A DNA stretch of 24,000 nucleotides from Candidatus Micrarchaeota archaeon. Its GTDB lineage: Archaea > Micrarchaeota > Micrarchaeia > Micrarchaeales > CABMGC01. A program made the position numbers and the translations under genes. This document shows positions 1 to 24,000 of this stretch, piece after piece (positions within the stretch are counted from its first letter, which is position 1; the number at the start of each line of letters is the position of its first letter). The notes beneath the pieces were generated by a model that was not told where the DNA came from, ran no database searches, and worked only from the letters and a program-made list of their open reading frames with translations. Location of the stretch: assembly GCA_030040265.1 (NCBI GenBank), contig JASHUB010000025.1, forward strand, positions 4,271 through 28,270, in the 5' to 3' direction.

Positions 1-2
1 AG

Positions 3-362
3 AAGATAATGCCCAACATCTCATACTTGATAGACTACAAGATAGCGGCGGAGCTGCTCGCGAAGGCGGGATCGATGCAGCGTCTCGCAACGATGCCGGC
101 GTCGACGATCCAGTTGCTCGGCGCGGAAAAGGCCCTGTTCAAGCACGTCAAGTTCGGCACCAAGGCGCCGAAGTACGGCGTCCTGTTCAAGCTGCCGCAG
201 ATAAGCAACGCGAACAGGAGGGTCCGCGGGAGGCTTGCGAGGCTGTACGCCACGAAGATAAGCATCGCATCGCGCGCCGACGGCATGTCCAAGCGCTTCA
301 TCGCTGACAAGCTGAAGGTCCAGCTCGACAAGGCGGCGCAGAAGATATACAAGATAAAATAG
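3..362 (+). CDS. nop5: Nop5 (Nop56/58-family C/D box sRNP core protein), C-terminal part; 5' end lies outside the window
   Basis: The frame is open to the window edge, so the ATG at 9 is internal. The translation AELLAKAGSMQRLATMPASTIQLLGAEKALFKH..PKYGVLFKLPQI..RGRLARLYATKISIASRAD matches the Nop domain signature (PAStiQ.LGAEKALF, K.G.if, RGk.aR.lA.K..iA.R.D). TAG stop at 360-362. Confidence 0.85.
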   Translation, partial: KIMPNISYLIDYKIAAELLAKAGSMQRLATMPASTIQLLGAEKALFKHVKFGTKAPKYGVLFKLPQISNANRRVRGRLARLYATKISIASRADGMSKRFIADKLKVQLDKAAQKIYKIK

Positions 363-382
363 TCAAGGGAGCCGTAAAAGCC

Positions 383-390
383 TTTAAATA
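383..390 (+). promoter_or_regulatory. TATA box candidate (TTTAAATA) upstream of the radical SAM gene
   Basis: Matches the archaeal TATA consensus TTTAWATA in the intergenic gap. The same 12-mer TTTAAATAACTT recurs at 7301-7312 in another intergenic region. Confidence 0.5.
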
Positions 391-473
391 ACTTGTTGTC
401 TTATTACTCTGTAATAAATATCGCGGAAGAATGGGGACTCTCAACGAGCGCGATTGATATTCATGGTGTATTG

Positions 474-2537
474 ATGCCGAATAACCCGGAACGAAACATG
501 GGAAACGGGGCCGTACAGGAAACGACCTACGACGAGAACCTGACTACAAACATCAACAACAAGCGACCCGAGGTAAAGGAGGTCGCAGGAAACGCTGACG
601 CTCAGAATCCTATACTGGCAGTCTACCACAGGTCCCTCGAGGAACTGGAGAAGATGCCCGTCATAGAGCGCACAAAGACAGTATGCCCAGAGTGCAAGCT
701 CATAATCGACGGCACGATATACAAGGACGGAGACAACGTCATGATTAGGAAGACGTGCGAGAAAGACGGCATGTTCGTCGAGAAGTACTGGGAGGACTAC
801 GACATGTACATCCGCATGCGTGACTTCAACTACTTCGGTCGAGGACTCGACAACCCGAACGTTCTGCTCAAGGGAGAGAACTGCCCGTTCGACTGCGGAA
901 TATGCCAGAGGCACAAGACGCACACCGGACTCGCGAACGTCGTCATAACGAACAGGTGCCACCTATCGTGCTGGTACTGCTTCTTCTACGCGAAGGAGGG
1001 CGAGCCGATCTACGAGCCTACTGTCGAAGAACTGGAGAAGATGTTCATCAGCCTGAAGAACGTGAAGCCCATCCCGGCGAACGCCATGCAGATAACCGGC
1101 GGAGAGCCGACGATGCACCCTAACGTCGTAGAGATAGTCAAGAGGTGCAAGAAGGCCGGCTTCGACCAGATACAGCTCAACACCACAGGCATAAACTTGG
1201 GTGCGAACCCAGACCTGGCGGTGAAGCTGCGAGAAGCAGGCGTAACAACGCTTTACATGTCGTACGACGGAGTGTCCAAGAGGGCGAATCCAAAGAACCA
1301 CTGGGAGACGCCGAAGGCACTGGATGCCGCAAGGAAGGCTCACATCGGTGTCGTGCTCGTGCCAACGGTAATAAGGACGATAAACGACCACGAGCTCGGA
1401 GCGATGATCAACTTCGGCCTCAACAACCTCGATGTCGTAAAGGCGGTCAACTTCCAGCCGGTCTCTCTGGTAGGAAGGATGCCTCCTAGGCTCAGGGAGA
1501 AGCAGAGGATCACCATACCTGGTGCGATCAAGCTCATAGAGGAGCAGACAAACGGCGTCATCGCCAAGGAGGACTGGAAGTCCGTGCCTTACTCGGGCGG
1601 AATAACCAAGTTCATAGAGGCGCTTTCAGGCGACTTCGGATACGACCTGTCGATCCACTTCGCATGCGGCGCAGGCTCGTACCTGTACAAGGACAACGAC
1701 GGCAAGATCACCCCGATAACGAGGTTCCTCGATGTGGACAGCTTCGTCGAGACGCTGCAGGGCGCGATCGAGGAGATGCAGGGCAAGCCGAGGTGGCAGA
1801 GGAAGATCATAGCGGCAAAGGCGCTGCTGAAGCTGCCAAAGTACATCGACAAGAAGAACCAGCCGAAGTCGGTGAACTTCGCTTCGATGCTCACGTCGGT
1901 GCTGCTGAAGCACGACTTCGAGTCCATGGGCGTCTTCCACACCCGCTCGATGTTCGTTGGCATGATGCACTTCCAGGACGAGTGGACGTACGACATCAAG
2001 AGGGTCGAGAAGTGCGACATCCACTACGCGATGCCTGACGGCCAGGTGCTGCCATTCTGCACGTTCAACGTATTCCCAGAAGTATACAGGGACAAGATCC
2101 AGAAGCAGTACAGCATACCTGCCAAGGAATGGGGCGAGACCCATGCCAACTGGAGCTATGCTTCGGACAAGCTGCACAGGGACATAAAGGCCCTAGAGTC
2201 GGACCCTGCGTACATCAGGACGTATGGGCAGATGGTCGACTACTTCGCGCTTCCCGTAAACGGCGGAAAGCATGTCGCTAACTTCGCAAGGCCAACGGAC
2301 AAGGCGGTCGTGCCTCCGATAGTCGCTGTGGCGAAATCGGTGAACGCAACCGCGCCTGCTGTCGTAAGGACCGTGGCGCAGAAGGAGGACAGCTGCGGAT
2401 GCGGCGGCCACGAGGCCAAGCAGGAGTCCAAGGACTCTTGCGGATGCGGCAGCGGAAAGGGCGGCTGCGGATGCGGGAACCAGGCCGAAGCGGCCGGTGA
2501 TTCCTGCGGATGCGGCAAGGGTGGATGCGGCTGCTGA
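474..2537 (+). CDS. Radical SAM enzyme of the MJ0619 / tetraether lipid synthase (Tes, GDGT-MAS) type, with an unusual Cys-Gly-rich C-terminal tail
   Basis: ORF-track frame 393-2537. The track start is TTG; the first in-frame ATGs are at 474 and 498. Motifs read from the translation: Zn-ribbon-like CPEC-x20-CEKDG, then CPFDCGIC, then the canonical radical-SAM CxxxCxxC (NRCHLSCWYCF) and the GGEPT glycine motif. The layout Zn-ribbon + CPxxCGxC + radical SAM is that of the family formerly called class D radical SAM methylase (MJ0619), now assigned to GDGT synthesis. The radical SAM call is strong; the Tes assignment is moderate. Confidence 0.75.
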   Translation: MPNNPERNMGNGAVQETTYDENLTTNINNKRPEVKEVAGNADAQNPILAVYHRSLEELEKMPVIERTKTVCPECKLIIDGTIYKDGDNVMIRKTCEKDGMFVEKYWEDYDMYIRMRDFNYFGRGLDNPNVLLKGENCPFDCGICQRHKTHTGLANVVITNRCHLSCWYCFFYAKEGEPIYEPTVEELEKMFISLKNVKPIPANAMQITGGEPTMHPNVVEIVKRCKKAGFDQIQLNTTGINLGANPDLAVKLREAGVTTLYMSYDGVSKRANPKNHWETPKALDAARKAHIGVVLVPTVIRTINDHELGAMINFGLNNLDVVKAVNFQPVSLVGRMPPRLREKQRITIPGAIKLIEEQTNGVIAKEDWKSVPYSGGITKFIEALSGDFGYDLSIHFACGAGSYLYKDNDGKITPITRFLDVDSFVETLQGAIEEMQGKPRWQRKIIAAKALLKLPKYIDKKNQPKSVNFASMLTSVLLKHDFESMGVFHTRSMFVGMMHFQDEWTYDIKRVEKCDIHYAMPDGQVLPFCTFNVFPEVYRDKIQKQYSIPAKEWGETHANWSYASDKLHRDIKALESDPAYIRTYGQMVDYFALPVNGGKHVANFARPTDKAVVPPIVAVAKSVNATAPAVVRTVAQKEDSCGCGGHEAKQESKDSCGCGSGKGGCGCGNQAEAAGDSCGCGKGGCGC

Positions 2538-2549
2538 TGCAGCGCATCA

Positions 2550-2560
2550 TTTATTTTTCT
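2550..2560 (+). terminator. Oligo-T terminator candidate (TTTATTTTTCT)
   Basis: T-rich run 13 nt after the TGA stop at 2535-2537. The identical 11-mer occurs after the tfb stop at 23624-23634. Archaeal RNAP terminates at oligo-T. Confidence 0.45.
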
Positions 2561-2562
2561 AA

Positions 2563-3228
2563 GTGATTCGATTGGACCATAGGACGGAAAGCAATACAAT
2601 AACGCAGCAGGACAAGGACGCTGTATCGAGCTACGTTGTCGACAAGAACGGCGTGAAGGTCCGTATGCCGTACCAGATGATAAAGCTGGTCGAGTTCGAT
2701 GACATCGACCCGAAAGAGCTGATCGACATACCGCACTCCGCGCGGCTGCAGTACAGGCTTCTCCTCATGGACGCCGTGATAAGGTGCAAGGTCGAGTTCG
2801 TAAAGCGCAAGATCATAGTCATCTACAACCACCCGGAGGCGAAGAACTACAAGGACAAGATAAGCCAGCAGCAGCTCATCGAGTTCCTCGCGAAGGAGGG
2901 CGTGCACGTCAAGCTGGACAAGATGACGGAGCGCGACTTCGACTACTTCAAGGAGCACTACACGTACGCTTTCGAGCCTGAAGTGATCCGAGAATCGGTG
3001 CCGTACGGCTACACCAAGGAGGAGTGGCAGAAGATGAAGGTGCAGACCGAGGCAAAGAAGAAGGAGGAGCACGACAAGAAGGTCAAGGAGCTCGAAGAGA
3101 GATGGGGCGAAGGAAAGAGCGCCCACAAGGACGACGACAAGCCGCACGATGCGCCGCAGGAGAAGCCCGGCGGATTCGTCGGCATGATAAAGGACGCGTT
3201 CGGAAAGCTCAGAAGCATAAACAACTGA
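2563..3228 (+). CDS. Hypothetical protein with a K/E-rich C-terminal tail
   Basis: This is the only long ORF in the interval and has the GC3-rich codon pattern of its neighbours. The start is uncertain: GTG 2563 in the track, with TTG 2572 and ATG 2665 as alternatives. No family recognised. The central part (IKLVEFDD...VIRCKVEFVKRKIIVIYNHPE...ISQQQLIEFLAKEGVHVKL) has a beta-alpha-beta-beta-alpha-beta-like pattern. The C-terminal third is charged low complexity. Confidence 0.6.
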   Translation: MIRLDHRTESNTITQQDKDAVSSYVVDKNGVKVRMPYQMIKLVEFDDIDPKELIDIPHSARLQYRLLLMDAVIRCKVEFVKRKIIVIYNHPEAKNYKDKISQQQLIEFLAKEGVHVKLDKMTERDFDYFKEHYTYAFEPEVIRESVPYGYTKEEWQKMKVQTEAKKKEEHDKKVKELEERWGEGKSAHKDDDKPHDAPQEKPGGFVGMIKDAFGKLRSINN

Positions 3229-3230
3229 TT

Positions 3231-3968
3231 CTAGTAGCTCACGGTCTTGCTGGCCCTTAGTACATCCTTCAGGTCAAGCTCTCCTATCCTGCGGTAAGGC
3301 AACGCGCCACGGTCTGCCATGCGAACGCGGTCATCGAACTGCACAGACAGGCCGCCGTCCCTGCACGCCACCGCGATGTTCAGCCTGTTGCACATGACCC
3401 TGACAGCGACGTCCCTCCCATGGGCGGCCGATACGAACGGCTTATGCCCGGCGAAGTGGTAAGCACCATTGCTTGCCGCGTCAGCCATTATCGGAGGGAT
3501 TATGATCAGTGAGCTGTCGATCGTCATCGGGTTTCCGGGCTCGTGGTTCACCAGCATGGCACAGACTCCGCCACTGTTCGCGTTCAGCGTCGGGTTCTCC
3601 CCGACATAGACCGTGAACGTCGACCTTCGCACAGGCACTTGTGGCACCCCAGTGCGGTAGCCGTCGCCGAACGGCCTACGGACCTTTGCGACCTTTCCGT
3701 CGCTCACGAAGAAAAGCAGGTCCGCGCCTATCTCCCCCTCCCGTACTATTATTGCGGGCAGCGCAACCATCTTCTGGACCTCGGGAGGGTCATAGCTGTG
3801 CTTGCCGATCCTCGTCGCCCTGGCTGCCAGGTTCTGTATCCTGTCCATCAGTGCAAGGTCCAGGGCCGGCGTTCCGACTCCACGCTTGAGCCCAGCGAGC
3901 GCGCTCGCCGTCAGCCCACGGACAGGCATGCTCACCAGGGCCTCTGCATGGTACCCGTTGTTTACCAT
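3231..3968 (-). CDS. Conserved-looking hypothetical protein (245 aa), function not recognised
   Basis: Longest ORF here, with an ATG start at 3968. A TATA-like CTTAAATA (reverse complement of 4002-4009) lies about 35 nt upstream. It is convergent with the previous gene, with a 2-nt gap. No diagnostic motif identified by eye. Confidence 0.6.
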   Translation of the reverse strand: MVNNGYHAEALVSMPVRGLTASALAGLKRGVGTPALDLALMDRIQNLAARATRIGKHSYDPPEVQKMVALPAIIVREGEIGADLLFFVSDGKVAKVRRPFGDGYRTGVPQVPVRRSTFTVYVGENPTLNANSGGVCAMLVNHEPGNPMTIDSSLIIIPPIMADAASNGAYHFAGHKPFVSAAHGRDVAVRVMCNRLNIAVACRDGGLSVQFDDRVRMADRGALPYRRIGELDLKDVLRASKTVSY

Positions 3969-4021
3969 AAGGTCACTAGGTTCGGTATAGGTCGTGGCTG
4001 GTATTTAAGGCTGTCTTCGCG

Positions 4022-5431
4022 TCAGGACTCGAGATTCCCCTTCAGCCCGTCAACAAGCAATCGCATTATCTGGCTGCGGTCGTGCGCGTCGGCCACCTTG
4101 AGGGTGCCGGCGCTCATGTGCCCACCACCCGACTCGATGCCTGCGTATGCCTTCTTCATCTCCGACATCACGCCCAGCAGGTCAGCCTTGTCGCTGATGG
4201 ACTTGTCGACCCTGACAGAGACAAGCTTCCCGAAGTGCAGCACGACGATGCACGGCTCTGTATTGAGCTCGCGCATCTTGTCAAGCAGTTTCGATGCGAA
4301 TCTTCCGGGCAGGGGATAGCGCGCGGATTCGTCGCCCCTGACGTTCTCGAAATCTGCGACGAATATCTTCGCTCCGCCTGCCTGGTACATCTTGACGGCG
4401 CCCAACGCAGAGTCGATTGCCTCGCTCAGCTTGTTCTTCGCATAGCCGAGCAGCTCGTCTGCGCGCGCCTTGTCTTTCAGCACAGTGTCAATCGTCTCCG
4501 GCGTGAGGTTCGAGCTTGCTGAACCGGTGACCACGCGAGTGTCGCTGGTCATCAGGTCGAGCAGCATGGAGAGCCTGCGGCTCTCCTCAGTAGGCGCAGA
4601 GTATTCGCTGTAGTCGCCTATGAACGACGCCTCTTCCAGCTCGCGCGTGTCGACCTCTGAGAAGGTCTTCGCGAACGCGCACGAAAGGAAGCCGGCCGTG
4701 TAGTTTGAGTCCCCGCCGAACCTCCATGGATTCGTGTAGTGCGCAAAGTCAAGCCCCCTGAAACCCTCTATTATGGGGTGGTGGTCCAGCCATATGACGT
4801 CGAATTTGTCGCCGAGCGTGGCTACGCCGTCGTTGCTCTCCAGCGCGGTGCCGAAATCCGTGCAGAGGAGCAGCGGCTTCTCTATGGTGCCGTAGTTGTT
4901 CGCCATAAGCACGTCCGAAGATGCGTCATCGATGCCGTAGAACACGGACCGCTGCATCTTCCACACGGTGTTTCCGAACCGGAAGCCGATGCGCGATTCG
5001 AGATCTGCGAGCGACTTGTACAGCCCGAATGCGCCGGTGGAGCCGTCGGCGTCGTTGTGGAACCTGATTATCACCGGCGCGCCCAGCATCAGCTTCTTCA
5101 GCAGGAGCGCTGCGGATGCCGACAGCCGGTCCCACATCCTTGCCGTGACCTCGTCCAGCGCCTTCACTCCTATCGCATAAGGCTTGTTCGAGACGCAGCG
5201 CCTCGCAGCCTCGGCCGCGGCTTCCCTCGCCACCGATACCGCTGCATCATCGAAAGAGATTGCGGCGCTCTTCACGGTGCCGCCTTCGCCATCGAAGTCT
5301 ATGGTCTCGCCCTCCTTGAGGACTATCTCGCTTCTGTAATATCCGATCTTCGCGGTGGCGGTGTCCACCACGCAGTAGAGCTGCTCGCTCTGGGCATTGC
5401 TGTACTTTATCGAAGCCACCAGTCCCTTCAT
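4022..5431 (-). CDS. DHH-family phosphoesterase (RecJ/GAN-like or NrnA-like) with an extra ~110-aa N-terminal domain
   Basis: DHH motifs occur in the canonical order: RFHNDADGS (DxD), LLCTDFG, IWLDHHP (DHH), and SGGGHMSAG (the GGGH of DHHA1). ATG at 5431 lies 11 nt after the stop of the upstream gene on the same strand. Confidence 0.75.
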   Translation of the reverse strand: MKGLVASIKYSNAQSEQLYCVVDTATAKIGYYRSEIVLKEGETIDFDGEGGTVKSAAISFDDAAVSVAREAAAEAARRCVSNKPYAIGVKALDEVTARMWDRLSASAALLLKKLMLGAPVIIRFHNDADGSTGAFGLYKSLADLESRIGFRFGNTVWKMQRSVFYGIDDASSDVLMANNYGTIEKPLLLCTDFGTALESNDGVATLGDKFDVIWLDHHPIIEGFRGLDFAHYTNPWRFGGDSNYTAGFLSCAFAKTFSEVDTRELEEASFIGDYSEYSAPTEESRRLSMLLDLMTSDTRVVTGSASSNLTPETIDTVLKDKARADELLGYAKNKLSEAIDSALGAVKMYQAGGAKIFVADFENVRGDESARYPLPGRFASKLLDKMRELNTEPCIVVLHFGKLVSVRVDKSISDKADLLGVMSEMKKAYAGIESGGGHMSAGTLKVADAHDRSQIMRLLVDGLKGNLES

Positions 5432-5442
5432 GTTGTTCGTAC

Positions 5443-6516
5443 CTAACTTCCCGTCGTCACGTTGAAGTTCATGCCCTCAACGCAAGCACTGTTTTCGATG
5501 CTGTTGGTTATGTAACTGCAGTAAGTAGCGTTCTTGTACCTGTATGCGAGAGAATAGTAGCACTGATAAGATTCACTCGTGTTGAACTCCGCGCAGATCG
5601 CGATGTTCTTCGTGTTGACGGCCTCCCCGAGCAGCGTGCCCGTCCTGCAGATGCTCTGGTACTGGGAGCTCACCTGCGAGCACTCATCGAGCAGCTGCGT
5701 GTAATTGACAGGGCCTGTAGGTGTCGCCTTCGATATAAGGCCAGCGCAGTAGTCGCCAAGGTTGCCGTTCGAGACGAGGCTGCAGTCGCTTGTGTTCTGC
5801 GCTGCGTATGCGACCAGCGTGTAGCAAACGTCTCTCGGCGAGAACGCGCTCTGGTTTGCCCGCAATGCAGCGAACTCAGCGACCGACTTGATGCTCAGGG
5901 AAGTATCGTAGCTGTATCCCGACGAGCTGAGGTTCGCAAGCACCATCTCGCTGAGGGTGGCATTGGTCCTGTTCGTCACCACGTCGCACAATGCGGCATC
6001 CTCCCCGAGCAGCGCCTGGTTCGTCTGCACGGCCGCGTCGCACGCCTGAGAGCCGGTTGTCGAAGCGATGTCGGCGCATAGCGTCTGGTTGTACTGTTTA
6101 ACTGCGAGGAGCGAGTAGCACGGGGCGGAGCTGCCTGAAGGCATGTAGCTGCAGTCAGACGCGTCGGCCGTAGCGTTCGCTACGAACAGGACGCATGTGG
6201 ATTGGTTCTGTGCGCCGCTTATCTTGCTGCATGTGCCGGCGTTCAGGGTCTTCTCGGCAATCGCGCCGTAGCATCCGTTCGCGCTGCCCGATGGCAGATA
6301 ACCGCAGATAGAGGCGTTGTCCGTGGCCATTGCCAATTGGTTCAGGCACTCATACTTGCTTTGGGTGATAGCCGCGCCCAGGCACTGCTGCAGCGTGCTG
6401 CCCCTCCTAAGCCCGAACGACGCAAGGGCTGCCACGATGACGATCGCGACCACCACCGCATAGATCAGGATCCTGTCGCGTCTCTCCCTCTCCGGATTTG
6501 CCATTGCTGCCTTCAT
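5443..6516 (-). CDS. Membrane-anchored, Cys-rich, sequon-rich extracellular repeat protein
   Basis: N-terminal basic stretch followed by one TM helix (ILIYAVVVAIVIVAALASFGL). The ectodomain has 20 Cys and 13 N-x-S/T sequons, with a recurring unit of the type D/N-x-S-x-C-x-Y-(L/M)-P-S-G-S-x-x-x-C-Y-x-x-(I/L)-A. Starts 9 nt after the KaiC-like gene stop. Confidence 0.7.
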   Translation of the reverse strand: MKAAMANPERERRDRILIYAVVVAIVIVAALASFGLRRGSTLQQCLGAAITQSKYECLNQLAMATDNASICGYLPSGSANGCYGAIAEKTLNAGTCSKISGAQNQSTCVLFVANATADASDCSYMPSGSSAPCYSLLAVKQYNQTLCADIASTTGSQACDAAVQTNQALLGEDAALCDVVTNRTNATLSEMVLANLSSSGYSYDTSLSIKSVAEFAALRANQSAFSPRDVCYTLVAYAAQNTSDCSLVSNGNLGDYCAGLISKATPTGPVNYTQLLDECSQVSSQYQSICRTGTLLGEAVNTKNIAICAEFNTSESYQCYYSLAYRYKNATYCSYITNSIENSACVEGMNFNVTTGS

Positions 6517-6525
6517 GCCATCAAG

Positions 6526-7260
6526 TCAACCGAAGGCCGAGGTTATGTCCTCGGCGGCTATAACCCTGAAGCCGGACGGCGATATGTCATACGGCGCAGT
6601 CACGAAACTGTGCTTCGACCCGCGCATCTTTATTATCTCCAATGCCGGCATCCTTTTCTGCTCCTCTTCGGTCTGGTACATTATTATTATACCGTCAAAC
6701 ATAAAATACTCTGGTTTGAACCTGAGCCGGTTCCGGTCCGGGTCGTCGAGCTGCGCTATGAGGAGCGAGGTGACGCCCATCCTCTTCAGGTCCTTTATCA
6801 TCGAGAGGCTAGCCTTCCTGAACGCCACTTTGTTGCTTATGAGGACATCGAGCAGCGACACCGTGTCGAGCACTATCCTGGTGGCGCCAGATGCGGTTAT
6901 GTCCCCTTCCATCTCGGATATGAACCTGCCGAAGTTGTATTCCGGGTTCTGCGCGTCGTCGAAGAGGCCCATCGCCGCTTCTGAGTTCACGGTTATCTTC
7001 TTCTGCCTGATCAGCGAGTCCATGTCCTTCAATTCCGGGAACGCTGCCTTCACGTTGTTCATGACGGAGCGCGTGTCCTCCTCAAGCGCAAACAATATCC
7101 CCGACTCGCCCATGAGCGCATTCCTGTACAGGTACTCGAACCCGAGCAGCGTCTTGCCTGCTCCAGGCCCGCCTGCAAGCAGCACCTGGTCCCTGTCCGG
7201 TATCCCGCCAAACAGCATGGCATCCAGGCCAGGTATGCCGGTTTTCACTTTCCCCTCCAT
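6526..7260 (-). CDS. KaiC-like / RecA-superfamily ATPase (single domain)
   Basis: The N-terminus GIPGLDAMLFGGIPDRDQVLLAGGPGAGKT (Walker A) and RIVLDTVS (Walker B) are typical of single-domain archaeal KaiC/RadA-like ATPases (244 aa). ATG at 7260. Confidence 0.8.
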   Translation of the reverse strand: MEGKVKTGIPGLDAMLFGGIPDRDQVLLAGGPGAGKTLLGFEYLYRNALMGESGILFALEEDTRSVMNNVKAAFPELKDMDSLIRQKKITVNSEAAMGLFDDAQNPEYNFGRFISEMEGDITASGATRIVLDTVSLLDVLISNKVAFRKASLSMIKDLKRMGVTSLLIAQLDDPDRNRLRFKPEYFMFDGIIIMYQTEEEQKRMPALEIIKMRGSKHSFVTAPYDISPSGFRVIAAEDITSAFG

Positions 7261-7300
7261 GAGTGCATCTCTCTAGAACATATCAGATTGGATACTACCT

Positions 7301-7308
7301 TTTAAATA
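7301..7308. promoter_or_regulatory. TATA box candidate in a divergent intergenic region (TTTAAATA)
   Basis: Lies between the divergent starts at 7260 (-) and 7347 (+). Same 12-mer as at 383-394. Confidence 0.45.
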
Positions 7309-7346
7309 ACTTCAGATGCCTATATACGACGTATTCTGGGGTCAAA

Positions 7347-8138
7347 GTGCATCTAAGATATGTCCTTCTAGGGGTTCTGCTGATAGTGTTCGCCTTCGCA
7401 TCGGTATTCGTGTCACTGAAGTCCCTGACCAACTTCGTTGGCAACGGGGGAGGCGCGACAGAGTTTGCGATGAGGCCGAACCAGACCTTCTACTACAACT
7501 TCGCGATAAACAAGACCTCCATACTCATCGCATCGTACGCGGCAACGGCCAACCTCAGCGCATACTACCTTGTCAACAGCACGGCGTTCGCACAGCTCGA
7601 ACCAGAGGCGAAGGCGAACCAGAGCCTGCTGCCAACGGCCGAGTCGTTGGAGGGCAAGGGCGTCGTCGAGATAGTGCTCGGTTCCGCAGGCGGCGCGTTC
7701 CCGGCCACTTCGAACGTGTCGACACTTTCCGGCACGCCGATATATGCAGTGCCAAACTCCACGGTGCAGCCTGGAGCGTACTATGCAATATTCACCAGCA
7801 GCGCTGCGTCCAAAAACACCACGACCATCGTGTTCAAGGCCGAAGGCGTCAGCACTGCCCCAACCACTGCGCCGAGCATAGGCTCTTCGTTCGAGCTCGG
7901 GTCCCTGGGCGGGGTGATACTGTTCCTCCTGGGCATCTTCTTCATAGTCTGGGGTTTCTTCAAGAGGCAGCCCGGAGAGCAGCCGAAAAAGATCACGTTC
8001 CTTCCCCCTAAGACCAAGGAACAGGAGGCAAAGGACAAGAGGAGCGAGGCGGCAGAGGTCGAGCGGCTCTACGCCGGGATAGGCGCGAAGCCTAGGGCAA
8101 AGCCCAAGGCTGCAAAGCGTAGAAAGACCAGAAAGTAA
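7347..8138 (+). CDS. Secreted/anchored sequon-rich surface protein with a C-terminal TM helix and basic tail
   Basis: Frame of track ORF 7263-8138. There is no in-frame ATG near the 5' end. GTG 7347 gives a signal-anchor-like N-terminus, HLRYVLLGVLLIVFAFASVFV. Eight N-x-S/T sequons, a C-terminal TM helix (LGGVILFLLGIFFIVWGFF) and a K/R-rich tail. The start codon is uncertain. Confidence 0.65.
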   Translation: MHLRYVLLGVLLIVFAFASVFVSLKSLTNFVGNGGGATEFAMRPNQTFYYNFAINKTSILIASYAATANLSAYYLVNSTAFAQLEPEAKANQSLLPTAESLEGKGVVEIVLGSAGGAFPATSNVSTLSGTPIYAVPNSTVQPGAYYAIFTSSAASKNTTTIVFKAEGVSTAPTTAPSIGSSFELGSLGGVILFLLGIFFIVWGFFKRQPGEQPKKITFLPPKTKEQEAKDKRSEAAEVERLYAGIGAKPRAKPKAAKRRKTRK

Positions 8139-8161
8139 GGCGTTTGATTAAAGAGAAAAAG

Positions 8162-8206
8162 GCAGATAAGACAAAAAGAGGGTTAAGGAGAGTGGATCTT
8201 ATCTGC
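8162..8206. repeat. Perfect 10-bp inverted repeat (GCAGATAAGA ... TCTTATCTGC) with a 25-nt loop
   Basis: Read directly: 8162-8171 is the reverse complement of 8197-8206. On the minus strand it is followed by CTTTTTCTCTTT (reverse complement of 8150-8161). Confidence 0.6.
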
Positions 8207-8229
8207 GCAATGAAAATGATTTAGTAGGT

Positions 8230-8245
8230 AAGGTTTATAAACCTT
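8230..8245. promoter_or_regulatory. 16-bp perfect palindrome AAGGTTTATAAACCTT containing a TATA-like core
   Basis: Self-complementary as read. AAGGTTTATAAA also occurs upstream of tfb (22476-22487). Confidence 0.4.
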
Positions 8246-8299
8246 AGCGCGACACTCGAAAAAGCCCTGTTATGCGTCTAAGTGGGGTTCGTCAAACTC

Positions 8300-8307
8300 T
8301 ATATAAA
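8300..8307 (+). promoter_or_regulatory. TATA box (TATATAAA) for the HTH regulator gene
   Basis: Its centre lies about 27 nt upstream of ATG 8330, which is the geometry of a leaderless archaeal mRNA. Confidence 0.6.
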
Positions 8308-8329
8308 CCTTTACTCACCAATTACCAGT

Positions 8330-9019
8330 ATGGACAGCCTACGCGAACGCATCGCTGGAGAGATAGCGCTTTCCGAGAATCCGGGAAGCACGATGAAGAA
8401 ATGGCGTGAGCTCTTCGGCATATCGCAGGTCGAACTGTCGAAGCACCTCAAGATATCAACATCAACGATCAGCGACTACGAGGGCAACAGGAGGGCCAGC
8501 CCGGGCGTCAAGATAATCAAGAGGTTCGTCGACGCGCTCTTCATAATCGATGAGAGCAAGGGCAACGAAGTTGTCAGGAACCTGGAGAAGTTCAGCCTGC
8601 CTAAGGAGAAGGACAGCTTCTACAGCATACACGACTTCAGCGCGCCCATCTCCGGAATAGACTTCGCAAGGATAATAGACGCAAAGATCGCCTCGAACCC
8701 GGGATACCTGGACTCGATGAAGCTCTTCGGCTACACGCTTCTGGACAGCCTGCGCGTCATACTCGAGATATCGCCCAGCGAGTACCCGAGGCTGTTCGGC
8801 ACCACCAACGAGCGCGCCTTCATATTCGACCAGGTCAGCACCGGAAGGTCTCCGATGGTCGTCATAAGGGTCGCCCCGATAAAGCCCAGACTGGTTGTGA
8901 TCCAGAACATCGATGCCGTTGACAAGCTCGCGATAAAGATATCCCAGATAGAGAAGATCCCGTTGCTCACCACTAGGCTCAGCACAGAGGAGATAAAGCT
9001 AAGGCTGAACAACATCTAG
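8330..9019 (+). CDS. XRE/Cro-type HTH transcriptional regulator with an uncharacterised C-terminal domain
   Basis: MKKWRELFGISQVELSKHLKISTSTISDYEGNRR is a classic HTH_3 (Cro/C1) motif, followed by a ~150-aa C-terminal domain. ATG 8330 is chosen over the track start 8282 because of the TATA spacing. Confidence 0.75.
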   Translation: MDSLRERIAGEIALSENPGSTMKKWRELFGISQVELSKHLKISTSTISDYEGNRRASPGVKIIKRFVDALFIIDESKGNEVVRNLEKFSLPKEKDSFYSIHDFSAPISGIDFARIIDAKIASNPGYLDSMKLFGYTLLDSLRVILEISPSEYPRLFGTTNERAFIFDQVSTGRSPMVVIRVAPIKPRLVVIQNIDAVDKLAIKISQIEKIPLLTTRLSTEEIKLRLNNI

Positions 9020-9658
9020 GTGGTCCGTCTGGTGGATCGCAATTGGGAGCGTTTCTGGTCCAACAAGGAAACAATCAAGAGAGAGCCCCTCAAATGCATC
9101 GTCGAGCTCGTGCCGGTGCTGAAGAAGAGAGGGTCACGCACGGTGCTGGACCTGGGATGCGGATCCGGTCGCCACGTCGCCTACCTGGCCAAGAAAGGTT
9201 TCATGGCCGTTGGCCAGGACATATCAGCTAACGCACTCGCATTCGCATCTGAGTCATTGAGCAAGATGGGTGCAAGGAACTACGTACTGATCAATCATGA
9301 TGTCACAAGGCTGCCGTTCCCCGATTCCAGTTTCGATGCGGTGATAAGCACGAACGCCATACACCACAATCGGCTAAGGGATATAAACAGGGCGGTGCGC
9401 GAGATACGCCGGATCCTCAAGGACAGGGGCGTGCTCTTCGTCAACCTAACGTCGCGAAGAAAGGAGATGCGTGGCACAGGAAGGAGACTGGAGGCAGGTA
9501 CATATCTGACGCTGAGCGGGCCGGAGAGGGGCATGGTGCACCACCTATTCACAAGGCAGGAGATAAAAAGGACCTTCTCTGGCTTCAAGATTCTAAAACT
9601 CACGCCACCCAGCGAGAAGGACAGGCACTGGCTTTTGCTGGCAGAGAAGAAGGCATGA
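9020..9658 (+). CDS. Class I SAM-dependent methyltransferase
   Basis: Motif I VLDLGCGSGRH, plus the post-I acidic GQDIS and DAVISTNAIHH. GTG start directly abuts the upstream TAG (9017-9019), suggesting co-transcription with the HTH gene. Confidence 0.8.
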   Translation: MVRLVDRNWERFWSNKETIKREPLKCIVELVPVLKKRGSRTVLDLGCGSGRHVAYLAKKGFMAVGQDISANALAFASESLSKMGARNYVLINHDVTRLPFPDSSFDAVISTNAIHHNRLRDINRAVREIRRILKDRGVLFVNLTSRRKEMRGTGRRLEAGTYLTLSGPERGMVHHLFTRQEIKRTFSGFKILKLTPPSEKDRHWLLLAEKKA

Positions 9659-9670
9659 CAGCATCAGGGC

Positions 9671-11020
9671 TCAGTTTCTTGCAACCAGGCGAAGGAGCAC
9701 GTCTTTCGGTTGGTAAGCGACCAGGCTGGCAGCAACGAGGAAGTCGCTGTAGAGCCCTCCCTCTTCGTGCTCTCCAAGCAGTCTCCCCATGCCTTCGGCA
9801 AGCTTCTTGTCAGCGGCGGCCTCGAGCAGTTCTGCCACCGCTCCGCCGAGCTCGCTCAAGAACACGCCCTCTATGCGCTTGGCGCGTTCTTCAAGTCGCA
9901 TCTCATTCTTCCTGCCGGCAACCAGCTCTGACAGATTAGCTTCGGGGTGCTCTTCGGCCTGCCTGACCAGCCACATGTTGGCCTCTTGGAAGTCTGTAAA
10001 GAACCGGTAAGCATCTTGGGAGACGGACAGGTCGAGCCTCTGTTTCGATATGCGCTCTGCCGCGCTGAGCGCCAGGGACAAGAGCAGTTCGCCAGCCTGT
10101 ACCGCAGCGTAGTGCGCCACATCATCCGCTGCGATGATGCTCTGGAACGCCCTCTTCGCCTTGATCCTCATCTTCGCAAGCTCGTCATAATCTTCAGCGG
10201 AGGGTTCTGCCAGCACGCCTCTCCGCGTGCATTCAACCGAGTAATTGTAAAACGCGGACAGAGCAGCGAGCGTCTTGGCCCTGGCATCTCCGTCCAGACC
10301 GCTGATGACAAACTCCGTTCCATCGAGGCTTGCACCTGCGATTGCCGCTAGGTTGCCCATCCTTGCGAGCGACATCAATCGAATGATCCTGGTTGCTATG
10401 CTCTTTGCGGGTCCTGTCGGCACGCCCGCGCTGCCCTCAAGCACGCCGGCCAGCGACCTAGTCCTTCTTTCATGGGTGTCCTGTTCGCTTGTAAGGTCGA
10501 AAGGCAGGGCGCCTGGCTCACCAGGTTTGAACCCGCCTATGAAATCTCCAAGCCAATGGTTCATTATGTTCCAGAAAACCTCATCATCGGCAACAGTCGC
10601 GCCTTCCAGCGGACGCGATAGGTCGTACTCAACCGTCCTATCCTTGAGCATCGCAATCAGGTTGCGCAGACTCCTCTGGGTAGCGCCAACTAAGTCAAAC
10701 TCAGCGGACATACTAAGCTTCTCAAATTCCTCCTGGGGGTCGTAGCCGGTCTCGGCGGCATAGTCCTTGGCTGCCATGTCGAACGCAGCCCTGGCGGACT
10801 TGTCCCCCAAGCTCCTAGACACCATATGGAGGAAGAAGGGCGCCACGCGACCAGACACTATCGCTGTGTACCGCATCACGCTGCTGCTGTACGCACCGCC
10901 TGCCTGCCCTATCGCGTTAGTGAAGGTCGTTTGCATGCCTCTGCGGTCCCCGGACACTTCTGCGAAGTACCTCTCGCTCGTGCTTAGGAAGCCCTGCGCG
11001 TGCTGGGTTTTATGTTCCAT
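9671..11020 (-). CDS. Orphan hypothetical protein (~449 aa), Ala/Leu/Glu-rich, predicted soluble
   Basis: Long ORF with host-like codon usage. The track start is GTG 11077. ATG 11020 has TTATTAAT (reverse complement of 11048-11055) about 30 nt upstream. No motif or family recognised. Confidence 0.6.
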   Translation of the reverse strand: MEHKTQHAQGFLSTSERYFAEVSGDRRGMQTTFTNAIGQAGGAYSSSVMRYTAIVSGRVAPFFLHMVSRSLGDKSARAAFDMAAKDYAAETGYDPQEEFEKLSMSAEFDLVGATQRSLRNLIAMLKDRTVEYDLSRPLEGATVADDEVFWNIMNHWLGDFIGGFKPGEPGALPFDLTSEQDTHERRTRSLAGVLEGSAGVPTGPAKSIATRIIRLMSLARMGNLAAIAGASLDGTEFVISGLDGDARAKTLAALSAFYNYSVECTRRGVLAEPSAEDYDELAKMRIKAKRAFQSIIAADDVAHYAAVQAGELLLSLALSAAERISKQRLDLSVSQDAYRFFTDFQEANMWLVRQAEEHPEANLSELVAGRKNEMRLEERAKRIEGVFLSELGGAVAELLEAAADKKLAEGMGRLLGEHEEGGLYSDFLVAASLVAYQPKDVLLRLVARN

Positions 11021-11110
11021 CAAATCACAACATCTGCATACGCCCTCATTAATAAGCGTTTGCCCGATGTGACGCACGATGTCGAACCTACCTGCACGAA
11101 ATCGGGAACG

Positions 11111-11118
11111 TTTTTAAG
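11111..11118 (+). promoter_or_regulatory. TATA-like element (TTTTTAAG) upstream of nac
   Basis: Lies about 25-35 nt upstream of the cluster of ATGs at 11139, 11148 and 11151. Confidence 0.4.
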
Positions 11119-11138
11119 TGTGGGGCTACAAATGGTAA

Positions 11139-11486
11139 ATGACTTTTATGATGCCGAACATGGACCCGAGAGCCCTAAAGCGCATGATGGAGAGCATGGG
11201 CATAAAGCAGACCGAGATAGACGCTGACCGGGTCATAATCCAGTGCAAGGACAAGAACATAGTCATAGAGTCGCCCAGCGTCACTGCGATAGACGCGCAG
11301 GGCGCGAGAACATTCCAGGTGAGCGGCAGCATAAGCGAGCAGAGCACCGTCAAGGTCGAGATAAGCGATGACGACGTCGCGACAGTCGCGTCGCAGACCG
11401 GTGTTGACAACGATGCGGCAAGGTCGGCGCTCGAGGAGGCGAACGGCGACATCGCAGAAGCGATAATGAAGCTGAAGGGAAGCTAA
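11139..11486 (+). CDS. nac: Nascent polypeptide-associated complex protein (archaeal NAC alpha: NAC + UBA domains)
   Basis: MDPRALKRMMESMGIKQTEI..VIIQ..IVIESPSVTAI.AQG..TFQV is the NAC domain. The C-terminal DDDVATVASQTGVDNDAARSALEEANGDIAEAIMKL is the UBA domain. The true start may be ATG 11148 or 11151. Confidence 0.9.
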   Translation: MTFMMPNMDPRALKRMMESMGIKQTEIDADRVIIQCKDKNIVIESPSVTAIDAQGARTFQVSGSISEQSTVKVEISDDDVATVASQTGVDNDAARSALEEANGDIAEAIMKLKGS

Positions 11487-11490
11487 TAGA

Positions 11491-11805
11491 TCACAGCGCG
11501 TCCATCTTGTAGGTGTGCAGGAACGGCACTCCCTGTACCATCCGAACGTCCTCTTTCGTCGCCAGACCGAGTTCTATGAACACCTTCACGGATTCCTTGC
11601 CGACGACATTCGCAGTGTAGATGTGGAACTTCGCTATCTCCTTCTTCGCATCGGCCTCGCTCCTCAGCGAACCGTTGTAGAAGTCCCTGTACTTCTCCAG
11701 GTCGAGCTGCAGCTTGCCCTCAGCGAGTCTCTTGCCAAGCAGGTCCTTGTCGCACACTGCGACAATATCCCCGTGCGGCGTGTTGTGCGCTCTTATGTAC
11801 ATCAT
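11491..11805 (-). CDS. DUF424-family protein
   Basis: MYIRAH...GDIVAVCDKDLLGKRL.EG...L......FY.G........VGKESV..FIELGL...EDV..VQGVPF matches the conserved archaeal DUF424 pattern. Lies 4 nt downstream of the GT2 gene on the same strand. Confidence 0.7.
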   Translation of the reverse strand: MMYIRAHNTPHGDIVAVCDKDLLGKRLAEGKLQLDLEKYRDFYNGSLRSEADAKKEIAKFHIYTANVVGKESVKVFIELGLATKEDVRMVQGVPFLHTYKMDAL

Positions 11806-11809
11806 TGGC

Positions 11810-13345
11810 TCAGCCGTATTTGTAGAAGAAGAAGAACGTGGAGCCGTAGAGAACGCTGTACCAGAGGAGCCATGCCCCTCCTACTAGGTTGTTGGCCATC
11901 AGCGTGACTATGCCGAGGACGAGCATCGCGCTAGAGAAGGTGACCTCTGCCGCCGAGTTCCTCAGGGCCGTGATGAAGCGCATGCCCCTCTTTTCAATCC
12001 CGTCCCTTGTGCACTTGAAGTCGGGGGCCTTGCCAAGGAGCACTGCGAAAGCAGCGCGCGCCCTTATGAAAGCGAGCCCGAAGTTGAGGAAGAATATGAC
12101 CACGCCATACTTGAACTTCCCGAAGTATATCCTGGAGACGAGCAGGGGCGCCGCGAACGAGATGAATAATGCCAAGAGGCTGAAGTACTCGATGCCAGAT
12201 ATGATCTGTTGCGGATAGATGAGGTTTCTTATCGACACTACGGTGAACGGAACGTTTATCAGCACCATGAGTATGGAGAGCAGGGTGAAGAGTATGAGGA
12301 TGAGCGAGAGGTAATTCAGCCCAAGTCCCAGGCTGAAGTAGTCCATATGCTCCAGTGTCTTGAGCGTCATCTTCTTCTTGTTGTTTAAGTAATGCCCGAG
12401 GAACTGCGTGCCGCCGTAGTTGTACCTCCACTGCTGCCTTGCAAAGGAGGTGAACCTGCCCATCGGCCTTCCAAGCGCGTACGTCCTCGGGATGTACACC
12501 CCCCTGTAGCCCTTGAGCCTGGCGTTGAACGAAAAGAAGGTATCTTCTATTATATACTCGGGGAAGCCGCCTATCTTCCTTATCGCATCGGTCTTTATTA
12601 TCGCGCATGAACCAGCGAAGATCGTAGTGTTCCTCGAGGCGCGGCTCGGTTGCACGAAGCTGAAAAAGAAACTGTTGAACAAGTTGACAGAATCCGCGAA
12701 AAGGTTTAACTTCTGATACCTCTTCTCGGTCTGGACGTAAGCGACATCCTTGTCCTTGAAGAATGGCAGCAGGTCGCGCAGGAAGCTCTTCTTTATCAGG
12801 TACTCATCAGAGTCAAATGACGCCACGTACTCTTCCTTGCAGTACTTCATGAAGTTGTTCATGGCGCCAGCCTTGTACCCTGACCGGTCTTCCCTATGGA
12901 TGAACGTCACCCCTTCCGTCTTGCAGAATCTGCGAAGGTCATCCACATCGTCGCGGTTTGTAGAGTCGTCGACCAGATAGAACGTAAGCTTGCTCTTATC
13001 GTAATCGATGTTCTTGAGCTTGTGTATGACCGTCTTGACAACCTTGGGCTCTTCGTTGTAGTTGGGCACGACCATCGCGACTGTCGGATAGTGGTCCAGT
13101 TTCCCGAACTTAGTCTTCATGTTCTTGAACTTCTGCTCGTACGAGTACGCCGAGTAGTAGGCGATCGCCGCCTGGAGGTTGAACACCGTGGAGATGCCGC
13201 TCAGGAACAGGAATGCTATGGCTATCGCAACGTCGTAAACGTTCGTCGCTATGAAGAAAAGGTACCCGGCGAAGCCTATCGACAGTGCGTTCAGAAGCAG
13301 CACCGCCGGTATGGTCAGATATCTAATCAAGGCGCTCTTGTCCAA
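11810..13345 (-). CDS. Processive family-2 glycosyltransferase (cellulose/chitin/hyaluronan-synthase-like), integral membrane
   Basis: VAMVVPNYNEEP (GT2 N-terminus), YLVDDSTN (DD), SFDSDEY (DxD), GSCAIIK and RQQWRYNYG (the Q-x-x-R-W processivity motif), plus N- and C-terminal TM helices. Confidence 0.85.
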   Translation of the reverse strand: MDKSALIRYLTIPAVLLLNALSIGFAGYLFFIATNVYDVAIAIAFLFLSGISTVFNLQAAIAYYSAYSYEQKFKNMKTKFGKLDHYPTVAMVVPNYNEEPKVVKTVIHKLKNIDYDKSKLTFYLVDDSTNRDDVDDLRRFCKTEGVTFIHREDRSGYKAGAMNNFMKYCKEEYVASFDSDEYLIKKSFLRDLLPFFKDKDVAYVQTEKRYQKLNLFADSVNLFNSFFFSFVQPSRASRNTTIFAGSCAIIKTDAIRKIGGFPEYIIEDTFFSFNARLKGYRGVYIPRTYALGRPMGRFTSFARQQWRYNYGGTQFLGHYLNNKKKMTLKTLEHMDYFSLGLGLNYLSLILILFTLLSILMVLINVPFTVVSIRNLIYPQQIISGIEYFSLLALFISFAAPLLVSRIYFGKFKYGVVIFFLNFGLAFIRARAAFAVLLGKAPDFKCTRDGIEKRGMRFITALRNSAAEVTFSSAMLVLGIVTLMANNLVGGAWLLWYSVLYGSTFFFFYKYG

Positions 13346-13429
13346 TGCCTACACCGTAATGATACCATTAATATCCAAGCTTATTATTAAAATGGTTTCG
13401 TTGCAATTTTCTCTCCTGAAGGCAAAAGG

Positions 13430-13437
13430 ATTATAAC
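13430..13437 (+). promoter_or_regulatory. TATA box candidate (ATTATAAC) for tRNA-Ser
   Basis: Ends 25 nt upstream of tRNA position 1 (13462). Confidence 0.45.
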
Positions 13438-13461
13438 CTGCTATGCCAAATGCCTATACAT

Positions 13462-13585
13462 GCCAGGGTGGCAGAATCCGGTAACGCGCCGGTCTCGAGT
13501 TTGCAAAACATCGAGAGCTGATTTGTGATGCAACAGGCAAACCGGTGCCCGCAAGGGCTTTAGGGTTCAAATCCCTACCCTGGCG
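13462..13585 (+). tRNA. tRNA-Ser (anticodon CGA), class II, with a 40-nt intron after position 37
   Basis: Folded by hand. The acceptor GCCAGGG pairs with CCCTGGC, with discriminator G. Anticodon stem CCGGT/ACCGG, loop CU-CGA-G[intron]A. Long variable arm TGCCCGCAAGGGCTT. T arm TAGGG-TTCAAAT-CCCTA. The intron contains TCGAGA, complementary to the anticodon-loop TCTCGA. Caveat: the D stem has an A12:C23 mismatch. Confidence 0.85.
13500..13539 (+). other. tRNA intron (canonical 37/38 position), presumably bulge-helix-bulge type
   Basis: Removing 13500-13539 restores the anticodon stem-loop and gives an 84-nt mature tRNA. The internal stem TTGCA...TGCAA and pairing with the anticodon loop are visible. 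The exact BHB geometry was not verified. Confidence 0.7.
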
Positions 13586-13588
13586 AAC
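13574..13588 (+). repeat. Left copy of 15-nt direct repeat CCTACCCTGGCGAAC (att-like; last 12 nt of tRNA-Ser + 3 nt)
   Basis: Exact match to 14153-14167. Confidence 0.9.
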
Positions 13589-13590
13589 TT

Positions 13591-13829
13591 CTAAAGGTAT
13601 TTTCCAGCTTTTGACGTATAGGATGCGGTTATGACAAATACCGCCCCGTCAAGTCGAAGAAAGATAACTACGACAATCCTTCGTTAGGCAGCCTTTTTGT
13701 CGCAGAGAACTCGCCTTTGCCTCTAGCAAGAACCTTGTTCGGACCTATAAGGGCATTCTCCACTTCCTATCTAGATATTCCTCGTTCAAGCATTCGCTGC
13801 AGGGAATGCTTAGAAAAAGTGATAATCAT
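13591..13829 (-). pseudogene. DUF4258-family toxin pseudogene (premature TAG + one frameshift)
   Basis: The ATG (13829-13827) overlaps the TGA of the upstream DUF2283 gene as ATGA. Frame A reads MIITFSKHSLQRMLERGISR*EVENALIGPNKVLARGKGEFSATKRLPNEGLS*, with the TAG at 13769-13767. The family-like C-terminus RRIVVVIFLRLDGAVFVITASYTSKAGKYL* continues in another frame from about 13683 to the stop at 13593-13591. The total span of 239 nt is not a multiple of 3. Matches the DUF4258 pattern (f..HA..Rm.eRgIs..ev...l......vvv......viTvY). Confidence 0.7.
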
Positions 13830-14071
13830 CTGCTTACCGCTATGTTGGTCAGCACTCTGGAAAGTATCGCGTTCAGGTTGACGTTTGCTTTTGAGAATCC
13901 GAGGATCTCTATCCCAATTACTCTATTATGGTTGTCTCTGTCCAAAAGGACTCCTTTTCCGACCTCAACAGTATCCTGCACCTTGCCATTGCGGATTCGG
14001 ATATAAGCCGCATCCACCTGCCGGTCGTACTCAAGAACATACTTTTCGGTCTTTGAATGCCTTTTCTCCAT
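13826..14071 (-). CDS. DUF2283-family protein (putative antitoxin)
   Basis: YVLEYDRQVDAAYIRIRNGKVQDTVEVGKGVLLDRDNHNRVIGIEILGFSK matches the DUF2283 signature (YD.e.DalYI.l....v......g.vlD.d..g.ivGIEIL.aS). ATG 14071 is preferred over the track TTG 14098. CTTTAAAT (reverse complement of 14104-14111) lies about 35 nt upstream. Confidence 0.8.
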   Translation of the reverse strand: MEKRHSKTEKYVLEYDRQVDAAYIRIRNGKVQDTVEVGKGVLLDRDNHNRVIGIEILGFSKANVNLNAILSRVLTNIAVSR

Positions 14072-14152
14072 GGCTCTCAACCATATCTTCACCAGCAATC
14101 GAGATTTAAAGCCTTATCTGTGAATCGCAGATCTATGGCCGTTCAGAGTCGT

Positions 14153-14167
14153 CCTACCCTGGCGAAC
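14153..14167 (+). repeat. Right copy of 15-nt direct repeat CCTACCCTGGCGAAC (att-like)
   Basis: Exact match to 13574-13588. It overlaps the last four codons and the stop codon of the minus-strand DHOD-like gene. Confidence 0.9.
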
Positions 14168-15398
14168 GCTTCTCGCCTGTCGAAGAAGGCATGGTCTCGC
14201 CCTTCCTGGCGAGTTCCTTCACTTCCGCTTGGAGCTCCTCCATCGTCTTGCCGTCCCTCTCGAGATGCTCGGAGAGCTGCCTCATTATCCTGGGCGCCTG
14301 CCCGAAGCCGTATCTCGCATAGACCGTGAAGCCTGCTATGCTGTTGGCGCCTGTTTTGAAGGCATCGTAGCCGACGTGGCCATCGAATATCCCTCCCTCA
14401 GCTGTTATGTCCGCCTCTGGAAACGCGAGCCGTATGTCGCGCACGCTCCTCAGCATGTACCCGGTCAAGAACGCGCCGCTCCTTCCTGCGGTCGGGTAGC
14501 CCCAACTGCCGCGCACCTCTGCTGGCAGCTGGTCTTTCGGCACCTTGAACGTGTTCGTCGTCACGACTCCGTGCCCTCCGCCGTCAAGGAACGCCTTGAC
14601 GAGCGCGAGCATCGCATCGCGTCCGGATGGCTCGTACGGGCCTATCTTCATGAGCCTGAGCTTGTGCGGCACAAGCTGCTTCATCAACACAGCGGTCTGG
14701 CGATACGCCTCCTCCGTCTGCAGCAGCGGCAGATCTGCCGTGTTCGGCGACCAGCGGTTGTCTATGTAACCTGAAACGTACGGGTATGTCTGGTGGATCA
14801 GGTCCTCGGTCTGCGCAAGCGCGGAGCCTACCGGATCCTTCTTGTCTGTAGGCAGGCCCGCTATGCTGAGCAATATCTCCGACTTTCCCCCTGCCCCGTA
14901 TTCACGAAGCCTGTCAACGACGTAAGCCAGCCCTTCGCTGGGGAAACCCTGCGCATTGTACAGGTCGACGCCGTCGTTCGCCGACACGACCCTGACCCGA
15001 TCGTTTCCCTTCCTCGGCTCGACGACCACGGTCCCTGGCTGCTGTACATCGAAGTAATGGTCGAGCACCAGCGGGACGTCGAAATTCTTGTCCAGGCCTT
15101 CTGCGGGTTTCACCGGGGCCACCTTCCTCGGAAGTCCGGGCATCTTCACCATCATGTTCTTTGGAGGATCGAATTTCGGGAGCACGAGTCCGGCGATGCC
15201 CTGGTACCTGCGGACCACGTCCTTGACCAGCTCCTGGACGGTCTCGGCGTCGCCTCCGCAGATCTCATAGAGTCTGGGTCTTACCACATCCTTGAAATAG
15301 TCCGGATCGTTTGCGCCCTTCTGGAGCATCATCTTCTCTCTCAGCGAGATGGCCGGCAGCTGCGGCTTTGCGTGCGCAGCTGCTCCACTTGCCCCCAA
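14154..15398 (-). CDS. Dihydroorotate dehydrogenase-family (class 2-like) FMN oxidoreductase with an N-terminal extension
   Basis: PyrD-like motifs in order: EPRKGNDRVRV, YNAQGFPSEG (N.xGF.N.G), LSIAG, NRWSPNT (N.SSPNT), KIGPY (KIAPD), GVVTTNT and AEGGIFDG. The start is ambiguous: TTG 15398 (track) or ATG 15332. Confidence 0.6.
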   Translation of the reverse strand: MGASGAAAHAKPQLPAISLREKMMLQKGANDPDYFKDVVRPRLYEICGGDAETVQELVKDVVRRYQGIAGLVLPKFDPPKNMMVKMPGLPRKVAPVKPAEGLDKNFDVPLVLDHYFDVQQPGTVVVEPRKGNDRVRVVSANDGVDLYNAQGFPSEGLAYVVDRLREYGAGGKSEILLSIAGLPTDKKDPVGSALAQTEDLIHQTYPYVSGYIDNRWSPNTADLPLLQTEEAYRQTAVLMKQLVPHKLRLMKIGPYEPSGRDAMLALVKAFLDGGGHGVVTTNTFKVPKDQLPAEVRGSWGYPTAGRSGAFLTGYMLRSVRDIRLAFPEADITAEGGIFDGHVGYDAFKTGANSIAGFTVYARYGFGQAPRIMRQLSEHLERDGKTMEELQAEVKELARKGETMPSSTGEKRSPG

Positions 15399-15428
15399 AC
15401 GATCACCGCTTCTAGTGTGTTCGAAAAG

Positions 15429-15436
15429 TTATATAA
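15429..15436. promoter_or_regulatory. Palindromic TATA box TTATATAA in a divergent intergenic region
   Basis: Its centre is about 28 nt from ATG 15461 (+) and about 34 nt from the TTG at 15398 (-). The element is its own reverse complement. Confidence 0.5.
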
Positions 15437-15460
15437 GCATGACCGCAGCAATTCTAATCT

Positions 15461-16123
15461 ATGTTTAATCCTTTCAACAGGAACAAGGCCAGGGTGACGA
15501 TAACCAGCATCAACCTCAAGACGATGGGCAGCATGCACAGCATAGCGGGAAGACAGGTGCCCGAGAAGGTCTTCACGCTAAGCATCCCGTTCGCTAACAA
15601 GGCGGGCAGCGACCTGGTGCCGGAGCAGTTCAAGAGGCCCAGCATCCGGGTCAACAACCCCACGGTATCGGCTCCCTTTGCGCTGGTCGCCGTAGACCCC
15701 GCGCCTCCCCTAGAGGTCGAGTACAAGGACAAGGTCATGCTCAAGATAAAGATAAAGGCGCCGGAAGAGGCCTACCACGGGCCGATGACCATAGACTTCG
15801 GGACGAACACGCAGGACATGGTGCACCTGAGCGTCACGAAGATCGTGCTAAGCTCCGGGGCGAGGCGCGAGGACATAGCCGAGTCCGGGTTCGCCACAAG
15901 CGTCCAGAAGAGCCAGCTGTTCAAGAAGGACCTGCAGATGTACAAGGTGCTCAAGAAGGGCGACACCGTATCGAAGGTGACGGTGAGCCAGCCGTTCGAG
16001 CTCGTGGGCACGGAGCCGAAGCTGCCGGCGGTCGCAGACACGGACAGGAGCTACGTCCTGAGCATATACGTCAAGGCGCCAACGTTCAACTATGCCGGCC
16101 CGCTCGAGGTCAGTATAAACTAG
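15461..16123 (+). CDS. Hypothetical protein with an internal tandem duplication (two beta-rich ~100-aa halves)
   Basis: ATG start with leaderless TATA spacing. The halves align: SAPFALVAVDPAPPLEVEYKDKVMLKIKIKAPEEAYHGPMTIDF versus SQPFELVGTEPKLPAVADTDRSYVLSIYVKAPTFNYAGPLEVSI. No family recognised. Confidence 0.65.
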   Translation: MFNPFNRNKARVTITSINLKTMGSMHSIAGRQVPEKVFTLSIPFANKAGSDLVPEQFKRPSIRVNNPTVSAPFALVAVDPAPPLEVEYKDKVMLKIKIKAPEEAYHGPMTIDFGTNTQDMVHLSVTKIVLSSGARREDIAESGFATSVQKSQLFKKDLQMYKVLKKGDTVSKVTVSQPFELVGTEPKLPAVADTDRSYVLSIYVKAPTFNYAGPLEVSIN

Positions 16124-16131
16124 GTGTTGAT

Positions 16132-17031
16132 TTGCACTACGTCGTTGCTGTACCGGTCGACAAGTCTCTCATCGAGTTCATCGGCAAGAAGGGCTCGGTC
16201 AACGGACTCACGTTCTACAACAGGAAGATGGACGACAACGTCATAGTGGCGCTCGCGCCGACTAGCATCGAGGAGAAGTTCTACGCGGCGTCAGAGGCGC
16301 TGCTCATCGCAGACCAGATAGTCCTGAGCACCGCGAGCGTCGACAAGTCGTTCGGCGAGATGCTGGTGGCATGCTCGCTGCTGGGCAAGCGTCTCCTGAT
16401 AACCAAGGACAACGACATCGGCAACCTCCTGACAGGGACATCGATGAAGAACTTCGAGCTGATCGACAAGGAGCAGGTGGTTGACAAGATCCTCGCATTC
16501 AAGCCGGAGCACCCATCCGGGGACGTGAGGGTCGACATAGACCACGCGTTCCCTGTCAAGGGCATAGGCACCGTCGCGCTCGGCGTAGTGAAGGGCGGCA
16601 CGGTCAAGGTCCACGACAAGCTCTTCCACACCTCCGGAAAGGAGGTGGAGGTGCGCTCGATGCAGAGCCAGGACGTGGACATCACCACAGCCGAGTACGG
16701 CACCAGGGTCGGGATCGCGCTTAAGAACATCGAACCGGACGAGATTGACAAAGGCGACCTTCTCACCTCGAAGAAGGCGCAGAAGGCGAAGAAGATAACC
16801 GCAGAGCTGATGACCAGCGGCTTCGCAAGCGAGAACATCGAGCCCGAAAGGCTGTACACCTTCGCGTCGAACTTCTCCTACTCGAACGCGCGTGTGGAAA
16901 AGAAGGGCGTTGAAGCCGAGATAACGTTCGAGAAGCCTGTGGCGGTCCTGCCTGGCGACAGATTCCTGCTCGCGAGGGCTGCAGTGCCAAGGATATTCGC
17001 ATCAGGAGTGGTGAAGACAGTCACTTCATGA
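16132..17031 (+). CDS. EF-Tu/SelB-like protein with a degenerate G domain (pseudo-GTPase) and intact EF-Tu domain 2
   Basis: VDIDHAFPVKGIGTVALGVVKGGTVKVHDKL...EVRSMQ.......A..G.RVGIALK.....EIDKGDLL is a clear GTP_EFTU_D2 beta-barrel. The N-terminal ~130 aa align to a G domain but read VAVPVDKS where GHVDHGKT is expected and APTS where DxPGH is expected. TTG start lies 8 nt after the upstream stop. Confidence 0.7.
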   Translation: MHYVVAVPVDKSLIEFIGKKGSVNGLTFYNRKMDDNVIVALAPTSIEEKFYAASEALLIADQIVLSTASVDKSFGEMLVACSLLGKRLLITKDNDIGNLLTGTSMKNFELIDKEQVVDKILAFKPEHPSGDVRVDIDHAFPVKGIGTVALGVVKGGTVKVHDKLFHTSGKEVEVRSMQSQDVDITTAEYGTRVGIALKNIEPDEIDKGDLLTSKKAQKAKKITAELMTSGFASENIEPERLYTFASNFSYSNARVEKKGVEAEITFEKPVAVLPGDRFLLARAAVPRIFASGVVKTVTS

Positions 17032-17595
17032 AGCGTCCCAGATGCTTTGGAACTGCCTCCTGAGCTCTTTCACGTCTTTCGGGTCGGTCACGACGTCTAT
17101 GTGCTCCACGTTCTTGTGCATCCCCCTGTAAGTGAAGTTGGCGGACCCGCTGGCAGCCTCTGTCTCTGCGATGTACATCTTGGCGTGCACGAACTCGCGC
17201 GGCACCTTGAGCGAGATGCCCCTGCTTTTCATCCTCACGAAGAACAGGCTGCAGGCAATGAGCGCCACCGAAGCTGCGATGAGTGCGAGCCCAGCAGCGT
17301 GCAACAGGTAAAGGAAAGCATCCATGATTATCACGAACGCGGAGAGCTTGAACGGCCAGAGCCTCACGCCGCCGCCCCGCAGCATCCTTGCTGCGTCACT
17401 GTCGATCGATGATGCAATGATGCGGATCTGTTTGCCAGCGCAGTTCCTGAGCAGGAAAGCCGCATAGTACCTATCGATATAGGGCGACGAAATGCAGATG
17501 TTCCTGCCGTTCTTTATTATCTTCTCAACGTATCTGTAACTCTCGTGGCCGGAGTAGGAATACCTTTTTGATTTTAGCAGTCCTAGCATATTCAC
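17026..17595 (-). CDS. PLD-superfamily (HKD motif) nuclease/phosphodiesterase-like protein with an inserted hydrophobic hairpin
   Basis: The HKD-type motif VHAKMYIAETEAASGSANFT (H-x-K-x4-E-x5-G-S-x-N) and the N-terminal ICISSPYI are typical of Nuc/PLDc_2 proteins. A ~45-aa hydrophobic stretch (LWPFKLSAFVIIMDAFLYLLHAAGLALIAASVALIACSLFFV) sits between the core strands. Its 3' end overlaps the convergent gene by 6 nt. Confidence 0.65.
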   Translation of the reverse strand: MNMLGLLKSKRYSYSGHESYRYVEKIIKNGRNICISSPYIDRYYAAFLLRNCAGKQIRIIASSIDSDAARMLRGGGVRLWPFKLSAFVIIMDAFLYLLHAAGLALIAASVALIACSLFFVRMKSRGISLKVPREFVHAKMYIAETEAASGSANFTYRGMHKNVEHIDVVTDPKDVKELRRQFQSIWDAS

Positions 17596-17616
17596 ACATT
17601 CAAGCTAACTAATAAA

Positions 17617-18570
17617 ATGGTTCTCATGGCTGACAGACTTGACATGGAGCAGGGATTCTACAGGGACGAGGTGCACGACATCGCAGTCTACACCGCGCTC
17701 GCCGAGAACGAGTCGAGGCCGGAGCTCAGGAGGCTGCTGCAGAAGCTGGCGGACACGGAGAAGAAGCACGCCAAGATATGGAAGGACATAATCTCCGATG
17801 CAGGTGAGACGCCACACGAGCCGGCATTCGTAGGATTCGCCGTCGCATACTACGTATTCATCAGGAAGGTCCTTGGCACCGCATTCGCAATCAAGCTGCT
17901 GGAACGCGGCGAGGAGCGGGCCATAGAAGAGTACTCCGCAGCGCTCGGCAGCAGGAGGATAAGCGGCAAGGGGAAGGCCGCCATAAGGAATGTGATACTA
18001 AACGATGAGAAGTTCCACGAGAAGGAACTGTCCGGAAAGATAGGGGAGTACACCGGAGACCTGAACTACATAAAGTCCATAATCTTCGGGCTCAACGACG
18101 GGCTAGTAGAACTGCTTGCGGTCGTCACCGGACTTGCTGTCGTAGCAACATCGAGCCTGGTAGTGGCTGTCGCAGGAATAGTTGTCGGGATAGCCGGAAC
18201 GCTGTCCATGGCCGCCGGGGAGTACATCTCATCCAAGTCGAGAGGCCTCGTGAGGGAGGCCATGAGGGAAGACGTCGTGCACAAGACGTCGCCAGCCAAA
18301 GAGGCGATGTATATAGGTCTGTTCTACTTCATAGGCGCGATAATCGCGGTCCTCCCGTTCATCCTCGGGCTGGTCAGATACGCCGGCATAATCACGTCAA
18401 TAGTGCTTGTGGTCATAGTCCTGACCGTCGTCTCGACCATAGTCGCGATAATAAGCGACACGAGCGCGAAGCGCAGGGTCGCGGAGATGCTGGTGATATC
18501 GCTAGGGGCAGCGTTCGTAACAATAATATTGGGAGCGATCATCAGGTACTACTTCGGAATAAGCATATAG
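17617..18570 (+). CDS. Membrane-bound ferritin-like / VIT1 (CCC1) family iron-manganese transporter (MbfA-type)
   Basis: The N-terminal erythrin-like four-helix region carries ExxH motifs (TEKKHAK, DEKFHEKE). Next comes the VIT1 signature FGLNDGLVELLAVVTG and 5 TM helices. The start could also be ATG 17626 or 17644. Confidence 0.85.
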   Translation: MVLMADRLDMEQGFYRDEVHDIAVYTALAENESRPELRRLLQKLADTEKKHAKIWKDIISDAGETPHEPAFVGFAVAYYVFIRKVLGTAFAIKLLERGEERAIEEYSAALGSRRISGKGKAAIRNVILNDEKFHEKELSGKIGEYTGDLNYIKSIIFGLNDGLVELLAVVTGLAVVATSSLVVAVAGIVVGIAGTLSMAAGEYISSKSRGLVREAMREDVVHKTSPAKEAMYIGLFYFIGAIIAVLPFILGLVRYAGIITSIVLVVIVLTVVSTIVAIISDTSAKRRVAEMLVISLGAAFVTIILGAIIRYYFGISI

Positions 18571-18596
18571 CTCCTAGTGAGTTCAGGTGATTGTGG

Positions 18597-19319
18597 ATGT
18601 TCAAGGATATCAAAGCGCAGATGGCTCACGTTAGGAGTTTTCGGAGAAAAACCCTGGTGCCATCGCAAGATGAACTCTTATGGGAACTGTTTGGAGTTTG
18701 CTTAGGCGACGGTTGCTTATCTCGGTGCTTTAACAGAACGACAGGCTACACGATGAATTTTACTATCTTCACAGGAAATGGGAAGGATGATTTTGAATAT
18801 TATACTACCTACCTAGCTCCTAGCCTAAGATCCAAATTTAACATCAAAGTTACTCCGTATCTCCGAAAAGATTCCAATTCGATAGCCATTCGCATAAATA
18901 ATCAAAGTGTATTTTATTCTTTCAAGAAGCTCGGCATGCCCATAGGTAAGAAAAAGGAGAAGATTGAGATCCCTCCAATAATGTTCAAAAAACCTAAGAG
19001 AGTCAAGGCAGCAGTGTTAAGAGGCCTTCTTGATACGGATGGGTGTATTTTCGCAAGAAGAGATGAGGCTTATAAATATCTACACATAAAGATAACAAGT
19101 GCAAATGAATCTTTCTTATATCAAATAAAGAAATTAATGGGCGACTTCAATTTGCCGGCATATGTCCATTGGCAAGGCAGGCACGGAGGCGACGTGATAG
19201 TAAGAGGAAATAGTAATATAAAGCGTTGGATGGCATTAATAGGAACATCACACCCACTGATAAAACAGAGATATATCGGATGGCTGGATAAAGGAGTTCT
19301 CTTACCTAAGGGCTCGTAG
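18597..19319 (+). CDS. Free-standing double-motif LAGLIDADG homing endonuclease
   Basis: Two LAGLIDADG motifs, ELFGVCLGDGC and LRGLLDTDGC, both retaining the terminal acidic residue, in a ~240-aa protein. SD-like GGTGA lies 7 nt upstream of ATG 18597. Markedly AT-rich versus the flanks. The TAG stop (19317-19319) lies inside tRNA-Ala. Confidence 0.85.
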   Translation: MFKDIKAQMAHVRSFRRKTLVPSQDELLWELFGVCLGDGCLSRCFNRTTGYTMNFTIFTGNGKDDFEYYTTYLAPSLRSKFNIKVTPYLRKDSNSIAIRINNQSVFYSFKKLGMPIGKKKEKIEIPPIMFKKPKRVKAAVLRGLLDTDGCIFARRDEAYKYLHIKITSANESFLYQIKKLMGDFNLPAYVHWQGRHGGDVIVRGNSNIKRWMALIGTSHPLIKQRYIGWLDKGVLLPKGS

Positions 19320-19381
19320 CGCAGTGGTAGCGCACATCGTTCGCAACGATGGGGTCGCGGGTTCGAATCCCGCCGAGTCCA
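19310..19381 (+). tRNA. tRNA-Ala (anticodon CGC)
   Basis: Hand-folded 72-nt cloverleaf. Acceptor GGGCTCG/CGAGTCC with the G3:U70 Ala identity pair. D arm GCGC-AGTGGTA-GCGC. Anticodon arm CATCG-TTCGCAA-CGATG. T arm GCGGG-TTCGAAT-CCCGC. Discriminator A. Confidence 0.9.
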
Positions 19382-19410
19382 TACGATCCAATCTCTGCCC
19401 AGGTATTCAG

Positions 19411-21225
19411 ATGAAACTCGGCTTCCTCCAACTGCCTGCCGCAATCGTCCTTTTCGTGGCCGCGCTCCTTGCGGTCGCGTACATCGGCAACCTGATAGGA
19501 TACGCGATATTCATCGCGTGCCTTCTGTCCTTCCTAGGTCTGCTCGTCTCGCTGCTCTGGTCTGCCAGGGACATGGTCAAAGCACTCAAGGCACACCTCA
19601 GCAGAGAGTCGCTCCTTCTGCTCCTGGCGATCCTGGTGATCTTCACCCTGCTCTCCACATATGTGTTCCCGAAGTCCGAGCTGGTGTACTTCGATGAGAA
19701 CATCTACCAGGGCATAGCACTAAACATACTCCACAGCGGCAATGCGCTGTCCTGCATCTACGGGACCGCATACGTCCAGAAATGCTTCACTACCAACCTG
19801 GGCTTCGATCCAGAGGGATGGCCGTTCCTCATCGCAGTAGCTTTCGGGATGTTCGGAATCAGCAACGTGACATCGTATGCGCTTGAACTGTTCATGGCTC
19901 TGGTGTCGATAGTCGGAGTCTTCCTGATTGCAAGCATGCTCTCCGACCGGAAGGAGGTCGGTGTGATCTCAGCAGCTGCGTTTGCGCTAATCCCAGAGCT
20001 CTTCATCTGGGCTGGCACCGTCGCAAGCCCGGACCTGCCATTCATGGCATTCGCGGTTCTGGACCTGGTCTTCTTTCTAGTGTTCCTGAAGCAGCGAAAC
20101 GTCAGGACCCTGTCACTTGTTGCTTTCAGCACGGCGTTCACGGTCTACTTCAGGCTCGAAGCGCTGCTGCTGGTGCCGATATTCGCGATACTCTATGTTG
20201 CATTCTCATGGCCATCCGGAAGGAAGCATGCCGTTCGTGCGGCGTCAAAGCAGATCTCAGGCACGAGGGTTTACCTGGTGCTACTTGCTTCACTTCTCAT
20301 CCTTGTGCCTCAGCTGGTCGCGTCGCTTGAGACCGCTCCGGAGCTGCAGGCAAACGCGGCATTCTATCTTTATCCAAACACAGCGACCTTCTCAGCATCG
20401 TACGTCCTGCCAAATCTTCTCGCAAATGCCAAGTTCCTGGCTGGCTTCATCTTCGAGTATCCAATCATATTCATCCCGAGCATCACCGTATTTGCGATCA
20501 TCGGCGCGGCGTCACTGCTCCTGGACAAAAGCTACAAGAACGGCAGGCGGACACTTCTTGCGCTGCTGCTCTTCTTCTTCGCGTACTTCTGTGTCTATCT
20601 ATTCTACTTCTCAGGCTCCGTGCTCGTCGGCGTCTCGGTCAGGTATCTGCTGATAATCTATCCTCCGATGGCCATTCTCTCTGCTTTCGGGATATCCAGC
20701 ATAAGCAGGTTCGCGTCAAGCAAGAACACACAGCTAGGATACATCATAGCTACAGCCATCCTTATCGTGTTCTTCGTTGTACCATTCGTACACGCAGCTG
20801 CGACACTGGCAAAGCCATCCTATTCTTACTATGGCTTTCCGCTGAACAACGTGACAGCCAACCTCACCGGCGTGAATCCATACACGACGCAATACTCGAA
20901 GAACGATATCGCGTTCATAGACAACAGCAGCCACCTCGTGCCTAGCAACTGTCTCGTCATGTCCGAGCTGCCATCCGTGTGGTTCATGCTCAACAGAAGC
21001 TCCTCCTACCTGCCTCCGCAGACGGACCTGTTCACGAACCAGGCGTACAGCGGCTATGGCTGCTATTATCTAGACTACGACTTCTGGTGCACCGTAAGCC
21101 CGTACAACACGACTGTCTGCAAGTTCTACACCACAGACTACAAGCTCAGGCTCGTAGCGACTGAGCCCGACGGGGCAGGCTCCAACTTCTCCCTCTACCA
21201 GCTGCTTAATTACACCCCGCAATGA
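19411..21225 (+). CDS. GT-C fold glycosyltransferase (ArnT/PMT-like, dolichyl-phosphate-sugar dependent), polytopic membrane protein
   Basis: The track ORF starts inside the tRNA; the first ATG is at 19411. About 12 or more TM helices, with YFDENIYQ (acidic DE motif) in the first external loop as in GT39/GT83 enzymes. The C-terminal soluble domain has Cys pairs and many sequons. No WWDYG motif, so it is not AglB. Confidence 0.65.
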   Translation: MKLGFLQLPAAIVLFVAALLAVAYIGNLIGYAIFIACLLSFLGLLVSLLWSARDMVKALKAHLSRESLLLLLAILVIFTLLSTYVFPKSELVYFDENIYQGIALNILHSGNALSCIYGTAYVQKCFTTNLGFDPEGWPFLIAVAFGMFGISNVTSYALELFMALVSIVGVFLIASMLSDRKEVGVISAAAFALIPELFIWAGTVASPDLPFMAFAVLDLVFFLVFLKQRNVRTLSLVAFSTAFTVYFRLEALLLVPIFAILYVAFSWPSGRKHAVRAASKQISGTRVYLVLLASLLILVPQLVASLETAPELQANAAFYLYPNTATFSASYVLPNLLANAKFLAGFIFEYPIIFIPSITVFAIIGAASLLLDKSYKNGRRTLLALLLFFFAYFCVYLFYFSGSVLVGVSVRYLLIIYPPMAILSAFGISSISRFASSKNTQLGYIIATAILIVFFVVPFVHAAATLAKPSYSYYGFPLNNVTANLTGVNPYTTQYSKNDIAFIDNSSHLVPSNCLVMSELPSVWFMLNRSSSYLPPQTDLFTNQAYSGYGCYYLDYDFWCTVSPYNTTVCKFYTTDYKLRLVATEPDGAGSNFSLYQLLNYTPQ

Positions 21226-21230
21226 TAGAA

Positions 21231-21238
21231 TTATATAC
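21231..21238 (+). promoter_or_regulatory. TATA box candidate (TTATATAC)
   Basis: About 30 nt upstream of ATG 21268. Confidence 0.45.
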
Positions 21239-21267
21239 CACATCGCGGTTATCTTTCTCGTGGTTGA

Positions 21268-22383
21268 ATGAATGTTGACTGGGATAATTTCAGGACGATT
21301 TGGCTGAAGAAGGGAGACCAGAAGACAGTGCAGATAATCGACCAGAGGTCACTCCCGCACCAGTTCGTCATCGAAGACATAACCACCGTTGACCAGATGG
21401 CTGTTGCAATCCGGGACATGCACCTGCGGGGCGCAGGCCTCATAGGGGCAGCCGGCGGTTACGGCATGTATCTCGCAATCATCGAGGATCCAGACAGCGC
21501 AGTGAAGGCCGCGGCAAAGCTCAATGCCACTAGGCCTACGGCAAGGCCTTTGTTTGCGGCGACAGAAAGGCAGCTTGCCGCGCTCGAAGGACTGCAGTCT
21601 GCCACAGAAAGAAGGAGCGCGGCGCTGGATGTTGCCGAGCTGATCGCCAATGAGGATGCTGATCACTGCAGGCTCATAGGCGAGCATGGGGCCCAGCTCA
21701 TAAAGGAGCTAAGCGAGAAGAAGGGCGGCGAAACCGTCAACATAGCGACGCACTGCAACGCCGGCCCACTGGCGTTCGTCGCGAACGGCACCGCCACGTC
21801 GCCCGGGATACAGGCGCATAGGGACGGCATAAGAGTGCACTTCTTGGTCGACGAGACCAGGCCTCGGAACCAGGGCGCATCGCTGACCGCGTGGGAGCTC
21901 GATTCCATGGGGATCCCGCACCACGTCATAGTCGACGGTGCAAGCGGTCACACGATGCAGACGGGCCAGGTGGACATCGTCATGGTCGGCGCCGACAGGG
22001 TCGCTAGAAACGGGGATTTTGCAAACAAGATAGGAACGTACATGAAGTTCGTGGCTGCGGCTGACAGCCATGTCCCAGCGTTCTGCAACTTCCCTTCATC
22101 TACCGTCGACTGGAGCATACCCACTGGCGCCGCGATACCGATAGAGGAACGAAACCCAGACGAGGTCCGGTACATACAGGGACTTGCGAGGGATGGCAGG
22201 CCCACAGACGTCCTGCTCACGCCGCAGGGCAGCCCTGCAAAGAACTGGGCCTTCGACGTCACTCCAGCAAGGCTTGTCACCGGACTCGTAACCGAGCGGG
22301 GTGTCTGCAAGGCTAGCGAGGATGCCCTGAGGGGGATGTTCCCGGAAAAGGCGTCGCCGTCGAGAAGAGTAAGCACGCGCTGA
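21268..22383 (+). CDS. mtnA: Methylthioribose-1-phosphate isomerase family (MtnA / aIF-2BI, eIF-2B alpha/beta/delta-like)
   Basis: The N-terminus IWLKKGD..VQIIDQRSLPH......T..Q.A.AIRDM.LRGAGLIG is MtnA-type. It also has the catalytic-region motifs THCNAGPLA and GADRVARNGDFANKIGTY. Confidence 0.75.
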   Translation: MNVDWDNFRTIWLKKGDQKTVQIIDQRSLPHQFVIEDITTVDQMAVAIRDMHLRGAGLIGAAGGYGMYLAIIEDPDSAVKAAAKLNATRPTARPLFAATERQLAALEGLQSATERRSAALDVAELIANEDADHCRLIGEHGAQLIKELSEKKGGETVNIATHCNAGPLAFVANGTATSPGIQAHRDGIRVHFLVDETRPRNQGASLTAWELDSMGIPHHVIVDGASGHTMQTGQVDIVMVGADRVARNGDFANKIGTYMKFVAAADSHVPAFCNFPSSTVDWSIPTGAAIPIEERNPDEVRYIQGLARDGRPTDVLLTPQGSPAKNWAFDVTPARLVTGLVTERGVCKASEDALRGMFPEKASPSRRVSTR

Positions 22384-22537
22384 ATCTGCTGCCGGACTTT
22401 TGCGACGTGTCGCCGTCGGCTGACCGAAAGATTTAAATATCTTAATGTATACTTATTGTAGTGCTTGTTTTAGGAAGGTTTATAAAATTGACCCCGTCAC
22501 CAAAATCATATTAGAAAAAATATAAAACGTGATAACG

Positions 22538-23596
22538 ATGGTTAGCAAGAAGACTACCAAATCTGCCCCAAGAAGGGAATCCCATGCCGTCGAAATGACG
22601 GAATCCAGAGCCGGCGCACTCGGCGGAAGGCCCGCTGGCGCCAACGAGATCAGTGCGATCCACGAGAGGCTCGGCGCAAGGATAAGGGAGAACGTTAAGA
22701 AGTGCCCGAGCTGCGGAGCAACCGACATCATATTCGACAGCGAGAAGGGAGAGTACGTCTGCAACAGCTGCGGACTAATCATTGAAGAGAACGTGACGGA
22801 CGTCGGCCCCGAATGGAGGGCGTTCGATTCTGACCAGAGGAACACAAGGGCGAGAACGGGCGCGCCTATCAAGTACATGAAGCCCAACAAGGGACTGGTC
22901 ACAGAGATCGACATGTACAACAAGGATATTCGCGGAGCGAAGCTGCCTTCGAAGAGGCAGGCCCAGCTCTACAGGATGAGGAAGTGGCACAAGAGGGCGA
23001 GCATCGCGAGCTCCTCTGAGAGGAACTACCTCGTAGCGCTCCCTGAACTCAACAGGGTCGCGAGCTACCTCGGTCTCCCTGACAACATAAGGGAGAGCGC
23101 AGCGCTTCTCTACAGGCAGTGCGTCAAGAACAACCTCATAAGGGGAAGGCCGATCGAGACGGTGGTCAACGCAGCGCTCTACGCCACGTGCAGGAGCGCG
23201 GGCATGCCCAGGACTCTGGACGAGATAGCCCAGATATCAGGTTGCGCCAAGAAGGAGATAGGAAGGACCTACCGCGTGATAACCCACGAACTACAGCTCA
23301 AGATACCTCTGACAGACCCGGTAAGCTACGTGCCGAGATACGTCACGGCGCTCAAGCTGAGCGGCGAATCGCAGGAGAGGGCCGTGCAGCTGCTCAAACA
23401 GGCGATGAAGAAGGGCCTGGTGAGCGGAAGAAGCCCTACGGGAGTATCTGCAGCTGCGGTCTACATCGCCGGCGCGCTCGTTGGCGAGAGGAGGACGCAG
23501 AAGGAGGTCGCCGACGTGGCAGGAGTCACTGAGGTAACGATCCGAAACAGGTACAGGGAGCTGAAGAAGGAGCTCGACATTGACGTCAACCTGTAA
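22538..23596 (+). CDS. tfb: Transcription initiation factor B (TFB/TFIIB)
   Basis: Zn ribbon CPSCGATDIIFDSEKGEYVCNSCGLII, then the B-reader/linker GPEWRAF, then two cyclin-fold repeats (LYRQC...RGRPIE.V.NAALYATCR; ...GRSP.GVSAAAVYIA). The start is ATG 22538 or 22595; the track start is GTG 22529. Confidence 0.92.
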   Translation: MVSKKTTKSAPRRESHAVEMTESRAGALGGRPAGANEISAIHERLGARIRENVKKCPSCGATDIIFDSEKGEYVCNSCGLIIEENVTDVGPEWRAFDSDQRNTRARTGAPIKYMKPNKGLVTEIDMYNKDIRGAKLPSKRQAQLYRMRKWHKRASIASSSERNYLVALPELNRVASYLGLPDNIRESAALLYRQCVKNNLIRGRPIETVVNAALYATCRSAGMPRTLDEIAQISGCAKKEIGRTYRVITHELQLKIPLTDPVSYVPRYVTALKLSGESQERAVQLLKQAMKKGLVSGRSPTGVSAAAVYIAGALVGERRTQKEVADVAGVTEVTIRNRYRELKKELDIDVNL

Positions 23597-23599
23597 CCT

Positions 23600-23635
23600 G
23601 CTTTCTTTTATTCTTTCTCTTCCTTTATTTTTCTG
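23600..23635 (+). terminator. Pyrimidine/T-rich terminator candidate after tfb
   Basis: CTTTCTTTTATTCTTTCTCTTCCTTTATTTTTCT begins 4 nt after the TAA stop and contains the same TTTATTTTTCT 11-mer as 2550-2560. Confidence 0.45.
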
Positions 23636-23640
23636 ATTCA

Positions 23641-24000
23641 ATGCGCTACCTGTTAGCAGGCATAATGCTCGCGGGCCTCCTCGCGGTCTCGTTCGCGCAA
23701 GTGACTACGCCGCAGTACACGCGCCAGTCGGCGAACGCCACGATAACTAACGCGACCCTCTATCTTGAAGAGGTCAACGCGAGCGGATACATCTTCTTCT
23801 ATCCAAACATGAAGACGGCGTACGTGTACTTGTCAAAGGCGAACGCAGCGCTCAACACCTCTCCGGAGGCGGCGGTTCTCTACGCAGACGAGGCGCAGGC
23901 ATCCGCGAAGAGCCAGTACGAGTCGCTCAGCCGCTTCCGCGACATATCCCTGGCTGGCTCTGTGGTGTTCACGATAGCGATGTGCCTGCTGCTGTACTGG
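23641..24000 (+). CDS. Secreted sequon-rich protein, 3' end outside the window (not in the ORF track because no stop is reached)
   Basis: My translation from ATG 23641 is open to the window end: MRYLLAGIMLAGLLAVSFAQVTTPQYTRQSANATITNATLYLEEVNASGY...LNTSPE...LAGSVVFTIAMCLLLYW. It shows a signal-peptide-like N-terminus, 4 N-x-S/T sequons and a hydrophobic helix at the edge. Confidence 0.6.
   Translation, partial: MRYLLAGIMLAGLLAVSFAQVTTPQYTRQSANATITNATLYLEEVNASGYIFFYPNMKTAYVYLSKANAALNTSPEAAVLYADEAQASAKSQYESLSRFRDISLAGSVVFTIAMCLLLYW

Follow-up and report, generated by a model that had tools for sequence, protein, structure and literature searches.

Archaeal integrated elements, such as those of the Sulfolobales and Thermococcales, have partial tRNA gene repeats at their borders, and loss of the integrase results in 'gene capture'. 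In SSV-type elements a split integrase gene leaves a fragment at each border, and casposons make 14-15-bp target duplications at tRNA 3' ends. Also relevant is the CIME, a class defined for derivatives of streptococcal ICEs and IMEs, in which the att sites are retained and the integration and transfer genes have been lost (PMC5704250). How does a very small islet beside an archaeal tRNA-Ser gene compare with these systems? The stretch of DNA analysed here (24,000 nt in all, hereafter the window) is archaeal, having genes for TFB, NAC, Nop and aIF-2B, and its glycosyltransferase places it in the Micrarchaeota.

The islet belongs to a known class, the tRNA-integrated elements of archaea that have partial tRNA copies at their borders, and is unusual among them for its small size and its DUF2283/DUF4258 module. 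Like the described members it has a partial tRNA copy at the far border and has probably decayed since. Its repeat is the 3' part of an intact tRNA, its GC content is distinct, its cargo is accessory and orthologous loci in outgroups are islet-free; an element-encoded integrase is absent. Tests for membership in three other groups (SSV-type split-integrase elements, casposons and other transposons with terminal inverted repeats, and integron-like cassettes) were all negative. Unlike SSV-type elements, the islet has no integrase fragments, and its identity block, confined to the extreme 3' end, measures 12-15 nt where theirs has ~40-60 nt. The length of the duplication and the target position do recall casposons, but terminal inverted repeats, Cas1 and a polymerase are all lacking, and the duplication length varies among related islets. 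With attL and attR present and integration and transfer genes absent, the arrangement is that of a CIME, which it also resembles in its tRNA 3'-end direct repeats and small cargo. It differs in its archaeal (Micrarchaeota) host, in being far smaller (564 bp), in showing no tandem accretion in the window, and in having no known parent ICE or IME and no known helper.

The direct repeat and its tRNA-Ser target

The tRNA-Ser(CGA) gene lies at 13462-13585 on the plus strand (Rfam RF00005, 38.9 bits) and would be the integration target, that is, the attB side of attL. It has a 40-nt intron (13500-13539) at the canonical position 37/38, and because of this intron a default tRNA scan misses the gene. 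ARAGORN detects a tRNA in the unspliced gene once introns are allowed (-i), and calls a tRNA-Ser(cga) of 84 nt when the intron is removed. A 'tRNA-Ala(cgc)' call that ARAGORN makes with an intron placement of its own was rejected because the variable arm is long and the intron sits at the canonical position.

The 15-mer CCTACCCTGGCGAAC occurs in the window as two exact copies in direct orientation. The left copy (13574-13588, plus strand), the presumed attL core, comprises the last 12 nt of the tRNA and the trailer AAC. The right copy (14153-14167, plus strand), the presumed attR core, is coding sequence on the minus strand: it holds two-thirds of an Arg codon, the codons Ser-Pro-Gly and the TAG stop (14156-14154) of a DHOD-like gene. 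The perfect 15-nt repeat reported in an earlier note on this DNA is thus borne out by exact search and by shuffling, and the Rfam and ARAGORN boundaries agree with its reading of the repeat as 12 nt of the tRNA-Ser 3' end plus 3 nt. There is no third copy in the window, even with up to 2 mismatches permitted, and none of 100 shuffled windows had two or more matches to the 15-mer. The bases preceding the two copies are c and t, so the repeat is exactly 15 nt long; a TTCT match said to follow after a 2-nt gap requires an indel and is at chance level. Since the window has three exact repeated 15-mers where ~0.3 are expected, a 15-mer repeat is not by itself decisive. The weight of this one comes from its position at a tRNA terminus, from the direct orientation of the second copy 579 bp downstream, and from the distinct segment that the two copies bracket.

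Content of the islet

The 564 bp between the repeats have a GC content of 0.452, compared with 0.606 for the DHOD-like gene, 0.556 for the window and 52% for the glycosyltransferase gene on the left, so the bracketed DNA is indeed AT-richer than the adjacent gene, as first described. The islet contains only two genes, a DUF2283 antitoxin and a DUF4258 toxin, both on the minus strand. Also as first described, it encodes no recombinase, and there are no ORF fragments between the repeats other than the toxin-antitoxin (TA) pair.

The antitoxin gene (13826-14071, minus strand) is intact and encodes 81 aa (Pfam PF10049, 6.7e-16). The toxin (13591-13829, minus strand), of the RelE/ParE superfamily, is a pseudogene whose Pfam match (PF14076, 2.2e-7) was obtained only after the frames were stitched. 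Three-frame translation and alignment to the copy in L086, a related contig described below, locate two lesions. A TAG codon interrupts the reading frame at 13769-13767, and one nucleotide is missing near 13680; the aligned toxin genes are 239 nt long in the window and 240 nt in L086. The toxin ATG overlaps the antitoxin stop (ATGA), and the toxin stop codon (13593-13591) is 2 nt from the left repeat, which leaves no space for a further gene. A TATA-like box, TTTAAA (14105-14110, minus strand), was read from the sequence ~36 nt upstream of the antitoxin ATG. It is a candidate promoter element of the cassette, and L086 has TTTTAAA at a similar distance from its antitoxin. The earlier description of a two-gene TA cassette with its own TATA box therefore holds for the intact antitoxin and for the presence of both domains in one operon, but not for the toxin, which is disrupted.

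DUF4258 is a type II toxin family of the RelE/ParE superfamily with antitoxin-toxin gene order, its target being listed as unknown (PMC11980606). The islet pair resembles chromosomal type II TA modules of this kind, which also serve as addiction modules of mobile elements, in its bicistronic antitoxin-toxin order, its ATGA overlap and its DUF4258 domain. It departs from them in its toxin, which a nonsense codon and a frameshift have inactivated, and in the toxin's partner, DUF2283; the two families were not described together in the literature searched. NCBIfam gave no matches for the TA proteins.

Relatives and the ancestral locus

In the protein collection the window DUF2283 protein has a single relative, P0050, which is 77% identical (the search used a word index that returned two proteins among only four candidates). 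P0050 is encoded on L086, whose shared genes have 68-82% nucleotide identity to those of the window. L086 has the same cassette beside the same tRNA-Ser: there is no difference in the tRNA exons, the cassettes are 75% identical at the nucleotide level, and the toxin stop is 5 nt from the tRNA end in both. To the right the two contigs part company. The BLAST nucleotide match stops at 14071, shared synteny ends near the right repeat, and L086 has two small ORFs and TruD in place of the DHOD-like gene. A second copy of the tRNA end was not found in L086, although at the expected attR position 7/8 bases match the start of the repeat (estimated P ~0.01).

Three outgroup Micrarchaeota contigs (L089, L090 and L091) have a truD gene convergent on the orthologous tRNA-Ser(CGA), followed by a GT2 glycosyltransferase (56% identical), with gaps of 1-66 nt between TruD and tRNA. 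No TA islet lies between TruD and the tRNA-Ser in any of the three, which makes the cassette an insertion specific to the clade of the window and L086. TruD lies on this side of the tRNA in seven related contigs in all, so that the ancestral right neighbor was TruD and not, as the earlier note implied for the empty site, the DHOD-like gene.

Is the TA pair, then, an old resident or a recent arrival? In the comparison of the window with L086, dN is 0.14 and dS 1.15 for the antitoxin (dN/dS ~0.12); for the conserved ends of the toxin, where the two copies can be aligned, pN is 0.05-0.20 and pS 0.57-0.83. The low level of non-synonymous change in both genes indicates that the pair was functional for most of the divergence. 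The nonsense mutations in the toxin are independent, L086 having an in-frame TAG at a different place, and the toxin was inactivated separately in each of the two lineages. Judged by these substitution patterns, the pair was probably under purifying selection for most of its history, with the toxin lost recently and the cassette now decaying. With synonymous sites saturated (dS ~1.15), it is unlikely that a perfect 15/15 repeat, including a non-functional 3-nt trailer, survives from an integration that preceded the split from L086; a rough estimate puts the chance at ~1%, even with full protein-level constraint on the tail of the DHOD-like protein. This favors a younger event in the window lineage: a second integration, a separate acquisition or a rearrangement by which the right repeat was renewed.

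The DHOD-like gene on the right flank (14154-15398, minus strand; PF01180, Pfam 8.3e-13) is convergent with the tRNA and ends in EKRSPG-TAG. As the earlier note stated, the right repeat supplies its C-terminal codons and stop. Could coding conservation alone account for the second 15-mer? The homologs are at most 46% identical and their C-terminal tails are not conserved, so the 15-mer is not a conserved coding motif. Three homologs (P0001, P0003 and P0010, 41-44% identical) lie in contexts with no synteny to the window and no nearby tRNA-Ser. A scan of the genome collection with the DHOD-like alignment was saturated by bacterial DHOD genes and returned only one distant archaeal locus.

In an empty site with tRNA-Ser directly abutting the DHOD-like gene, as had been proposed, the junction should read ...TCAAATCCCTACCCTGGCGAACGCTTCTCGCC...; an exact search of metagenomes for this junction gave no matches. 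The proposed overlap, in which a gene terminates antisense inside the tRNA-Ser, does have a natural precedent: in L130 a convergent ORF of 562 aa stops at a TAG inside an uninterrupted tRNA. The geometry thus exists, but the tRNA/DHOD junction itself was not found.

Similar islets at the tRNA-Ser 3' end

A metagenome scan with the last 26 nt of the tRNA recovered 85 contigs. The CGA and UGA isoacceptors of tRNA-Ser share this 26-nt 3' end. Further copies of CCTACCCTGGCG (at most 1 mismatch) were found in these contigs downstream and in direct orientation in three cases, and never upstream or on the other strand. In L095 an exact copy of the 12-mer lies 620 nt downstream; the islet encodes a MazE-type antitoxin and a ParE/RelE toxin, and a convergent gene with a PEP-utilising domain ends in APG-TAG inside the repeat. 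In L103, from a Micrarchaeota relative, a 13-nt repeat lies 465 nt downstream and the islet is one GNAT gene; the right flank is TruD, ending in NSPG-TAG inside the repeat, and the left contig end looks like a glycosyltransferase N-terminus. In L100 a 22-nt repeat surrounds 3.4 kb of genes without Pfam matches. The L095, L103 and L100 islets are each lower in GC than their own flanks. Together with that of the window, the four repeats start at the same tRNA base to within 1 nt and differ in how far they reach into the trailer.

L095 has an empty-site counterpart in L119, where the tRNA is directly followed by the same PEP-utilising-domain gene. Comparison of the two contigs gives two BLAST segments that overlap by exactly the 12-nt repeat, in flanks that are only ~77% identical. 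These comparisons show the tRNA-Ser 3' end of this group to be a place of repeated insertion and a breakpoint of synteny. The recurrent islets, the islet-free outgroups and the L095/L119 pair lend support to the attL/attR geometry of integration into the tRNA-Ser 3' end that was read from the window originally.

A second family of arrangements at tRNA-Ser was seen in L116, L121, L122 and L174; its tRNA fragment is longer, and what may be the start of an integrase is present. The truncated ORF of L174 might be an integrase.

Searches for a recombinase

No Phage_integrase match was obtained in the 26 window ORFs scanned, and a motif search together with inspection by eye of the adjacent ORFs recognized no integrase next to the tRNA in any of the 85 related contigs. 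A larger occupied form of this element was not found. Viral contigs gave no matches to a 17-mer of the att core; a 16-mer gave three, all at non-tRNA positions in phage-like contigs, and these were attributed to chance.

The ends of the islet have no terminal inverted repeats. A decayed copy of the tRNA T-loop, or a shared integrase-binding arm, seemed by eye to lie to the left of attR but was not significant against shuffled sequences. The attR-adjacent arms of the four islets have no conserved arm or attC-like motif (p > 0.18 in pairwise and tRNA-arm comparisons). Were the islet to excise, the predicted circle junction would be ..CAGAGTCGT-CCTACCCTGGCGAAC-TTCTAAAGG.. / ...GTTCAGAGTCGTCCTACCCTGGCGAACTTCTAAAGGTATT...

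Origin of the islet

On balance we regard the islet as probably an integrase-less, CIME-like remnant of a site-specifically integrated element. A mobile element would have integrated site-specifically at the extreme 3' end of tRNA-Ser(CGA), most likely by means of a tyrosine recombinase. The crossover or identity block would start with CCTACCC at the T-stem/acceptor junction and run through the discriminator base into the trailer; its duplication would have produced attL (13574-13588) and attR (14153-14167), with no damage to the tRNA or to the convergent gene that ends inside the block. The integrase and other genes of what we infer to have been a larger element would then have been lost, leaving as cargo a putative addiction module, the DUF2283/DUF4258 pair with its TATA-type promoter. 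Addiction may explain its survival: a TA pair would resist loss while strong deletion pressure removed everything else. The dead toxin, islet ends without conserved arms and the rarity of the cassette family all accord with a remnant. Against it, no integrase was seen in the islet, in the scanned ORFs of the window or beside the tRNA in the 85 contigs, and the larger occupied form did not turn up; the cassette of L086, though placed identically, lacks the right repeat and has a different right flank; and the perfect repeat beside saturated neutral sites speaks for a younger event. The islets are, moreover, free of gene debris, and cassette-like mobility fits this more naturally than does gradual random deletion. 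In a less probable account the islet is a minimal cargo that still moves or did so until recently, a ~580-bp circle of TA cassette and one att core that is integrated and excised in trans by a recombinase of another element, of the chromosome or of the episymbiont's host, usually a member of the Thermoplasmatales. The islet would then be one of several cassette-sized modules at the tRNA-Ser 3' end. Such mobility would explain why the repeat is perfect even in the trailer AAC when neutral sites relative to L086 are saturated, and why three compact, debris-free islets with different single modules (the present TA pair, MazE/ParE and GNAT) share one core in different genomes. The occupied/empty pair L095/L119 is in keeping with it, as is the presence of one cassette in two genomes whose right flanks differ, 5 nt from the tRNA in each. 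Yet a recombinase was identified nowhere, the islet ends share no arm or attC-like motif, and the window toxin has two lesions; the ~77% identity of the L095 and L119 flanks means that gain or loss there need not be recent, and the cassette family is very rare (the two proteins among four candidates of the word-index search). A broader proposal, which we offer as distinctly speculative, is that Micrarchaeota, and perhaps other archaea with the same tRNA-Ser 3' end, harbor integrase-less modules of 0.45-0.6 kb, each with one TA pair or GNAT gene, that are moved at a fixed crossover by a recombinase acting in trans. Anchored at a tRNA, these would correspond in archaea to integron cassettes or CIMEs, and the repeat would also form the 3' end of the abutting convergent gene.

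The change of right-hand neighbor from TruD to DHOD admits another explanation, improbable in our judgment, in which the islet predates the split from L086 and a later rearrangement in the window lineage gave it the perfect right repeat and the DHOD-like flank. The old attR would have recombined, by integrase action or short homology, with a second tRNA-Ser gene, identical at its 3' end and overlapped by the DHOD-like gene, so that TruD was exchanged for DHOD and the repeat refreshed. The end of L086 synteny near the right repeat, the seven related contigs with TruD there, the 26-nt 3' end common to the CGA and UGA genes and the 7/8 match at the expected attR position in L086 all suit such an exchange, and integrase-driven inversions between tRNA-like sites are documented for Thermococcales (PMC5495485). 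The second tRNA-Ser locus is hypothetical, however, and identity of the 3-nt trailer AAC would be a coincidence. This scenario is partly compatible with either a remnant or mobility in trans. Very improbable is an origin of the repeat as a target-site duplication of a transposition-type insertion (for example by a casposon), or through chance or coding. A 15-bp repeat at a tRNA 3' end resembles the duplications made by casposons, and the window does hold two other exact 15-mer repeats; but there are no terminal inverted repeats, Cas1 or transposase, the repeats range from 12 to 22 nt among the islets with a fixed left boundary, chance is excluded by the shuffled windows and by recurrence at the same tRNA end, and a coding origin is contradicted by the non-conserved DHOD tails. 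The reading as a CIME-like remnant is accordingly the one that we retain.

Implications

Integration scars and TA addiction modules are hereby documented in DPANN archaea (Micrarchaeota), whose mobile elements are poorly known. The locus further shows cleanly, in a very compact genome, how an att duplication can preserve two overlapping convergent genes, one for a tRNA and one for a protein. What most deserves attention is that cassette-sized islets recur in DPANN archaea at a single tRNA core. If these are remnants, they are ordinary genome archaeology; if they are mobilized in trans, they would imply a recombinase still to be identified and cassette-like gene exchange in these episymbionts.

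The L086 copy of the toxin-antitoxin cassette

L086, the contig of a closer relative, carries the same DUF2283-DUF4258 cassette beside the same tRNA-Ser, without the right-hand 15-nt repeat. At L086 9897-9911 the reverse complement, CCTATCCTTATACTT, agrees with the start of the repeat at 7 of 8 positions (P ~0.01, our own estimate). This stretch precedes the DUF2283 ATG by 89 nt; the corresponding distance of the window's repeat is 81 nt. The site may be a decayed attR.

Both DUF4258 toxin copies contain an in-frame TAG, at 13767-13769 in the window and at about 10291-10293 in L086. These independent stop codons are four codons apart, and purifying selection is seen in the codons around them when the two sequences are compared. 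The toxin was probably inactivated independently in each copy.

Gene order differs through a local rearrangement between window 9020-11486 and L086 14404-17483: in the window the methyltransferase gene and a 468-aa gene are flanked by HTH_3 and NAC, whereas in L086 they are on the other side of NAC. L086 also has an additional 139-aa ORF between tRNA-Ser and the glycosyltransferase gene.

Other features of the window

A 242-aa LAGLIDADG_3 ORF (Pfam 4.6e-10) and tRNA-Ala(CGC) together occupy 18591-19381; the ORF terminates 10 nt inside the tRNA gene (19310-19381) and looks like a free-standing homing-endonuclease-like gene adjoining a tRNA. Tandem Cys/Gly-rich repeats with TGCGGATGCGGC units (2386-2540) are located at the 3' end of a radical-SAM/HMPTM-zinc-ribbon ORF (393-2537).

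Other occupants of the tRNA-Ser 3' end

In three contigs, more small accessory genes directly follow the same tRNA-Ser end, and no repeat was detected in any of the three. Inspection by eye picked out a putative 150-aa GNAT gene in both L134 and L159, 26-478 nt past the tRNA. L092 carries a wHTH-like ORF plus a 121-aa ORF, which may be a toxin, 58-689 nt past it.

Among four metagenome contigs, L116 has only the 3' ~42 nt of a tRNA-Ser, and the flank after this partial gene is the one that follows complete tRNAs in L121, L122 and L174; in L174 an ORF begins 22 nt past the tRNA and extends beyond the contig end. The arrangement suggests a second element family at tRNA-Ser, with a longer att site.

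Follow-up and report, generated by a model that had tools for sequence, protein, structure and literature searches.

A free-standing LAGLIDADG endonuclease gene that ends inside tRNA-Ala(CGC) in Micrarchaeota, and its probable spread as a cassette

How does a free-standing gene for a LAGLIDADG homing endonuclease come to end inside a tRNA gene, and is such an arrangement peculiar to the genome in which it is seen? The question is raised by a stretch of 24,000 nucleotides from a Candidatus Micrarchaeota archaeon (in the following, the window means this whole stretch), in which an AT-rich endonuclease gene runs with its last codons into tRNA-Ala(CGC).

The endonuclease gene

18597..19319, + strand: free-standing endonuclease gene with a double LAGLIDADG motif, 240 aa (ORF list, Pfam, AlphaFold2, Foldseek)
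18687..18713, + strand: LAGLIDADG motif 1, LFGVCLGDG, residues 31-39, with D38 as predicted catalytic residue (translation)
19017..19043, + strand: LAGLIDADG motif 2, LRGLLDTDG, residues 141-149, with D148 as predicted catalytic residue (translation)

The open reading frame runs from the ATG at 18597 (with an in-frame TTG at 18591 as alternative start) to the TAG at 19317-19319. The original prediction had recognised a real gene, but its start at 18575 falls inside the 26-nt spacer past the stop codon (18568-18570) of the upstream gene, MbfA. Of the two Pfam profiles named with that prediction, PF14528 (LAGLIDADG_3) is matched above its cut-off (E 4.5e-10, 40.1 bits vs. 22.5), while PF00961 scores below its cut-off, as does PF03161. 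Both motifs of the window protein end in an acidic residue (D38 and D148, respectively). In an alignment of 23 sequences (A1), D38 and G39 are invariant, as are D146 and G149, and D148 is conserved in at least 90%; the mean column identity in the family alignment is 43%, and the ORFs are intact. The AlphaFold2 model of the window protein (pLDDT 92.4, pTM 0.86) finds its best PDB matches in the TliVMA intein endonuclease, I-Tsp061I and I-DmoI (Foldseek, E about 1e-10, probability 1.00, target TM up to 0.77), and model and matches agree on the pseudo-dimeric alpha-beta-beta-alpha-beta-beta-alpha fold. Judged by sequence and predicted structure, the ORF is a structurally intact member of the monomeric I-DmoI-like LAGLIDADG family, as had been proposed from its two motifs. 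I infer its cleavage activity and its cut position from sequence.

The window protein has 38 homologues, the closest of which are 59-61% identical, and it is a short form, which misses the N-terminal HTH-like domain of most relatives. This missing domain could be taken as the sign of a decaying relic, i.e. a once mobile element of which the short form in the window is inactive and is kept since its deletion would harm the promoter and the 5' end of the tRNA. The left junction of the gene, which abuts MbfA without a TATA-plus-remnant module, points in the same direction, and inactive copies do exist, as the acidic residues of motif 2 are lost in at least one relative, P0003 (LLDMGG). However, the ORF in the window is uninterrupted, its motifs and acidic residues are intact and its fold is confidently predicted. 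Moreover, about one in three members of the family is a short form, among them the closest relatives of the window protein (P0002, P0004-P0007 and P0011), so that the short form looks like a variant that has been kept and not like a single truncation. I consider a relic highly unlikely.

The surroundings of the gene bear out the proposal that it sits in neither an intron nor an intein. An intein endonuclease is ruled out, as the 240-aa ORF lacks a Hint domain (Pfam) and consists of the endonuclease core only, there is no host protein, and MbfA ends with a stop codon of its own. An intron-encoded endonuclease is likewise ruled out, as the downstream tRNA is complete and uninterrupted and no intron RNA family is found at the locus at the Rfam gathering threshold. 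Finally, an independent Logan assembly (L087) matches the window at 100% identity over 2323 nt that include both junctions, which rules out an assembly artefact.

With a GC content of 0.40 and a GC3 of 0.42, the ORF differs strongly from the seven neighbouring genes (GC 0.52-0.60, GC3 0.72-0.83), and it is the lowest-GC stretch of 723 nt across the whole window. The AT-richness and the foreign composition noted earlier are therefore real, although the earlier spot counts of 23-35% fit local windows of 30 nt and understate the mean. The low GC is, however, common to all ten genomes measured, in which the endonuclease has a GC3 of 0.26-0.42 against 0.44-0.74 for the adjacent host gene (r 0.20); the contrast in the window is the largest of all loci measured. 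The element does not take on the composition of its host. Because the low GC occurs in every host, it does not date an arrival, and the earlier conclusion that the AT-richness argues for recent acquisition has to be given up. In part, the low GC could reflect a protein composition rich in Lys, Asn and Ile.

Overlap with tRNA-Ala(CGC) and linkage to tRNA genes

19310..19381, + strand: tRNA-Ala(CGC), 72 nt (ARAGORN; Rfam RF00005, 71.9 bits)
19310..19319, + strand: overlap of ORF and tRNA, 10 nt (read from sequence)
19260..19277, + strand: candidate BRE/TATA element for the tRNA, ATAAAACAGAGATATATC (position compared with TATA-like runs in other alleles)

The tRNA-Ala(CGC) of the window has the G3:U70 pair, and its CCA end is not encoded. 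Exactly as predicted, the end of the ORF coincides with nucleotides 1-10 of the tRNA: the overlap comprises the last base of a Lys codon (aaG), a Gly and a Ser codon and the stop codon TAG, which is U8-A9-G10 of the tRNA. In relatives, the stop codon lies 10, 11, 15, 21 or 23 nt inside the tRNA. tRNA-Ala(CGC) follows immediately 3' of the gene in all Micrarchaeota homologue loci examined (13 besides the window: L001, L004, L007, L009-L013, L015, L163 and L196-L198), and in most of them the stop codon is found 10-23 nt inside it. Over 80 genome loci with relatives, 38 have a tRNA on the same strand that starts within -40 to +300 nt of the ORF end, against a background expectation of 1.4% per locus (binomial p about 6e-48). 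Distant relatives in DPANN archaea and CPR bacteria are likewise placed on other tRNAs, with one kind of tRNA per subfamily (Ala-GGC, Ser, Arg, Gln, His or Leu), and some genomes have two paralogues on two different tRNAs (Sv246, L036 and L077; SI039_bin19, L063 and L085). Genes related to tRNA are also frequent neighbours of the endonuclease gene, with cca in 10 loci and RtcB and archease in L197. Across the sequences compared, the overlap with a tRNA is a hallmark of the family and no local accident, contrary to the original prediction of an unusual local coupling. The overlap in the window is genuine and to be expected, and should not be mistaken for an annotation error.

The overlap had also been thought to leave no room for a tRNA promoter. 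This is weakened by a TATA-like box, GATATATC, located inside the 3' end of the ORF at -40 to -33 from the first nucleotide of the tRNA and preceded by the purine-rich AAAACAG; the candidate BRE/TATA element overlaps the conserved K-x-R-Y codons of the ORF. Five endonuclease-free alleles have a TATA-like run at -39 to -26, and other endonuclease-bearing alleles have one at about -43 to -33, which gives a similar distance to the tRNA in empty and filled alleles. From its position, ATAAAACAGAGATATATC would act as the promoter of the tRNA from within the ORF. Read-through transcription, with clipping of the endonuclease mRNA by RNase P, is also possible on the sequence.

These observations bear on a simpler explanation, in which a single recent insertion between MbfA and tRNA-Ala ended flush with the tRNA by chance and left it without a promoter, so that the tRNA would depend on read-through and RNase P would sever the mRNA. 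The GC3 contrast in the window, the largest of the loci measured (0.42 vs. 0.72-0.83), would suit such an event, as would the flanking genes MbfA and PMT_2, which differ from the contexts of all relatives. Co-transcription with MbfA is plausible from the sequence, because only 26 nt separate its stop codon from the start codon of the endonuclease. Yet the same flush junction and borrowed stop codon recur in relatives of 35-60% identity and in other subfamilies, and are therefore not due to chance; the TATA-like element sits inside the ORF at the expected distance; and the low GC, being family-wide, dates nothing. A one-off insertion thus seems unlikely.

Occupancy of the site and the route of entry

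In Micrarchaeota, the usual site of the family is between the cca gene and tRNA-Ala(CGC), with cca divergent and upstream of the endonuclease gene in 10 loci. In at least four Micrarchaeota genomes this site is empty, including L153, a relative syntenic with positions 4022-9019 of the window and with a tRNA that is 95% identical. In L153, L179 and L101, cca is followed after 45-51 nt by the tRNA, without an endonuclease gene, and in L099 about 60 nt lie between the two (tblastn); L119 also lacks the endonuclease gene, yet has about 1.7 kb at this site. When metagenomes were scanned with the 3' half of the tRNA, 108 matches resulted, and the loci L153, L179, L099, L101, L119, L163 and L122 were obtained in this way; contig L122 breaks off precisely at the first nucleotide of the tRNA. 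Most of the matches were methanogen-like tRNA-Ala(CGC) genes without an endonuclease gene, and these say little about Micrarchaeota.

With the host phylogeny approximated by one adjacent gene, cca, the distance matrices of cca and the endonuclease are uncorrelated (r 0.08). L001 and L007, for instance, are at a distance of 0.39 in the endonuclease and of 0.62 in cca, and endonuclease-free genomes are scattered among occupied ones in the cca tree. The presence of both empty and filled sites between cca and the tRNA, a tree incongruent with that of the host gene and a GC3 decoupled from the host together point, at the level of sequence, to a mobile element, in line with the original view of a selfish, horizontally moving gene.

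The alternative offered along with that view was a domesticated endonuclease: an immobile LAGLIDADG protein that serves the host in connection with tRNA-Ala(CGC) and is kept near its target by selection, for example as a WhiA-like transcription factor for the promoter region of the tRNA or of cca, or as a maturase-like helper in pre-tRNA processing. The strictly conserved linkage of gene and tRNA, the tRNA-related neighbours and the intact, well conserved ORFs (mean column identity 43%) would all be expected of such a protein. Furthermore, the long-form relatives add an N-terminal HTH-like domain, a combination reminiscent of WhiA, and the WhiA structures 8dy9_I and 3hyj are among the Foldseek matches. 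A host function does not sit well, however, with the patchy occupancy (at least four genomes that have the same site between cca and tRNA lack the gene, among them the syntenic relative of the window), with an endonuclease tree decoupled from the cca tree, or with a GC3 that is foreign in every host, and on these three grounds I set domestication aside as the main reading. In addition, both catalytic acidic residues are kept, the subfamilies sit on different tRNAs, with two paralogues on two tRNAs in some genomes, and insertion events are marked by decayed tRNA fragments. Domestication is, in my estimation, very unlikely.

These fragments were detected with position-weight-matrix (PWM) tests, which replaced a low-power local alignment of the tRNA 5' end of each locus against its upstream region. 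In relatives, fragments resembling the 5' end of the tRNA are present 48-62 nt ahead of the endonuclease gene (combined p 7.5e-6). Measured from the start of cca, they begin at 43-57 nt, in agreement with the gap between cca and tRNA in empty sites; in other words, the decayed fragment in filled sites occupies the place where the intact tRNA starts in empty ones. L197 is a further clear case, and the pattern is also seen in the Ala-GGC, Ser and Arg subfamilies (PWM, combined p 2e-7), whereas several loci (L007, L010 and many from CPR bacteria) have no remnant, or none that can be detected.

I infer the mechanism from these relatives of the window locus, and the element is probably a mobile, free-standing LAGLIDADG cassette, specialised on tRNA-Ala(CGC) in Micrarchaeota, that enters near position 26 of the tRNA and brings along a replacement 5' segment. 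The enzyme would cut an endonuclease-free tRNA-Ala(CGC) gene, and repair from an occupied allele would copy in a cassette of about 1 kb, consisting of a TATA-like start region, the endonuclease ORF, a tRNA promoter within its last ~15 codons and fresh tRNA nucleotides 1 to about 26. Entry between the D arm and the anticodon arm would rebuild an intact tRNA downstream and strand the old 5' fragment upstream, where it would decay. Because the ORF abuts the rebuilt tRNA, it would have no stop codon of its own and would end at the first in-frame stop in the tRNA (U8-A9-G10 in the window). The internal TATA-like box would most likely drive the tRNA, as a transcript with a short leader. Joint transcripts of endonuclease and tRNA that arise by read-through and are clipped by RNase P would probably occur as well, and would limit the expression of the endonuclease.

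A point against this cassette model is that the rebuilt tRNA should recreate the target in occupied alleles. The D-loop has 7 nt in occupied and 9 nt in empty alleles (Fisher p 0.03, a statistic that ignores kinship), which is a weak hint that occupied alleles may be resistant. As the remnants, too, have short D-loops, they may travel with the cassette instead of being the recipient's own.

18568..18596, + strand: spacer from the MbfA stop to the endonuclease start, with a possible, statistically unsupported tRNA 5' remnant, tAGCTCCTAG..CAGGTGAT, and an SD-like GGTGA

In the window, the right side of the cassette would be canonical, and the left side is where it departs from the relatives. The spacer of the window has the SD-like GGTGA at 18586-18590, 6 nt before the ATG. 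In relatives, a TATA-like run precedes the endonuclease start codon by about 25-30 nt, as would be expected of a leaderless mRNA. Clear tRNA remnants are present in relatives at the place equivalent to this spacer; the possible candidate in the window is not significant (PWM 4.1 bits, chance about 0.10; local alignment p 0.155), and I do not claim it. The left junction abuts MbfA and there is no cca. Because this context is seen in no relative, the left side of the window cassette is taken to be rearranged or eroded. No relative shares the locus between MbfA and PMT_2, and no endonuclease-free allele of it was found: look-ups of the exact MbfA and endonuclease proteins returned one identical contig of 2.3 kb only, and the PMT_2 homologues are at most 56% identical, with L199-L202 sharing PMT_2 only, without tRNA-Ala.

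Comparison with known systems

Homing endonuclease genes are thought to persist in essential genes by means of self-splicing introns or inteins, or else in the intergenic DNA of phages. The family described here points to a third route into a stable-RNA gene, in which the element inserts and supplies a duplicate of the part that it displaces, along with the promoter. I give about even chances to the broader reading that there is a large guild of intron-less, tRNA-homing LAGLIDADG elements in DPANN archaea and CPR bacteria, each with a replacement for the 5' quarter of its tRNA and the promoter, whereby the tRNA is rebuilt by duplication and freed by RNase P from a co-transcript. If so, the stranded 5' fragments would continually supply pieces of tRNA genes, which could bear on the origin of split and fragmented tRNA genes in these lineages. 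Confirmation would extend the known homing sites to tRNA genes in DPANN archaea and CPR bacteria and provide many new long-target nucleases, with targets that can be guessed from the adjacent tRNA. It would also account for recurrent short tRNA-like fragments and for ORFs that 'read into' tRNAs, and offer a concrete mechanism for tRNA gene fragments in lineages known for split tRNAs.

The archaeal intron-encoded enzymes I-DmoI and I-Tsp061I resemble the window protein in fold and in having two motifs per chain, each of which ends in an acidic residue; like it, they belong to archaea and have their home in a stable-RNA gene. They are, however, found inside rRNA introns that splice out, whereas the window gene is free-standing, 5' of a tRNA and without intron RNA, and sequence identity is about 17%. 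Archaeal group I introns with LAGLIDADG genes have been reported in rRNA genes only (Nawrocki et al. 2018, PMC6125680). The literature searched does not describe LAGLIDADG genes next to tRNA genes in archaea or CPR bacteria, and a tRNA-colonising endonuclease family in DPANN archaea and CPR bacteria is apparently undescribed. Closest by sequence and profile (PF14528) are the LAGLIDADG_3 domains of inteins, such as the TliVMA intein (7qsu, the top Foldseek match) and PI-PfuI (1dq3), and NCBIfam matches fall only on the endonuclease regions of inteins (RtcB, IF-2, helicase and PolII), far below the family cut-offs. Intein endonucleases come with a Hint/splicing domain and a host protein, and the window ORF has neither.

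Closer in location are the SegB enzyme of phage T4 and the F-Tfl enzymes of phage T5, which are encoded by free-standing genes among tRNA genes and are considered to spread by cleavage in the tRNA regions of genomes that do not carry them. Unlike the present family, these have GIY-YIG and HNH folds, reside in phage genomes and are not known to show a borrowed stop codon or a duplicated tRNA segment. A like logic is known from the Allomyces atp6 element of fungal mitochondria, in which a GIY-YIG endonuclease ORF inserts at one end of an essential gene and supplies a replacement for the segment that it displaces, while the old one decays; there the target is the 3' end of a protein gene in an organelle, here it would be the 5' quarter of a tRNA and its promoter, in archaea and bacteria.

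WhiA, like the long-form relatives, combines an HTH domain with a double LAGLIDADG core, and its structures are among the fold matches. In WhiA, however, the HTH domain is C-terminal, the catalytic residues are lost and the protein is universal in its clade, whereas the endonuclease family is patchily distributed, has retained the acidic residues and, in its long forms, bears the HTH-like domain at the N-terminus. The window protein is without this domain, and the WhiA profile TIGR00647 gives it 14 bits, against a cut-off of 44. Finally, integrase-type elements also use tRNA genes as landing sites and carry a duplicate tRNA segment that restores the gene, but they rely on a tyrosine or serine recombinase and on att sites, which mostly lie at the 3' end of the tRNA, and extend over many kilobases, while the window element has no recombinase and is a single endonuclease gene of ~1 kb at the 5' end of its tRNA.

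The endonuclease gene and its tRNA

The final 10 nt of the LAGLIDADG open reading frame (ORF) in the window are nucleotides 1-10 of the adjoining tRNA-Ala(CGC) gene, the stop codon being U8-A9-G10 of the tRNA, and the coordinates of both genes confirm the overlap that the original prediction had described.

Features of the window (positions relative to the tRNA count from its +1)
18597 (ATG) to 19317-19319 (TAG), + strand: endonuclease ORF, 240 aa, with an in-frame TTG at 18591
18687-18713, + strand: LAGLIDADG motif 1 of the ORF, LFGVCLGDG
19017-19043, + strand: LAGLIDADG motif 2 of the ORF, LRGLLDTDG
19260-19277, + strand: TATA-like element in the ORF, ATAAAACAGAGATATATC, its TATA-like part at -40 to -33
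19310-19381, + strand: tRNA-Ala(CGC), found by ARAGORN (Rfam 71.9 bits)

The separately assembled L087 matches the window at 100% identity across both junctions. The ORF matches Pfam PF14528 (LAGLIDADG_3) above the curated cut-off (E 4.5e-10), and a confident AlphaFold2 model derived from 23 homologues (pLDDT 92.4, pTM 0.86) has the TliVMA intein endonuclease, I-Tsp061I and I-DmoI as its top PDB matches (E ~1e-10, target TM up to 0.77). The earlier label of a monomeric, I-DmoI-like enzyme is therefore right, and by modelled fold and motifs the protein is of the double-motif LAGLIDADG endonuclease class. Like its closest relatives, it is a short form without the N-terminal HTH-like domain of about 95 aa found in most relatives. 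In P0008 (residues 1-100, L004 6001-6300) and other long homologues this helical domain is confidently predicted (pLDDT ~92), with helices in P0008 at 13-26, 31-38, 42-50 and 57-66 and, beyond them, a conserved NWG..GG motif; the domain matches no Pfam family. The homologue P0003 (L197 3658-4650) carries LLDMGG in place of LLDTDG as motif 2, and since the acidic residues are thereby lost it is probably catalytically dead, though its reading frame is intact and upstream of it lies a clear tRNA remnant.

Two other features of the window deserve mention. At 13461-13586 (+ strand; Rfam 38.9 bits) lies another tRNA gene, interrupted by an intron of about 40 nt. ARAGORN detects it only if introns are allowed, and then labels it Ala(cgc); its long variable arm and CTCGA loop suggest tRNA-Ser(CGA) instead. 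Similar intron-bearing tRNA genes are present in the relatives' loci L196 and L197. Just upstream of MbfA, 17026-17595 (- strand) encodes a small protein of the PLD family (PF13091, E 5e-13), which has a hydrophobic central segment and weakly matches the PLD domain of the NgoFVII restriction endonuclease.

tRNA linkage across the family

The protein-collection search returned 38 homologues of the window ORF, and those with names are from Micrarchaeota. All close with a conserved G-x-L-L-P-K followed by a short variable tail (GS, GLVAQ, RALSSA, KGLVV), and these tails are translated tRNA 5' ends, with which inspection of the DNA agrees. tRNA-Ala(CGC) lies directly 3' of the gene in every recovered Micrarchaeota locus (L001, L004, L007, L009-L013, L015, L163, L196-L198), and in most of them the stop codon falls 10, 11, 15, 21 or 23 nt into the tRNA. 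Among more distant relatives the arrangement recurs on other tRNAs. In Woese- and Nanoarchaeota the tRNA is Ala(GGC), a dozen CPR bacteria have Ser(CGA, GCT or TGA), and Arg(TCG), Gln, His and Leu are the partners in other cases. Some genomes hold two paralogues on two different tRNAs. A same-strand tRNA starts between -40 and +300 nt from the ORF end in 38 of the 80 genome loci, where 1.4% per locus is expected from the remainder of the same loci (binomial p 6e-48). The overlap is thus common to the Micrarchaeota relatives and to subfamilies on other tRNAs, and not the peculiarity of one locus for which it had been taken; it is the mark of a wider, apparently undescribed family of tRNA-targeting LAGLIDADG proteins. 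In the tRNA-His loci L058, L070 and L085, and in P0018 and P0026, the open frame spans the whole downstream tRNA, so that gene callers yield C-terminal tails of translated tRNA.

Occupied and empty sites

The gene for the CCA-adding enzyme (cca) lies immediately upstream of the endonuclease gene, on the opposite strand, in ten Micrarchaeota loci. A metagenome scan with the 3' half of the tRNA as query recovered loci without the endonuclease: L153, L179 and L101 have 45-51 nt between cca and an intact tRNA-Ala(CGC), and L099 about 60 nt (tblastn); L119 also lacks the endonuclease gene, yet has about 1.7 kb between the two. The organism behind L153 is related to that of the window: five genes are collinear with window 4022-9019 (28-72% amino-acid identity), and the tRNA is 95% identical. 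As such empty loci exist beside filled ones, the cca-tRNA site is polymorphic across the clade, and filled and empty genomes intermingle in the cca tree.

The divergent cca/tRNA-Ala(CGC) pair is conserved across Micrarchaeota (L001, L004, L007, L009-L013, L153, L179, L196, L198), and tRNA-maturation genes consistently surround the locus, with archease and RtcB in place of cca in L197. In L196 (3462-4719) the cca that neighbours the endonuclease gene is broken into three ORFs, and is either a pseudogene or affected by frameshift errors of a long-read assembly. In L122 (VFSW01016875.1) the tRNA-Ala(CGC) is 100% identical to that of the window, the genes downstream are unlike the window's, and the contig stops exactly at tRNA position +1, which could reflect filled and empty variants coexisting in that sample.

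In several filled loci the interval from cca to the start of the endonuclease gene holds a decayed duplicate of the tRNA 5' end.

tRNA 5' remnants in filled loci of relatives
L001: GGGCTCGTGGCTCAGTAGTAGGAG
L011: GGGCTCGCAGCGTTAAGGTA
L012: AGGCTAGTAGCATAGTAGTA
L013: GGTTCCTTAGCCCATAAGTAGA
L197: GGGCACATAGCCCAGTAGATGGGTA

With random windows drawn from these loci as background, a 13-nt position-weight matrix gives the remnants a combined p of 7.5e-6, and the top matches lie at a steady 48-62 nt ahead of the start codon. They start 43-57 nt from the cca start, matching the gap of 45-51 nt at empty sites, and extend to about tRNA position 25-26; a TATA-like run follows, and the start codon comes some 25-30 nt further. 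Fragments of this kind also precede the endonuclease gene in the subfamilies on Ala(GGC), Ser and Arg tRNAs (combined p 2e-7). In the CPR tRNA-Ser loci L049 (5569) and L072 (5590) this tRNA-Ser 5'-like fragment is GGAGATATGG, and would therefore provide a Shine-Dalgarno-like GGAG and the ATG that opens the frame.

The simplest reading of remnants and junctions, drawn from their anatomy, is insertion of a cassette composed of the start region, the endonuclease ORF with its embedded tRNA promoter, and tRNA nucleotides 1 to about 26. After a predicted cleavage it would enter a tRNA gene between D arm and anticodon arm, rebuilding the tRNA and leaving the old 5' fragment stranded. Such a cassette would explain why ORF and tRNA always adjoin, why the ORF borrows the first in-frame stop of the tRNA and, if the recognition site covers D arm and anticodon arm, why each subfamily tracks one anticodon. 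The D-loop of occupied tRNA-Ala(CGC) alleles is mostly 7 nt (AGTGGTA or AGTAGTA) and that of 4 of the 5 empty alleles is 9 nt (AGNCCGGTA; Fisher p 0.03, uncorrected for phylogeny), which may be a target-immunity polymorphism hinting at how occupied alleles escape cutting.

At the window itself, the flanking genes, MbfA upstream and the PMT_2 glycosyltransferase downstream, are matched in no relative, and no cca lies within the 24 kb. Between MbfA and the ORF, the 26-nt spacer has only a weak likeness to a tRNA 5' end (matrix chance ~0.10, alignment p 0.155), and a search among relatives turned up no endonuclease-free version of this particular locus.

Pairwise distances in the endonuclease and in the adjacent cca are uncorrelated (r 0.08, eight genomes); L001 and L007, which belong to different cca clades, differ by 0.39 in the endonuclease and 0.62 in cca. 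In ten genomes GC3 is 0.26-0.42 in the endonuclease vs. 0.44-0.74 in the adjacent host gene (r 0.20). That the element keeps its own composition in whichever host argues for continuing horizontal circulation. No 723-nt stretch of the window has a lower GC content than the endonuclease ORF (GC 0.40), and its GC3 of 0.42 compares with 0.72-0.83 in seven neighbouring genes, so the foreign composition noted originally stands; the recent transfer read from it does not, as low GC3 is family-wide and AT-richness alone gives no date of acquisition. Together with the empty and filled sites and the decoupling from cca, this host-independent GC3 supports the earlier view of a selfish, horizontally moving gene, and the window gene is, by these sequence comparisons, a selfish, mobile-type endonuclease gene.

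The original prediction had also left no room for a tRNA promoter, which does not follow, given the TATA-like part within the ORF. The TATA-like run of five empty alleles lies at -39 to -26 relative to tRNA +1; in filled alleles it sits at about -43 to -33, within the ORF and overlapping the conserved K-x-R-Y-N codons. Because these distances are close, an internal promoter is plausible in the window, and would give a leader some 5-12 nt long. Read-through transcripts of endonuclease and tRNA likely occur as well, and RNase P would strip the borrowed stop codon from them, which might restrain endonuclease expression. The arrangement is evidently tolerated, as it is common to most family members.

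Comparison with known systems

By sequence, intein endonuclease domains are nearest to the window protein, with all NCBIfam scores far under the family cut-offs. As predicted, the ORF is borne by neither an intron nor an intein; I rejected intron-encoded, intein and WhiA-type assignments because the gene lacks the defining features of all three. The LAGLIDADG-bearing group I introns of archaea that PMC6125680 reports all lie in rRNA genes. No description of the endonuclease/tRNA arrangement was found in the searched literature. The original observation is confirmed, and its interpretation partly supported. In its strategy the window gene resembles the free-standing endonuclease genes in phage tRNA clusters, mitochondrial elements of fungi that supply a replacement gene end, and integrase elements that restore the tRNA gene into which they insert.
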